Source of the DNA: Promethearchaeota archaeon
GTDB lineage: Archaea; Asgardarchaeota; Lokiarchaeia; Sigyniarchaeales; SOKP01
Assembly: GCA_019058365.1 (NCBI GenBank)
Contig: JAHPZE010000019.1
Coordinates: 1 to 64,000, forward strand
Reading direction: 5' to 3'
DNA: 64,000 nt
Below, piece after piece: positions 1-64,000 of the stretch. Both the position numbers and the translations under genes were made by a program. The stretch's first letter is position 1; the number at the start of each line of letters is the position of its first letter. The notes beneath the pieces are model-generated. The model was not told the origin of the DNA. It ran no database searches and worked only from the letters and a program-made list of their open reading frames with translations.

Positions 1-117
1 CAAAACCCACAAGCTATAAATATTTTTGTCGATGAAGGGAAATTAAAAATTATCTTCTTCACTAAAAGAATAATAAATATATTAGATAAGTAAAAAGAAA
101 ATTAAAAATAATTAATC

Positions 118-1923
118 TCATTCTTTACGCAATTCACGTCTCAAAATCTTGCCTACGATAGATTTTGGTAGCTCAGGGACAATCTCAATCATTCTAGGAT
201 ATTTATATGGACTTATATTATTTTGACACCACTCTAGAAGATCCTCTTTAGTAATTTTTCCTTTATATTCGGGTTTGAGTGAGATAAAAGCTTTAATTTC
301 TTGTCCTGTTTCTGGATCCGGTACTCCAATGACTCCTACTTCACTTACAGCTTCATGCATATAAATCAAATCCTCAACTTCTCTTGGAAAGACAGCATGA
401 CCTTTTCTTTTAATCATATCTCTTTTTCTATCTTTGATACGCAAATACCCATCCTTATCAACACATCCAATATCTGAAGTATAATACCATTCAACACCCT
501 CAGAGTCTTTTCGTAATGCATAATCAGTGTCTTTTTTCCTTCCTAAATATCCAATCATAACTTGTGGACCTGAAAAACATATTTCTCCTATATATTGCAG
601 TTGATTTTCACCACAATTTTCGCAACTTTCATTTGGACAATGAGGTAGTAATTTTATACCAGTCTCAGCGTCTACTATTTTGAGTAATGTATCAGAAATA
701 GGAAAACCAACAGTATTTATTTTTTGAAATTCTTTTTTAAATGGATTCAAAGAAACTACTGGAGAACATTCTGACATTCCATATCCTTCGACAATACTTA
801 CACCAGTGATATTTTCAAATTCATTTTTAACTTCCTTGGGTATTGCTGATGCAGCACTTATACATGCTATTAGAGTACCTAATTTACCTTTATATTTTCT
901 TGAAGTAGGATCTTCGTTTATTTTTATATAAAGTGTAGGGACTCCAGGCATATATGTAGCTTTTTCTTTCATCATTATTTTTAATATATCCGATATTTTT
1001 TCTGGAGGTCGTGGTAATAGGATCATTTTCCAACCTTCTAAAACTGAAACAGTCATACCTATATTGCCAAAAGAATGAGCAAGTGGTACTACTAGCATCA
1101 TTCCTCCTTTACCCTTTAACTCATTCATTTCTGGTAATTGTGTTGACGCCCAGATATCTGTTTGAAGTGCATTAACTACCATTGAATAGTGAGACGTCAT
1201 TACGCCCTTTGGAACTCCTGTAGTTCCGCCCGTATATATTAAAACAGATATATCTTCTTTAAGATTTATATCTACTTTTGGAACGTTTATTGGAAGTCCA
1301 TCTTTTAAAACTTCTTGAAATTTATGGAATGTGATATGTTCTATTTTTTCTGGCCATTCTTTCATCCTCGGAACTTTTCTAAGAGCAGTTCCCAGTTTTG
1401 CTTTTAAAGGAGGTAAATATTCTGCCAATCCTGTTAAGATGATATTTTTTAATGTTGACATTTTGCTTAATTCCTTACCAAGAAGGTATTCTTCATATAA
1501 ATAATCTAAGATTATGAGTGTGTTAGCTTTTGAGTCGTTTACTTGATGGACAATCTCAACAAATCGATTTACAGGAAGTATTGGATTTGAAGTTCCCCCA
1601 ATTCGAACGACTGCCCAATGAACAATAAGATATTGGGGAATATTTGGTAAATCAATACACACAACATCTCCTTTTTTTACACCTATTTTTGACAATGCGG
1701 TCGCAAATTGATCCACGAGAGTATCTAATTCTAGATATGTCATTCGGAAACCTTCAAAATATACTGCTTCAGAATCGGGGTATTTAAGAGCAGTCCTACT
1801 TAAAAGTTCTCCTAAAGGGATAGCATTATAATCAACATGTCTAGGTGTTTCCTTTGGCCATTTTTTATTTATTCCGTAAAATTTTATTAGATCCTTTTGA
1901 TTCATTTCGACATTCATTTTCAT
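118..1923 (-). CDS. fadD: Long-chain fatty-acid--CoA ligase (AMP-binding family)
   Basis: YTGGTTGVPKG P-loop, EGYGMSE motif, TSDIG..D.DGYLRIKDRKRD, and C-terminal LPKSIVGKILRRELR. Confidence 0.9.
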   Translation of the reverse strand: MKMNVEMNQKDLIKFYGINKKWPKETPRHVDYNAIPLGELLSRTALKYPDSEAVYFEGFRMTYLELDTLVDQFATALSKIGVKKGDVVCIDLPNIPQYLIVHWAVVRIGGTSNPILPVNRFVEIVHQVNDSKANTLIILDYLYEEYLLGKELSKMSTLKNIILTGLAEYLPPLKAKLGTALRKVPRMKEWPEKIEHITFHKFQEVLKDGLPINVPKVDINLKEDISVLIYTGGTTGVPKGVMTSHYSMVVNALQTDIWASTQLPEMNELKGKGGMMLVVPLAHSFGNIGMTVSVLEGWKMILLPRPPEKISDILKIMMKEKATYMPGVPTLYIKINEDPTSRKYKGKLGTLIACISAASAIPKEVKNEFENITGVSIVEGYGMSECSPVVSLNPFKKEFQKINTVGFPISDTLLKIVDAETGIKLLPHCPNESCENCGENQLQYIGEICFSGPQVMIGYLGRKKDTDYALRKDSEGVEWYYTSDIGCVDKDGYLRIKDRKRDMIKRKGHAVFPREVEDLIYMHEAVSEVGVIGVPDPETGQEIKAFISLKPEYKGKITKEDLLEWCQNNISPYKYPRMIEIVPELPKSIVGKILRRELRKE

Positions 1924-2037
1924 ACATGTTTATTTTTTTAGAAATATGTAATATTCTTCATTTCTATAATATATAAAATTTTAAGAAAATTAGTTCAAAA
2001 AAAAAAATTGTTGTAATATTACAAAATAGATGGTTTT

Positions 2038-2475
2038 CTAAATTCGCATTTTGTATAAATTTTTATCTGGGATAAAACTCATCATAATTAAATCATCTCT
2101 TATTTCCCAACCTAAATTCCGATAAAATTCAACAACATCTTTATTATATTTTTCAATAAATAAATGTATCTTATGGACACCGATTTTACGAAATTTTTCT
2201 ATTAATTCATCCATTATCATTTTACCATATCCTTTCTTTTGATAATCTGGATCGATAGCAAGATGATGGACATAACCTCTTCTCCCATCAAACCCCCCAA
2301 TTACAACACCAATAATTCTATTATTAACTTTTCCAATTAAAAATAGATTTGGATTTCGTTGAAGCATTTTCTCAAGTTCATCTCTTGTATCCGTTGACCC
2401 AACATTGATTCCTGATCTCCTCCAGAGTTTAATAACGTTTTCATATGATTCCATAGTAAATTTTTCAATTTTCAT
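2038..2475 (-). CDS. GNAT N-acetyltransferase (YpeA-like)
   Basis: GFDGRRGYVHHLAIDPDYQKKGYG acetyl-CoA motif and N..VVEFYRNLGW. Confidence 0.88.
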   Translation of the reverse strand: MKIEKFTMESYENVIKLWRRSGINVGSTDTRDELEKMLQRNPNLFLIGKVNNRIIGVVIGGFDGRRGYVHHLAIDPDYQKKGYGKMIMDELIEKFRKIGVHKIHLFIEKYNKDVVEFYRNLGWEIRDDLIMMSFIPDKNLYKMRI

Positions 2476-2747
2476 GTGTTTTAAAATTATATGGTTAATT
2501 AACGTTATTATATCAAATTTATTGAATGATTTAAAACATTCTAATAATGGTTTTAAAAGTAATTTTGAGGAATTACCTAAAAAAAATAAAAATCAATAAT
2601 CACTAATTTTTTGAATATTCAAAGAATATACCAAATTTTAAAAAATTTGAATTAATTTGAGAAGTTAATAAGAATATATAATATGCACTACAAAGAAATA
2701 CAAAATAATTTTAAGATTTTAAGAATGTTGAAAAGTGTAAAACAGGA

Positions 2748-4352
2748 GTGATAAATAAAATGAGTAATGATAAGAATATAATTAAAGAATTAGTAAAAAT
2801 AACTGAAAAAGAATTTAATGTGAGAACTTATGCTGTAAAAAATGATTTTAATTTTTGTTATTATGTTGAAGATGATTCTGTAAAATATCTTGGTTTGGAT
2901 TTAGCAAAACTAAATCTAGACGCAAATAAATTAAAACTTGTGGAAGAATCTATTAGGAAACTACAAAATTTAAAAGGATTAAGTATAAGGTATCCTAAAA
3001 ATAATAATTTACCTGAATGGTTTAATGAATTTAACGATATGGAGAGTCTAAGCTTAGAAAATAATGATTTAGTAATAATACCCGAATGGATCAAAGAATT
3101 CAAGAAGTTAGCTTATTTAAACTTAGAATCCAATGATATTTCTATTTTACCCGAATGGTTAACTGCTTTAAATGAATTAAAAGAATTTTTAATAAGGAAT
3201 AATTTTAATCTTGAATGGAATGATAAGAATCTTAACATTCTAAAAAGTTTCTATAAAAAAAATTTAAAAATAAGCGCTCCAAGATTATTCGAATTTATGA
3301 TTCAACATGATCTTTCAAAAGATAAAACAGAAATAATTAAGGAACTCGAAAAAGAAAATTCGGAGAAAGAAAGACAACACCAATACGTTAATCCGATTAA
3401 TATGAAGATCGAGCATGGAAATGTTGTTGAATGGCGTATATCTCAATATAATATTAAATCTTTACCTGATAACTTCGGAGTATTCAAAAATATAAGATCC
3501 TTGACGATTATTAATACACCAATCGAATATTTACCCAATTCTTTTGGAGAGTTGACTAATCTTGAGTTTCTTGATTTATCTAATAATCGCCTTAAATCTC
3601 TACCAGACTCTTTTACCAATTTAACTATGATATCTAATTTAAATTTGAGCAATAATCAATTTACAGAGATTCCCACTGTTTTATGGGCTCTTAAAGAATT
3701 AACCGATTTGAATTTAAGCAATAATCCCTTAAACGACGAAGAAAAGAATATCATACAGAAAGTTCCTGATTTAATAAGAGATTACCTTAGAAAAAAAGCC
3801 ACTATAAGAATTTTTATCTCTCATGCAGTTATAGATTTTGAACCTTACCGAATAGGAGAACTTGTAAAATTTTTAGAAAACCAAAAAGAAATCTCGGAAG
3901 TTTATTTTTGTGAGGAAGATCTTGCCGGAAATATCGATGAGTGGATGCTAGAGACAGTACAAAAATGCCAATTATTACTATTTATTGCAACGAAAAAATC
4001 AGTATTTGCCTCAGTTGATTGTCAAAATGAATTACAACTTGCTAATAAGTTTTCAATACCAATTATTCCGATAAAGGGATATGATGTAGATTGGTCAGAT
4101 TTAGCAGAAAGAAATTTATCTCGTGAATTAGGACTGGAATTTGATAAAGATAACTTTGATGCATTTTGTGGAAATTTAAATGCTTATATTGAGAATTTCA
4201 AGCGTGAAATTGATTTAATGGGGAAAGAGGAACGGAGACAAGGCATTATAGATATCTATGAACGATTTCGACTTATGCTAGATGAAACCCTTAGTGATAT
4301 TAAAAGAAAAATAGACTCATTAGGGGATAGAATCACACAACTTGAAAAGTAA
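2748..4352 (+). CDS. Leucine-rich repeat protein with C-terminal TIR domain and terminal coiled coil
   Basis: Two blocks of LxxLxLxxNxLxxLP repeats; TIR box 1 IFISHA near nt 3810; S.DCQNELQLA helix with Glu at codon 4029-4031; heptad-like tail. GTG start follows AGGAG; ATG at 2760 is an alternative start. Confidence 0.88.
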   Translation: MINKMSNDKNIIKELVKITEKEFNVRTYAVKNDFNFCYYVEDDSVKYLGLDLAKLNLDANKLKLVEESIRKLQNLKGLSIRYPKNNNLPEWFNEFNDMESLSLENNDLVIIPEWIKEFKKLAYLNLESNDISILPEWLTALNELKEFLIRNNFNLEWNDKNLNILKSFYKKNLKISAPRLFEFMIQHDLSKDKTEIIKELEKENSEKERQHQYVNPINMKIEHGNVVEWRISQYNIKSLPDNFGVFKNIRSLTIINTPIEYLPNSFGELTNLEFLDLSNNRLKSLPDSFTNLTMISNLNLSNNQFTEIPTVLWALKELTDLNLSNNPLNDEEKNIIQKVPDLIRDYLRKKATIRIFISHAVIDFEPYRIGELVKFLENQKEISEVYFCEEDLAGNIDEWMLETVQKCQLLLFIATKKSVFASVDCQNELQLANKFSIPIIPIKGYDVDWSDLAERNLSRELGLEFDKDNFDAFCGNLNAYIENFKREIDLMGKEERRQGIIDIYERFRLMLDETLSDIKRKIDSLGDRITQLEK

Positions 4353-4475
4353 AACGAACTCATAAAAAAATATATTCTTTTAACTTTTCATTTTTAAAAT
4401 TATAGAAAGATTATTTATACAAGTCTCAAAAAATTAATATAAAATCTTTTTATTTATTTAAAAACAAATCTAATA

Positions 4476-7007
4476 ATGACATTCCAGAAAACATTAAAAG
4501 ATGAAGATTCAAAACCAAATGAAGGATATCATAGAGATTATATAAGTGGAGTGCTTACTAAATCAACTCCTGAAGAGATTGAAGCAGTACAGCCATTTGG
4601 AAAAAAATTAGTTAAAGATCTTGGATATTTAAAAAAGCAAATTCAAACAAGACCACAATTTTATATAAAAAAGGGTTCTCAAAAAATTGGTCCTGTCGAT
4701 ATTGCAGTATTTGAGAATGAAAAAAAACATCCTGATGATCTATATATCATCGTAGAATGTAAATCAAGTTCTAAAGAAGAAGGAAAACAGCAACTTAAGT
4801 CATATATGAATCCTTCTACCGCGGTTTTAGGCGTGTGGTTTAATGGATTAGACCATTTATATATTCAAAAAGTCATAACGAAGGGAAATAAAATCACCTA
4901 TAAAGAAATCCCTAATATCCCTAGAAAAGGACAAAGAATTGAAGATATTGGAAAATATAAAAGAAATGATTTAATCATCCCAAATAATTTAACATTGTTA
5001 TTTAAAGAAATTCGTAATCATTTAGCGGGATCTTTAACTGGTGTTACTAGAGATGAGACAATTGCTCAACAAATAATAATATTACTTTTTTGTAAGATTT
5101 ATGATGAAATTGAAACCAAAACAGACGATCAAATTTTATTTAGAGTAGGAGTAGATGAACCAGCAAATTTAGTGAGAGATCGTATAGAAAAACTATTCCT
5201 AAAAGTAAAAACTATGTATCAGGAAATATTTACAAAAGAAGATCAAATAGAACTTGATGAAAAATCTTTAATATATATTATCGGTCAACTTCAGGATTAT
5301 TGTTTAACAGAAGCAGAAAGAGATGCTATAAGAAAAGCATTTGAAGTATTTATTGGCCCCGCTTTAAGAGGAAGTGAAGGACAGTTTTTTACTCCTAGAA
5401 ATGTTATTAAGATGTGCTTTGATATTATTGATCCGAATATTGGAGATGTTATTATTGATCCTGCTTGTGGTTCTGGAGGTTTTTTAGTTATTGCTTTAAC
5501 TGAAGTTTTAAAAAAATTGGAGAAAGAGCGAGATAATAGAAAATGGAATGATTTAATATTTTATCAAGAAAGAAATAAAATTCTTCATAAATGCTTTAAA
5601 GGAATTGATAAGGATAAATTTCTAACAAAAGTCACAAAAGCTTATATGGCAATTATAGGTAATGGTAAAGAAAATATCTTTTGTGAAAATTCATTGGAAC
5701 TTCCAGAAAATTGGAAAACAAAAACCCAAATGAATATAAATTTTAATAATTTTGATGTATTACTTACTAATCCTCCATTTGGATCTAAAATAAAGATTAA
5801 AGGTGATCGGATACTATCTCAATATCATCTAGGATATAAATGGGCTGCTAAAGAAGGAATTATTTCAAAAACCAATAGTCTTAGAAATAGCCAAGCACCC
5901 CAAATCTTGTTCATCGAAAGATGCCTACAACTTTTACGAGAAAATGGAAAAATGGCAATTGTTTTACCTGAAGGACTTCTGGGTAATCCTACTCAAGAAT
6001 ATATTAGAAAATTTATTTTTGAAAATTCCAAAGTATTAGCAGTTATCGATGCTCCTGTAGAAACTTTTCTACCAAATACTAGTACAAAGACCTGCATCTT
6101 ATTCCTTCAGAAATGCGTTGTAAAGAATGAGAATTATAAAATATTTATGGCAATCGCAAAGAAATGTGGTCATGATTCAAGAGATAATATTATCTATAAA
6201 ATAAAAAAAGATGGTGAATATATTTATAATGAAGAAGGTAAGAAAATAATAGATGATGATTTTTTATTAATAAGTAAACAACATCAGCTAATTAATTACA
6301 AAAAAACAGCAAAGTTTGATAGAAAGGGTTTCTTAGTTTCACTTTCAGAGTTAAGATCTTATAGCATCATCCCAAGATTCTATAATCCAACTATAAAGGA
6401 AGATTTAGACAAACTTCATGATAAATATGATTTGATAACCATTGGCGATTTAATAAACATGAAAATTTTATCATTTCATAATGGTAAAGGAGTTGAGAAA
6501 AAATATTATGGAACTGGAGATATTCCTTATATCAGAACATCTGATATTACTAATTGGGAATTAAAAGTTGATCCTACTTACGGTATATCTGAAGAGATAT
6601 ATGAAAAGTATAAACAAGATCTAAAAATATATGACATTCTTTTTGTTATGGATGGAGGACGTTTAATAGGTAACAATTGTATATTATTCGAAGAAAGAGA
6701 TACTAAGTGTTTGATACAAACTCATTTTCAGATTTTGCGTTGTGAAAAGTGGGATATTTTAAATCCTTTTTTACTTCTATATCTTTTAAATACACCAATT
6801 ATGAAGAAACAAGTGAAAGCAAATATTGTTATTCAATCTACTCTTGCAACTATTGGGGAAAGAACAAAAGACTTATATTTGCCTATTCCTAAAGACCCTA
6901 AAATTAGAGAGAAATTAGCCAAAAAAACAAGATTAATAATTGAAGAGAGAGCAAGATTCCGAAGAGAAATTGAAGAAATATCAAAGATTTCCTTAGAAGA
7001 TAATTAA
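4476..7007 (+). CDS. Fused restriction-modification enzyme (type IIG-like): endonuclease + N6-adenine MTase + target recognition domain
   Basis: N-terminal HsdR_N-like PEE...VDIAVF...IVECK nuclease motif; GQFFTPR, DPACGSGGF (motif I) and NPPF (motif IV); C-terminal HsdS-like GDIPYIRTSDI domain. Confidence 0.88.
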   Translation: MTFQKTLKDEDSKPNEGYHRDYISGVLTKSTPEEIEAVQPFGKKLVKDLGYLKKQIQTRPQFYIKKGSQKIGPVDIAVFENEKKHPDDLYIIVECKSSSKEEGKQQLKSYMNPSTAVLGVWFNGLDHLYIQKVITKGNKITYKEIPNIPRKGQRIEDIGKYKRNDLIIPNNLTLLFKEIRNHLAGSLTGVTRDETIAQQIIILLFCKIYDEIETKTDDQILFRVGVDEPANLVRDRIEKLFLKVKTMYQEIFTKEDQIELDEKSLIYIIGQLQDYCLTEAERDAIRKAFEVFIGPALRGSEGQFFTPRNVIKMCFDIIDPNIGDVIIDPACGSGGFLVIALTEVLKKLEKERDNRKWNDLIFYQERNKILHKCFKGIDKDKFLTKVTKAYMAIIGNGKENIFCENSLELPENWKTKTQMNINFNNFDVLLTNPPFGSKIKIKGDRILSQYHLGYKWAAKEGIISKTNSLRNSQAPQILFIERCLQLLRENGKMAIVLPEGLLGNPTQEYIRKFIFENSKVLAVIDAPVETFLPNTSTKTCILFLQKCVVKNENYKIFMAIAKKCGHDSRDNIIYKIKKDGEYIYNEEGKKIIDDDFLLISKQHQLINYKKTAKFDRKGFLVSLSELRSYSIIPRFYNPTIKEDLDKLHDKYDLITIGDLINMKILSFHNGKGVEKKYYGTGDIPYIRTSDITNWELKVDPTYGISEEIYEKYKQDLKIYDILFVMDGGRLIGNNCILFEERDTKCLIQTHFQILRCEKWDILNPFLLLYLLNTPIMKKQVKANIVIQSTLATIGERTKDLYLPIPKDPKIREKLAKKTRLIIEERARFRREIEEISKISLEDN

Positions 7008-7112
7008 TAAAAGATTATTGAGAAAGATTTCTCTATAATATATGATAATAATAATTAAGAACAAATTAAATAAATAATAGTACTGATGAAAATGATTTAT
7101 TTTCTTCTTGAT

Positions 7113-8834
7113 TTATATATTATATTTACTTAACTCAAGTAAAGCTTCGTCTGATTTACGTTCTAATTCTTTTAATGCATCTTCATTCTCATCATCTAAA
7201 GCTCTTTTAATAATTGTGTTGATTTCAACTAATTCTCTTATACTTTCTGCATTATTAGTAAATAATTGAATAAATTTAGTTATCTCCATAAAACGAACAT
7301 TTCTTTTATATTTTAATTTAAGAGAATTTAGTTTCATTTTAAGTGTTTCGAATATTTTTTCGCTGTATATACCATAAAAGACAAGAATTACACTTCGATT
7401 TTTAACTAAATATTTCTTTTCTGGATTTATTTTATCAAGAACACATACATTAAATCTCACTAAATTTGGAATGGTATAGTCAATAAATAAAGCTTTAAAT
7501 TTGCTTAATGAACTATCTGAAGAGGATTTTAATATATCAATTAATTTTTGTTGTGTACTTACTTCTAGTGCACTATCAATTCTATGAAGACTTTTAGGGT
7601 AATTGAACTGATATTCATGCTTGGAAATAACTCCTAATTTAAGCCATAATTTTCTAAAAAAGTTTTCTAGTATGGGGTGTGATTGACGACCTATATAAGA
7701 TGCTCTCTCTCCTAATCTAATTCTAGGAATTTCATTTAGTAAATTTATGGCACATTCACACTCATTTGGAGTGTAGGCTTTATTTTTGTTCAAAATATTT
7801 TTAATTTCAACAATTGTTTCTCGAGAAATAAATGTCTCATATAATAAATAATCCGCAAGTAATTTTCTCCCACCAATTTCTCTACTAAGTTGTGTTAGAG
7901 TAAATAATCCTTTATTATCCCTTCCTTTATTAAATTTTCTTAATTCTGCTTGAGATTTTCTTTTAAACCTAGCTTTAGTTAAAGCATAGAGGGTAAATAT
8001 TAATCCATCGTATTGTTGTCTCATTATTTCTGCATTTTCACTACTAAAAATACCTTGTTGAACCATTTCCTGATATATAATATCAATCGCTCCTGTTTTA
8101 AACCATTCAAAAGTCTTTCTATTCTTAAATTTAAAACTTTTATAATCTAGCAATAAAATATTTGTAGTTAATGTAAAATATTTTGAATACTGTTCAGATT
8201 TTGAATTTTTGATTCTTTTCTTTATGTCACTTAGATAATTTGGATTCATACCCAAACTCTTAGATATTGATAATAGGGAATGAGGATCTCTTTTAGATTG
8301 TCCCATTTTTTCCCAAATCGTACAGTCATCTAAAAGAAAAGCAAGTTTTATGATAAAATCCATCTTTGGGTAATTTTTATTGATATAGGCATCCATAGCT
8401 AATTTAATTATTTTTTGACTTTTTAAAATTCTATCTTCATATTCCTGAAAGAATCTCATTATATTAGCTCGTATCTTTCTGAATTCAAGATCAGATAATA
8501 TAATGAGTCTATTATAATCTAAAACTATTAACCAGCTCCTTGCTTTTGATCGAGATACTCCTAAAAATTTACCTATATTATAATGTGAGATTGAGTTAGG
8601 AACTTGCTGCTGAGGATGAAAAATGTTTTTTCCTTGTATGAACGTAAATTCGTTTTGCTCTTTATGTTTAAAGTGATATTGCTCTAATACCCTTTTATTT
8701 TTATATATTTGATTTAAAATGATTTTAATTAATCTCGTAGCACTATTATCTTTTCTATTGAAGGAAAATCGTGAAGTTTCTGAATCATCGATTTTCTTTA
8801 TCAAGCCACCAAATTTCTTATATATCTCTGCCAT
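7113..8834 (-). CDS. Hypothetical basic protein, possible HTH + PD-(D/E)xK-like nuclease
   Basis: 573-aa Lys-rich ORF; HTH-like segments (SISKSLGMNPNYLS, LTQLSREIG); C-terminal HE...RID...IDYT pattern resembling restriction-endonuclease folds. Function is inferred. Confidence 0.45.
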   Translation of the reverse strand: MAEIYKKFGGLIKKIDDSETSRFSFNRKDNSATRLIKIILNQIYKNKRVLEQYHFKHKEQNEFTFIQGKNIFHPQQQVPNSISHYNIGKFLGVSRSKARSWLIVLDYNRLIILSDLEFRKIRANIMRFFQEYEDRILKSQKIIKLAMDAYINKNYPKMDFIIKLAFLLDDCTIWEKMGQSKRDPHSLLSISKSLGMNPNYLSDIKKRIKNSKSEQYSKYFTLTTNILLLDYKSFKFKNRKTFEWFKTGAIDIIYQEMVQQGIFSSENAEIMRQQYDGLIFTLYALTKARFKRKSQAELRKFNKGRDNKGLFTLTQLSREIGGRKLLADYLLYETFISRETIVEIKNILNKNKAYTPNECECAINLLNEIPRIRLGERASYIGRQSHPILENFFRKLWLKLGVISKHEYQFNYPKSLHRIDSALEVSTQQKLIDILKSSSDSSLSKFKALFIDYTIPNLVRFNVCVLDKINPEKKYLVKNRSVILVFYGIYSEKIFETLKMKLNSLKLKYKRNVRFMEITKFIQLFTNNAESIRELVEINTIIKRALDDENEDALKELERKSDEALLELSKYNI

Positions 8835-9146
8835 AATTAAACATTTAATTAGATATACTCTCTTTTTTAATTTCCAATTATTTCTTATAATAAAACAAAA
8901 TATATTTCCCCGCCATTGCTAAGAAAATAAACGCCCATTTCTATATTTAAAATTAGGGTGGGTAATTATTTTACAAATTTGCACTTTTTATTTTTTCAAT
9001 TATTATTATGTGTTTCCAAGTGTTTCCTAATCAATAATGTGTTATAAATGTCTATTTTGATAAACATATATTTCATACTCAAGAGTGTATTGGTGAAATT
9101 ATTATTAATTGGATTGTTTTTTATTAATTGAAAATTAAAGTTAATT

Positions 9147-9923
9147 ATGTCTTCGAATAGTATACAATTTGGAGAATATATTGATTTCACAGTAAAAAAA
9201 CGATTTGGAATCATAACACTTAATAGACTTCACAGATCAAATGCTTTTGACATTAGCCAATTTGAAAATTTAAAAAAAGCAGTGGAATATTGTCAGAAGA
9301 ATAAGGAAATTAGGGGATTGATCCTAACAAATAATGGAGTTTCTTTCAGTACGGGTGTAGATTTAGGAGCGATTAATGGAAGCGATCATAAAGCTGTAAA
9401 ATATTTGGAAGGGACTGCAGCAGCTATTTGTAAATTATTATATTATGGAAAACCAGCAATTTCTGCTATTAACGGAAGAAATATGGGAGAGGGTGTTGTT
9501 TTTTCAGTATGTTGTGATTATCGAATTGCTACAAAAGAAAGTTTTTTTCAAATGCCCGAAATCTTCTCCGGAATATTTACAGGAACCGGTTGCTTAGTAC
9601 TCTTTTCGAGAATACTTGGAGCTTCTTGGACTAAAAGAATGTGCATGTTTGCTGAGAGAATTGAGACTAAAAAAGCCCTCGATATAGGATTAATAGATAA
9701 AATTGTAAATAACAAAGAAGAACTAATTAAAGCTGCATTAGATAAAGCAAAATTTCTTTTTACTAAAAATCAAACAGTTTTAAATGCAATAAAATTATGT
9801 GCTAATCATTTAGCAGATAAATCTTATAATGACGCGTATGAGTTAGAGAAATTTGGCTCATCTTGGTACGAATTTGAAAATAAAGAACAGTATCTCAAGA
9901 ATTTTAGAAAGAAATTTGAATAA
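9147..9923 (+). CDS. Enoyl-CoA hydratase/isomerase (crotonase) family protein, paralog 1
   Basis: ITLNR..RSNA, FSTGVDL, KPAISAING, CDYRIA, MPE and ALDIGLIDKIV motifs. Confidence 0.88.
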   Translation: MSSNSIQFGEYIDFTVKKRFGIITLNRLHRSNAFDISQFENLKKAVEYCQKNKEIRGLILTNNGVSFSTGVDLGAINGSDHKAVKYLEGTAAAICKLLYYGKPAISAINGRNMGEGVVFSVCCDYRIATKESFFQMPEIFSGIFTGTGCLVLFSRILGASWTKRMCMFAERIETKKALDIGLIDKIVNNKEELIKAALDKAKFLFTKNQTVLNAIKLCANHLADKSYNDAYELEKFGSSWYEFENKEQYLKNFRKKFE

Positions 9924-9943
9924 AAAGTTAAACATGAATAAAG

Positions 9944-10720
9944 ATGTCCTCACAAAATACAGATTTTGGAAATTTTATTGAATTCTCATATAAAAAAAAG
10001 TTTGGAATTATAAAGCTAAACAGAATTCATAGAGGAAACGCAATTACTACTGAGATGGCAAAGAATCTCAGAAGAGCTTTAGAATTTTGCCAAAGAACAG
10101 ATAAAATAAGGGGGATCATATTAACTGGAAATGGAACATCCTTTACTACTGGAATGGATATTGATGAAATTGATGGAAGTGATCATGTAACTGTAAAAGA
10201 ATACGAAGAAACTGCAGCCTCTATTCAAGAATTGGTCTATTATGGAAAACCCACTATTTGTGCTATAAATGGTAAATCAATGGGTGATGGTGTAGCTTAT
10301 TCTTTATGTTCTGATTATCGGATTGCTGTGAAAGATTGTTATTTCATGATGCCAGAAATAAATATAGGAGTTTTTCCGGGTACTGGTATTATTGTATTAA
10401 TGTCAAAAGTTATTGGGATCCCCTGGACAAAAAAAATACTTATGTTTGCAGAAAAAATTAGTGCAGAAAAAGCATTAGAAATTGGCTTAATAGACCAAAT
10501 AGTAGAAGACCGCGAAGAATTAATGAAAGTTGCATTGGATAAAGCTAAATTTCTGTTTTCTAAAAATCAAACAGTTCTAAATGCGATTAAGCTATGCAGC
10601 AATCATTTAGCTGATAAATCTTATAAGGAGGCCTATGATTTAGAGAAAATTGGATCAGCGTGGTATGAATATGAGGATAAAGAAAAATTTATCAACTATT
10701 TTAGAAAAAAATTACATTAA
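9944..10720 (+). CDS. Enoyl-CoA hydratase/isomerase (crotonase) family protein, paralog 2
   Basis: Same length (258 aa) and motifs as the upstream paralog: FTTGMDI, KPTICAING, MPE. Confidence 0.88.
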   Translation: MSSQNTDFGNFIEFSYKKKFGIIKLNRIHRGNAITTEMAKNLRRALEFCQRTDKIRGIILTGNGTSFTTGMDIDEIDGSDHVTVKEYEETAASIQELVYYGKPTICAINGKSMGDGVAYSLCSDYRIAVKDCYFMMPEINIGVFPGTGIIVLMSKVIGIPWTKKILMFAEKISAEKALEIGLIDQIVEDREELMKVALDKAKFLFSKNQTVLNAIKLCSNHLADKSYKEAYDLEKIGSAWYEYEDKEKFINYFRKKLH

Positions 10721-10944
10721 AAAATGCTTTTTTTATCATTATCATTATATTTTTTAATTATTTTTATTTTATGATATATTTAAGAAAGTAAATTGAAATT
10801 GCATAACATTAAAATCTAAACTCAATTTATAAAACTTAGTTATCTATAGATAATTAACCTAAGATAATCTGTAATTAAGGAAAACAAAAGAATCTAACAA
10901 TAAAAAAGAAAAAATTTAACTTAACAGAGAAAAGGTGATAATTT

Positions 10945-11226
10945 TTGCCTAAAGGAGATGATTCAAAGGTTTTTATTGGCAGAAAGAAATCAATGAGCTA
11001 TGTAATGGCTGCCATGGTTGTTTTGAATGAGAAACCCGTGAGATTATTAGCTCGAGGTCGATCTATTTCTCGAGCTGTCGATGTAGCTGAAATTTTAATA
11101 AACAAGTTTATTTCAGGAAGTACCTACGGGGAAATTCTAATTGATACTGAAACAATTACGAATACGGATGGCACGAATAGCAATGTCTCATCAATTGAGA
11201 TTGAAATTCTTCCGCCAAAAAGGTAA
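10945..11226 (+). CDS. albA: Archaeal chromatin/nucleic-acid-binding protein Alba
   Basis: VFIGRK..MSYV, LLARGRSISRAVDVAE, VSSIEIEI; TTG start 6 nt after GGTGA. Confidence 0.93.
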   Translation: MPKGDDSKVFIGRKKSMSYVMAAMVVLNEKPVRLLARGRSISRAVDVAEILINKFISGSTYGEILIDTETITNTDGTNSNVSSIEIEILPPKR

Positions 11227-11310
11227 AGAAAGATAATTCTAAAAATATACAGGAGAAAATCAGGAGACTTTCTCGCTTCTTTTTTTTATTTTATTTTTTT
11301 GAAAAACTGA

Positions 11311-12177
11311 CTATTTTATTTTAAATTTATAATGATTTTCATCAATCACTGGACGATAACCTATTTTTTGATAAATGCTATTTGAAGTAGGATTGCTTAA
11401 ATCTGTAAATAAGAAACAATATTTATTTCCTTCATCTAAGAGAAGTTTGCTTAATTTTGCTACACATTCTGTTGCATATCCTCTTCTCCTCAACGAAGGT
11501 GGAGTGTACACAAGATTAATCGCATTTCCATTAGGACTTTTACCTGCTTTTCTTGCCATCGAAACGGGCTCATTGTCATCAAATAATAAAAATATTTGGC
11601 TGTTATTGTTCTCAAATTCTTCCTTGAAATTGTTAATATTTCGATCCAATTCTTCATTAGTAATTTCACTTAATGCTTCCTTTAACATCTTTCTAGTCCA
11701 ATTAAGAACTATTTTCTCATATTCCTTTGTAGCAACATGAAATTTATTTATACCTAAAGTATCTTCTGAGACTTCCTCTAATTTAAAAATTCTTTCATTT
11801 CTCAATAGATGAGAATCTAAACTACTTTTCTCACACCACAATCTGGTAAATTTATCTGCGGCTTCTTTAAAACCTAAAACACCAGGTAATTTCTCCTTTC
11901 GCTTTAAAAGAAATTCTACTAATATTTCAATAGTATCTAATTCATCTGTATAGGATATAAGAAGATCATGGGGAGGGGTTCTTATAGTAATTAATTTAAC
12001 ATCATTACCTTTAGTTAATGTTAATAAAAGAGGTTGTTCTACTCCATATCTATGAATGTTTCTTTTGAGTGAATTTAAAATAGTTAAAATAAGACCATTT
12101 TCAACCTCGTGATTCAGCAAAAATGGGAATGCCAGATCAGAAAATATGGAAATATCTTCATAAAATTGTGCTTTCAT
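11311..12177 (-). CDS. GNAT N-acetyltransferase (C-terminal FR47-like domain)
   Basis: VYTPPSLRRRGYA and LFTDLSNPTSNSIYQKIGY. ATG at 12177 is preferred over the ORF-track start at 12273. Confidence 0.85.
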   Translation of the reverse strand: MKAQFYEDISIFSDLAFPFLLNHEVENGLILTILNSLKRNIHRYGVEQPLLLTLTKGNDVKLITIRTPPHDLLISYTDELDTIEILVEFLLKRKEKLPGVLGFKEAADKFTRLWCEKSSLDSHLLRNERIFKLEEVSEDTLGINKFHVATKEYEKIVLNWTRKMLKEALSEITNEELDRNINNFKEEFENNNSQIFLLFDDNEPVSMARKAGKSPNGNAINLVYTPPSLRRRGYATECVAKLSKLLLDEGNKYCFLFTDLSNPTSNSIYQKIGYRPVIDENHYKFKIK

Positions 12178-12284
12178 ATTCGCGTCAGAAGTTATATTAT
12201 TCGTATTATTAATATATCCTAATATATCAACATGTATTAAGAATTTGATAAAAATATAAATAGATATTAACAATCATCATACAA

Positions 12285-14078
12285 ATGACAGTAAAAAAAC
12301 CTTTACTTTTAATCTTAATACTATTGTATATGAGTTCTACTGTTGGTTTTAGTATAACTGATACTAAAAATAAACCATATAATATAAATTCTGACTCACT
12401 TGATATTTCTGATACTAATGAGTCTGTAGATTATTTAATCATTACTACTGAAAATTTTAAACCTTATCTTGAGCCCTTGGCTAGATGGAAAACCCAGAAA
12501 GGATTAGTAGCAAAAATTGAACTTATTGATGATATAAGACAACAATATCCAGGTAGTAACCGTGCTGAAAAAATCAAAAATTGTATTATTGATTATAATA
12601 GTAATTATAATACTCAATGGATCTTATTAGCTGGAGATGTTGATGACATTCCTTCGCGAGATGTTATAGCTCTGGATGGTTTCTCATTTGATGGTAATAC
12701 TGTTAGCTGTGATTCTTATTATACAGATCTAGATAATAACTGGGATCTTAATAATGATGGAAAGTGGGGAGCTAGTGGAGATGAATTTGATTTTGAACCA
12801 GAAGTTTACGTAGGACGTTTACCCGCAGAGAATGAAATTCAGATGAAAGAATTAGTCCAAAGAATCTTGACTTATGAAAAGAGACCTACTATTGGTCCAT
12901 GGATGTCTCATGCATTGTTTGCTGGTGCTATACTTCAATTTGATCAAGACTGGAACAATGATAGTGTTGTAGATTATGGAGAATGTGATGAAAATCGAGT
13001 TAATAATTTCATTAAAACAATTCTGCCAGATAATTGGACTAGCACATTTCTTGCCCAAACTAAAGGAGTTAAAGGTACCAGTTATTATAACGATTCTTGC
13101 CTAAATTATAACACACTCAAAAATTACATAGATGAAGGATGTAGTATTGGTACAATTTTCGCCCATGGTAGTCCTACAGGAATGGCTATTGATGAATGGA
13201 TAACTGATTATGATGGAGATTTATTATTTGATTATACTAATAACCCCTTCGAAGGAGGAGGCACTCCAGTCGATGACATGCGGAGAGATACTCTTTTTGA
13301 CACGAGTTATATGTATTTCGAACCAGAAGATAATAAGACTGGAATGTTCTATTTTGGTAGTTGTTCCACAGGTACATTTGATCATCCAACTGAATGTCTT
13401 GCTGAAAGATTTCTAAAAAAAGCTGCGATTGGGGTTATAGCTGCAAGCCAGGTAACGTGGGGTGAAGATCAATGGTATGAACGGGACCATGGCGGTTGGT
13501 TCATTGAAGGCTTAGGATTTCGATTTTATGAACAACTTTTTCTGTATAATCAACCTGGTAAAGCATTAGCATTAGCAAAAGCAGATTATGTATCAGATAG
13601 AATTAATTCTTCTGAGCCTAAAGAATATCCAGAATGGGGAAATAAAACACTAAAGCAATATAATTTACTTGGTGACCCTGAAGTTCCAATTTGGCTTTCA
13701 ATTCCAAAACAACTCAATATTAGCTACACCCAGCCATCCAACAATAATGAGAATTTGTTCACTCTTTTGGTAACCGCAGATGGAGCACCCGTTCAAAATG
13801 CCATTATTACTTACACGAAAGAAAATGGTCTTTTCTGGAAAGGAATAACTAATGAGAATGGAACAATTGATATCCCCTTATCCAAAGCAAAATTAAATGG
13901 AAAGATTCTTACAGTTAGTAAAATAGGTTATCTACCTTATCAAGAATCAATCCCTCAAATAACTTCACAGTCAATTCCTGGATATGATGTCGTGGTAACT
14001 TCCACTCTCTTATCTAGTTTCATCTTTATATATCTGGTGAGTCATAATAATACGAGATTAAAAAAGAAAAGAGTTTAA
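12285..14078 (+). CDS. Secreted peptidase C25 (gingipain-like) with IPGY-type C-terminal sorting signal
   Basis: Signal peptide; YLIIT, ILLAGD, DSYYTDLD, VGRLP; catalytic AHG and GSC; YNLLGDP; ends SIPGY + TM helix + basic tail. Confidence 0.87.
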   Translation: MTVKKPLLLILILLYMSSTVGFSITDTKNKPYNINSDSLDISDTNESVDYLIITTENFKPYLEPLARWKTQKGLVAKIELIDDIRQQYPGSNRAEKIKNCIIDYNSNYNTQWILLAGDVDDIPSRDVIALDGFSFDGNTVSCDSYYTDLDNNWDLNNDGKWGASGDEFDFEPEVYVGRLPAENEIQMKELVQRILTYEKRPTIGPWMSHALFAGAILQFDQDWNNDSVVDYGECDENRVNNFIKTILPDNWTSTFLAQTKGVKGTSYYNDSCLNYNTLKNYIDEGCSIGTIFAHGSPTGMAIDEWITDYDGDLLFDYTNNPFEGGGTPVDDMRRDTLFDTSYMYFEPEDNKTGMFYFGSCSTGTFDHPTECLAERFLKKAAIGVIAASQVTWGEDQWYERDHGGWFIEGLGFRFYEQLFLYNQPGKALALAKADYVSDRINSSEPKEYPEWGNKTLKQYNLLGDPEVPIWLSIPKQLNISYTQPSNNNENLFTLLVTADGAPVQNAIITYTKENGLFWKGITNENGTIDIPLSKAKLNGKILTVSKIGYLPYQESIPQITSQSIPGYDVVVTSTLLSSFIFIYLVSHNNTRLKKKRV

Positions 14079-14101
14079 AATACTTTTTTTTTATAATTAT
14101 T

Positions 14102-14401
14102 TTAAAGGTTTTCCTTTATTCTTTCAATCTGACTCTGAAAATTTTCAATTTGTTCTAATTTTACTTTATTATCATTAACATTTTTTATTAAACTAATAAA
14201 CTCTTTAATTATAGGATGCTGAAGAATTACACACGTTTGATTTAAGGTATTTACATCCAATATTAAGGCAGAATCTAATTTTTCTCCCATACCTAATACG
14301 TCTTTAAAAATCAATTCATTCTCATCTGTATATGACAATATCAAAATATCTTCTCCTATTTGAGAACCATCAGATTTATTTATAATTTTGAACTCGCACA
14401 T
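14102..14401 (-). CDS. CooT-family nickel-binding protein with C-terminal helical extension
   Basis: MCE N-terminus, ED(I)...LIFKDVLG...I..VN pattern; lies near cdhBC. Confidence 0.7.
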   Translation of the reverse strand: MCEFKIINKSDGSQIGEDILILSYTDENELIFKDVLGMGEKLDSALILDVNTLNQTCVILQHPIIKEFISLIKNVNDNKVKLEQIENFQSQIERIKENL

Positions 14402-14527
14402 TTTTATAGAAATTTTATCTGAATTTATTTATATAAATAAATGTATTACTTGTATTATAATTTCATATTGTCAATTACAAATCAAGATTGATTAGTCTCA
14501 ATAAAGAAATAAAAAGGCTCGATAAAT

Positions 14528-15946
14528 ATGAATAAAGAAGACATATGTTTCATGCCTGCTTGGGAAATGAAAGAAAAAATAAAAAATCAAGAATTAACAT
14601 CAGAAGAAATAACTGAAATAATTATTGAAAGAATTGAAAAAATCAATCCAATAATTAACGCATATTGTACTCCTACTTTTGAGTTAGCACGGGAAATGGC
14701 AAAAAGAGCGGACCAAAATATAAAAAGAAATGAAAAAATTCCTCTCCTAAATGGTATTCCAACATCTATAAAAGATTTGGTGCCGCTTAAAGGAGTAAGA
14801 ACCACATATGGTTCAAAAATTTATGAAAATCACATTCCTAAAGAAGATGGGATTGTTGTATCTCGTTTAAAAGATGCTGGTTGTGTAATTTTAGGGAAAA
14901 CCAATACACCGGAATTTGGTTTTAAAGGAGTTACTGATAATCTTATTTTTGGAATGACACGAAATCCATGGGATCTTGAGAAGACGTCTGGAGGATCTAG
15001 CGGAGGTGCCGCAGCTTCAGTTGTTTGTGGATTGAGCCCGTTAGCTCAAGGTTCAGATGGAGGAGGTTCTATTCGGCATCCTGCTTGCTTCTGTGGAGCT
15101 TATGGTCTTAAACCGAGCTTTGGGAGGGTTCCAATTTATCCAAGAACCTTCCATAGCGGTCAAACATTATCTGTCATTGGTCCTATTGTTAGATATGTAT
15201 CTGATGCAGCATTAATGTTAGATGCTATGAAAGGACCATTTGAGGGAGATAGACATTCATTACCAGAAGAAAATGTAAATTATTTTAACCATATAAATGA
15301 GAAACCAGATAAAATTAAGATTGGTTATAGTTTAGATTTAGGTTTTGCAAAGGTTGTTGATAATGATGTAGAAAAAACAGTAGTTAATGCAGTTCACAAG
15401 TTTGAATCATTTGGGTGGGAAGTAGAAGAAGCAAAATTTAAGGTTTTAGATCCTTCAATGGCTTTCAGTACAATGTGGTTAATAACATTTGGATATGAAT
15501 TAAAACCTTATTTGGAAAAATGGAAAGATAAGTTAGATCCAAGCTTAGTAACATGGGTTGAGGCAGGATTACACTTTCCTGCTTCAAGTTTACCAGAAGC
15601 TATGAGAACTCGTAGTCTGTTTTATCAGGTGATATTTGAAACTTTAAAAAAGTATGATATAATTCTTACACCTTCAACAGCAGTTCCAGCTTTTGAATTA
15701 GGAGTTCCTTATCCCTCACAAATAAATGGGATTGATGTATCGCCCACTTCGTGGCAAGCATTTACATTTCCCTTTAACTTTACAGGGCATCCTGCTGCTA
15801 CTATTCCCTGTGGGTGGACAGATGATAACCTACCGGTGGGGTTACAGATCGTTGGTAAAAGATTCCAAGAACTGCTAATTTTACAAGTTTCAAAAGCTTT
15901 TGAAGAAATAGCCCCATGGCAAGATAAAAAACCTAAATTAACTTAA
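14528..15946 (+). CDS. Amidase signature family enzyme
   Basis: IKD, GKTNTPEFG, GGSSGGAAA and GSDGGGSIRHPA (Ser-cisSer-Lys triad). Confidence 0.92.
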   Translation: MNKEDICFMPAWEMKEKIKNQELTSEEITEIIIERIEKINPIINAYCTPTFELAREMAKRADQNIKRNEKIPLLNGIPTSIKDLVPLKGVRTTYGSKIYENHIPKEDGIVVSRLKDAGCVILGKTNTPEFGFKGVTDNLIFGMTRNPWDLEKTSGGSSGGAAASVVCGLSPLAQGSDGGGSIRHPACFCGAYGLKPSFGRVPIYPRTFHSGQTLSVIGPIVRYVSDAALMLDAMKGPFEGDRHSLPEENVNYFNHINEKPDKIKIGYSLDLGFAKVVDNDVEKTVVNAVHKFESFGWEVEEAKFKVLDPSMAFSTMWLITFGYELKPYLEKWKDKLDPSLVTWVEAGLHFPASSLPEAMRTRSLFYQVIFETLKKYDIILTPSTAVPAFELGVPYPSQINGIDVSPTSWQAFTFPFNFTGHPAATIPCGWTDDNLPVGLQIVGKRFQELLILQVSKAFEEIAPWQDKKPKLT

Positions 15947-16145
15947 TTTTTTAGTATTTTTTTTGACAAATTAGTATAGTATACTTTTTTAATTAACCTA
16001 TATTTAATTTTACACGTCTATTTTAAGATTCTGCCCATCTATTTTTAGTTAAACTTCATAAAAACAATTTTTTTAAATTGTCTTTAATAATTCTAAGTAT
16101 AACAATTATTTTAAAAGTTACAGCTAAAAATAAAAACAGAGGAAA

Positions 16146-16685
16146 TTGAGTGAAATGGCACGTCCATATCAAAAAGCTAACATTCCTGGCCCTGAGATGG
16201 GTACTTCTGTCTCAGATCCAACAGTAATGGCGAATCTACTAAAGTCCCCTAAGAAGAAGGTAATTATTATTGGCGCTGAATCTTTAAATTGGGAACTTGA
16301 TAAGAAAAAGGTTGCAGACTACTTAATAAATATCGCAAACAAAATCGATTGTCATGTAGTTAGCACTGGTCATACATATAGTTACTTAAAGGATAAAATC
16401 AGTAAAGGGAAACTATATGATATGTCATTGATTAATATTACAAACAGATTATGTGATAAAAACTGGACTGGTTTTGATGGCGAAGGACAATATTCCATGG
16501 CAATTTTCGGTGGACACTTAGTATTTTATGTCTCCCAAGCACTATCTAGAATCAAAAACTTTACAAACTGGGTAAAAACAATTGAATTGGATAAATATTC
16601 TCATCCAAATGCCAGATTTAGTTTACCAAATCTAAGCGATACTGAATGGAAATTATTTTTAGAAAGCTTGATTGAAAAATTATAA
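16146..16685 (+). CDS. cdhB: CO dehydrogenase/acetyl-CoA synthase complex subunit epsilon
   Basis: PYQKANIPGP, WTGFDGEGQY, SRIKNF, HPNARFSLPN; directly upstream of cdhC. Confidence 0.88.
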   Translation: MSEMARPYQKANIPGPEMGTSVSDPTVMANLLKSPKKKVIIIGAESLNWELDKKKVADYLINIANKIDCHVVSTGHTYSYLKDKISKGKLYDMSLINITNRLCDKNWTGFDGEGQYSMAIFGGHLVFYVSQALSRIKNFTNWVKTIELDKYSHPNARFSLPNLSDTEWKLFLESLIEKL

Positions 16686-16722
16686 AAAAATATAAGTATA
16701 AAAATAAGAGGAGATTAATAAT

Positions 16723-18159
16723 ATGAGTTTTGCAGATATACCAGTAGATGTTGGTCCTGTTTACGAAGGAGAACGTATTAGAGGAAATCAAATGTATGTC
16801 GAGCTTGGTGGGCCAAAAATAGAGAGACACTTTGAGTTGGTAAGAGTTAAAAAAGATAAAGAAATTGAAGACGGAAAGGTAACTCTCATCGGTCCCGATA
16901 TAAAAGACATGGAAGTAGGATCAAGACATCCTATAGGAATTTTAGTAGAAGTCTCTGGGCCTGAGCTGGAAGAAGATTTAGAAGCTGTTTTTGAAAGAAG
17001 AGTTCATGAGTTCTGCAATTTTGTAAATGGAATAATGCATTTAAACCAAAGATATACTAATTGGATGCGAATTTCTAAATCTGCTGTAGAAAAAGGATTT
17101 GATAACTTTAAAATGCTTGGAACTGTTTTAATTAGACTGTATAAAGCTGAACTTCCAATTATTAAAAAAGCTCAAGTTACATTCTATACAGATCCAGACA
17201 AAATCAAAGAACCGTATGATTTTGCTTTAGAGATTTATAATAAAAGAGATGAAAGAGCCCGTAGTATTAATGATGAAGATGTAGATATGTTTTATGGCTG
17301 TGTTCTTTGCCAATCATTCGCACCAACTCATGCATGCTGTATAACACCAAATCGAATGAGTTTATGCGGTTCTATCTCTTGGTTTGATGCAAGAGCAGCA
17401 GCTAGAGTTGATCCAAAAGGTCCTCTCTTCGAAATTCCCCCGGGTGAATGCTATAACGAATTAGCAGGTGAATTTGAAGGCGTAAACGCAATGATAAAAA
17501 AACGTTCGCTTGGAGAAATCGATAGAATTTACTTATATAGTGGAATGGAATTCCCACATACTTCATGTGGTTGTTTTGAAGCAATAGATTTTTTTATTCC
17601 CGAAACAGGAGCGGGTCACGGTATTATCGATAGAAGTCATGATGGTGTAGCAATAAATGGATTACCCTTCTCAGCTATGGCGAACCAGACAGGTGGGGGA
17701 AAGCAAATGCCCGGTTTTAACGGAATAAGCATACAATATATTATATCGCCCAAATATCAAAAATATGATGGAATTAAAGCAGGTTTGGAGGGAGGAATTT
17801 ACACTATCGTATGGATGGGTAAAAATGTCAAAGATCGAGTTTATGAATTCCTTCCAGAAGATTTAAGGGATAAAATTGCCACTGAAGAAGAGGTTGATGA
17901 GTTAAGTAAGCTACCAGCATGGTTGGAAAAAGTAGGGCATCCAATTATAAATACTGAAGACTATAAAGCGGTTATGGGTGGTGTAGAAGAGGAAGAAGAA
18001 TGGGAAGAAGAAGGTGCGATGGTTCCAATGGGCACAATTGGAATGACTATCCCTGGTGTTGGTGGCAGTGGTGGATTTAAAGTTATATTAAAGAACTGTA
18101 AAATTCACGCAGAATCGATTATCATTAAAAGGATTGAGTCTAAACATAAAAAGAAATAA
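16723..18159 (+). CDS. cdhC: Acetyl-CoA synthase, ACDS complex subunit beta
   Basis: PVDVGPVYEGERIR, FYGCVLCQSFAPTHAC and PHTSCGCFE A-cluster ligands; acidic C-terminal linker. Confidence 0.95.
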   Translation: MSFADIPVDVGPVYEGERIRGNQMYVELGGPKIERHFELVRVKKDKEIEDGKVTLIGPDIKDMEVGSRHPIGILVEVSGPELEEDLEAVFERRVHEFCNFVNGIMHLNQRYTNWMRISKSAVEKGFDNFKMLGTVLIRLYKAELPIIKKAQVTFYTDPDKIKEPYDFALEIYNKRDERARSINDEDVDMFYGCVLCQSFAPTHACCITPNRMSLCGSISWFDARAAARVDPKGPLFEIPPGECYNELAGEFEGVNAMIKKRSLGEIDRIYLYSGMEFPHTSCGCFEAIDFFIPETGAGHGIIDRSHDGVAINGLPFSAMANQTGGGKQMPGFNGISIQYIISPKYQKYDGIKAGLEGGIYTIVWMGKNVKDRVYEFLPEDLRDKIATEEEVDELSKLPAWLEKVGHPIINTEDYKAVMGGVEEEEEWEEEGAMVPMGTIGMTIPGVGGSGGFKVILKNCKIHAESIIIKRIESKHKKK

Positions 18160-18411
18160 AATTTTTTATAAAATTTTTTTTATTTGATTTTTTTTTTGTA
18201 GTTTTTTTATAATTAGTATTTTTGGATACAATTATTTGAATACTCTAGTTTCTTCGACATAATTATTTTTTCATATTAAAATTGTACTATCGCGACGGAA
18301 TATCTTCATAAATGAGCATATTTAAATAGGAAAATTACGTCGTATATTAATGGTATTCTTATAAGAATTTATTGTATTAGCGATTTGGTTTAGTTTCCAT
18401 CATAATTCATT

Positions 18412-18867
18412 ATGTTGATTCGAGAAGCTGGTATACTCTTCAATGGAATTCCCATTATATTCACTAGCTATCATAGAGCTAGTAAGGAAAGAACAAATCT
18501 AGTATGTTCAAGTGGATTAATGAGCGGGCTATTAAGTTTTGCTGAATGCTTGATGGAGCCAGTAGAATATTTTGAAAGTGATAAATATTCAATAGTTTTT
18601 AAAAAGGGAACAATAAATGACTTGTTTCGCGATATTCAAGAAATTGTTGCCTTCATGGTTATAGACAAGGATCCAAGACTTGAAAAATATTTAAAGAAAA
18701 CCATTCAACCTTTATTAAATAAATTATTAAAAAGTTTTGTTTCTCAATTTAACGGCTGTAATCTTACAAAAGTTGGACAATTTGAGCGTTTTAAAGAAAC
18801 CCTTAATAAAATCTTTGGAACGGGCACCCAAACTTTAGAAGAAAGAGTAGTCTCTTTACTTGCTTAA
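18412..18867 (+). CDS. Longin/roadblock-like small protein (Asgard-type)
   Basis: GIPI...L..SGLMSGLLSFAE helix followed by short beta strands and a C-terminal helix pair. Fold is inferred. Confidence 0.5.
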   Translation: MLIREAGILFNGIPIIFTSYHRASKERTNLVCSSGLMSGLLSFAECLMEPVEYFESDKYSIVFKKGTINDLFRDIQEIVAFMVIDKDPRLEKYLKKTIQPLLNKLLKSFVSQFNGCNLTKVGQFERFKETLNKIFGTGTQTLEERVVSLLA

Positions 18868-18901
18868 TTAAATTATGTAAAAATTTTCAGATTAAACATT
18901 T

Positions 18902-19996
18902 TCAAACGTTGAATAATTTATTAACTTCCTTAAGTAGAGGTTTATTTAATTCAAGACAATCTAGTTTTAGTGGTTTTCGATGATTGTTTGGATAATAAGC
19001 TAGAATAATTGAATCATATAATGTCCAATTTATGTTATTGAACCCAATATCATAACCTACTATTTTAAATCCTTTTTCTAAGGCAAGATACATTGAAGAA
19101 ATTCCATTTTGGGTAGTTGGAATTCTCCATAGAATTATTCTCCATTCTTGATAGGTTTTAAGTAAACTTCTTAACGCTTTTTGTTTAATATATCCATATA
19201 ATTTCACAATTCCCATATAATGATCTTTGGAAACACCGTAAAGCTCATAATTCTTAGCTTTCTTACCATCTTCCAAAATTAAGATATCCTCTTGCATTTT
19301 CTTATAGATTTTTTTAATATACTCATAGAAAAAAATGATATCTTCATTATTTATCAAAAAGACTTTTTTATCTCTATTACGCCATAAATTTTTACACAAA
19401 ATAGAATAAAGAAAAACAGATTCTTCTCTTTGTGGAGGAAATGGTTTGTTATTTTCAATACTAAAGTTCCTTCTGTCTCCAAAATTGGCATAAGCGGGGA
19501 TTAAACTATAAGGGAGAGCTCCTGCTAATTGAGCAAGTTTTTGAGCTCCGATTTCCTGAGCTCTTATTTCAAAATCAAGTCTTAAAATATTTTTAAATTG
19601 AGGCATTTTTGTTACTGTTATGATACCTGCCGCTCCTATTTTAGATGTAATTCCTTGACCTTGATACTTTTTTTTTGTAACAGCTTTACTAGCTTGAGCA
19701 ATATATCTTTCAACTTCTAATAATCCAGCGCCAGCAATTTCATTGGTTTTTAACGATTCCCCTACAAACCAAAAATTATTTTCTTTTTTCAATTCTTTTT
19801 TTAAAAGTTCAATATCATAAACTAAAGGATTTACATACTCATAACCATAAATTTCTTTAAATATGGAAGAAATGGCTTCAGCATCATTAACATTTCCAAA
19901 TCTTAGTCCATATTCACTTCCATCTTTAGCAAGAAATTTCTGAAAATAAATATCCTCATCGTTGTCGATCTGATGTTTTTTTATAATAGTTTGCAT
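18902..19996 (-). CDS. GNAT-fold acyltransferase-like protein
   Basis: DAEAISSIFKEIYGYEY..P and VTKKKYQGQGIT acetyl-CoA-binding motif. Confidence 0.6.
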   Translation of the reverse strand: MQTIIKKHQIDNDEDIYFQKFLAKDGSEYGLRFGNVNDAEAISSIFKEIYGYEYVNPLVYDIELLKKELKKENNFWFVGESLKTNEIAGAGLLEVERYIAQASKAVTKKKYQGQGITSKIGAAGIITVTKMPQFKNILRLDFEIRAQEIGAQKLAQLAGALPYSLIPAYANFGDRRNFSIENNKPFPPQREESVFLYSILCKNLWRNRDKKVFLINNEDIIFFYEYIKKIYKKMQEDILILEDGKKAKNYELYGVSKDHYMGIVKLYGYIKQKALRSLLKTYQEWRIILWRIPTTQNGISSMYLALEKGFKIVGYDIGFNNINWTLYDSIILAYYPNNHRKPLKLDCLELNKPLLKEVNKLFNV

Positions 19997-20176
19997 GAAA
20001 TTCTTCAGCTTTAGGAATTGTTAATTATTACTTATTAAAAGGACTTATAAGCTTTTCTATTTTTTCATATGAAAAAAATGAAATTACAATAATAAGCAAG
20101 TATAAAAGAAAAAAGGATTATGAAAAGATATAACCATGTTTATTATTTCATTAAGAATATCCATTGGTTAACTTGG

Positions 20177-20884
20177 TTATGGTTTTAATTTGAAACCAAT
20201 TCCATAATACATTAAATAACCCCAAATAATTATAGAAATACCATAAATACTTAGAATTAATCTAAAAGTAGGATTATTTAATAAATTATTAATGAAGGCC
20301 ATATATCCAATACTAATAGCTCCTAAAGACCCTAAAAAGTAGTAAGACCATTTTTTTTTTAAAGTTTTAGTTTCAAAACTGAAATAGATTTTTAATGCAG
20401 TATAAAAAAAAGGCAATACTGCAAAACTTGTTGAGATAATAACTACATACCAGAAAAAGATTGGTTTCCATGCTGGATATCCCCTATCAAAGTTTACACC
20501 GTCAAAAAATACGAAAATTATCAGCATCCCAATGAAAGCTATAATTCCATAGATTAAGATAAACCTATTTTGTCTTTTTACAGAAAATATTAGAGTTGAT
20601 TCTAATATTATCATATTTACCATAAAAATAAAGACTGGTCCAAAACATAATAAAAAATTAGTTAAAAAGTTTAAAATTAAAACTGTTGTTTTTTCAGATA
20701 TAATAGCGTAAATCATATTCAAAATATTTGCAATACTAATGCTTATAAAAAATGCACTGAGAACAATATTTAACCGTTGTCGCTTTCTTCTTAATATCTG
20801 AAATGCTATCAATGAAAAATAAATAACAAAAATTCCTTCCATTACATAAACTAATATAATTCTTTGTAAATCAATCTGAAGCAA
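20177..20884 (-). CDS. Seven-transmembrane membrane protein (stand-alone 7TM sensor-like)
   Basis: Seven hydrophobic helices with a basic loop (RRKRQR) after TM1; no soluble domain. Confidence 0.65.
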   Translation of the reverse strand: MLQIDLQRIILVYVMEGIFVIYFSLIAFQILRRKRQRLNIVLSAFFISISIANILNMIYAIISEKTTVLILNFLTNFLLCFGPVFIFMVNMIILESTLIFSVKRQNRFILIYGIIAFIGMLIIFVFFDGVNFDRGYPAWKPIFFWYVVIISTSFAVLPFFYTALKIYFSFETKTLKKKWSYYFLGSLGAISIGYMAFINNLLNNPTFRLILSIYGISIIIWGYLMYYGIGFKLKP

Positions 20885-21018
20885 TGTGATTTTTTTCCAC
20901 CAAAAAAAAGAATTAATTAATTTTTTATTGGTATAAATAGTATTAATAATTATTGCTAGAATTGATAATATAGTCTAAATTAAATATAAAAAACATAATA
21001 TTAATTTTAGAAAGATGG

Positions 21019-21588
21019 TTAACTTAATTCTTTAAGGCGGTTTATTATATTCCATTCTTTTATGAGTTTTCTCACACTCTTAGGTACGAACTGTTCCCAT
21101 TGTAAATCGTTAATCATGGCTTCACGAATATCGCTTGAGCTAAGCCCTTTATTCTCAAGCGAGACCTCCCATAAAACATGGATTTTTAATTTTAAAGATT
21201 CAAGAAACTTCTTTTTTTGTTTACCCCAATCATCGTATATTGTTAGAAAGAAAACGGCATCGATTGGGACATAATATTTGATTAATTCAGGAATATTAAT
21301 AGGAAAGGGAACAATAGAAAACTCTGAATATATTAAACCTTGTTCTAATAATGCAACGCGTAACATTACATAGCGCTCATAGTAAGTTAAGGGATTTGCA
21401 AGGGATGTACTTCTATGAGGATTTGCTTCTGAATCTCTTGTCAGAAAAGGATCTGGATTTGTAATACCTACGATAAGATGATTACATAGCTGTTTACCCG
21501 CTAAGAGATACTTTATATGATCATTATGTAGAACTTGGAATCTACCATGAATCACACCTACATCATAATTTGGTTTTAATCTATTCAT
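21019..21588 (-). CDS. Nicotinamide/nicotinate-nucleotide adenylyltransferase (NadM-like, cytidylyltransferase superfamily)
   Basis: GRFQVLHNDH (HxxH), NPLTYYER, SSSDIR. Confidence 0.78.
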   Translation of the reverse strand: MNRLKPNYDVGVIHGRFQVLHNDHIKYLLAGKQLCNHLIVGITNPDPFLTRDSEANPHRSTSLANPLTYYERYVMLRVALLEQGLIYSEFSIVPFPINIPELIKYYVPIDAVFFLTIYDDWGKQKKKFLESLKLKIHVLWEVSLENKGLSSSDIREAMINDLQWEQFVPKSVRKLIKEWNIINRLKELS

Positions 21589-21728
21589 TTTTGCTTAAAG
21601 TTATTTATGCTTTAAAGTAAGTCGAATAATTCAAAAAAGATTAATAATTTTATTTTATAACCAACTTTTTTCTACAGATATGCAATTTAAAGAAGATAAC
21701 GAATGGAACGGTTTAATATTTACCTTCA

Positions 21729-23171
21729 TTAATTTTCTTTCTTTTGTGTCAAAAAAGGTGGGATAAACCCTTCTGGAAATGGTGAGATATAAGGATTATC
21801 TTTAGTTTTTTCTTCAAATTCGCGTTTTGCCTTAATAATTATTTCAGGATTGTTCATAAGTTCTATAGCAGATAACGCTAATATTTTTGCTGCCATTAGC
21901 ATTCCTTTATGACCTATACTCATACCAGACGTGCATACATTTTGCCAAGAATGTCCTGGAGACCCCATAATTTGACAAGTTGTAGCAATTTCACCTAAAG
22001 GTGTAACTCTTGAGACATCAGAGACATCTGAAGAACCTGGCACAATTTTTCCTTTTCCAATTCCGGGAAGTATCATCCGATTTAATGGTTGTTCAAGAAT
22101 TTGCTTAGCCATATCACGTAAATTAGGAGGAATAAAGCGAGAAAAGGCTTCCATTGAACCGGGTGGCAAAGTTTTTTTGAGTTTTTCTGCAAATTCCCGA
22201 TCTTCTTTATTAAACCTAGGGGCCCCCACCAATCTCATTTTAGAAAGAAGAACATTCCCAATTACATCATTATGTAAAGGATTATACATTCCCCCTAAAA
22301 AATTTATTACCATTTTAGTTTCTGTCATCAATGCTGCCCCTTCAGCTATTTTAATAACACGTTTATAAAGTTCCTCCACTGAAGAACGCTCAGGAGCTCT
22401 AATAAAGTAATATACTTCAGCTTTATCTGGAACAACATTAGGTGCCTCTCCACCATTTGTAATTACATAATGGATCCTAGCATCAGGAATAATGTGTTCT
22501 CTCAAATAATTCACTCCTACATTCATTAATTCTACAGCATCTAATGCACTTCGTCCATTCTGTGGATCAAAAGCAGCATGAGCAGTACGACCAAGAAATC
22601 TGAATTTTACAGAATTAATCGCTAATAATGAAACATCATTTATTGCATTCATAAAAGCAGGATGCCATGATAAAGTAATATCGACATCTTTAAATGCCCC
22701 TGCATTAATCATATAGCCCTTACTATTGAATTTTTCCTCAGCAGGGCAACCGTAATATCTTATTGTACCATTAGCATCTCCTGAAAGAATAGCTTCTTTG
22801 ACCGCAAGAACAGCTCCTAGTGCCCCTGTACCTAATAAATTGTGTCCACAGCCATGACCTGATGCTCCTTCTTTTAGAGGTCTTTTTATTGGTTCACTAA
22901 TTTGACTTAAACCGGGTAATGCGTCATATTCACCTAATATAGCAATTACAGGTTTATTATTACCATAACTAGCATAAAATGCTGTTGGTATGCCTGCAAC
23001 ATTTTTTTCAACGAAAAATTCAGCCTTCTCTAATGTTTCTGCTAATAGAGTTGATGATTTATACTCTTCAAAGCCAACTTCTGCAAATTCCCATATTTTA
23101 TCACTGATTTCAATTAATTCTTGTTGATTTTCGTCAATCCAATTCGCATATTTTTTAGACATAATAACCAA
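21729..23171 (-). CDS. abgB: M20 amidohydrolase, p-aminobenzoyl-glutamate hydrolase subunit B-like
   Basis: GEYDALPGLSQ, GHGCGHNLLG, GCPAEE, GRSALDAVELM, GSSDV, HSWQ. Confidence 0.85.
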   Translation of the reverse strand: MVIMSKKYANWIDENQQELIEISDKIWEFAEVGFEEYKSSTLLAETLEKAEFFVEKNVAGIPTAFYASYGNNKPVIAILGEYDALPGLSQISEPIKRPLKEGASGHGCGHNLLGTGALGAVLAVKEAILSGDANGTIRYYGCPAEEKFNSKGYMINAGAFKDVDITLSWHPAFMNAINDVSLLAINSVKFRFLGRTAHAAFDPQNGRSALDAVELMNVGVNYLREHIIPDARIHYVITNGGEAPNVVPDKAEVYYFIRAPERSSVEELYKRVIKIAEGAALMTETKMVINFLGGMYNPLHNDVIGNVLLSKMRLVGAPRFNKEDREFAEKLKKTLPPGSMEAFSRFIPPNLRDMAKQILEQPLNRMILPGIGKGKIVPGSSDVSDVSRVTPLGEIATTCQIMGSPGHSWQNVCTSGMSIGHKGMLMAAKILALSAIELMNNPEIIIKAKREFEEKTKDNPYISPFPEGFIPPFLTQKKEN

Positions 23172-23396
23172 TTTTTATATCATCTAACAATTTTTAAAAG
23201 TTAAATTAACTATAGATTAGTTCTATTTATTTATTTTCCAGTTGATTCAAGTACTAATAAATTTAAAAAAACTTACATAGTGAGACTAATGGTGTCTTAA
23301 AGGGGATTCTATATCTTGCTTTTAGGTTTTTTAAATAAATGATTTTCTTTTATATTAATTTAATGTTTATTAGTAAGTTTATTAAAAATAGTAATC

Positions 23397-25031
23397 ATGA
23401 AGATTCGATCTTTAATAAAAAAAAATAAATTTTTCACGATTTTTTCTGTTGTTTTCCTGATATGGATCATTTTCCTTGTTATATTATCTATTATTGGACG
23501 AAGAACTGTAATATTCTTTGATGCTCTTGGACAAGTAAATGTTTCATCTGAGTTTACAAGCAAACTTCCGCTACAAAGATATTTTGTGGAGCCTTTTATG
23601 GTTATAGGTAATATTTTAGAGTATGAGTTTACATGGATGTTTCTCTTTTTAATATTTTATCCTATTTTAAGAGGAGTTTATTTATATTTAAAGAAAAAAG
23701 GGATGTTTAGCTCAAATAAATATAGATACATCTCTTACCCTATAGTTGATGTTATTTACTTTTGTTTTAAAGTTTTAACCTTAACTATTTTGATAGTTGC
23801 AATTTATATTCTTATAGGGTATTTAATCCAAGGTTATTTCTTTGTAAGCAGATATTTTATGATTCCAATCCAATTAGCTGTTCACGTAAGTATGATTCTT
23901 ATTTTCTTAAAAATTAGTTTTGTAATACTCAGATTGTTTCATCCGAAACTAAAACTTAACTTATCTAAGAAATTTTTAGAAAAAAGAACTCAAAGGAAGG
24001 CAAAAATTCAGGTTATAAAACAAGAAGCTGTTTTTTACATTGGAATAGGTGTGCTATTACTCGGTGCTAATATTGTGTTAATTTCTACCCCCTTTACACC
24101 TCAAGAAATAGTCCCTACAGTACCACTCGAGGAGGATGAATTTTTATTTGATTTTCATGTTCATACCATCTTTAGTGATGGCTGGTTTTCTGTCGAAGAA
24201 AGGATTAACTGGTATATACAACAAGGTATATCGGGAGCAGCTTTTTCTGACCATGACAATATAAGAGGGGCTACAATGGCTCAAAAATATGTTAAGGAAC
24301 ACAATCTGGATTTTATTGTGTTCATGGCAGAAGAATGGACACAAAATGCCGAAAATCCAGGAGAAATCCATATGAATTATTTTGGATTAGCAGAAGAAAT
24401 TGTACCATTAGAATCTTATTCTCCCTGTGGTCCATTGGCGATGAACGCTTCTGATACAATAAGTTATGTGAAAGCGAACGGGGGGTATATTACAGTCAAC
24501 CATTATAATTATGATCCAAATCCAAATGGTGGTTTTGGTGTTCCTTATAGTTTGGATCAATTAAGGGATTGGGGCGTAGATGGTTTTGAAATTGTTAATA
24601 GTGGTAATTATGGGAAATATCAACAAATAAGGAATTATTCAATAACTAATAACTTAACATGCATAGGAGGTTCGGATATTCATACAAATGAAGATTTAAA
24701 TACTTTTATAAAATTGAAACTAGACGACCCTACAAATCTCACTATTGCAAACATCTTTGAAACTTTAAGAGATAATACACATGAAGTAGTTGCGATTAGG
24801 TTTTATCCAAAAGTAGTAGATTTTCCCAGTGATTTGAATGATTTTGGATTTTATGTTTTAGAAGATTTTATAAATTATATCTTAAATATGGATATTGGTC
24901 AGACTTTATCTTGGATAATCTGGTCAGGTTTAATATATGCATTATTCTTTCTGGTATACCGAAAAATAAAACATACTAATTTGAGGTTTTTAAAAGATAA
25001 AATCTATAAAAAGTGCAATAACTCAAATTAA
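23397..25031 (+). CDS. Membrane-anchored PHP-domain metallophosphoesterase-like protein
   Basis: N-terminal TM helices; DFHVHTIFSDG, FSDHD, AEEWT, VNH and GGSDIH PHP motifs; C-terminal TM helix. Confidence 0.8.
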   Translation: MKIRSLIKKNKFFTIFSVVFLIWIIFLVILSIIGRRTVIFFDALGQVNVSSEFTSKLPLQRYFVEPFMVIGNILEYEFTWMFLFLIFYPILRGVYLYLKKKGMFSSNKYRYISYPIVDVIYFCFKVLTLTILIVAIYILIGYLIQGYFFVSRYFMIPIQLAVHVSMILIFLKISFVILRLFHPKLKLNLSKKFLEKRTQRKAKIQVIKQEAVFYIGIGVLLLGANIVLISTPFTPQEIVPTVPLEEDEFLFDFHVHTIFSDGWFSVEERINWYIQQGISGAAFSDHDNIRGATMAQKYVKEHNLDFIVFMAEEWTQNAENPGEIHMNYFGLAEEIVPLESYSPCGPLAMNASDTISYVKANGGYITVNHYNYDPNPNGGFGVPYSLDQLRDWGVDGFEIVNSGNYGKYQQIRNYSITNNLTCIGGSDIHTNEDLNTFIKLKLDDPTNLTIANIFETLRDNTHEVVAIRFYPKVVDFPSDLNDFGFYVLEDFINYILNMDIGQTLSWIIWSGLIYALFFLVYRKIKHTNLRFLKDKIYKKCNNSN

Positions 25032-25035
25032 GAAT

Positions 25036-25494
25036 TCAAATATAATAACCCGTATTATCTTCCTTGTAGTTATCTTTGTCATCATCATTGTCATCATCAT
25101 CTTCTCCAAGGAGTTTTTTATAGAAGTATTTCAGCATATCTTCGGGATCTCCTTTAAAATCTTTAAGATCTCGAGGATCAATTCTTATAATACCACCTCT
25201 TTTAAATGGCATTACTTTATCACGAAGGTCTTTTTCAATTTTTTCTTGTCTTCTTGCATTTAGAAGTAATTCCTTCTTCATCAGTTCTTTTAATTCATTT
25301 ACCACAAGATTATCTAAATAGCTTGGTTCAAAGTCCATAAGTGCTCCTGGGCTATAAAATTTTGTAATCCTTTTAATTGCCTTATCCCTTTTGTATTCTG
25401 GAATCTGGCTAATACTATCAAGGTTTAGTAATGATAAAATGTTTAACCAATCGAGTTTTATTGTCCAGCCGTATTCTTTATTGTCTTCTTCCAT
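25036..25494 (-). CDS. Hypothetical protein with acidic C-terminus
   Basis: 152-aa ORF with normal codon composition; no recognisable motif. Confidence 0.55.
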   Translation of the reverse strand: MEEDNKEYGWTIKLDWLNILSLLNLDSISQIPEYKRDKAIKRITKFYSPGALMDFEPSYLDNLVVNELKELMKKELLLNARRQEKIEKDLRDKVMPFKRGGIIRIDPRDLKDFKGDPEDMLKYFYKKLLGEDDDDNDDDKDNYKEDNTGYYI

Positions 25495-25713
25495 TTTTTT
25501 TAATTTTTTTTATCTAATTCATAAAATCTAAGAAATGAAATAAAGTTTTTCACACATTTTTATATTGTAACCAATAAATGAACCTTATAAATTTATTTAT
25601 TTTATTCTATAATATTCAGAATAATGTAATAATCTTAAATTTTTTGCCAACTTAAAAAACTTTTGCATTAAAATTAGTTTACAATAAGATATAAAGGAAT
25701 TACTTTGAAGGAA

Positions 25714-26550
25714 CTAACTTTGAAGGAATTCTCGAATTTTAGATGAGACAAATTCGGGGGCATCATGGGTTATCCAATGGGAAGATTTTTCATGTCTTAT
25801 TATTCGTAAATCCTTAACATAATTGGATAATCCTTCTAGTAATTGAGGTTTCAAAGCAAGATCTTTCATTCCCCAAAGTACTAGAGTAGGAACATTTATA
25901 ATTCCTTTCCATTCTTTGAAATTAATATTTGCTCTGTAATAATTCACTCCTCCCAGTATTGCCCCAGGTTGAGACCATGCCTTAATGTATTTTTCTTTAT
26001 CAGTCTCACTAAAATCTTTTGTAAAAACAGTTTTTTTAAGCCAATTATAATCATCTTCAATTATAAACTTCTCTCCATTCGGTTTTAAAAACTCAAAAAT
26101 ATAGAAGCTGGCTTTTTGCTGCTCTTTGTCTGTTCTTAATTTTTGTTGAAAAATTATATGATGAGGGGCATTTAAAATTATTAATTTCTTTAAAAGCTCA
26201 GGATATTTCTCAGCAAAGATCCAAGCTACGACCCCACCCCAATCATGTCCAGCAAGATTGAATTTACCTAATTTTAATTTTTCACTCAAACCTTTAATAT
26301 CTTCTATTAAAATTTCTACTTTATAGCTTTCTACCTCTTTCGGTTTATCAGATAAATTATATCCCCTCATGTCCGGTGTTATTAATTTAAAATCATTCTT
26401 AAGTAGGGGAATTACTTTTGACCAACAATACCAAAACTCTGGAAAGCCATGAAGTAAAATTAAGGGTTCTCCAGATCCTATTATGATAGTATGAAGCTTT
26501 ATTCCATTGGTTTCAATAAATACCTCTTCAAGTTCATTCAATAATCCCAT
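25714..26550 (-). CDS. Alpha/beta hydrolase, epoxide hydrolase family
   Basis: LLHGFPEFW, DMRGYNLSDKP, GHDWGG (Asp nucleophile), NYYRA, SHW. Confidence 0.9.
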   Translation of the reverse strand: MGLLNELEEVFIETNGIKLHTIIIGSGEPLILLHGFPEFWYCWSKVIPLLKNDFKLITPDMRGYNLSDKPKEVESYKVEILIEDIKGLSEKLKLGKFNLAGHDWGGVVAWIFAEKYPELLKKLIILNAPHHIIFQQKLRTDKEQQKASFYIFEFLKPNGEKFIIEDDYNWLKKTVFTKDFSETDKEKYIKAWSQPGAILGGVNYYRANINFKEWKGIINVPTLVLWGMKDLALKPQLLEGLSNYVKDLRIIRHEKSSHWITHDAPEFVSSKIREFLQS

Positions 26551-26713
26551 AATTATACACCAACTATTGTAATTTTGAGAAAAATGATTATATTATAAAT
26601 TTAAGGAATTTAAAAAATAATAAAAATCTAAAAAAGTAGAGTTTATCGTTAGAAATTAAGAGAATAAAAACAAGAAATATGTTTTAATCCATTAAAAATT
26701 TATATTTAAAATT

Positions 26714-26926
26714 TTATTCAAAATAACTCAAAAAAGAACGAGTAAAATCCTTTACTAAAGAATTATCAATTTCACCGAACTTATACCTTCCACGTGGCAT
26801 CTTCTTTTCCCGAATTGAAAAGTAACGTTTTAAAGCAAGTTCAAAATCATTGATAGCCATACTATTTTCTTCTGCGAATTTTATCTCACCAAATTTTAAG
26901 AGAAAATCCGGATTCATAATACTCAA
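26714..26926 (-). CDS. Small hypothetical protein
   Basis: 70 aa; TTG start preceded by AGGTGA on the minus strand; divergent from the TetR gene. Confidence 0.55.
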   Translation of the reverse strand: MSIMNPDFLLKFGEIKFAEENSMAINDFELALKRYFSIREKKMPRGRYKFGEIDNSLVKDFTRSFLSYFE

Positions 26927-27075
26927 CTATTTTTTCACCTCAATCAATTGTGTTTTATTCAAATGTTTTTTTAATTAAATAATTATTTTTATTAATAAAG
27001 ATAGGTAAGTATATAAATCTTTTCCTACACTTGCGAGGGTTAATTTTTCTTACTTTTAACCGAATCCTCATTCAC

Positions 27076-27093
27076 TGAATGATCATTCATTCA
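27076..27093. promoter_or_regulatory. Palindromic TetR/FadR-type operator TGAATGA-N4-TCATTCA
   Basis: Perfect 7-bp inverted arms, with a nested 14-bp palindrome TGAATGATCATTCA, upstream of the TetR gene. Confidence 0.65.
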
Positions 27094-27366
27094 TTAATTT
27101 CTTACCTTTATTTTACGAAGAAATGTTATAGAAAAGATATTAGAATAACCTATTTATATAATTCTTATCATTTTCCTATTTAATATTAATATTTAGAAAT
27201 ATATTTTTAAAGGTTAGGGAATTCCAGATTTCTAAGAAACTTTAAAATACACTTGAAATTAGAATTTTAAAAGTTAATAAATTTTAATATAATTTCTTAT
27301 GTAATAATAATTTTAATGAATTTTACTTAGATATAAAATGTCCATTATTTTTTGAGTTGAGTTTAA

Positions 27367-27981
27367 GTGTCTTTAAGGGTAAAAAAATCTGAGATAATTA
27401 AGAAGGAAAAGAGAAATCTATTTATAATATCGTCTCTATCTGTTTTTGAAGAAAAAGGATTTAACAACACTCGTATAAAAGATATTACAAAAAAAGCAGG
27501 AACATCTGTGGGAAATTTTTATAATTATTTTAAAAGTAAAGAGGAAGTAATCGAAGTATTAATTAGTGGATTAGCTGAACTTATGATCAGTAAATTTAGA
27601 GAATTATTCGTTTATTTCAAAGAAAATAGAATTCCCCCAATCTCTGCGGTTAAGTATCTTTTTCGAGGATATGCTAAAATGTTTAAGGCAAAAAGTGAAA
27701 CTTTTTTAATTTTCTTTGAGCAAATGGGAGGGATGGATAAAAAATATCGAATCAAGAGAAATGAGATTCTTGACAAATTTACATATGAAGTAGAAAAAAT
27801 CATCGTAAAACTAATAGAATTCGGAGCTCGTGATCAAAACCCTAAGATAACAGCTAGAATTTGGACATCTACGGTACTTGGAGTCTTTATTTGGTGGATT
27901 CGGAGTGATTTTGAGCTTGAAGAGGAAGAACTTATTGAAAATTTAACAGATGTTCTTGTTAAAGGCACAATGTCAAAGTAA
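27367..27981 (+). CDS. TetR/AcrR family transcriptional regulator
   Basis: F.EKGFNNTRIKDITKKAGTSVGNFYNYFKSKEE helix-turn-helix. Confidence 0.92.
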   Translation: MSLRVKKSEIIKKEKRNLFIISSLSVFEEKGFNNTRIKDITKKAGTSVGNFYNYFKSKEEVIEVLISGLAELMISKFRELFVYFKENRIPPISAVKYLFRGYAKMFKAKSETFLIFFEQMGGMDKKYRIKRNEILDKFTYEVEKIIVKLIEFGARDQNPKITARIWTSTVLGVFIWWIRSDFELEEEELIENLTDVLVKGTMSK

Positions 27982-28078
27982 GATAATGAACAATTTATTA
28001 CAATAGTTATAATTATAAGTAAATGATCTAAATTATACTTGGAGAATTCATATATAAAATTATTGGGCTTGATTTAAA

Positions 28079-29026
28079 ATGAATAAGGAAATAGATGAAA
28101 GAACTTACTTGAATTTTCTTTTACAATCCTTAAATGTTGATGATTTGAAACAAATTTGTCGAGATTTTGAAATAAAAGGATTTTCAAAAATGAAGAAATC
28201 TGATATTATTGATTTTATTCTTGATTCATTGTCAGAAGAAGAATTCAAGGAACTCTTACAGCAAAAAGAAATTGAAATAATATCTGCTGGAATTGATTTA
28301 GCAATTAAAAAAATTAATGGTGAAGATAGAGAGAGCATTGCTGAAATTAAGATTGTAAATCCAAATAAACATGAAATTGAATTAAAATTTAAAGGATGGA
28401 ATTGGGAAACACAATCTTATTTATCAATTAATTCAAAAAATATAATAAATCCTGAACGTGATTGCGATTGTAAAATAGGAGCCAATATGGGTTTTTGCAG
28501 TCATTTTTGGATTGGATTCATCTATTCTTTAAAACAAAATTGGTTTAAGCTTAAAGATTGGACTTTGACTGCTCTACCTGATGATTTTGAAAAAAAAATT
28601 AAGACTATAAAACTTGCTGAAACTCAAGTGGGGAAAAATAGTAATGAAAAGCAAGAAAAAGCAGTGTTGATTGATGAATCATCTTCAAGTGCGAAATTAA
28701 TGAAATATCTTGATTCATCGATAACTGTTTATGAGGCAAATATTACTGACATTGTTAAAAAGGAATCTGAATTTCAAGGAAATATAACAATTTTTTTTAT
28801 GGTTTCACTTGGAAATCTCAAATTAGGTCCTAAATTAAAAAAAGTAAGCGATTACAAAGAAGAAGATACTGATACCGCTGAAAAATTAAAAGTACGGATT
28901 AGTGAAAAATTGCAAAATGAGAACAGTTTTATAAAAGGAGATAAGATCAACTTTAGCGGAAAACTTGTAAGAGACAATTTTTGGGGATACATAGTTAAAA
29001 ATGTAAGGAAGATTACTAAGAAATAA
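28079..29026 (+). CDS. Rho_N/SAP-like + SWIM zinc finger + OB-fold-like protein
   Basis: LNVDDLKQICRDFEIKGFSKMKKSDII; CDC-x8-CSH SWIM motif; C-terminal KGDKINFSGKL beta-barrel pattern. Confidence 0.65.
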   Translation: MNKEIDERTYLNFLLQSLNVDDLKQICRDFEIKGFSKMKKSDIIDFILDSLSEEEFKELLQQKEIEIISAGIDLAIKKINGEDRESIAEIKIVNPNKHEIELKFKGWNWETQSYLSINSKNIINPERDCDCKIGANMGFCSHFWIGFIYSLKQNWFKLKDWTLTALPDDFEKKIKTIKLAETQVGKNSNEKQEKAVLIDESSSSAKLMKYLDSSITVYEANITDIVKKESEFQGNITIFFMVSLGNLKLGPKLKKVSDYKEEDTDTAEKLKVRISEKLQNENSFIKGDKINFSGKLVRDNFWGYIVKNVRKITKK

Positions 29027-29167
29027 AAAATCAAATTACACACCTATGTAAACTTTTCTTATAATTAATTCCTTTATTTTTAAGTCAGTAAAGTTTTATT
29101 AGTATTACTTTATTCTCCTATATATCCTCTTTTAATTAGGAATTTTAATATTTACTTTGGGATATTT

Positions 29168-30079
29168 ATGATGACTAAAACTGAGAATAATAAATCTAAT
29201 ATTATGAAAGGAAAAATCTGTATGATTACAGGTGCTAATTCTGGAATTGGTAAAGCGACTGCGATAGGTTTAGCGAAATTAGGGGCGACCTTGGTATTAG
29301 TTTGTCGGGATCAAGCTCGGGCGGAAAAAGCAATAGTAGAGATTAAAAAAAAAACTAGTAATGATTCAATCGATATAATAATTGCCGACTTGTCTTCTCA
29401 AAAAGACATCCATAATTTAGTATCGGAGTTCAAAAAAAAGTATGGTCAATTACACGTCCTAATTAATAATGCTGGAGTAAATTTAAATAAACATACATTA
29501 ACCGAAGATGGAATTGAAACAACATTTGCAGTAAATTATTTGGCTCAATTTATGTTAAGTATTTTATTTTTTGATATCTTAAAAAAAAGTGCTCCTGCCC
29601 GCATTGTAAATGTGGCATCAAGTGTCCAAGCAAAAGTTATTGATTTTGATGATCTAAATGGTGAAAAGCATTATAGTCAATTAAAAGCATATGCTCAATC
29701 AAAACTGGCTGTTATTGTCTTTACTTACGAATTTGCCCAAAAAATCTGTGGAACAGGGGTTTCAATAAATTGTCTTCACCCGGGATATGTAAAAACGAAT
29801 ATGATACGTAATTTTCGACCCTTTGTCAAATATTTTTACCATTTGGTGGGCTTATTTATGAAAAGCCCGAAGCGTGGGGCTAAAAGTTCAATATATTTAG
29901 CATCAAATATAGATATTGATGGTGTCAGTGGAAAATATTTCAAAAAGAGAAAAGAAGCGAAGTCTGTCAAAGTATCTTATGATGCTACTGTATCTAAACA
30001 ATTGTGGGATGTAAGTGTTAAACTAACAAAGGTTGATTTTAAAAGTAACTTATCCCAACTAATTGAAAATAAGACTTAA
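29168..30079 (+). CDS. Short-chain dehydrogenase/reductase (retinol dehydrogenase-like)
   Basis: TGANSGIG, NNAG, YAQSK and HPGYVKT motifs. Confidence 0.92.
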   Translation: MMTKTENNKSNIMKGKICMITGANSGIGKATAIGLAKLGATLVLVCRDQARAEKAIVEIKKKTSNDSIDIIIADLSSQKDIHNLVSEFKKKYGQLHVLINNAGVNLNKHTLTEDGIETTFAVNYLAQFMLSILFFDILKKSAPARIVNVASSVQAKVIDFDDLNGEKHYSQLKAYAQSKLAVIVFTYEFAQKICGTGVSINCLHPGYVKTNMIRNFRPFVKYFYHLVGLFMKSPKRGAKSSIYLASNIDIDGVSGKYFKKRKEAKSVKVSYDATVSKQLWDVSVKLTKVDFKSNLSQLIENKT

Positions 30080-31455
30080 GGGTATTTGCTTTTCAAAGAA
30101 TTTGTAAGATGGTCTAATTTTTCTGTTATTTTAAGTTTGAATAAATGAGCTTCCTCTAATTTCATATAGGAATCGGGTATCTTCTTAATATTGTCTAAAT
30201 AAAATTTCTGAATATCATCCAATTTCGGTAATTTCGTGATTAATTTCCCCTTCTTCATAATTGGTAATAATAATGGTTCAGAATTAGGAGGAATAGGCTC
30301 ATCGTCAAGAGCTAATATATCTTCTTTAAATTTATTATGTTTATCGTAAATCCTATATACTTGTTTTTTCCCTGGATATGTTAATTTCTCTTCACTAATT
30401 TTAATTTTCGGTAATTTATTATATTCAATTAATTTATATACACCTGCGATTGTTGGATCATCCCGTGAGGTTGCTAGTTCTGTTCCAACACCAAAAGCAT
30501 CAATTGGAGCATTTTCATCAATAATTTCTTTTATTTTGTACTCATTTAAATCTGAACTAGCGACAATTAATACTTTTTCACATCCATTGGCATCCAAAAT
30601 TTTTCGTACTTTTTTCGCATGGTCAATTAGATCCCCAGAATCTATTCTTACTCCTCTTATTTTATTCCCAAATATACTAGATAATTCAGCTCCTTTTTCT
30701 GTATCATATGTATCTATTAAGAGGATAGAGTCTTCGTTATAAATCTTATAATATGACTTAAAACTATCTACCTCATTTTCGAATTTCTGAACAAAACTGT
30801 GAGCCATAGTACCGGTAGAATTAATCCCTAATTCAAGATCTGCTATAACATTACTAGTGCCATTGAATCCCGCAATGTAACTTGCTCTAGCAGCATATAC
30901 ACCGGCGAGGGGACTATGTGATCTTCTTGTACCAAATTCAAGAAATACTTTATCTGGAGCTACATTTTTAATTCGAGATGCTTTTGACGCAATCAGAGTT
31001 TGAAAATTAATTACATTAAGTAAATAAGTCTCTGCAATTTGAGTATGAAATATTGGTCCTTGGACTCTCATTATTGGTTCATTGGGAAAGAAAAAATTTC
31101 CTTCTCTCATTGCCCATATATCAATATTAAATTTAAAATTCGGTAAGTAGTCATCAAAAAACCGTGTATCAATACTTTTAAAAACTGTCTTATTTCTTAA
31201 AAATTCAATTGATCGTTTTGTAAATCTAGCATTAAGTAAATATTGAATTGCTTGTTCCAAACCTGCAAAAATTAAATAATTACGATTTCTGGGCAATTTT
31301 CTAATGAATAACTCAAACGTCGCGATATCATCTTCTTCTTTAATTTTGTTTTCAAGGTTATACTGATAATAAGCAGCACCCATAGTCAATTGATAAAAAT
31401 CAGTAGCTAGAATCATATTTTGATCGTTTACAAAACCAGAGTTCACATTACTCAT
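30076..31455 (-). CDS. pncB: Nicotinate phosphoribosyltransferase
   Basis: TDFYQLTM, EFGTRR, GTMAHS, LIDTYD, RIDSGD, FGVGT, GVYKL. Confidence 0.93.
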   Translation of the reverse strand: MSNVNSGFVNDQNMILATDFYQLTMGAAYYQYNLENKIKEEDDIATFELFIRKLPRNRNYLIFAGLEQAIQYLLNARFTKRSIEFLRNKTVFKSIDTRFFDDYLPNFKFNIDIWAMREGNFFFPNEPIMRVQGPIFHTQIAETYLLNVINFQTLIASKASRIKNVAPDKVFLEFGTRRSHSPLAGVYAARASYIAGFNGTSNVIADLELGINSTGTMAHSFVQKFENEVDSFKSYYKIYNEDSILLIDTYDTEKGAELSSIFGNKIRGVRIDSGDLIDHAKKVRKILDANGCEKVLIVASSDLNEYKIKEIIDENAPIDAFGVGTELATSRDDPTIAGVYKLIEYNKLPKIKISEEKLTYPGKKQVYRIYDKHNKFKEDILALDDEPIPPNSEPLLLPIMKKGKLITKLPKLDDIQKFYLDNIKKIPDSYMKLEEAHLFKLKITEKLDHLTNSLKSKYP

Positions 31456-31725
31456 TTTTTTTTCATCGAATTTACTTATATTTTCTTAAGTATTTACTTT
31501 ACTTTTTATTATTATAAACATTTACAAATTAGTTACATTAAAAATAACAACCTCCAAAAAATGCTAATAGAACCTGATAAAGCCTAATTTTAAAGTTTAT
31601 TTACAAATAATATTCTCAAAAGTAGGAAAGATAAGATTAACTTTAAAAGTAAAAAAAATTGATCTTTGTATAAATACTTATTTTAACAAAATTGGTCTAG
31701 TTATTTTAAAAGAAAAAGTGATTAT

Positions 31726-33462
31726 ATGTACCATTTAGACGATGATGAATATTTAAATGTACCTTATTATCGCAAAACGCGTAGCGTTTGTCCAGAATGT
31801 TTAGAACCAATTGGTGCCGAAGTTTATGAAGAAAATGATGAAATTTGGATGAGAAAAACTTGTGAAGAACATGGTAAATTCAAGGATAAGATAAGCAGTT
31901 CTGCTAAATATTATAAATGGACACATTGGGCCATAAGAGATAAAGATGGAAAGGTTATTTGGAAATTTGATAAGGATGGAGAAGCAAATCCTCCTGATTG
32001 TGGTGTCGAAGATCCAAGAGGTTGTCCTTACAATTGTGGTCTATGCCCAGAGCATCTATCAACTTGCTCCTTAGCATTAATTGACTTGACTAATCGCTGT
32101 AATTTTAATTGTAATTTCTGCTATGCAAACGTACAAAAATCTGGTTATTTAATTCAACCGTCTTTAGAAGAAATTGATAGAATTATGAAGCATTTCAGAA
32201 GTAAACCTATTCCCGCAATTGCAATAATGTTTACCGGTGGAGAACCAACAGTTAGAAAAGATTTTCCTGAAATTTGTAAAATGGCAAAAGATAATGGATT
32301 CAAAGAGGTTATCGTGGCTACGAATGGTTATGGTTTTCAAAAGAAAAATGGTGGTCTTGAGTGGACTAAAAAAGTAAAAGCGGCAGGCTTAGATACACTT
32401 TACTTCCAATTTGATGGAATCAACAATATTACATATGAAAAAACGAGAGGTATTAAGAATCTCATGGCATACAAACAAAGAGTTATCGATAATTGCCGTA
32501 AGGCTAAACTTGATTCTATTGTATTAGTTGCTACAATTGCTAAGGGAATTACTGATATTGAGGTTGGAAATATCATTCAATATGCTATTGATAATGTAGA
32601 TGTTGTACGAGGTATTACCTTTCAACCTGTATCTCTATGCGGGCGTATTGCATTTGAAGAAAGACAGGATTTGAGAATCACCAATGCAGATGTGCTAAAG
32701 GTTATAGAGGAACAAACTGCTGGAAAAATAGCGATGGAAAATTCGTGGTACCCTCTAAGTACTATTGTGGAATTTGGCAGAGTCATAGCTTATTTAGCGG
32801 ATGTTGAACCGATAGAATTCACATGTCATCCTGACTGTGGTTTTGCGAGCTATATGGTAGTAGATCCAGATTCGGGCGAAATGATGCCGATAATGGAATA
32901 TTTCGATCCTTTAAAAGTCATTGATTTTGCTAACCGTTTTTGGGAGAAAATTAAACATAAAGAAAAGAACCAACTCAGAGTTTTTGAAGATTTATTAGGT
33001 GATTTTGGTAAAACTTTAGATAAGGGTTTAAATTTTCTTGATAAGACTCAATTAAGAGCAAGATTTTTATTAGGAGTACTACAATATATGAAAAAACCGG
33101 GAAAACTCATGGAAATGTTTTCAAGACTTTTAATGCGTGGAGATTGGGAAAGTGTAAGCTCTTTTAGTTATGGTGCGTTGTTACTTTCCAGTATGCATTT
33201 TCAAGATGCTTATAACATGGATATTGAAAGAACAAAAAGATGCATCGTACATTTTGGAGTTGCAATGCCAGATAAAAGCGTGAAGGAAATAAGCTTTTGT
33301 ACCATGAATACACTTCATAGACCTATAATTGAGAAACAAATAGCAAAAAAAATAACTGCAAAAATTAAAAATGAGTTTGACACCACCACAGGTCAATCTG
33401 TAGAGGAAATTGAACAAGAAGTAGCCCGTAATGGTGGAATTAACAAGAAGGAGGATGCTTAG
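31726..33462 (+). CDS. tes: Tetraether lipid synthase (Tes/GDGT-MAS) radical SAM enzyme
   Basis: N-terminal SVCPEC...KTCEEHG; GCPYNCGLCPEH; CNFNCNFC radical SAM motif; TCHPDCG, MHFQDAYN, RCIVH, SFCTMN. Confidence 0.87.
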   Translation: MYHLDDDEYLNVPYYRKTRSVCPECLEPIGAEVYEENDEIWMRKTCEEHGKFKDKISSSAKYYKWTHWAIRDKDGKVIWKFDKDGEANPPDCGVEDPRGCPYNCGLCPEHLSTCSLALIDLTNRCNFNCNFCYANVQKSGYLIQPSLEEIDRIMKHFRSKPIPAIAIMFTGGEPTVRKDFPEICKMAKDNGFKEVIVATNGYGFQKKNGGLEWTKKVKAAGLDTLYFQFDGINNITYEKTRGIKNLMAYKQRVIDNCRKAKLDSIVLVATIAKGITDIEVGNIIQYAIDNVDVVRGITFQPVSLCGRIAFEERQDLRITNADVLKVIEEQTAGKIAMENSWYPLSTIVEFGRVIAYLADVEPIEFTCHPDCGFASYMVVDPDSGEMMPIMEYFDPLKVIDFANRFWEKIKHKEKNQLRVFEDLLGDFGKTLDKGLNFLDKTQLRARFLLGVLQYMKKPGKLMEMFSRLLMRGDWESVSSFSYGALLLSSMHFQDAYNMDIERTKRCIVHFGVAMPDKSVKEISFCTMNTLHRPIIEKQIAKKITAKIKNEFDTTTGQSVEEIEQEVARNGGINKKEDA

Positions 33463-33750
33463 ATGCCTGAAGAATTCGTTGAAGATAAAGATGGGATGAA
33501 AATTCGTAAACTAGCAGAGCTAAAAACCGTTACGAATAAAGATTATGAAGAAGCTATGCTTAAGCGAGTAGATGAATTTAAGGAACAAAAGAAAGAAAAG
33601 TCTCAGTTCAACGATGTCTTTCAAAACACGTTCTTTAAAGCTTTAAATACTGCTTTTGATTTAAAAGTCCAAGTTGATAAAGCTATTGGAGAAGATAATT
33701 TAAAAAAGCTTCATAAGGCAATTGATGATATTCTATTATTAGGGCTCTAA
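33463..33750 (+). CDS. Small helical hypothetical protein translationally coupled to tes
   Basis: ATG immediately follows the tes stop; GGAGG SD lies inside the tes 3' end. Confidence 0.7.
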   Translation: MPEEFVEDKDGMKIRKLAELKTVTNKDYEEAMLKRVDEFKEQKKEKSQFNDVFQNTFFKALNTAFDLKVQVDKAIGEDNLKKLHKAIDDILLLGL

Positions 33751-33815
33751 TTTCATCTTTTTAATTAATTTTATATTTTTAATTTATTTCTTTTTTAACA
33801 CTTTTTTTAGCACGG

Positions 33816-34165
33816 ATATCAGTAATAATATGGGTATTTGGGATACAAAATACTGAAAATGCTTATGGTATCGTCATGTATGGATATGCAATGAGTCATA
33901 TCGCTTACTGGGGTTCTATTGGGATTATTAGACTTATTACAATAGAAACACTTCCTACTGATTGAAGAGGTACTGGTGTAGATTTAGGAGTTTAATAGGA
34001 GCAGAGAGAGGCATAATAGGATTATGATCTGGTAATGTTGTTATTTTATCATTGGGATTAGGTCCTACGTTCATCATATTTGTGATGGGCAATTTAGTGG
34101 TTATATCCTTAGCTGTTTTACTCCTTAAAGAGACAAAGGGCATTGAACTCTCTGAAATTAAATAG
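33816..34165 (+). pseudogene. 3' fragment of an MFS transporter (decayed)
   Basis: Translates to ...IETLPTD*RGTGV / FRSLIGA..IIGL*...LLKETKGIELSEIK*; TGA stops at 33963 and 34025 plus one frameshift; 5' part is missing. Confidence 0.75.
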
Positions 34166-34282
34166 GAAATAAATTTTATAGGAAATAACTCATACTTTTT
34201 TTTATAATTTTTTACTCGAAACTCTTCTTCTTGTTTGCTTTTTTTTCATAACTTATTTTTAAAATCACAGTTTAGTTATACT

Positions 34283-35365
34283 ATGGTTTATAACTCTCTT
34301 ACCTTACCAGTTACAATTTTTTATATATTTAATGGGTTTATTCACCTTTATTATGCTCTTAAGTTGAAAAAGAAGTATCCAGAACATAATTTTACAAATT
34401 CATTTTTAATATTTTTATTATGGATTGTAGCTGGTGTTGCTTTTCCTTTCTTTTTTATAAGAGATACGAGTCAAGTAAGATGGTTTGAAGGTTTAACTCT
34501 TCAAATTATATGTATATATGCACCCTTGTTAGTTTTTTTCATTTTATATTACCAATATCAATTTGTATTAAAGAAAAAACCAACTCTAAGAGATGACAGA
34601 ACCATAGAAAACTTTGTAGATCATTTTACTTTAATGGATATAAAGAATCTCAATAATAGAAAGATTGCTTTAAGAACTGATTTTCATAGAAAAGCATTCC
34701 ATCTATTACCTGCAGTGATTATTATTTTTTTATGGCTTTTTGCAATCTATATTTGGGATGATATATGGCATGCTGATCAATTCTGGGGAATCTCAGGAAC
34801 AGAATATGGAATATTTCTAATATTGACGGTTGGCTATACAGGAGTTATCATATTTGCTGCTCTAGATTACATTCGTTTATCCCATATTTTTAATAAAAGT
34901 AATATTTATCATTTACTTCCTCATTGTATTTCTAATACATTAGGTAAAACTTTAAAGAAAAATGAGATCTATGAGTTTACTAGACCAGTTGCCTTAGTTT
35001 TATCACTTGTGCCTACCTTGTTCTTTCCTTTTGGAATATTTACTGCTACAGCACTAATAGCCACTTTAGGTGATGGTGCAGCATCTATATTTGGACTCAG
35101 ATTTGGGAGAATTCACATACCAAAATCTTCAAATAAAACTTTAATTGGCTATATTTCTGGATTTTTAGCATCCTTCGGAATCAGCATTCTTGTTTTATGG
35201 ATTTTTGAACAGCAATCCTTAGCTATTTTTAAAGTTGTTGTTATTGGATTTGGGGGTGCAATGACATTTCTAATTATTGATATCTTAAATCTTAAAGTAG
35301 ACGATAATATTTTGAATCCCATATTCTGTTCATTAGTAATGGGCTTATTATATTATTTTTTATGA
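34283..35365 (+). CDS. CTP-dependent polyprenol/dolichol/diacylglycerol kinase family membrane protein
   Basis: RKAFH, LGDGAASIFGLRFG, KTLIG and DDNILNP motifs; multiple TM helices. ATG at 34283 is preferred over the ORF-track start at 34235. Confidence 0.8.
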   Translation: MVYNSLTLPVTIFYIFNGFIHLYYALKLKKKYPEHNFTNSFLIFLLWIVAGVAFPFFFIRDTSQVRWFEGLTLQIICIYAPLLVFFILYYQYQFVLKKKPTLRDDRTIENFVDHFTLMDIKNLNNRKIALRTDFHRKAFHLLPAVIIIFLWLFAIYIWDDIWHADQFWGISGTEYGIFLILTVGYTGVIIFAALDYIRLSHIFNKSNIYHLLPHCISNTLGKTLKKNEIYEFTRPVALVLSLVPTLFFPFGIFTATALIATLGDGAASIFGLRFGRIHIPKSSNKTLIGYISGFLASFGISILVLWIFEQQSLAIFKVVVIGFGGAMTFLIIDILNLKVDDNILNPIFCSLVMGLLYYFL

Positions 35366-35378
35366 GATACATTAAAAA

Positions 35379-38300
35379 TTAAAAGAAAGCATCCATCTTT
35401 TTAATACCCTTAATTTCATCATATGTAATGCCAAGTGCATCTAAAACTTGTTCTAAAGCAGAAATAAGAAGCTCCTTATACTTTTTCGTGTCAACATCCT
35501 GGAGTTTTGCAAGTTCAATTGCCTTTGCTCCGGTCGTCCCCTTACTTTTGATAAATCGTATTGTTTCACCTTTTTGAAATTCCTTACCCGTAACATCCCT
35601 TAATTCTTTCGCTGCTCGAACATGTTGGGGAACAACTTTTGTATAACTCTTCAGATCCTTCTGTAAACCAATATTTATCGCGTAATCTTCTAAGGTGAAG
35701 GTATTTGGTTTTCCTATTTTCTTGAGATTATCTCTTACTATTTCGATAATTTGATCTTTAGCTTTTAAAAATTCATCGCTATTTGTGATATTTTTCAAGA
35801 TTTCAATCATTTCACTAAAAACCTTTTTGATAAAATCTGGAGTGTTTCTCTTTTTAGCTACTAAACCTTTTATATCTACAAATTTAGTATCCTTATAAAT
35901 ACCGACATAATTCTTTTTTCTATCAGAGAGTGCTAAGAATTGATAAGTTTTTTCCTCCTCCAAATCAAGATCAAGTTCTTTTTTACTCCATTCTGATATT
36001 TGTTTCATTTGGTCCTTTAAAGGATTTAAAAGAAAAACAGAGTCTGTGTCTCCATACAAAACTTTTACACCTATATCTTCAGCTTTTTTAATCGTTTGTT
36101 TAATAGAGTATTGCCCTATTCCCGTAATACTTTCTGCTACAGGTAAACAAAACAAAGGGAAATTCTGGGATCCAAAAACACCATAGGAGGCGTTTAAAAA
36201 CACTTTTAGTGCTTGCTGAATTGTTTGATAATAGCTTCGCTGTTTTTCTGTTAGATTGATATCACCGGATTTAGGTTTAAAATATTTTACTCTTATATCT
36301 CGGAAAAACCCGACAACATACGCAAAGATTCCCATTTTTTGAGTACATATATGATAAGGCGTTCCCTTTATAAGATTGTCTTCATCATCTTTGTGCGGAC
36401 ATAAGACAGTTTCATATGAAAGATTATATTCTTTGATTATTGATGGATATAGGCTTGAAAAATCCATAACTACGACATCGAAATGAATACCAGGAACAGG
36501 TGGAACGACATATGCGCCAGCAAAGGTTTTTCCTTCTATAACCGCTTTAGAATATCCTCCTGCTTTTAATTCAGCTATTTCAGAACGACGAGGAATAAGA
36601 TACTCATTTCTTCTATGTTCAAAATAAAAGATATTCTGTATCCAGGTTGAAATCTGACGCCTGACAGTTTCATGGATAGGCATCTTAGTTATTCGACATA
36701 ATAGTAGAATTAAATTCCATACTAAGGAGTTATTAAATTTTGTTAACTCCAATGTAAGTATTGAATCTTTTAAATTATACCATGTAAGGATATCATATTC
36801 CATTTCATGTATTTCTTCTTCATGCTCATATTTCTTCTTTCCAAGTAATGCATCACTAATCGCGTTTAATGAACTGCTTTCATATGCTCCTCCAAATGCG
36901 TATCCTGAAATACTTCTATTAAAAAAGAAATTAAATAGATCAATATGAATCCCTTTTCTTAGGTCGCAATCTGATGATGATAAGAACCCAAAACCTCTTT
37001 TAATATGGATAGGATTTAAATCTTTATCTATTTTTAAAATATTTGCTCTATGGAACATATAATTTAAATCAAAATTATCACCATTGAACGTAATAATGAC
37101 TGGATATTCCCATAAAAGATGAAAGGTTTCTATTAATAATTCTTTTTCACTTTTAAAGAAAAATATTTTAGCATCTGATGGAAATTTTTTATGGAGCCCA
37201 CGATAAATAAATCCTTCTCTTTCTAATACATATACTAATTTTAATCCATCTGAAGCTACAAAAGATATACTAATAATTGCTTGTTTTGCTTGACGAGGAT
37301 CTGGAATAACAAAATCTTCTGATCCTAAACTTACTTCAATATCCATAGCTAACCGTTTCACATCTGGAATTGGAGTTAGAAATATATCCAAAAACTTTTC
37401 TGAAAATTCTTGAATTTCTTTAGATTCATCTTTAAATAGATTCCGTAATTCCTTTGCCAGGATTTTTGATTCTTCTGAATCCTCTTCAAAACTTAATTTT
37501 TTAATTTGTCCACCTTGAATACTATAAATTAAACCAGGAATAAGTTGCCTATCGAAAATATAGTTTAAATGGTATCTAATATCTGCCTCCCACGCTTTTT
37601 TATTATTTTTACTCAAAATATTTCTGATATTAGTCCCAGATCCTCCAATATCTGAGGGCGTTTTACCATAAATTTTTGTCATTAATATTTTTTTATCCTT
37701 TAACAAATCTACTTTCTCTACTTCTTCAAATCTAGTGAAACCTTCATAATCTTTCAATTCAATAATGTTTTCCAATTCTGAAATAGGTTCTTTACTTAAA
37801 CAATAAGGTTCATGATCGGTGGTATCAATCCAAATCTTTATATCATCAGATTCTAAATCATAGAATTTACAATATGCTTTGTTTTGTCCACCGTCATAAT
37901 CAACATCAAGCAATAACCCTCGTTCCATATCTTCCACTATTTCTCCCCTTTCAATCAAATATCGAAGGTATGTTGAAGACACACTTTCATGTAAAACCTT
38001 GGATAATTTGATATTTCCCTCTTTTAAGCCAAATGGTTTTCCATCTCCTTTAAAAAATAAATTTGAAGGTATTTCTTTTGAAACCTTCTGTACTTGAGGA
38101 GTTGGTTCTTTGATCTTTTCTTCTTTTACAATTTTAGGTTTAGTTTTTGGTTTTTCTTTTTTAGGTTTTTCTACTTTTATTTGTTTAGGTTTTTCTGGTG
38201 GTTTTTCTTTTTTCTGCTCTTTTTTTTCAACAAACGTGAAAAGTGAAGTTTGAGACTTATCATCTGGTTTTTTCTTTTTCGAAGGTGGCATATTTACCAA
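35379..38300 (-). CDS. polB: Family B DNA polymerase (PolB1-type)
   Basis: Exonuclease motifs DIE, FNGDNFD, YNLKDS; polymerase motifs DFSSLYPS, KVFLNASYG, YGDTDS, KKNY, IKGL. Confidence 0.95.
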   Translation of the reverse strand: MVNMPPSKKKKPDDKSQTSLFTFVEKKEQKKEKPPEKPKQIKVEKPKKEKPKTKPKIVKEEKIKEPTPQVQKVSKEIPSNLFFKGDGKPFGLKEGNIKLSKVLHESVSSTYLRYLIERGEIVEDMERGLLLDVDYDGGQNKAYCKFYDLESDDIKIWIDTTDHEPYCLSKEPISELENIIELKDYEGFTRFEEVEKVDLLKDKKILMTKIYGKTPSDIGGSGTNIRNILSKNNKKAWEADIRYHLNYIFDRQLIPGLIYSIQGGQIKKLSFEEDSEESKILAKELRNLFKDESKEIQEFSEKFLDIFLTPIPDVKRLAMDIEVSLGSEDFVIPDPRQAKQAIISISFVASDGLKLVYVLEREGFIYRGLHKKFPSDAKIFFFKSEKELLIETFHLLWEYPVIITFNGDNFDLNYMFHRANILKIDKDLNPIHIKRGFGFLSSSDCDLRKGIHIDLFNFFFNRSISGYAFGGAYESSSLNAISDALLGKKKYEHEEEIHEMEYDILTWYNLKDSILTLELTKFNNSLVWNLILLLCRITKMPIHETVRRQISTWIQNIFYFEHRRNEYLIPRRSEIAELKAGGYSKAVIEGKTFAGAYVVPPVPGIHFDVVVMDFSSLYPSIIKEYNLSYETVLCPHKDDEDNLIKGTPYHICTQKMGIFAYVVGFFRDIRVKYFKPKSGDINLTEKQRSYYQTIQQALKVFLNASYGVFGSQNFPLFCLPVAESITGIGQYSIKQTIKKAEDIGVKVLYGDTDSVFLLNPLKDQMKQISEWSKKELDLDLEEEKTYQFLALSDRKKNYVGIYKDTKFVDIKGLVAKKRNTPDFIKKVFSEMIEILKNITNSDEFLKAKDQIIEIVRDNLKKIGKPNTFTLEDYAINIGLQKDLKSYTKVVPQHVRAAKELRDVTGKEFQKGETIRFIKSKGTTGAKAIELAKLQDVDTKKYKELLISALEQVLDALGITYDEIKGIKKMDAFF

Positions 38301-38457
38301 TTAAACTAATATTTTACTGACTAATATAAATAATTATTATTATAATATTTATTATAAAACCCTCTATTCCTTCTTTAATATTTTATCTATGACTCTAAAG
38401 TCAAGCAATATTATAGAAAGAAAATTTAACCTAATTCCTATCTACAAAAATTTTGTA

Positions 38458-38796
38458 TTATCTGTTATTTTCAACTATTTTTTTTATTTCTTCCAAGAGG
38501 AGTTGCTTCTCCGCTATATACCAGTCCAATTGGCTTTTTGAGGGGCTCTCATTCGAAATCGTGAAAGCTACCTCTTTTATTTCCTTTTCAGAAGGAATTA
38601 TCAGTTGACCATTTACATTTTCCCTTATGAGCAGTACTAAGTTATCGGTCTCTAATGGTTTGATATCATACCCATTTTTTATATTTTGGTTAATTGTTAC
38701 ACATAAGGTTGCTAGATGCTGAATAGAATCCTTTAAACTCCGATTTTCCTTGTAAATTTTAAATGCCAGAGAGGTTACATCTTCCTTTGAAAACAT
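38458..38796 (-). CDS. Hypothetical protein with two DUF2934-like helical repeats
   Basis: Repeated E.(V/I)..(L/V)AF.I...S...(W)..A pattern. Confidence 0.55.
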   Translation of the reverse strand: MFSKEDVTSLAFKIYKENRSLKDSIQHLATLCVTINQNIKNGYDIKPLETDNLVLLIRENVNGQLIIPSEKEIKEVAFTISNESPSKSQLDWYIAEKQLLLEEIKKIVENNR

Positions 38797-38969
38797 TTCA
38801 CAAACAGAAGTCTAATTTATTATATTATTGATAATTAGGTAACTGATTAACAAAAAGATATATACACTTTTAATTATTTGTGTTGATTTTTTAACGCGTT
38901 TAAAACCACAAAATTAAAAATTTATAATATTTTCTTATAAGTATAGGAAAATTTTAAAAGCCCTCAAGC

Positions 38970-39071
38970 GCCTCCGTGGCTTAAAAATAATGACAAGCGC
39001 TTTATTTGGCAAAGCGGTATAGCATCCGACTTGTAATCGGAAGGTCGGGGGTTCAAATCCCCCCGGAGGCT
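38970..39071 (+). tRNA. tRNA-Thr(UGU) with a 30-nt non-canonical intron in the D-arm
   Basis: Acceptor stem GCCTCCG/CGGAGGC, discriminator U; anticodon arm TCCGA-CTTGTAA-TCGGA; T-arm GGGGG-TTCAAAT-CCCCC; D-arm interrupted by about 38984-39013. Confidence 0.9.
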
Positions 39072-39087
39072 ATTTAAATTTGCTTTT

Positions 39088-40191
39088 TTAATTTTGGCTT
39101 TTCAAATATTGATAAATCAATTCAGCTGCTTGTTCTATACCATCTAAAGTGCTTATTTCAGGAACATTATGAGCAAACATAGTGGGGATTCCGACTAAAG
39201 ATGATGGAATACCTAGCCATTTTTGAACTTTACCAGCATCAGAACCATAGAATTCTAAAACACCATCTTGGCATTTTATATTATTTTGAACAGCGACCTC
39301 AACTAAGGTTTTACATAATTGATAATCGAAAACACCAGTACCACTTGCTTCTTGCCACACAATTACCGGTCCATCATGTAATTTAATATCAGAACTTACG
39401 GTTCCCGGAAAATTTTCAACCAATCCAATATCTAATGCTATAATTTCATCAATAGAATTATTTTTTGCGAAAAATAAGGAGCCCTCGGTTCCAATTTCTT
39501 CACGGGTAGTTGCAACGATATACAAATCAAATGGTTTTGTTAAATTTCCTAACTCATCTAGTAGATTATTCACAATTTTATTTGTTAATAAGATTAATCC
39601 TGTCAATGCAACTAAGTTATCCATTGAATATCCTGCAATAATGTTATCATTAAATTTCTCATTTAATAATTCAAATTCTCCAGAAAATACAAATGGAGCT
39701 CCAATATGGATCTTATATTTGTTAATTACTTCTTCTTTATCTTTAGCTCCGACAAATATCTCCATCTCATATGGTTCAAATTTTTCTTCCCCTCTTAATT
39801 TTTGAGGGGTCGCGTGAGGAGATCTACCTCCAATAACACCATTTATCCATTTTCCTTCTTTATTTAATATAGATATTTTTCGTGAGACTAACCATCTACC
39901 CTCATATCCACCTCTTCTAGAAAACTCTAAACTTCCACTTTTTTTAATTTTTCTAATGGTTCCGCCAATTTCATCCATATGAGCTAATATAGCAATAGTT
40001 TTTTTGCTAGATTTTCCATTGAATTTAACAAAATAATTACTAAGTGAATCAGTGTTAACTTCAATACCTTTATCAGCAAGAATTATCTCTAATTCTGTTT
40101 TAAAGAGTTCACCACGAGCTTTCTCTAACCCACTAGGTGCTCTTGCCGATGAAAACTTTTTAATTATTCTAAAAATCTCATTTTTATCCAA
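39088..40191 (-). CDS. M42 family (TET-like) aminopeptidase
   Basis: APSGLE, AHMDEIG, MDN, REEIG, ALD, GSDA and AH metal ligands. Confidence 0.88.
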   Translation of the reverse strand: MDKNEIFRIIKKFSSARAPSGLEKARGELFKTELEIILADKGIEVNTDSLSNYFVKFNGKSSKKTIAILAHMDEIGGTIRKIKKSGSLEFSRRGGYEGRWLVSRKISILNKEGKWINGVIGGRSPHATPQKLRGEEKFEPYEMEIFVGAKDKEEVINKYKIHIGAPFVFSGEFELLNEKFNDNIIAGYSMDNLVALTGLILLTNKIVNNLLDELGNLTKPFDLYIVATTREEIGTEGSLFFAKNNSIDEIIALDIGLVENFPGTVSSDIKLHDGPVIVWQEASGTGVFDYQLCKTLVEVAVQNNIKCQDGVLEFYGSDAGKVQKWLGIPSSLVGIPTMFAHNVPEISTLDGIEQAAELIYQYLKSQN

Positions 40192-40240
40192 GATTTTTCA
40201 CTTTATTTCCTTCTTTATTTTTGTTTTAATCCTAAATAGT

Positions 40241-40318
40241 ATTAAGATTTATAATTCAATAAAATTGGTATTTTATAATATCATTTATTAATTTCGAAGA
40301 TTATGCAGATATTAATAG
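40241..40318. repeat. 78-bp direct repeat, copy 1
   Basis: Matches 41701-41778 at 72/78 positions, ungapped. Confidence 0.9.
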
Positions 40319-40392
40319 AAACTATAGCTAAGCTTTCGAATTTTTTGAAAGTGTTGAAATTCTTTACTATAGAGATTTTTAGAAAAAAATAT

Positions 40393-41640
40393 CTATTGTT
40401 TCAGCTTTACCTGCTTAACTTGAGTTGCTTTTTCGGGAGAAACATCGTGAAAAACACCTTCTGCCATAAATATTGTGACGGTACCATCTGCTTGTAATTC
40501 CGAAACCCAGCTTCCCTTGTGCCGTCCCCAGTTTCCCGTGTCTGTATATTCACGTAGATAAGTCGTTGCGAGGAGCGCCCACTCATCAAGTTCTTCTGGT
40601 TGTGACACTTTAATGGGTGCTGAATCTGCCAATCCAATCCAATCCCTCCAATCATGAGCTTCATATCGGTCTCCCCTTACACGATCGGTTGAGGGATTCC
40701 ACCTCCCACCTCTATAATTTACACGAGACTTTACCCAAAGCCATGAATTTATATTCACTATAGAAATATAGCCAATAGGTGGAGACTCAGCTTCGAATGC
40801 TTCATAAGATTCCTTAGCGAAATCATCATTCACTTTTGACTCGAGATAATTAAGTAAAAACTTAATAAGAGCACTTGTGTCAATCATTGAGGATTTAGAA
40901 TTTTTATCTAATTTTTCTTCAATTTCTCTACAATAAGCTATAATATATGGAATTTGATGCTCTTCGAATGCATGGAAATCGGAGTCGCCAAATTTCTTCA
41001 TTCCCCATTTATATACTGGATTCTTGTAAAGATCCAACCATATTAATTTATCTAAATTACCTAACCCTTTAACTTCTGTAATCTTATTATTTTTAAGATA
41101 TAAAGTTTTTAAATTTTTTAGATTTTCAAGTCCTTTAAGCTCAGTTACTTGATTATTTTCAAACCATAACTCACGTAAATTAATAAGGTTCTCAAAACCT
41201 TTAATCTCAGTAATTTTATTATCACATAACCATAATGAACGCAAATTAGTAAGATTTTCTAAACCTTTGATCTCGCTAATTTGATTTTCATGAATTAATA
41301 ATGTTTTTAAATTCACCAACTTCTCTAGTCCTTTTATCTCGGTAATTTGATTAGAAGAGAGAGAAAGCACTTCCAAATTAGTAAGATTCTCTAACCCTTT
41401 TATCTCTGAAATTTGATTCTTATTAAGAGTTAAATTTTGTAAATTAATCATATTTTTTAATCCTTTTATCTCGGTAATTTGATTGGAAGAGAGAGAAAGC
41501 CCTTCTAAATTAGTAAGATTTTCTAAGCCTTTAATCTCCGAAATATCCGAAATGTCTTTCATATTTATAGAAAGCCACAAAAGTCCAGAAATTTCATCTT
41601 TTTTAGTATAAAATTTTTCACACTTAAATTCAACAGACAT
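40393..41640 (-). CDS. SDS22/internalin-like leucine-rich repeat protein with unknown Trp-rich C-terminal domain
   Basis: About 8 repeats of 22 aa (EIKGLENLTNLxxLxLxxNQI); 3' third is compositionally distinct. Confidence 0.85.
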   Translation of the reverse strand: MSVEFKCEKFYTKKDEISGLLWLSINMKDISDISEIKGLENLTNLEGLSLSSNQITEIKGLKNMINLQNLTLNKNQISEIKGLENLTNLEVLSLSSNQITEIKGLEKLVNLKTLLIHENQISEIKGLENLTNLRSLWLCDNKITEIKGFENLINLRELWFENNQVTELKGLENLKNLKTLYLKNNKITEVKGLGNLDKLIWLDLYKNPVYKWGMKKFGDSDFHAFEEHQIPYIIAYCREIEEKLDKNSKSSMIDTSALIKFLLNYLESKVNDDFAKESYEAFEAESPPIGYISIVNINSWLWVKSRVNYRGGRWNPSTDRVRGDRYEAHDWRDWIGLADSAPIKVSQPEELDEWALLATTYLREYTDTGNWGRHKGSWVSELQADGTVTIFMAEGVFHDVSPEKATQVKQVKLKQ

Positions 41641-41700
41641 TATATTATTAGAAGCTTATGTTATAATTAAAATTATAATAATTATTCATGGAAGTAGAAA

Positions 41701-41778
41701 ATTAAGATTTATATTTCAATAAAATTGCCATTTTATAATATCATTTATTAATTTCGAAGAATATGTAGATATAAATAG
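41701..41778. repeat. 78-bp direct repeat, copy 2
   Basis: Matches 40241-40318 at 72/78 positions; the copies are 1460 bp apart and flank the LRR gene. Confidence 0.9.
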
Positions 41779-41799
41779 TATCATGATTGGTGAAGTTTA

Positions 41800-43374
41800 A
41801 TAAATAAAATCAACAGAGCTATTCTCTGTATAATAGACAATCTAAGATCAGACCATTTATTTGATTTTATAGGTAAAGGTTTACTCCCTAATATTGAAAA
41901 ATTAATGAATAATGGTATTTTTTCCAAAAATTGTATTACAGATTTTCCAGCAGTGACTTATCCAACTCAAGCATCGATGATTACTGGAACATATACGGGT
42001 GATTATAAAAAAGAATTTTGTCATGGGGTTCCTTTGATGGATTGGTTGGATCGTGATAAAATACCTCCAAGTCTAAGGAGTTATGCTGCCAAAGATATGC
42101 AAATTTATAAGATAAATGAAGATCTAGGAAATAATTGCAGAACTATCCTCGAGATGGTAGGAGAAGGAAACACTACGAGTATTACCCAGTTTATTAACAG
42201 AGGTACTAAATATTTCTACCCTGAAAGAAGAACTAAACTTGCTTTATTTTATCTTCTTTTATATTATTCCCAAAATACAAAAAAGACAATGGTCAGAGTA
42301 AATTCATTAGTAGTTCAAAAATTACTAGAGACTTTTAAGAATCCAAAGAAATTTTTTAATAATAAAGAACCACCAATAGCATCTTTACTCTGGTTTGTGT
42401 CTTCTGACATATTGTTACATTTATTTGGATCTGATTCCTGGATTTATAAATTAAATTTATTACATATAGATAAAGTAATAGGATTGTTAATTAACGAATT
42501 AGATAAATTGGGTTATTTAAGCGATACTGTAATTGCAATTACTTCAGATCATGGAAATTATAAAGCAGATAGGTTAGGAAATTTGCAGTCATTTCTTAAT
42601 CGAAATAAATTGATACAATACCATCCTCGGAAAAAAAAAAGGGGGAATTTTGATCTAGCTAAGTATGACGGTGTAGGGTTCTTTTATTTTAAAGGAACAA
42701 ATAATTCAGATAAGAAATATCAATGGTCGCCCCCCACTCTGATGGATCTTGAATCATATGGTCCAAATAAAATAAATTTATTAAACCAATTATTCAAGAT
42801 TGACGCTAGTCAATTGATGTTTTATCGAGGTGATAATAATACCTCTAAAGAAGGAATTATTTATCTAAAGAAAAGATGTAAAGAGAATAATCAAATATTA
42901 ACATCTATCATTGAATATCAAGGAACTGGCTTTGATTATAAAACAAGATATATACCAAATGATGAAGAAAATGATATGTTTAATTACTTTAATGATACAA
43001 CAGCCTGTCAACTCTTAGATAATAAATTCCATACAACTCAAGAATGGTTAATGGCAACTTATCATCTTGATTATCCTATGCTACCAGACTTAATACCACG
43101 CCATTTTAAAAATCCCCGAAGTGCAGATATCATTCTTAGCAATGATGGGAGTATAGTGTATAACATACATCATGGAAAACAGACAGGAAAGAATATTTCT
43201 AATCATGATTTAGGCTTAAAAAGATGTATGAATGTTCCTTTAATAATAGGAGGATCCTTAGAAATTCCAAGTAAAGAATTAACTTATTGTAAAATAACTG
43301 ATATTGTTCCAACATTATTGAAGTTATTAGGAAAAAATCCACATAAGAGTGTGGTAGGATCTAGTCTTGTATAA
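41800..43374 (+). CDS. Alkaline phosphatase superfamily nucleotide pyrophosphatase/phosphodiesterase
   Basis: The frame extends upstream of ATG 41905 through AILCIIDNLRSD (first metal ligand); FPAVTYP nucleophile, D..LH, TSDHG, HD, DIVPTLL. Probable ATA start at 41800. Confidence 0.82.
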   Translation: MNKINRAILCIIDNLRSDHLFDFIGKGLLPNIEKLMNNGIFSKNCITDFPAVTYPTQASMITGTYTGDYKKEFCHGVPLMDWLDRDKIPPSLRSYAAKDMQIYKINEDLGNNCRTILEMVGEGNTTSITQFINRGTKYFYPERRTKLALFYLLLYYSQNTKKTMVRVNSLVVQKLLETFKNPKKFFNNKEPPIASLLWFVSSDILLHLFGSDSWIYKLNLLHIDKVIGLLINELDKLGYLSDTVIAITSDHGNYKADRLGNLQSFLNRNKLIQYHPRKKKRGNFDLAKYDGVGFFYFKGTNNSDKKYQWSPPTLMDLESYGPNKINLLNQLFKIDASQLMFYRGDNNTSKEGIIYLKKRCKENNQILTSIIEYQGTGFDYKTRYIPNDEENDMFNYFNDTTACQLLDNKFHTTQEWLMATYHLDYPMLPDLIPRHFKNPRSADIILSNDGSIVYNIHHGKQTGKNISNHDLGLKRCMNVPLIIGGSLEIPSKELTYCKITDIVPTLLKLLGKNPHKSVVGSSLV

Positions 43375-43409
43375 AATCTATTTCTTGGTATTTTGCTTAA
43401 AAATAGAGT

Positions 43410-43488
43410 CTATATATAATATATATGATATATAGAGGTTTTATTTATGATTTGTTAAATAAATAAAATAAATAGAACACTATATAAT
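43410..43488. promoter_or_regulatory. (C)TATATA(G) repeat cluster, putative archaeal Pho box
   Basis: CTATATATAATATATATGATATATAG and CTATATAAT; similar clusters lie upstream of pstC-A and between pstS and its regulator. Confidence 0.4.
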
Positions 43489-43542
43489 ATCATTATATTA
43501 GAATTTATATTTGAAAAGTAGACAACTGTGTAATCTTGGCTT

Positions 43543-43641
43543 ATGAAAAGGCAAATTTGGATATTTATCGCATTAATAATTGGGATTTCATGTGGTATAA
43601 TTTTTGCTATAATAGATAATTTTATACGATCATTCATTTAA
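43543..43641 (+). CDS. Putative 32-aa single-TM small protein
   Basis: MKRQIWIFIALIIGISCGIIFAIIDNFIRSFI; ends 12 nt before the SBP gene; below the ORF-track size cut-off. Confidence 0.5.
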   Translation: MKRQIWIFIALIIGISCGIIFAIIDNFIRSFI

Positions 43642-43653
43642 GGCTAAAAAAAT

Positions 43654-44778
43654 ATGAGCCGACAACGTAAAGCAAGAAAGCGAAGTAAAACAATTTTCGT
43701 GTTTATTTTTATTTGTGGATTTCTTTTAGGTTTTTCTACAACGAATTTTGTAATTACAAGTAGGGAGCAAAAAACACATATTACGATTATTTATAGTTCT
43801 GAAAAGGCAAGTTGGATGACAGTTGCTTATTCAGATTTTATGGATGAGTGGCAAATTTCCCATCCGGATGACCCAATAACGATTGACATGCAACCCTATG
43901 GCTCTTCAAACTCAATAATTAGTATTCTCAATGGTGAGATTTATCCTACTATCTGGAGTCCTGCAAGCTCAATTTGGATGCCATTATTAAACTCTAAATG
44001 GGCAGATCTGTCTCATAGTTCCATTCCTATAGTAAATATTAGCGCTGCAGTTAAAATTATATATTCACCGATAGTAATTGCTACGTGGGAATCTTTTAAT
44101 CAAACTCACAATATAAAGGGATTCAAAGATGTGCATAATCTGACTTTAGATCCAACTGTAAACATTAGAATGGCTCATACTGATCCCCGTTTATCAAATT
44201 CAGGTTTTATGACTGTGATAATGGCATTATCTGCTGCTTCTGGTACTTCTTCAGAGAATTTAACAATGTCTGATCTTACAAATCCCAACAATCAACAATG
44301 GTTAAGAGAATTTGAGTCTAGTGCTGTAGTGTATGGAACATCTACAGGTTTCTTAGCACGTTATATGAAAGATCAGGGCCCTACTGCTTTGAATATAGCT
44401 TTCTTATATGAAAATTTAATAAGAGATATTTCAAGCACAGCTACAGGAGGAAAAATCATTGCTATTTATCCAGAGGAAGGTACCTTATATAGTGACCATC
44501 CATTTTGTATATTAAATGCTGATTGGATTAGTCCTCAGCAAAGAATAGTAGCTGAAGCATTCCTTAATTTTCTAAATGAAAATCGAACCGTTATTTCTGC
44601 CTTGGAGTATGGATTTAGACCCATTGATCCTTCAATTCCATTAGATCCTGAAGTATTTAACTATGAGACTAATGGAATTGCCTATGAGCTTAATGTTCCT
44701 GAAATGAATACACCATTAGATGGAGATGTATTATTAAAAATCCCCGATTTATGGTTATTGTGTAAAGCAACAGCATAA
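43654..44778 (+). CDS. ABC transporter substrate-binding protein (type usually associated with vWA domains)
   Basis: N-terminal TM anchor; YSSEK, WSPAS, SPIVIA, TDPRLSNSG, YENL, YPEEGTLYSDHPF, YGFRP. Confidence 0.75.
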   Translation: MSRQRKARKRSKTIFVFIFICGFLLGFSTTNFVITSREQKTHITIIYSSEKASWMTVAYSDFMDEWQISHPDDPITIDMQPYGSSNSIISILNGEIYPTIWSPASSIWMPLLNSKWADLSHSSIPIVNISAAVKIIYSPIVIATWESFNQTHNIKGFKDVHNLTLDPTVNIRMAHTDPRLSNSGFMTVIMALSAASGTSSENLTMSDLTNPNNQQWLREFESSAVVYGTSTGFLARYMKDQGPTALNIAFLYENLIRDISSTATGGKIIAIYPEEGTLYSDHPFCILNADWISPQQRIVAEAFLNFLNENRTVISALEYGFRPIDPSIPLDPEVFNYETNGIAYELNVPEMNTPLDGDVLLKIPDLWLLCKATA

Positions 44779-44796
44779 GAGAAAATAATAATTAAA

Positions 44797-46473
44797 ATGT
44801 TAAAAAAAAATAATAAAGAAAATCAAAGTTTTAAAGAAGAGTATCTGGAAGAGGAATTGAAATTACCTCTTAGTCTAAAAATAGACAGATTCTTTTCTAA
44901 ATCAATATATAGAAAAAGCTTAGATACTATTGTAATTATATTCTTTATTTTGGTTATTATAGGTCCAATAATTAACATCTTTGCTACAATTCTTTTAAAT
45001 ATTCCTGCAATAAATAAAGATGTTTTTAATGATGAATTATTAGGTAATTTACAGTGGCTTAACATACTGAGAGCTTTGGGATATTCCTTCTCAATTGCAT
45101 CTATAGCTGTTGGGTTTGATATTATTATTGCCTTCCCTATTTCCATAATTTTAACTCGTTATAATTTTAGAGGGAAAAAAATTCTTGATGCTATGGTAGA
45201 TTTGCCAATGGCAGTTCCTACAAGTGCATTAGGGTTTTCCATAATGTTGTTTTGGGGAATATTTGGAATCGAACCTGGATTTACACTGATTTTACTTGGA
45301 CATATTGTCTTTACCTTTCCATATATTGTACGGAACATGAAGATAGTATTAGAAAAAACTGCTACACTTTATGAAGATGCAGCCCGAACCCTTGGTGCTC
45401 CAGGGATTACAGTATTTCGAACTATCACAGTTCCGTTGATGAAGGAAGGATTAATAGCCGGTGCTGTTCTTGCATTTACAAGAAGTTTAGGTGAAACTGG
45501 TGCTACAATTATTCTTTCAGGTTTAGTAGAAACTGCGCCAATTCTTATTGTTGGTTTTAGAAGGCAATTAGAGCTACCATCTGCTTCATTATTAGCAGGA
45601 ATATTAATAACTGTATCTATTTTGCTATTATTTTCAATAAAATTCTTAACGCGTAAAGTAGGAATCCCTGTTAAATCTGTATGGCCAAAAATTGAAAGAT
45701 TTTTAAGTAAAAAGAATTTAAGATATTTAAGGGATGTTTTAACTTTAACAATTCTTTTCGTTGTGATTCTTATCCCTGCTTTTTATATTTTGGTAGAAAT
45801 TGTTGGAGAGAATATCATAGGGGAAGTATTTTTAGGCCAAGACTATAAATGGGTATTTATATATACAAGTTTTATTTATTCAATAGAAATTGGAGCTTTA
45901 GCTGTATTTATAAATCTCATTTTTGGAATACCTTTTGCCTTTATAATTACAAACCGAAATTGGGGGAAGTTTATTACATTTTTAGATACTATTTTAGACA
46001 TCCCCATTGCAATTCCTTCAGCAGCTTTAGGATTTGCAACATTCATGTTTTGGGGGCCAGTTGGTTTAGGATTATTTCAATCTGGGTTTTTTATGATCCT
46101 GTTTGTACATGTTGCTTTTACATTTCCATATATGGTTCGACCTATTATCGGAGTTTTGGAATCTTCAAATAAAGGTGTCGAGGAAGCTGCTCGTACTTTA
46201 GGTGCTTCAAATATGACTGTATTTAGAAAAATTACTCTTCCTAATATAAAACAAGGAATGATTGCGGGAGGTATCATGACATTCACACGTTCACTTGGAG
46301 AAACAGGTGCAACTATTGTTGTAATGGGAGGTATACGGACTGTTCCAGTACTAATTGTGGATTTCGTTGAGGCAAATGCTTATGCATCAGGAATCTTTGC
46401 TAGTGTTATTGTTATAATTTTTAGTACATTCCTAATTTTTGCTTTAAGAGCGGTAAGCAAAAAGGGAGGATAA
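44797..46473 (+). CDS. ABC transporter permease with two fused TM domains (ModB/CysTW/FbpB-like)
   Basis: Two EAA loops (YEDAARTLGA, VEEAARTLGA) and two FTRSLGETGAT motifs. Confidence 0.9.
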   Translation: MLKKNNKENQSFKEEYLEEELKLPLSLKIDRFFSKSIYRKSLDTIVIIFFILVIIGPIINIFATILLNIPAINKDVFNDELLGNLQWLNILRALGYSFSIASIAVGFDIIIAFPISIILTRYNFRGKKILDAMVDLPMAVPTSALGFSIMLFWGIFGIEPGFTLILLGHIVFTFPYIVRNMKIVLEKTATLYEDAARTLGAPGITVFRTITVPLMKEGLIAGAVLAFTRSLGETGATIILSGLVETAPILIVGFRRQLELPSASLLAGILITVSILLLFSIKFLTRKVGIPVKSVWPKIERFLSKKNLRYLRDVLTLTILFVVILIPAFYILVEIVGENIIGEVFLGQDYKWVFIYTSFIYSIEIGALAVFINLIFGIPFAFIITNRNWGKFITFLDTILDIPIAIPSAALGFATFMFWGPVGLGLFQSGFFMILFVHVAFTFPYMVRPIIGVLESSNKGVEEAARTLGASNMTVFRKITLPNIKQGMIAGGIMTFTRSLGETGATIVVMGGIRTVPVLIVDFVEANAYASGIFASVIVIIFSTFLIFALRAVSKKGG

Positions 46474-46477
46474 TCTC

Positions 46478-47623
46478 GTGCCCACTATAGAATTAGTGAA
46501 AGTTACAAAAACATTTAATGAAGGAAAAGTTCTTGCTGTGGATAATATTTCTGTAAGAATTGAGCACGGGGAATATGTTTTTTTAATAGGGCCTACTGGT
46601 TGTGGAAAAACTACAACACTTAGAATGATTGCGGGACTTGAAGAACCAACTAAAGGAAAAGTTTTAATAGATGAAAAAGACGTTAAAGGCATCCCTCCTG
46701 AAGATAGAGATATGGGTTTTATTTTTCAGCATTTCGAAATTTTTGATCATTTAACAATATGGGAAAATGTAACTTTCGGTTTAGAAATGCGAGGCTATGA
46801 TGATGATTATATCATTAAAGAAGCTGAGAAAGCTCTCAAGACTGTTGATTTATTACAGTATGCTGATGAGTATCCATCAATTTTTGGAAATCCCGGGCTG
46901 CAAAAATTAGGTATAGCTAGAGCTATTGCAACTGGAGCTAAAATTTTAATTATGGATGAGCCATTAGGATCTCTAGATCCTAAAGTATCTAAAGTTTTCC
47001 GTCATGAATTGAGAAATTTAGTAAAAGATTTGGGTCTTACCGCTATACATGTCACTCACAATCAAGAAGAATCAATGGCTATAGCCGATAAAATAATTAT
47101 TATGAGAGGAGGAAAACTTCTTCAAATGGGATCTCCTTATGAATTATATGAAAATCCTGATAGTATTTTTGTTGCAAATTTTTTAGGAGAAACAAATTTT
47201 CTTCAAGGTTTTGTACTAAAGTTGCTTGAAGATAAAGAAATGGAAATACGTATTCGTTTAGGTGGTCCTAAATTAAATACTAATAATTTTAATAATAAAT
47301 TTAATTTAGATGATAATGTAGTAATCGCTTTTCGCTTCGAAAATGTATATTTATTTCCAGAAGGTTATGATTTTAAAACTAGTCAATATGATTGGTCAAA
47401 TATGCAATTCTTTAAAGCAATTTTAGAAAATTCAAGATTTATTGGAGCAACAAAAAGATTTTACTTATATTTAGATAATGGTGATAAATTTATATCAGTA
47501 AAGCCAGGTAATTTTGAGGAAAGCTTTATACCCGGACAAAGATTAATAATTGGAATTCACAAAGATGATATCCATGTATTTAAAGCCCCAGAAAACATTC
47601 TATATGAACTCTCTTTATCATAG
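46478..47623 (+). CDS. ABC ATPase 1 (MalK/PotA-like), degenerate signature motif
   Basis: GPTGCGKTT, Q-loop FQ, MDEP, HVTHN; signature reads FGNPG instead of LSGGQ; TOBE-like tail. Confidence 0.9.
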   Translation: MPTIELVKVTKTFNEGKVLAVDNISVRIEHGEYVFLIGPTGCGKTTTLRMIAGLEEPTKGKVLIDEKDVKGIPPEDRDMGFIFQHFEIFDHLTIWENVTFGLEMRGYDDDYIIKEAEKALKTVDLLQYADEYPSIFGNPGLQKLGIARAIATGAKILIMDEPLGSLDPKVSKVFRHELRNLVKDLGLTAIHVTHNQEESMAIADKIIIMRGGKLLQMGSPYELYENPDSIFVANFLGETNFLQGFVLKLLEDKEMEIRIRLGGPKLNTNNFNNKFNLDDNVVIAFRFENVYLFPEGYDFKTSQYDWSNMQFFKAILENSRFIGATKRFYLYLDNGDKFISVKPGNFEESFIPGQRLIIGIHKDDIHVFKAPENILYELSLS

Positions 47624-47634
47624 GTGAAAAACTA

Positions 47635-48858
47635 GTGGTACATATTGAATTGAAAAATGTCTCAAAAAAATTTAGAAATTTCACAGCATTAGATAATATT
47701 TCAGTAGAGATTAAAGATAGGGAATACTTTATTATTTTAGGTCCTACTGGAGCCGGTAAAACTACTTTCCTTAAACTTATCGCGGGACTTCTTAAACCTG
47801 ATTCTGGAATGATATTTTTTGATGGTAAGGACGTAACCAAAAAATCTGCTGGTGAAAGAAACATTGGTTTTATGTTTGAAAACTATGCTTTATTTCCTCA
47901 TATGAATATTGTCGAAAATATTTCTTACAGTGGTCGGGTTCATGCAAGAGATCCTCAAGCCACTCAAACTCTAGTTGATCAAGTCTTAATGATGACTCTA
48001 TTAACAGGGAGAAATGATGCATATCCAAATGAGTTAAGTGGTGGAATGAGACAAAGAGTTGCCTTATGTCGATCCTTGCTAAATCTAGAGCAGACAAAAT
48101 TATTGATTTTAGATGAACCTTTAAAAGCGCTTGATGCTGGACTTAGAATGAGTTTAAGTAGAGAATTACTCCTAATGGCAAAATCTAAAGAATTAGGCTT
48201 GACAGTTGTTCATGTTACCAATGATGAAGAAGAAGCAATGATGGCTGCTGATAGAATAGCAGTAATTAATCAAGGTAAACTTGTTCAGATTGGGACACCC
48301 CATGAAATTTATTATCAACCTAAAGATCTTTTTGTTGCAAACTTTTTAAGCGAAATCAACTATTTTGAAGGAATTTGTACTAAAAAAGAAATACCAGCAT
48401 GGGATATTTACAGTAAATCAAAACAAGGAGATAAATTCTTCAAGAAGATTCAAGAAGATTCGGTTCCAATGCCAATAAATATTGGCTTTAAAAATGTTTT
48501 TGCTGGTTATTTAAATGAATCACAATATAATGAAATTCAGCATGGAGATAAAGTATTATTAATTGTTCGAGCCAACCACATGAAAATTCGGCTTGGTAAT
48601 CGTGTTAATGAAAAGAAAAATGCAATCTTAGGAATTATACTCCGTCGTAAATTTATGGGAGTATTCTACCGATTCGAAATCCTTGTAAAAATAAACCATA
48701 AAGATAAAGTTATTGTCGTCACCAGATCAGCCACTTATGAAATTCATAAATCATTTTTAGAGAATTCTGAAGTAACATTATATTTTCCAAAAGAGTTAGG
48801 GATAATAATCAAGCATCCTGGTGATAATGTAATAAAAGAAGTATTAAAATTAGAATAA
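47635..48858 (+). CDS. ABC ATPase 2 (MalK/PotA-like), degenerate Q-loop and H-switch
   Basis: GPTGAGKTT, LSGGM, LDEP; Q-loop reads FE and H-switch reads HVTND. Confidence 0.9.
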   Translation: MVHIELKNVSKKFRNFTALDNISVEIKDREYFIILGPTGAGKTTFLKLIAGLLKPDSGMIFFDGKDVTKKSAGERNIGFMFENYALFPHMNIVENISYSGRVHARDPQATQTLVDQVLMMTLLTGRNDAYPNELSGGMRQRVALCRSLLNLEQTKLLILDEPLKALDAGLRMSLSRELLLMAKSKELGLTVVHVTNDEEEAMMAADRIAVINQGKLVQIGTPHEIYYQPKDLFVANFLSEINYFEGICTKKEIPAWDIYSKSKQGDKFFKKIQEDSVPMPINIGFKNVFAGYLNESQYNEIQHGDKVLLIVRANHMKIRLGNRVNEKKNAILGIILRRKFMGVFYRFEILVKINHKDKVIVVTRSATYEIHKSFLENSEVTLYFPKELGIIIKHPGDNVIKEVLKLE

Positions 48859-48912
48859 AAATAATAAATAATATTGAAATAAAGAAGAATATAAAAATAA
48901 AAGGGATATTTT

Positions 48913-49599
48913 ATGAGTTCTTTAATGGAATGGTTTAAATCTCGGAATGAAGAAAATGCAATGAATTTAGCTTTAGTTCATACTCAGAAAGTTCTTGAAT
49001 GTATTGTTGAATTTGATAAAGGTCTATCTTTTCTTCTTGAGGAAAAAAATATTGATCTTGCGTTAAAAGTTTTTTTCCGAGTTGATGAATTAGAACACCA
49101 AGCTGATGGAATCCGCAGAAATATTTTAAATATGATATCTCAAGCTGAACTTCCATCTAAAATCCGTGAGAATTTAATGCATCTTGTTAAAAGAATTGAT
49201 GACATTGCGAATGCAGCCAATGCGAGTGCTAGGATTCTCATCTCCATGAATCATATGGATTTTATGAGCTTGGGGGATGATGTTCATAAAAATATCTTGG
49301 AGATTTCAAGAATTTCAGTAGAAGCTGTTAAAAAAGTAAATAAAATGGTAGACCTATTATTAAAAGCAGAGGAAGTAAATATCCAGAGGTTAGGAGAAGA
49401 AGTGAATAAGTTAGAACATCAATGTGATGAAAAGCATTACGCAATAAGTAGAAGTTTAGTATCAAGCAATCTACAAATTAATCCATTTAGCGCAATTGTA
49501 ATTTACAATTGTATCTCTGCCATGGAAGCAATTAGTGATAATGCAGAGGATGTAGCTGATTATATAATAATGCTTACATTAGCAAAAAGACTAAAATAA
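48913..49599 (+). CDS. DUF47 / PhoU-like phosphate transport regulator
   Basis: LEHQAD..RR, LVKRIDDIA, LEHQCD and ISDNAEDVAD motifs. Confidence 0.85.
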   Translation: MSSLMEWFKSRNEENAMNLALVHTQKVLECIVEFDKGLSFLLEEKNIDLALKVFFRVDELEHQADGIRRNILNMISQAELPSKIRENLMHLVKRIDDIANAANASARILISMNHMDFMSLGDDVHKNILEISRISVEAVKKVNKMVDLLLKAEEVNIQRLGEEVNKLEHQCDEKHYAISRSLVSSNLQINPFSAIVIYNCISAMEAISDNAEDVADYIIMLTLAKRLK

Positions 49600-49644
49600 A
49601 CATTTTATTTCTAGAAATATCCTTTTAAGGCGTATATCAACCTT

Positions 49645-50262
49645 TTAAAGATTTAGTACTTTTTTTTGCTTTTCAGTATTTTGTTTTAAAAGAATTATTG
49701 ATTTTTCTCTCGCTTTTAACATTGATCTTTCCTTAACTCCTTTCATTTCATTAGAGGGTAGAATTTCTTCCTTTAACACTCTTTTAAAAAGTAAATATTC
49801 ATCTTTTCTAGAGATAAATGGATCAACCCTCTCATCATGAATAAATTCCTCAATTGAAGTATTTTTTCCATTACAATTCCCTTCAGTAAGATCGAAACGA
49901 TAATCTTTATACACTAAAAAACAATGTGCCATTGGTACATAGGGAAGTTTATACTTATTTAATATTTCATTTGTGCCTGTTGAGATTACCTCAGTGAGTT
50001 TATAAACACCGACATGCTTAAAAAGAGGTATTTCTAATTCTTCAGCAAGACCTGCTATAACTGCATGTTTAGATGTGCAAGTGCCTTTTTTTTCTTTAAA
50101 AAAAATTAATTTGTCATCATAATTTGTATTGTATCCATATTCAATACCATGCACGTAATTACAAGCATCCTTGAAATTTTTAATTCTAAGTTCCAAGAAT
50201 TTTTTTGATATTTCTCCTACAGGTTTAATTTCAGCATCCGGCAAGTTGTTATATGAATCCAT
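49645..50262 (-). CDS. Hypothetical protein, transglutaminase-like Cys-His-Asp fold
   Basis: GTCTSKH, AHCFL and FDLT motifs. Confidence 0.55.
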   Translation of the reverse strand: MDSYNNLPDAEIKPVGEISKKFLELRIKNFKDACNYVHGIEYGYNTNYDDKLIFFKEKKGTCTSKHAVIAGLAEELEIPLFKHVGVYKLTEVISTGTNEILNKYKLPYVPMAHCFLVYKDYRFDLTEGNCNGKNTSIEEFIHDERVDPFISRKDEYLLFKRVLKEEILPSNEMKGVKERSMLKAREKSIILLKQNTEKQKKVLNL

Positions 50263-50411
50263 AAAAATCTTCTTAGATTATTTAAATAGGTTTTAATTCT
50301 GTCACTTAATTATTGTTTATAAAATTATTTTCTAATAATTATAAGAAAAATTTTGTCATTTTTTCAATTCTCAGGAATAAAGATTTATTTTAATAACTAA
50401 GAAATCTCGGC

Positions 50412-51065
50412 TTAGGTAATCTCTTTATGCTCACCGGTTACCATATAATGAACTTTCTCAGCGATTTTACATGCATTATCCCCACATCTTTCCAAATATC
50501 TTGAAATCATAATGAAGAAAGCACATGGTGTAATTGTTTTAGCATCCTCCATCATATAAGTTATACATTCTCTAAATATCGACCATCTCATTTCATCAAT
50601 CTCATCGTCTCTTTGTTCAAAATTTGCATAATATTTACTATCCGATTCTTCAAAAGCTTTCAAAGCATCGACAATCATAGATTTTGTATGTTCCCACATA
50701 TGCTGTATATTAACAAATGGTGCAGGATAAGGTTTCTTTCTTGATAACTCTTCTACCACTGAAGCAATATCTTTTCCATATCTCCCTATTCTAGCAAGAT
50801 AAGTAATCATTTTTAAAATTGTAGCTAATCTTCTTAGATCTATTGCCATTGGTTGGTATAATGCAATTAATCTCAAAGCTTTTGCTTCTATATCTGCATC
50901 CAATTCTCTTATCTTATGTTTCTTGTTCACTGTAACTTTAGCTAATTCGATATCCTGAGTTGCTAAAGCTTTCATTGCATCGTCTAACATTCCTAAGACT
51001 AAATTACCCATATCGCCAATTTCTTTCTTTAATGCAAAAATTTCTTTACGCATTTCTTTTGCCAT
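50412..51065 (-). CDS. phoU: Phosphate signalling protein PhoU
   Basis: LYQPMAIDLR, RIGRY, DDEID, RYLERCGDNACKIAE; last gene of the pst operon. Confidence 0.92.
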   Translation of the reverse strand: MAKEMRKEIFALKKEIGDMGNLVLGMLDDAMKALATQDIELAKVTVNKKHKIRELDADIEAKALRLIALYQPMAIDLRRLATILKMITYLARIGRYGKDIASVVEELSRKKPYPAPFVNIQHMWEHTKSMIVDALKAFEESDSKYYANFEQRDDEIDEMRWSIFRECITYMMEDAKTITPCAFFIMISRYLERCGDNACKIAEKVHYMVTGEHKEIT

Positions 51066-51076
51066 TAAAAATCCAC

Positions 51077-51910
51077 CTAACCAAATCTTCCTGTTATATA
51101 ATTTTCTGTTAATTCTTGCTTAGGATTTTCAAAAATTTGGGTAGTTTCACCAAATTCGATCATTTTTCCTAAATACATAAGACCCGTATAATCACTTATT
51201 CTTGCTGCTTGTTGCATATTATGGGTAACAATTATCACTGTCCATTCTCTCTTCAATTCAAGTATTAATTCTTCAATTTTTTGTGTTGCTATTGGATCAA
51301 GAGACGCTGTTGGTTCATCCATTAAAAGTATTTCAGGTTTAACTGCTAAAGCTCTCGCTATACATAGTCTTTGTTGTTGCCCTCCGGATAATCCCAACGC
51401 AGATTCATCTAGTCTCTCATAGACCTCATCCCATAATACTGCTCTCTTAAGACATCTCTCTGTAATTTCATCTAAGATTTTATCTCCAATAATTTTATGA
51501 ATTTTTGGACCATATGTAATATTGTCATATATAGTCATCGGAAAAGGATTAGGTTTCTGAAAGATCATTCCAATCTTTTTTCTATTCAATCTTACATCAG
51601 CACCTTTAGCATAGAGGTTCTTGCCTTGAAATAGAACTTCACCTTCAATTCTACATCCATCTATTACATCATTCATTCGATTTAAACATCGTAATAATGT
51701 ACTTTTACCACATCCAGATGGTCCAATAATAGCAGTTACTTCGTTTTTTTTAAATTTCATATTGATATCTATCAATGCCTGTGTCTCATCATACCAAAGA
51801 TTCAAATTTTTACATTCAATTATTATTTCATTTTGATTTTTACTTACATCATTCATGCTATTCTCTTTTTCGATTTTTGTTTTATTTCTATTATTAATTT
51901 TTAAAACCAA
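51077..51910 (-). CDS. pstB: Phosphate ABC transporter ATPase
   Basis: [49 protein letters not shown]. Confidence 0.96.
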
Positions 51911-51916
51911 GGTATA

Positions 51917-54025
51917 TCACCATTGTTTTCTTTTTTCATATTTTGTTCTTACAATAAATGCTATGCCATAAAATATTAATACCAACAATAGTAAGGTTAG
52001 AGCTGTCCCAGCAGCTTCTTCTACTGAGAATAATGCTTCAGTTAATAATCTATAAAGATGATATGTAAGAGCCATTACAGGCTCAAAAACTGATAAAACA
52101 AGCCAGAACCTAGAAGAAGTTCTGACAGCAGTAAACATGATAGGAGCTGTTTCTCCTGCGCTTCGTCCCATTCCTAAAACTGCCCCCGTAACAATTCCAG
52201 GTAATGCTGCAGGGATTACAATTTTACTGATTCCTTGCCATTTACTTGAACCTAAAGCCAGGCTACCTTCTCTAAACGCCTGAGGAATTGCTTTTACTGC
52301 TTCTTCAGTAGTTCTTATTATTGTAGGAAGTATCATTAAACCTAAAGTTAACATTCCAGCTAATAATGATTTCATAAGTCCAAATAGCACCAGAAAGAGC
52401 ACAACTCCAAATAGGGCAAATACAATTGATGGTGTACCATTTAAATTATCAATTCCAGAACGTATAATTTTAGTGATTTTATTGTCTTTAGCATATTCAG
52501 AAAGATAAATCCCTGCACACATACCAAGAGGCAGGGCAAAGGCAATAGAGCCTAATGTGAGTTGAATAGTTCCAGTAATTGCAGGAAGTATTCCTCCTTC
52601 CATTGAAGTACCTGTAAGAAAATTGGGTCTAAATATGACAGGAAGTCCTTTTGATATAATATAATATAGTAATATTCCCACAGTAATCACTGCAACTGAA
52701 GAACATAGATAAATAATTATAAACCAAAATTTTTCTTGACCTACAGAAGAAATTTTTCTGAAAGTGAGCATAACTACTATAATTGACGCACATACTAAGA
52801 TAGCTAAGGATATTCCAATCCAAGTACTAAGCACCCATCCCACAAACAACAAAATAACGCCATATACTATCCATTTTTTATATTTTTGAGGAACTTTTTT
52901 ATGAAAATAAATAGCTAAGCTTAATCCTAAACAGATTATTACTCCAATCACTTTAGAAGCTAAATCAGGTAATATGAAAGCAATTAGTCCAGAAATAAGT
53001 ATAGGTAATATTAAATTTTTATATTTTTTAATAAAGTTGAATAATTTGGATTCTCTAAGTTTTGAGTGTTTTTCTTTTTGTTTTTCTCCTGTAAATCTTC
53101 TTCGAATTCGAGATAATATGACATTTGCGCCTGTATTAACAACCAGAGTCATTATAAATAGCGTTATTCCTAAAGCAAAATAACTCCTCCATTCTATACT
53201 ATTTGTTTCAGTTGGTCCCAATCCTAATCCTATCGTTGAAGTTATTACTGCTACACAAGAGAACATATTTGTTATTGGTTCGGGAAGAATTTTACAATTT
53301 CCAATAACTAACATCATCGCCATAGTTTCACCTAATGCTCGACCAATACCTAAAATCATAGCAGCAGTAATGCCAGACATGCCTGCGGGAATCACTACCT
53401 TACGTATAGTTTGCCATTTTGTTGCTCCCATAGCATAAGATGCATCTCTATAGTAATCTGGAACAGCTCTAATTGAATCTTCACATACTGATACAATTGT
53501 AGGTAAAGCCATTATTGCTAAAATTAAAGAGCCCGATAACCATGTGTTTCCATGATGTAAACCGAAAATATCTCTTATCCATATATTTAATACAACAAGT
53601 CCAAAGAAGCCATACACAATAGAGGGAATACCTGCAAGTATTTCTATACTAAATTTGAGAATCTTCCTAAGTTTTGATGGTGCAAGTTCAGCTATAAAAA
53701 TAGCAGTCATTAATCCTAATGGTAGTGCAATGATTATTGCTCCGAATGTAACTAAAAGTGTATCAACAATAATTGGTAAAGCCCCGAAATCTCCATTTGT
53801 AGGCAACCAGTTTGTACCAAAAAGAAATTCAGTAAGAGTGACTTTAGCAAAGAAAGGAGCTCCAGTTATAAATAGAAATATTATTATTAAAAATACAAAA
53901 ATAGTAGCAATAGAAGCAATGAAAAACAGAATCCATTTAATAATAGGATCTCTATTTTTTTTTAAATAAGAGTAATCTTCATTATAGATATACAGCTTAT
54001 TTTCAAAATCAATTTCTGTCGACAT
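51917..54025 (-). CDS. pstCA: Fused phosphate ABC permease PstC-PstA
   Basis: N-half IEILAGIPSIVYG/GRALGETMA (PstC); C-half LNGTPSIVF/GRSAGETAP (PstA); joined by a hydrophobic linker. Confidence 0.9.
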   Translation of the reverse strand: MSTEIDFENKLYIYNEDYSYLKKNRDPIIKWILFFIASIATIFVFLIIIFLFITGAPFFAKVTLTEFLFGTNWLPTNGDFGALPIIVDTLLVTFGAIIIALPLGLMTAIFIAELAPSKLRKILKFSIEILAGIPSIVYGFFGLVVLNIWIRDIFGLHHGNTWLSGSLILAIMALPTIVSVCEDSIRAVPDYYRDASYAMGATKWQTIRKVVIPAGMSGITAAMILGIGRALGETMAMMLVIGNCKILPEPITNMFSCVAVITSTIGLGLGPTETNSIEWRSYFALGITLFIMTLVVNTGANVILSRIRRRFTGEKQKEKHSKLRESKLFNFIKKYKNLILPILISGLIAFILPDLASKVIGVIICLGLSLAIYFHKKVPQKYKKWIVYGVILLFVGWVLSTWIGISLAILVCASIIVVMLTFRKISSVGQEKFWFIIIYLCSSVAVITVGILLYYIISKGLPVIFRPNFLTGTSMEGGILPAITGTIQLTLGSIAFALPLGMCAGIYLSEYAKDNKITKIIRSGIDNLNGTPSIVFALFGVVLFLVLFGLMKSLLAGMLTLGLMILPTIIRTTEEAVKAIPQAFREGSLALGSSKWQGISKIVIPAALPGIVTGAVLGMGRSAGETAPIMFTAVRTSSRFWLVLSVFEPVMALTYHLYRLLTEALFSVEEAAGTALTLLLLVLIFYGIAFIVRTKYEKRKQW

Positions 54026-54281
54026 AGATCTATGAAGGAATCACATGTAAAACCCTATTTTTATACAAGAGAAAATTGGATTTTATATATTTATAACCAT
54101 CATAGAATATATTCGAATATTTATTCTATATAAAATATATAGCATTTTGAGTGTTCTAAAAATAATTTTTAGATGTGTGTATTCCTAAAATCAATTAGAG
54201 TATTATTTAAAATTAAGAAATATTTCAAAAAAAATAGTAAAAAAAAGAAATAATTAAGAATTTTTTGTTTAAATTAAAATT

Positions 54282-55181
54282 TTAAAACCAAAGTCTGATA
54301 AAACCTTCTGCTGCCACGGTATTTTGTCCTTCTGTACCATAAATAAAGTCAATGAAAGCTCTAACCCATCCAGTCGGTTCACCGTTTGTTGTAAGATGTA
54401 AAGATCTTGAAATTGGATAAGAGTCATCTAACACAGTAGATACTGAAGGTGTTACCCCGTTTATAGGAACTGCAATTACAGTAGTATCAACATAACCTAA
54501 TCCACAGTATCCTAAACCATATTGATTTGCACTCACAGTAGTTACCATGACTGTATTAGAGGCAACTTCTATATATCCTGTTACTGAACTAGTATACCCA
54601 GAATTTTCACCAAGCTTTTCAGAACCCTCATATAAAACTAATTCTTCAAATGTGGCTCTTGTACCTGACCCATCAGGTCTTGTATGAACATCAATAGATT
54701 GAGATGATAAAGTATTATTAATATCATCCCAAGTATCATAAGTACCATTGTAAATTAAGAATACTTGATCCATTGTCAGTCCATTTGATTGTAACCATAC
54801 TGCATCAGGATTATCAGCGTCAATAATCACTGATATTCCATCTTTCGCAAACTTAAAATCGGTTAAATTATTTCCCGTTGTAAGGTTTTCAGATGCTTTA
54901 ATATTACGTGATGACATACCAATATCATTTTGTCCGTCAATTGTATCAGAAATTCCATCTCCAGATCCCGTACCTGAAACAGAAATGTCAACATTAGGAT
55001 TTATTAACATGAATTGATTAGCAGCTTCAGTAATTATAGGCTCACAAGTAGTAGATCCCGTAATAATGATACTTGTTGTTCCAGCACCACCTGGAGCTAT
55101 TATAGAGGTAGTTCCCCAGCCGACGAAAAACATGGCGATCATACCAACAACAGCAATTAACCACATACCTTTTTTTTCCAT
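54282..55181 (-). CDS. pstS: Phosphate ABC transporter substrate-binding protein
   Basis: GSTT, GTGSGDG, IGMSSR, RPDGSGTRATF, YPISRSL. Confidence 0.93.
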   Translation of the reverse strand: MEKKGMWLIAVVGMIAMFFVGWGTTSIIAPGGAGTTSIIITGSTTCEPIITEAANQFMLINPNVDISVSGTGSGDGISDTIDGQNDIGMSSRNIKASENLTTGNNLTDFKFAKDGISVIIDADNPDAVWLQSNGLTMDQVFLIYNGTYDTWDDINNTLSSQSIDVHTRPDGSGTRATFEELVLYEGSEKLGENSGYTSSVTGYIEVASNTVMVTTVSANQYGLGYCGLGYVDTTVIAVPINGVTPSVSTVLDDSYPISRSLHLTTNGEPTGWVRAFIDFIYGTEGQNTVAAEGFIRLWF

Positions 55182-55295
55182 TATTTTTTCACAAATTTGT
55201 TTTTTAGTAAATTAATTGTTTTAAATTTGGTTAATTAGTGATATCACTGAGAAAATATAAGAGATCACGACATAGTTTATGTTGGTTTATTTACA

Positions 55296-55577
55296 CTATA
55301 TATTCTATAGAGATAGACTTTATTTATCATCAAAATCTCGACATAAAGATTTATTATAAAGCTAATAATCTCAACAATGTCGAATAATAATATCAAGCTA
55401 TATAGACGATATTGATACTACTTTACTTTTTTGTAAATACTTATAAGTAACTATTGTTAAACATATATATAGAATATAGAAAGTATATATAGTATATAGA
55501 CTAAGTATAAAATCATTCTATTATTTATTCTATATAATTAAATGTGTTATTAATGATACTTTTTATTCTATATATAG
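55296..55577. promoter_or_regulatory. Divergent pstS/regulator promoter region with repeated (C)TATATA(G) boxes
   Basis: CTATATATTCTATAG at 55296, CTATATAG at 55398, a dense TATATAG run at 55462-55500, and CTATATATAG at 55568. Confidence 0.5.
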
Positions 55578-55618
55578 ATAAAATAATCTGAAATAAAAAA
55601 AAGACAAAAGGGATTTTA

Positions 55619-56623
55619 ATGGGATTTAATATAGAAACAAGAAAGGTTCAGAAGACAGGGGGCAGTTCTTATATTGTATCTTTACCAAAAGTTTGGATAG
55701 ATAAACACGGCGTTAAAAAAAATGATACTTTAGGTATACTTTCCCAACCAGATGGTAATTTACTCATAACTCCTAAAATTGATAATGAAATAACTATTAA
55801 AACGAAAGAGATAATGGTCGATGACTATAAGGATGAAAATTTTCTGTTTAGAGTTTTAATTGGAGCATATATAATGGGATTTTCAAAAATAATCATAAAA
55901 TCTGGCAGGAAATTTGATCCTTTAATAAGAGATACCATTACAGATTTTACACAAATTGCAATTGGTCCTGAAATTGTAGAAGAATCTAATAATGTTATAG
56001 TGATAAAAGATCTGCTTAATCCTAAAGAAATGCCTTTTGAAAAAACAATAAAAAGAATGTATATTTTAGTTCAAGGTATGCATGAAGATTCCATAAATGC
56101 TTTTGAAACAAGAGATGAGGAATTAGCTGAAGAAGTCATTAAAAGAGATAATGATGTTGACAGATTGCACTGGCTAATTGGTCGTCAATCTCATATTGTA
56201 TTGAGGGATATTATTCTTTGTCAGAAAATGGGGATAACGTTAGAACAAGCAAGTCATTACCAGCAAATGAGTCGCTTTTTAGAACGTATAGGAGACCATG
56301 CCAGTAAAATTGCTAGAAATGTTTTAATTCTTATACAAAAAGAATTAGATAAAAATCTAAAGGAAGAGATTAAAACAGTAAGTAAATTATCACTGGATTT
56401 ATTGAATAAAAGTCTTGATGCATGGCTTCAAAAAAGCTTAGTTCTTGCGAATGAAAACATTGAAGATATTAAAGAATTGATAGCGGCTACAGAAAAAATA
56501 AGCCTTAATACCATTAGCAGTGCTGAAGTTTCAATAGCAATAGGATATATAATTGAGAGTATTAGACGTACGGCTGAGTATAGCGGGGATATTTCTGAAA
56601 TTATAATAAATAATTTAGTCTAA
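55619..56623 (+). CDS. Archaeal phosphate uptake regulator (AbrB-type DNA-binding domain + PhoU domains)
   Basis: ETRKVQKTGGSSYIVSLPKVW, IGAYIMG, RDNDVDRL, LERIGDHA; divergent from pstS. Confidence 0.9.
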   Translation: MGFNIETRKVQKTGGSSYIVSLPKVWIDKHGVKKNDTLGILSQPDGNLLITPKIDNEITIKTKEIMVDDYKDENFLFRVLIGAYIMGFSKIIIKSGRKFDPLIRDTITDFTQIAIGPEIVEESNNVIVIKDLLNPKEMPFEKTIKRMYILVQGMHEDSINAFETRDEELAEEVIKRDNDVDRLHWLIGRQSHIVLRDIILCQKMGITLEQASHYQQMSRFLERIGDHASKIARNVLILIQKELDKNLKEEIKTVSKLSLDLLNKSLDAWLQKSLVLANENIEDIKELIAATEKISLNTISSAEVSIAIGYIIESIRRTAEYSGDISEIIINNLV

Positions 56624-56748
56624 ATTTCAGAATTCATTGATTTTTTTAATTTAAATTATGATACTGTAGAATCACCCCGTTAAAATTAAAAAAATCGGTC
56701 AATAATTAAACTTCTTAAACTCTAACCGATTTAAATTATTATTAATTA

Positions 56749-58329
56749 ATGCAATATATATTATTTAAATTGGTTTTAAAAATGAAAATGCTAGAAAGTG
56801 AAGATTATAAAGTAGTAATCATAGGTGCAGGAAATGGTGGACTCGTTGCAGCCGCAAGATTGGCATTAGCAGGGATAAAAGTATTATTGATCGAACAGCA
56901 TAACTCACCTGGTGGTTTTGCTTCAAGTTTTGTAAGAGGTAGGTTTGAATTTGAAACTTCTCTACATGAACTCGCGGATTATGGTTCAGTTACTAATCCA
57001 GGAGGCATTAGAGTCTTATTCGAAAAGCTTGGAGTTGATGCGGAATTTTTGGAGATTCCCGAAGCATATAGAATAATTACAAAAGATCTAGACGTAATAA
57101 TGCCATTTGGAATAGAAAATTTTCTAAATGAAATTGAAAAACAAGTTCCAGGATGTAGAGAATCTGTAGAAAATTTTTTTAAGATAGCTGAAGACATTTC
57201 AAATGCTTTTACATACATTGGGAATTCTAGAGGAAATCCAGATGAAAAAGTCTTAATAAATGAACATTCTAATTTCCTTAAAACTGCCTCCTATTCTGCA
57301 CTAGAAGTTGAGGAAGCATTAAGCATTCCTAAAAAAGCACGAGATATTTTAAATGCATATTGGGCTTATTTAGGACTTCCCATGAGTAGAATTAATTTTA
57401 CACTCTTTGCTGCTATGGTTAACACTTATATTAAAAGGGGAGCTTATATCCCTAAATACCGCTCAACTGAATTTACATTAGCCCTTGATAAAAGAATTAG
57501 AGAATTGGGGGGCGATATCATGTATAATACTCGTGTTGAGAAAATTTTGGTAGAAAATGGTAAAGTTGTTGGTTTAGAAACCTCAAATGGAGATAAAATT
57601 AATACAAATTATGTAATTTCTAATGCCTCGCAGACGTTAGTATATAATAAATTAATCCATCCAAAATCTGAAGTTCCTGAAATTGCATACAAAGAAGTAA
57701 ATTCTAGAATTCATGGACTCTCCGCTTTTGTTGTCTATTTAGGGCTTGACGCATCTGCTGAAGAATTAGGAATAACTGAGTATAGTTATTTCATTATGGA
57801 TGATATGGATACTGAAAATCTTTATGACCAATGGAATGAACTCAGGGTACCAAAAGGTCAAGCTACCGTTTGTTTAAATGCTGCAATACCAGATTGTTCT
57901 CCCTCTGGAACTTCAATCATATATATTACGACTCTTTTTAAACCAGAGGTATGGAAGGCTGTGAAACCTGAAGATTACGTAAATGTTAAGAACAGAATTG
58001 CTGATGGGCTTATAACTGATTTTGAAAATGCGTTAGGGATCTCTATAAGAGATCATATTGAAGAAATTGAAATAGCGACTCCTGAAACATTCGCAAGGTA
58101 TACCCGAACTTATAATGGGGTGATTTATGGTTATGAGCCAGAGTCTTGGGATTCTCTAGTTCCTCGTTTAATGATGATGGGAGACCATAATTATATTAAA
58201 GGTTTGGAATTCGCAGGGGGCTTCGGAAGACGATGTCATGGATATAGTAGTGCATTAAAAGACGGTGAAATTGCTGCATTATTAGTTTTAAATGAAATAA
58301 CTGTAAAGGTGAAGGTTCAAAATGACTGA
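56749..58329 (+). CDS. FAD-dependent oxidoreductase, phytoene desaturase/retinol saturase family
   Basis: IIGAGNGGL..A..LA, EQH..PGG, F.RGRFEFE, SAFVVYLG, ATPETFARYT...G.IYG. The true start is probably one of the ATGs near 56782-56788. Confidence 0.85.
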   Translation: MQYILFKLVLKMKMLESEDYKVVIIGAGNGGLVAAARLALAGIKVLLIEQHNSPGGFASSFVRGRFEFETSLHELADYGSVTNPGGIRVLFEKLGVDAEFLEIPEAYRIITKDLDVIMPFGIENFLNEIEKQVPGCRESVENFFKIAEDISNAFTYIGNSRGNPDEKVLINEHSNFLKTASYSALEVEEALSIPKKARDILNAYWAYLGLPMSRINFTLFAAMVNTYIKRGAYIPKYRSTEFTLALDKRIRELGGDIMYNTRVEKILVENGKVVGLETSNGDKINTNYVISNASQTLVYNKLIHPKSEVPEIAYKEVNSRIHGLSAFVVYLGLDASAEELGITEYSYFIMDDMDTENLYDQWNELRVPKGQATVCLNAAIPDCSPSGTSIIYITTLFKPEVWKAVKPEDYVNVKNRIADGLITDFENALGISIRDHIEEIEIATPETFARYTRTYNGVIYGYEPESWDSLVPRLMMMGDHNYIKGLEFAGGFGRRCHGYSSALKDGEIAALLVLNEITVKVKVQND

Positions 58330-59551
58330 AGATAAAAAAAAGTTTAATATTACTGTAAAAAGTAATACAAAAGATTTATACGGCTTTATGAAACTTGTAC
58401 CTAATAGAAAGAAAAGAATAGAACAATCTTCTAACGAACCAATCATATCTGATCCCATAAATAGTCTTGCAAGAAAATTACATCCTGAAAGACAATATCT
58501 TACTATAAGTGAAATCACAGATCAAACAAAATCAGCAAAAGTTTTTAAATTAAAACCTGATCCGGAGTTAGGAACTAAAGAATTAGCGTATTTTAGAGCT
58601 GGACAATATTTAAGTTTAAAAGTTAAAGTGAATGGAGTAGAAATCACAAGACCATATTCTATATCCTCCTCACCTTTGGATGCTTTGGAAGGATTTTACG
58701 AAATAACAATCCGAAAAGAAGAACATGGGTTTTTAACAAATCATATATGGCATAATTGGAAGGTTGGCACGAAAGTGGTAAGTTCTGGTCCTGAAGGATT
58801 CTTTTATTTTGAACCTCTACGAGATTTAAAGAATATAGTAGGTATTGCAGGGGGTTCTGGAATAACACCTTTTCGTTCAATAGTTAAAGCAATTATAGAA
58901 AGAAAGATAGATGCTAAGCTAACAGTATTGTATGGAAGTAGTGAGGAAGATGATATTATCTTTTATAAGGAATTTAAAAACCTTGAGAAAGAACATCCCG
59001 ATAAATTAAAAGTTATCCACATATTAAGTTGTGAAGAAGTTTCTTTAGAGGGGTGTGAGACGGGTTTTATCACTGCTCATATTATTGAAAAATACTGTGA
59101 TGTAAAAAATAGTACATTTTTTATCTGTGGTCCTCAAATTATGTATGAGTTTGTGGCTAATGAATTGAAAAAATTTAAATTACCTCAAAAAAGAATTCGA
59201 AGGGAGGCATTTGGAGAAATCAAGGATGTTGTAAATTATCCAGGATTTCCAAAAAAAGTTACTGAAAAAACTTTTAGAGTTAAAGCACATATCGGATCTA
59301 TCATAAAAGAAATCCCTGCAATAGCTACTGAATCTGTTCTTGTTGCCCTAGAAAGAGCAAATTTAACACCTCCATCAAAATGCCGATCAGGAGAATGTGG
59401 ATTTTGTCGTTCGCTTCTCATCTCAGGAGAAATATATACAAGTCCCATAGATGACTGGAGAAGAGCAGCGGATAAAAAATTTAATTACTTTCACCCTTGT
59501 TACTCTTATCCAATATCCGATCTTGAGATAAAAGTCCCTAGGCATTTGTGA
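58322..59551 (+). CDS. FNR-type flavin reductase with C-terminal [2Fe-2S] ferredoxin (PaaE/KshB-like)
   Basis: FRAGQY, RPYSISS, AGGSGITPF, FICGP, CRSGECGFC...C; overlaps the upstream gene by 8 nt. Confidence 0.88.
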   Translation: MTEDKKKFNITVKSNTKDLYGFMKLVPNRKKRIEQSSNEPIISDPINSLARKLHPERQYLTISEITDQTKSAKVFKLKPDPELGTKELAYFRAGQYLSLKVKVNGVEITRPYSISSSPLDALEGFYEITIRKEEHGFLTNHIWHNWKVGTKVVSSGPEGFFYFEPLRDLKNIVGIAGGSGITPFRSIVKAIIERKIDAKLTVLYGSSEEDDIIFYKEFKNLEKEHPDKLKVIHILSCEEVSLEGCETGFITAHIIEKYCDVKNSTFFICGPQIMYEFVANELKKFKLPQKRIRREAFGEIKDVVNYPGFPKKVTEKTFRVKAHIGSIIKEIPAIATESVLVALERANLTPPSKCRSGECGFCRSLLISGEIYTSPIDDWRRAADKKFNYFHPCYSYPISDLEIKVPRHL

Positions 59552-59558
59552 TTACAAA

Positions 59559-60473
59559 TTAACTACCTTTTTTTTCCCATTTAAGCAAGGAAAGAATAAG
59601 ATTTTCTCGTGAAAGGTCACCGTGAGTGAATTGGCTTATGATACTTTCTCTTCCAAGAAGCATTTTTATTATTTTTCTTATTAATTTTTTTCCAGAATAT
59701 CCCTCTTTTTGAAGCAGGCTATGATATTCGTGAGCCTTTTTATGTAAATCTTCAATTTCTTCCATTTTTTTTATTATGATTTCTCTCCCCTGCAATACTC
59801 CATTCCCAGCAGAGAAGATTAATAACTGATCCATACTCTCTGTAAAATCATATAGTTTAGAAAGAGCTTGGTATATTAATGATATATCCTCTTGGATATC
59901 ACTATTCTTTCCAAAGATCATTTTGTACTTTGGCTGTACAGCATCAGCTACAAAAGCCCATTGTTGGTTTTTTTCAATTAATGCTACTAATTCTGGAGCA
60001 TGTCCACTCATTGGAAATAATTCAAATTTATACCTTTTTGATTTTGTTATTATTGGTTCATCAATAATCTCTGCATTAACAGGTAATAATTCTGGTCCCC
60101 ATGCCGCTTGCCGATACTCAGGATATAGATTACCTTTTCTTAAAAAATTTATAGCTTTTTCACTTGTAAATATTGGAATTGCAAATTCAGTGTTTAACAT
60201 ATGAGCTCCCCCTGCGTGATCTTCATGAGTATGTGTAATGAAGCATTTCTCAATCATTTGGTCACAATTGAGTGATTTTACAAATTCTCTAAGATCATTT
60301 TCCCCACCGGGTGCTCCAGAATCAATGAGAAATCCATCTATTAAATAACAAGATGTAAAATAAGGATAAGGCATTAACTTGATATCTGATGCCCATTGCC
60401 ATTCTAAAATTTCATTATTACAATGATAAATTATACGAACAACCAATAAAAAAACTCCTGATAATAAAATCAA
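59559..60473 (-). CDS. Metallo-beta-lactamase fold hydrolase
   Basis: LIDSG, THTHEDHAGG, GH and AD motifs. The true start is probably the TTG a few codons downstream, after AGGAG. Confidence 0.85.
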   Translation of the reverse strand: MILLSGVFLLVVRIIYHCNNEILEWQWASDIKLMPYPYFTSCYLIDGFLIDSGAPGGENDLREFVKSLNCDQMIEKCFITHTHEDHAGGAHMLNTEFAIPIFTSEKAINFLRKGNLYPEYRQAAWGPELLPVNAEIIDEPIITKSKRYKFELFPMSGHAPELVALIEKNQQWAFVADAVQPKYKMIFGKNSDIQEDISLIYQALSKLYDFTESMDQLLIFSAGNGVLQGREIIIKKMEEIEDLHKKAHEYHSLLQKEGYSGKKLIRKIIKMLLGRESIISQFTHGDLSRENLILSLLKWEKKGS

Positions 60474-60490
60474 ATTCTAAAAAATAGTTG

Positions 60491-61591
60491 TTATTTTTCT
60501 ATTTTAATTCTTTTAGGGGGAATAAAAACATGTCTAGGGCCAATCCTTTCAAGATGAATAGCTTCTTCAGGACAATGATGAGCACATACTCCACATCCAA
60601 TACACTTATCTTCATTAATAAAGGCAATAGTATCATTCAATTCAATTGTTTCCATAGGACATTTTTCTACACAAGTTCCACAACCTACGCAGGAATCCTC
60701 ATCTACACGTGCTAAATAAGATGACATGGTGTGTATTGGTGCAGCACCACGATAGTACATGTTGATCATCCCACAGCAACATTTGCAACAATTACAAATA
60801 GCTTCAATCCCTCTATTTGTATCTGAATGAACATGAAATACTTTATGGACTAATCCTTGATTTTCAGATTCTCTTAATATTTTAATAGTTTCTTCCTTTG
60901 AAACAGGTCTACCAAAACCTTGTTCAATACCAAATCTAGCAGTTTTATCAAAAAGGAAACAATTGTCTTTTGATGCTCCCAATCTGCATGGATCATTAAT
61001 AAGATCTTTTGCATGCCGACAATAACAATGAACTAAGGCGATATCATCATATTCTTCAACATATTTTTTTATTTCCTCAAATGGCATCACAGTTTCAGTT
61101 CCGACTTCTACTTCTTTTTCAACTGGAAGAGTTCTGTCAGTTGGTGGCAAATCTTTAAACACATTTATTATACTATCATAATTCTTTTGAGTTCCTTTAG
61201 TTATTTCCCCTAAAAGTTTTTCGAATAATACTGCTAACTTTTTATCTCTTTCTGAACTCTCCCCTCGTAAGAATGTATATTCAAAAATGCCTGGATATAA
61301 ACCCATTAAGCGATAAACCATAACACCTGCATTCCTACTTCTCGTACCCACAATTATACCATTATGCATTAAGATTTCAAGCATTCCAATTATCTTTTGT
61401 TCTTCCATATCGATTTTTTGTTTAATTTCCTCAAGAGTCATTGAAGGTTTTTTATATATTAAAATAAATTTTGCTTGTTCTTCAGTTATTAGAGTTTGTA
61501 ATAATTCTATCAGTGTATCACTAATAGGTACGGGAAATACTCCTGCTTTTATAAAAGTCCTTGCTACATTAAACCAGAACTTATCTGTCAT
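60491..61591 (-). CDS. Cys-rich 4Fe-4S binding protein with N-terminal wHTH-like region
   Basis: HCYCRH, ICNCCKCCCG and two CxxCxxCxxxCP ferredoxin motifs. Confidence 0.85.
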   Translation of the reverse strand: MTDKFWFNVARTFIKAGVFPVPISDTLIELLQTLITEEQAKFILIYKKPSMTLEEIKQKIDMEEQKIIGMLEILMHNGIIVGTRSRNAGVMVYRLMGLYPGIFEYTFLRGESSERDKKLAVLFEKLLGEITKGTQKNYDSIINVFKDLPPTDRTLPVEKEVEVGTETVMPFEEIKKYVEEYDDIALVHCYCRHAKDLINDPCRLGASKDNCFLFDKTARFGIEQGFGRPVSKEETIKILRESENQGLVHKVFHVHSDTNRGIEAICNCCKCCCGMINMYYRGAAPIHTMSSYLARVDEDSCVGCGTCVEKCPMETIELNDTIAFINEDKCIGCGVCAHHCPEEAIHLERIGPRHVFIPPKRIKIEK

Positions 61592-61796
61592 TTTAGTTAA
61601 AACCTAATTAATAAAATTCGTCAAAAATTTTCTAATTGATAAAAAAATTCATGATTTAATTATATTATGAGTATATTTAACTAAGAAATTGTAGTCGAAT
61701 AAATAACTATTAATAGTAAAAATCCATAAAATTTTAGGACTCTCATAATTTTTTAATTAGGAGTTCTTAAATCGATATTAACACTTAATATAGGGT

Positions 61797-61985
61797 TTGA
61801 GTGAAAATTTTATCATGAGTGATATCCAAAAAAGAATAAATAGATTAGAGCTCTCGATTAATCTTTTGGAAGATCATTTATATAAATACGGTCATCTCAT
61901 ACAACCAAGACCACTTAGGTTTATAAGAAACCAAATAAACCATTATAAACGGGAACTCCAGATAAGGAAAGACTATCCTTCTTAA
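61797..61985 (+). CDS. Small helical hypothetical protein
   Basis: 62-aa ORF in an intergenic gap with coiled-coil-like composition. Confidence 0.5.
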   Translation: MSENFIMSDIQKRINRLELSINLLEDHLYKYGHLIQPRPLRFIRNQINHYKRELQIRKDYPS

Positions 61986-62171
61986 TAACAAAATAAAATC
62001 TTATTTTTTATGTAATAGAAAAATTCTAATGATAAAGTTAGGATAAATCTATAATTTTACTATTCTATTTTCTTTATTTATTACTTTTTATTAAACCTTA
62101 AAAATATTAAATACGAATAATAATAATACCTTTTAAAAAATATTAAAATAAAACCAAATTGGCAAATAATT

Positions 62172-63485
62172 ATGGAAATTCGCGATGTAGAATTAAAAAG
62201 ATCATATATAGGCATTTTTTCGCTTAATTACTTTGTACAAGGCATTAACCAATCGATGTTTACAACAATAATTCCTATATTCCTGTTTTTTTTATTGTCG
62301 CCGGCACCCGTAGATGCGGGACAAATCGCTTCAATGATGTCAATCATCCTTCTTCCATTTGGGGTAAAATTTATTTATGGAATCTTATCAGATAAAATAG
62401 GATTCAAAAATTTGGGTAGGAGAAAACCATGGATAATTGGGGCATCTTTTTTGTCAGGTTTAATTTGGATAATATTTCCATTTATTTTGGCACCTAACAA
62501 TGCTATGAGTTTAGTAACGATTTTAGGGATTTTAATTGTAATTGGTGTTGCGATGGCAGATACTGCCATTGATGGATTAATTTTAGATTTATATCCTAAA
62601 GAAAAACTCGGACGAGTACAGGGTATTTGTTGGGGATTTAGATCTGTAGGTATAATCGCCGGTGGACCATTATTAATAATTTTAATTTTATTTACAGGAG
62701 GAACCGCAGAAATGATCTTCATAGGATTAGGGATCGCAATGATGGTTTTTTCATTTACAACATTGATTGTTAAAGAAAGAGTAAAGACTATCGAAGTAAA
62801 TGCCATAGAGAATCTTAAGATAATTTTTGGCAAAAGAAAAAATTGGAAAGTTTATGCCTTCTCTTTATTTAATGCGTTCTGTGATGGAGTAGTGTTTGTA
62901 CTTATCCCTCTTTTCATACTTATTCAATGGGGATTAGTTAGTGCTGCTGGTGCTTCAATGGATCTTATTGGTGATCCTACTCAACAAGAGCTATATGCTC
63001 CACAAGCTTTTATTGCGTTCATCATTGGTTTAGGAGTCATTGCAGGAGCTATTATTGGAGGAAGAATGGCAGATTTACAATCCAGAAAACGAAGTGTTTA
63101 CATCTCATTGATTTTATCCTCAATTTCTTTCTTACTATTTATGATCCCCCTTGTTTGGCCAGTATTAATAATATTTGCATTTCTTCTGGGAACTTCTGCT
63201 GGTTGGAGAAATTCTGCTTTTTCTGCTGTCATAGGTCAAGAATCACAGCTATATCCTGAAATGGACAGTACATATTACGCAACATGTAATTCATTCGTCA
63301 ACATAGGAACAACAATAGGGTTGGAACTAACGAGTATATTAATTGGAGTATTAGCAGGGTTACAAGCATTTTGGATTTATGCATTTGTTTTCTTGTTTAT
63401 GGCTATTGTTATAAACATAGATTTAATTCCTTTCAAAACATTGGATCCTAATGAATATGAGGTAAATACTGAAAGAAGTAAATAA
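62172..63485 (+). CDS. MFS transporter (AmpG/BT1-like)
   Basis: About 12 TM helices; LPFGVKFIYGILSD..GRRKPW, DTAIDG, GGRMAD motifs. Confidence 0.88.
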   Translation: MEIRDVELKRSYIGIFSLNYFVQGINQSMFTTIIPIFLFFLLSPAPVDAGQIASMMSIILLPFGVKFIYGILSDKIGFKNLGRRKPWIIGASFLSGLIWIIFPFILAPNNAMSLVTILGILIVIGVAMADTAIDGLILDLYPKEKLGRVQGICWGFRSVGIIAGGPLLIILILFTGGTAEMIFIGLGIAMMVFSFTTLIVKERVKTIEVNAIENLKIIFGKRKNWKVYAFSLFNAFCDGVVFVLIPLFILIQWGLVSAAGASMDLIGDPTQQELYAPQAFIAFIIGLGVIAGAIIGGRMADLQSRKRSVYISLILSSISFLLFMIPLVWPVLIIFAFLLGTSAGWRNSAFSAVIGQESQLYPEMDSTYYATCNSFVNIGTTIGLELTSILIGVLAGLQAFWIYAFVFLFMAIVINIDLIPFKTLDPNEYEVNTERSK

Positions 63486-63624
63486 TAGACTCTTAATTTT
63501 TTCTTTTTTTTATTCCTTTTACTTATTGAATTGTTTTAAACAGTTTTTTCGAAAAATTTTTAACATTTTATAATGATTTATTTCACATATTCTAAATCTA
63601 TTTTTTAGAAGTAGGGTGTTTTAA

Positions 63625-64000
63625 ATTAAATTAGAATTTTCTGAGAGAGTAAAAAGACTCCCAAAATATATTTTTGTAGAAATTGAACAATTATTATCAG
63701 AAAAAAGAAAGGAAGGCATTGATTTAATTCCTCTTGGTATTGGAGATCCTGATTTATCTACTCCTGAATTAATCATTAATGAATTAATAAGACAGGTGAA
63801 AATCCCTAAGAATCATAATTATCCCGCGAGTATGGGCGAAGAAGATTTTAGAGAAGCAGTAGCAAGATGGTATAAGGTTAGATTTAATGTGGATTTGGAT
63901 CCAAAGGACGAAATTTCAAATGTGATTGGAGGGAAAGAAGGTGTTGCAAACATTGCAAGAGCATTTATTAATCCCGGAGATATTGTTCTTTGTCCAAATC
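63625..64000 (+). CDS. dapL: LL-diaminopimelate aminotransferase-like class I/II aminotransferase (5' part, runs off window)
   Basis: FSERVKRLPKYIF, LGIGDPD, HNYP, FREAVARWYKVRFNVDLDP, GGKEG, INPGD; probable ATT start at 63625. Confidence 0.82.
   Translation, partial: MKLEFSERVKRLPKYIFVEIEQLLSEKRKEGIDLIPLGIGDPDLSTPELIINELIRQVKIPKNHNYPASMGEEDFREAVARWYKVRFNVDLDPKDEISNVIGGKEGVANIARAFINPGDIVLCPN

Follow-up and report, generated by a model that had tools for sequence, protein, structure and literature searches.

A soluble LRR-LRR-TIR-helix protein of Lokiarchaeia as a putative NAD-cleaving sensor

Which function can be assigned to a protein of an Asgard archaeon in which a repeat sensor is wired straight to a TIR domain, without the NTPase switch of NLRs, is the question raised by a gene located at positions 2748..4352 (+ strand, stop codon included) of the window, i.e., the whole stretch of 64,000 nucleotides analysed. 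TIR domains are an immune currency common to bacteria, plants, and animals, and hardly anything has been explored of how archaea related to the eukaryotes use them; LRR-TIR proteins are not mentioned in two surveys of Asgard defence, and a literature search did not find experimental work on such proteins, either Asgard or bacterial. The protein is probably to be regarded as a putative NAD-cleaving sensor.

The open reading frame is a real and conserved gene, far beyond chance, since 908 homologues were retrieved, many of them full-length at 45-95% identity. These are found only in Asgard-labelled MAGs, with the exception of one contig labelled bacterial, and carry names such as Promethearchaeota, Lokiarchaeia, Hermod, and Odin, in agreement with the Asgard origin originally proposed. 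The GTG at 2748, from which 534 aa are read, is merely the first possible start in the open frame; the true product probably comprises about 530 aa from the ATG at 2760-2762, because the homologue consensus begins at Met residue 5 (M5 being nearly invariant in the alignment) and a GGAG Shine-Dalgarno-like motif (2745-2748; start region 2745..2762, + strand) lies 11 nt upstream of this ATG. A length of 530 aa is also that of many homologues. The AlphaFold model of the full protein has a pLDDT of 85.9. A TM helix is not expected, since the top 19-residue Kyte-Doolittle mean is only 1.13, and the N-terminus is hydrophilic, with no signal peptide found; Pfam and NCBIfam give no match to NTPase, Roc, COR, or P-loop domains in the protein, and an NTPase domain is also absent from the AlphaFold model. 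The soluble and cytoplasmic nature of the protein, and its lack of all these elements, are therefore supported as originally predicted.

The sensor side consists of two separately capped LRR blocks, as the original prediction had described: the Pfam LRR_8/LRR_14 matches fall in two blocks, and in the AlphaFold model a separate cap, made of a helix and a beta hairpin, stands ahead of each of them (residues 7-51 and 191-232). From the N-terminus, all on the + strand, cap 1 (aa 1-51; 2748..2900), which is the least conserved part of the protein, is followed by LRR block 1 with five repeats (aa 52-178; 2901..3281), by a helical linker with cap 2 (aa 179-234; 3282..3449; H179-209 and E218-232 in the model; mean identity 31%), and by LRR block 2 with four repeats (aa 235-337), which ends in a conserved C-terminal cap/linker helix (aa 338-351; 3450..3800 together with the block) whose residues P340, I343, and L347 are invariant in the homologue alignment. 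Each of the 5 + 4 repeats has 23 residues, and the two blocks are related by internal duplication, with 32% identity over a stretch of 94 aa (E 1e-8). Foldseek, queried with the full-length model, places no TLR in its top 50; these matches comprise Roco, Leptospira LRR proteins, SHOC2, LRRK2, internalins, and LRRC8, with 6hlu (Chlorobium tepidum Roco; E 4.6e-13) as the best. The Roco proteins (LRR-Roc-COR, as the C. tepidum Roco and LRRK2) likewise have an alpha/beta domain behind an LRR block; the likeness is confined to the LRR part, since the LRR-TIR protein lacks the Roc GTPase and COR and has a TIR in place of Roc. As regards the animal Toll-like receptors, to which the protein had been compared, the domain order, with the LRRs N-terminal to the TIR, is shared, while a signal peptide, an ectodomain, and a TM helix are lacking and the short 23-residue repeats in two blocks are Roco/SHOC2/Leptospira-like; the likeness is therefore limited to domain order and is not to be taken as ancestry. 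According to a recent preprint, some TLR TIRs that retain the glutamate discussed below are catalytically active.

The domain that follows (aa 352-487; 3801..4208, + strand) is, as judged from the predicted model, a genuine TIR fold, with a five-stranded parallel beta sheet of flavodoxin-like TIR topology that superposes on solved TIRs. The elements assigned by AlphaFold are betaA (353-358), betaB (382-387), betaC (409-414), alphaC (423-434), betaD (439-443), and alphaE (470-487), and the motifs IFISHA and DCQNELQLA begin at residues 355 and 424, respectively. In the VIA search of solved structures the top 50 entries are all TIRs, with a Z of 15.0 and an rmsd of 2.4 A over 132 aa to 5ku7 (RPV1/RUN1) and Z scores of 15.0, 13.6, and 13.1 to SPARTA TIR-APAZ, SARM1, and AbTir; the enzymatic TIRs as a group (RUN1/RPV1/RPS4, SARM1/TIR-1, SPARTA TIR-APAZ, AbTir, ThsB-type TIR_2) have the same fold with Z 13-15 and rmsd of 2.4-3.0 A over 120-134 residues. 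The Foldseek search with the TIR domain has a best match of E 6e-5, and the Atlas matches listed for the domain are all TIR_2 clusters. At the sequence level the domain is borderline for Pfam TIR_2 (PF13676), scoring 26.8-28.1 bits against a gathering cut-off of 28, with 51-59 bits for the canonical TIR_2 domains that this genome also encodes, and a scan of the genome in six frames with the TIR_2 HMM missed the gene at E <= 0.001, so the TIR is highly divergent. TIR_2 is nevertheless detected at E < 0.01 in 38 of the 49 homologues (best E 8e-9), and hhalign aligns the family TIR to these canonical TIR_2 domains with 98.9% probability (E 2.8e-17), a profile comparison by which the two are homologous. 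When all PDB sequences were searched with a profile of the TIR-helix alignment, no TIR was recovered, the match to Tam41 (E 0.017) being discarded as due to chance, and phmmer of a same-genome canonical TIR_2 domain against the PDB returned nothing usable; as no solved active site could be linked by sequence, the TIR assignment rests on the fold matches and hhalign. That the domain belongs instead to the NIR (DUF4062) NADase family, which according to published work is structurally close to TIR, is hardly credible: DUF4062 (PF13271) matches are present, and reach E < 0.01 in 7 of 49 homologues, but at 13.1-15.8 bits (E 0.016-0.11) they stay well below the cut-off of 24.7, and TIR_2 frequency, hhalign, and the solved structures all point to TIR. 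The same activity would in any case be predicted for a NIR.

The putative catalytic residue is Glu428 (codon 4029..4031, + strand), placed in the S422-x-D424-C425-x-N427-E428-L429 stretch at the start of helix alphaC, of which it is the sole Glu. By alignment this residue occupies the putative catalytic position of TIRs, as had been proposed: it is invariant in 49 of 49 full-length homologues, is kept in 142 of 147 subfamily representatives picked at 50% identity, is matched by hhalign to the conserved Glu of the genome's own canonical TIR_2 domains, and, by the VIA alignment ranges, lies no more than 2-5 residues from where RUN1 E100 and SARM1 E642 would place it. S422, C425, S358, and H359 are also kept in most of the 147 representatives, and G394 in 111. 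The last belongs to the BB-loop region (aa 388-399; 3909..3944, + strand), where C388, E389, G394, and W399 are all invariant among the 49 full-length homologues and the pLDDT is low at 390-393, as expected of a mobile loop. The features shared with the enzymatic TIRs are thus the betaA F-I-S-[HY], the BB-loop Gly, and the S-x-x-C-x-x-E-L helix with the Glu at the catalytic position. In SARM1, AbTir, and plant TIRs the Glu is part of a W-x-x-x-E motif with a Trp four residues ahead. The place of this Trp is taken here by Asp424, invariant in the 49 homologues and kept in 111 of the 147 representatives, so that substrate or product may differ from those of the classical NADase TIRs; the genome's canonical TIR_2 domains are also without Trp at this position, and hence W-x-x-x-E does not define all TIR_2 members.

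A change of Trp to Asp could also disable nicotinamide stacking, which would suit a catalytically silent domain in which the TIR and the C-terminal helix serve protein-protein assembly alone, a role long ascribed to TLR/MyD88 TIRs; some Glu-bearing TIRs are also published to show no NADase activity in vitro. Such a scaffold is very unlikely, given that Glu428, C425, and S422 are near-universal across the 147 representatives and that the picture of relaxed catalytic constraint is offered by the paired relatives, in which one TIR is clearly degenerate and has lost both the Glu and the BB loop. According to published work, the glutamate is required by enzymatic TIRs and by the related NIR domains for NAD+ cleavage and defence.

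The protein ends with a conserved C-terminal helix (aa 488-534; 4209..4349, + strand), modelled by AlphaFold as one long helix of 41 residues (493-533), with a clean a/d heptad pattern read in the sequence from L511 to L532, which bears out the heptad tail originally noticed. Residues Y504, E505, F507, R508, and L509 are invariant among the homologues. This helix distinguishes the protein from the enzymatic TIRs compared above, as does the lack of ARM/SAM, NB-ARC, APAZ/Argonaute, and of a ThsA partner. The complex prediction with two TIR-helix copies (A2) has a score of 0.02, giving no answer either way on self-association.

Conservation is distributed very unequally between sensor and effector. 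The mean identity among homologues rises from 29% in cap 1 to 43% in LRR block 1, 62% in LRR block 2, and 79% in the TIR, and several loci whose flanking genes are about 80% identical have only 36-44% identity in LRR block 1 and 75-85% in the TIR; LRR block 1 is at 34-44% identity in several syntenic orthologues. Within the LRRs the concave faces hold the most variable positions, with an entropy of 2.45 bits, whereas the convex side has 1.50 (Mann-Whitney p 1e-8). On this basis the two LRR blocks would provide a variable protein-binding surface for a ligand that is either foreign, and then most likely viral, or associated with stress, and whose binding may relieve autoinhibition and/or cluster the conserved C-terminal TIR-helix modules. 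Oligomerisation is what activates TIR enzymes in established TIR enzymology. Neighbouring TIR domains could then form composite active sites in which Glu428 would cleave NAD+, and the output favoured is a self-contained one, growth arrest (abortive infection) brought about by loss of NAD+, because the LRR-TIR gene is accompanied by no effector gene. The protein would accordingly be a cytoplasmic receptor-type enzyme devoid of an NTPase, a reading held tentatively and at somewhat less than an even chance. Against it count the Asp at position 424, the lack of any match of the protein to PADLOC models, and the conservation of the TIR module, which at 79% mean identity is unusually high for a defence effector.

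The distribution of the gene is that of an accessory gene. It is present in 6 of 21 genomes of the genus and in 32 of 68 of the family, was found in none of the 28 other families sampled in the phylum, and shows a clean presence/absence pattern at the GNAT-MTase-ECH locus. LRR variability and patchy distribution fit an immune-type sensor, though most genomic contexts consist of housekeeping genes rather than defence islands, which weighs against the defence reading and in favour of a signalling role outside immunity. In the latter case, the LRRs would bind an endogenous partner such as a small GTPase or a protein of the cytoskeleton or of membrane remodelling, and the TIR of Lokiarchaeia would be a general regulatory output, used like a receiver or an enzymatic switch. 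The LRRs are structurally nearest to those of Roco and SHOC2, which bind partners of GTPase pathways, and an Arf/Roc-like small GTPase lies divergent from the LRR-TIR gene in two related loci. Furthermore, membrane receptors with a large ectodomain carry the same TIR type as their cytoplasmic tail, and in the same genome TIR_2 tails are placed behind ectodomain-TM receptors resembling environmental sensors; this points to general signalling rather than to intracellular virus sensing. A non-immune role is rather unlikely, however, as the gene is missing from 15 of the 21 genus genomes, most of them 92-99% complete, and both the fast-evolving ligand-binding face and the strong variation of copy and repeat number between genomes would be unusual for a housekeeping regulator. 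In relatives, up to 7 module matches per genome are present, and the same TIR is carried by LRR proteins and arrays of very different length (449-1332 aa).

The neighbourhood in the window comprises a GNAT acetyltransferase (2038..2475, - strand; Pfam, synteny), a conserved flank outside the system, and, downstream, a type IIG-like restriction-modification gene of 843 aa (4476..7007, + strand; HSDR_N_2, N6_Mtase, and Eco57I-like by Pfam and PADLOC) and an ORF of 573 aa (7113..8834, - strand) with no Pfam or PADLOC match and no family assigned. The gene lies in a stretch of slightly reduced GC content, 0.25-0.29 versus 0.31-0.34 in the flanks, which together with the exchange of the R-M gene beside it speaks for the sensor reading. 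A three-gene system made of LRR-TIR, type IIG R-M, and the 573-aa ORF was considered and rejected, since the ORF has no tblastn match in 38 related loci and the R-M gene shares no more than 35-40% identity with the MTase found at the same place in relatives; it represents a recently swapped gene at a variable spot and not a conserved partner. An MTase is beside the LRR-TIR gene in 14 of the 38 loci, an association that is weak because the MTase is a conserved syntenic gene occurring at the locus without LRR-TIR too. Across the 9 contexts in which genes were called, i.e., the window and 8 others, no conserved partner gene emerges.

These contexts bear on a further alternative, in which the TIR would be signal-generating, as in Thoeris or plant TIRs, and convert NAD+ into a nucleotide messenger (a cADPR isomer or an ADPR conjugate) read by an effector encoded elsewhere. 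That the entire TIR surface is so highly conserved (79%) would fit a product matching a conserved receptor, the non-classical S-x-D-C-x-x-E-L pocket may yield a different product, and a TIR output common to many LRR and membrane receptors is what is expected of a signalling currency. In addition, animal and plant TIRs with this Glu are published to produce cADPR-type signals, and the Asgard virome paper describes Tad2-like and NAD-reconstitution anti-defence genes, with hosts lacking the cognate Thoeris. On the other hand, a ThsA-like or other effector adjoins the gene in 0 of the 9 contexts (the window neighbours being GNAT and R-M), neither a Thoeris (ThsB + ThsA) component by PADLOC nor a ThsB_TIR Pfam match was detected, and the three SIR2_2 proteins of the genome are unlinked to LRR-TIR; a ThsA-like partner among these three large ORFs was considered and discarded, no evidence of connection being found. 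A messenger-producing TIR is hence possible, if on the unlikely side, and self-contained NAD+ depletion is the output preferred here. Should the product be a signal, it could account for the orphan Tad2-like and NAD-reconstitution counter-defence genes of Asgard viruses and genomes.

A broader and quite improbable proposal is that of a lokiarchaeial, NTPase-independent TIR receptor network, in which one TIR(-helix) module would be mounted on interchangeable sensors and act through a nucleotide signal on a common effector. The sensors would include soluble LRR arrays, active/dead LRR-TIR pairs, and ectodomain-TM receptors, and the network, if real, would parallel in prokaryotes, and possibly foreshadow, the way in which receptors are organised in eukaryotic TIR immunity. 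The family itself offers a compact, soluble, and conserved model, with about 900 natural sensor variants on one effector, for how ligand binding activates a TIR.

Plant TIR-NLRs and bacterial STAND-TIR proteins (Avs-type) likewise combine a variable repeat sensor with a conserved TIR effector and occur as multiple paralogues, and the active/dead TIR pairs among the relatives recall plant RRS1/RPS4. In contrast to them, the LRR-TIR protein has no NB-ARC, NACHT, or STAND NTPase and carries its sensor at the N-terminus and its TIR at the C-terminus, the reverse of their order. The LRR-LRR-TIR-helix architecture stands as originally described but is less singular than it had appeared, since LRR+TIR_2 clusters are frequent among Bacteroidota, Bacillota, and Chloroflexota (Atlas feature scores 0.90-0.93), where the same soluble combination is found in proteins of 300-550 aa. 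The likeness to these bacterial proteins lies in the shared domains, and the Asgard family differs in its own TIR subtype, double LRR block, and C-terminal helix. In NCBI, some of the homologue records are already titled 'TIR domain-containing protein'.

The LRR-TIR gene occupies a single open frame (2748-4352, + strand) of 534 aa counted from GTG 2748 in the ORF listing; the product is probably 530 aa long, because the homologue alignment starts at Met5 of this frame and a GGAG precedes ATG 2760 by 11 nt. Residue numbers follow the 534-residue frame of the original prediction, and IFISHA at 355, DCQNELQLA at 424 and the Glu428 codon at 4029-4031 lie where it had placed them. In the AlphaFold model of the full protein (pLDDT 85.9, pTM 0.73), calculated with an alignment of 49 homologues as input, a cap formed by a helix and a beta-hairpin (aa 7-51) is followed by a block of five LRRs (52-178), a helical linker with a second cap (179-234), a block of four LRRs (235-337) with a conserved linker helix, an alpha/beta domain (352-487) corresponding to the TIR, and a single long C-terminal helix (493-533), whose final 22 residues, L511 to L532, show regular a/d heptads when read from the sequence. 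The predicted order of two capped LRR blocks, TIR and heptad tail holds. Pfam gives strong LRR_8/LRR_14 matches in two blocks; NCBIfam returned LRR effectors only and PADLOC had no match to the protein. The two blocks, 32% identical over 94 aa (E 1e-8), are an internal duplication. The protein is predicted to be soluble and cytoplasmic, without the TM helix or signal peptide whose absence had been claimed, since hydropathy over 19-residue windows reaches at most 1.13 and the N-terminus is hydrophilic.

On sequence evidence alone, the TIR identity of the C-terminal domain is thin: TIR_2 scores 26.8-28.1 bits on the protein with a cut-off of 28, a profile search of PDB sequences had no solved TIR among its matches, and a six-frame TIR_2 scan of the own genome did not recover the gene. 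The assignment to TIR is settled by structure matches to the predicted fold together with profile evidence. The TIR-helix module, folded separately (pLDDT 76.6), retrieves TIRs first in Foldseek (Roq1, SARM1, TIR-1, RPS4 and SPARTA; E 6e-5 to 1e-3); in VIA-align it reaches Z 15.0 with RPV1/RUN1 (rmsd 2.4 A, 132 residues), 15.0 with SPARTA TIR-APAZ, 13.6 with SARM1 and 13.1 with AbTir, TIRs making up 50/50 of the best entries, and every match listed by an ESM-Atlas shape search is a TIR_2 cluster. In the own genome the scan found six canonical TIR_2 matches that exceed the cut-off, at 52-64 bits, and as proteins five of them score 51-59 bits; hhalign matches the family alignment to these five domains with a probability of 98.9% (E 2.8e-17, 128 columns) and aligns Glu428 with their conserved Glu. 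TIR_2 is matched by 38 of the 49 homologues (best E 8e-9), and DUF4062/NIR by only seven, weakly. The proposed TIR fold is thus upheld.

S358, H359, C388, E389, G394 and W399, together with S422, D424, C425, N427, E428 and L429, are invariant in the 49 full-length homologues; among 147 representatives of the wider subfamily (50% identity clusters) Glu428 is retained in 142, C425 in 143 and S422 in 141. VIA alignment ranges bring RUN1 E100 (7s2z, 'E100A') within 2 residues, and SARM1 E642 (7cm7, 'E642A') within 5, of module-model residue 91, which is Glu428, and the helix that carries it has no other Glu. Retention, alignment ranges and the hhalign column all agree with the claim that this Glu occupies the catalytic position of NADase TIRs. 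Plant TIRs have the motif S-x-W-C-x-x-E-L; the pattern S-x-x-C-x-x-E-L is common to both, but the invariant Asp424 stands here at the position of the plant Trp, and the predicted pocket is TIR-like, not classical. According to published work, the glutamate is needed for NADase activity and defence in TIR and NIR domains, and cADPR production by animal TIRs requires the same residue.

The nearest match to the whole-protein model is the Chlorobium Roco LRR-Roc-COR protein (E 4.6e-13), Leptospira LRR proteins, SHOC2 and LRRK2 also being among the nearest. Of the Toll-like architecture originally proposed, the LRR-then-TIR order stands and further likeness does not, the protein being predicted soluble and TLRs being absent from its best 50 structural matches; the analogy is one of domain order only. 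By ESM-Atlas feature search, Bacteroidota, Bacillota and Chloroflexota commonly have LRR+TIR_2 clusters. No description of Asgard or prokaryotic LRR-TIR proteins was found in the literature searched, and neither of two Asgard defence surveys mentions them; one of the two reports counter-defence genes, Tad2-like or for NAD reconstitution, that have no cognate system in the host, and authors who surveyed the TIR systems of E. coli note that the TLR features LRR and TM are seemingly absent from the bacterial TIR systems studied.

The homologue search gave 908 matches; full-length relatives, 45-95% identical, are named Promethearchaeota (kingdom Promethearchaeati), Lokiarchaeia, Hermodarchaeota or Odinarchaeota, and some records already carry the name 'TIR domain-containing protein'. 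The 38 loci found by motif scan, with one genome per species, belong to Asgard-labelled or 'uncultured archaeon' MAGs, bar one contig (L074, DATKTW010000024.1) binned as 'Candidatus Nanopelagicaceae bacterium', which bears a full-length copy 61% identical to the window gene and is probably a mis-binned Asgard contig. In an exhaustive profile search 655 representative clusters passed E <= 1e-3, and 119 of them E <= 1e-30; the module is almost always C-terminal in proteins of 200-1500 aa. Among 301 genomes of the phylum it occurs in 32 of 68 from the window's family, in 3 of 7 from a sister family and in none of the other 28 families; in the window's genus 6/21 genomes have it, and most of those without are 92-99% complete. 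The own genome has one copy of the LRR-TIR type, and relatives have up to seven module matches.

Mean identity to the window protein is lowest in cap 1 (29%) and the linker (31%), intermediate in LRR1 (43%), LRR2 (62%) and the helix (64%), and highest in the TIR (79%). Within the repeats, mean entropy is 2.45 bits on the concave face (five solvent-exposed positions), 1.50 on the convex face and 1.01 in the scaffold (p 1e-8); in the syntenic loci L052 and L059 the flanking genes are about 80% identical, the TIR 78% and LRR1 merely 36-40%. The best-supported model, a tentative one, is a TIR enzyme gated by ligand without an NTPase, in which the LRRs would act as a diversifying sensor and the output would be NAD+ consumption, most likely in defence.

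Of ten other proteins with this TIR type, nine carry LRR arrays that differ widely in length (449-1332 aa) or an N-terminal part of no recognisable family; in the tenth, LVIVD repeats and a TM helix precede the TIR. In L027:4779-7982(+) of the relative G234, the TIR subtype of the window gene is joined to a signal/TM segment, LVIVD repeats, one TSP3 repeat and a TM helix at 889-907; soluble LRR proteins and membrane receptors therefore share one TIR subfamily. In four relatives (G168, G219, G189, G282) LRR-TIR genes form tandem pairs (L035:6700-9006(-) with L035:4221-6725(-); also L036, L038, L039), one partner having a degenerate TIR without BB loop and glutamate, in which 'CIAVIRNA' replaces 'DCxNELxLA'; these pairs recall plant RRS1/RPS4.

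In the own genome (G000), five canonical TIR_2 domains (L042-L046: C7:139840-143649(+), C33:54937-61557(+), C54:45694-50241(-), C53:28578-31079(+) and C16:40230-40976(-); 51-59 bits) form the C-terminal cytoplasmic tails of receptor-like proteins, all keeping the Glu aligned to E428. One, of 1269 aa, runs from a signal/TM segment through a periplasmic-binding/ANF-receptor domain, fn3, a beta-helix and a TM helix to the TIR; another, of 2206 aa, has NosD beta-helix x13, TM and TIR; a third, of 1515 aa, has LVIVD x13, PKD, TM and TIR; the remaining two are multi-TM proteins. Their ectodomain-TM-TIR topology is that of TLRs, with non-LRR ectodomains. Such tails, the extreme conservation of the TIR and the housekeeping contexts of some family members keep two rivals serious: that the TIR produces a signal for an unlinked effector, which is judged rather unlikely, and that the role is one of non-immune signalling, judged quite unlikely. 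Three large ORFs of 790-954 aa, unlinked to the LRR-TIR gene, have SIR2_2 above cut-off (G000 C21:94877-95257(-), C34:315790-316170(-), C29:30966-31355(+)) and are possible NAD-linked defence proteins.

Around the window gene the order is acyl-CoA synthetase (-), GNAT (-), LRR-TIR (+), a type IIG-like R-M gene of 843 aa (4476-7007, +; HSDR_N_2, N6_Mtase and Eco57I-like), an ORF of 573 aa without Pfam or PADLOC match (7113-8834, -) and two enoyl-CoA hydratases (+). In four same-genus genomes that lack LRR-TIR, GNAT and the hydratase enclose a different Eco57I-like MTase (-) in an interval of 2.77 kb; the interval is 7.2 kb in the window. The MTase of relatives, about 690 aa on the minus strand, stands where the window has the 843-aa gene and the 573-aa ORF, also in a relative that shares 95-97% identity with the window in LRR-TIR and flanking genes. 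These two window genes look like a recent replacement, an R-M cassette swap, because L047, the closest relative at 95% identity, retains the Eco57I-like MTase; GC at 2.4-9 kb is slightly below that of the flanks. LRR-TIR adjoins that MTase, on either side, in 14/38 species-level loci and lies elsewhere in 24/38; of eight contexts with called genes, three are of the MTase type, four are housekeeping and one adjoins a HEPN/nucleotidyltransferase pair. The 573-aa ORF was not found beside any other family member in the 38 loci. LRR-TIR is concluded to be a stand-alone gene, sometimes in a variable R-M spot, and a fixed multi-gene system is rejected.

In 2/4 housekeeping contexts, each from a related genome, LRR-TIR is divergent from an Arf/Ras/Roc-like small GTPase gene (L085:6226-6681(-), L087:6228-6755(-)), which is followed by a 187-aa ORF. 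This arrangement and the Roco-like LRR fold hint at a link to GTPase signalling. Orthologues of the window's acyl-CoA synthetase (118-1923), whose own frame is open, contain one in-frame TGA each in three same-genus genomes (G195:C24:67911-69704, G049:C74:2101-3900, G171:C7:65701-67479), which could reflect a selenocysteine/cysteine pair or a recurrent assembly feature.
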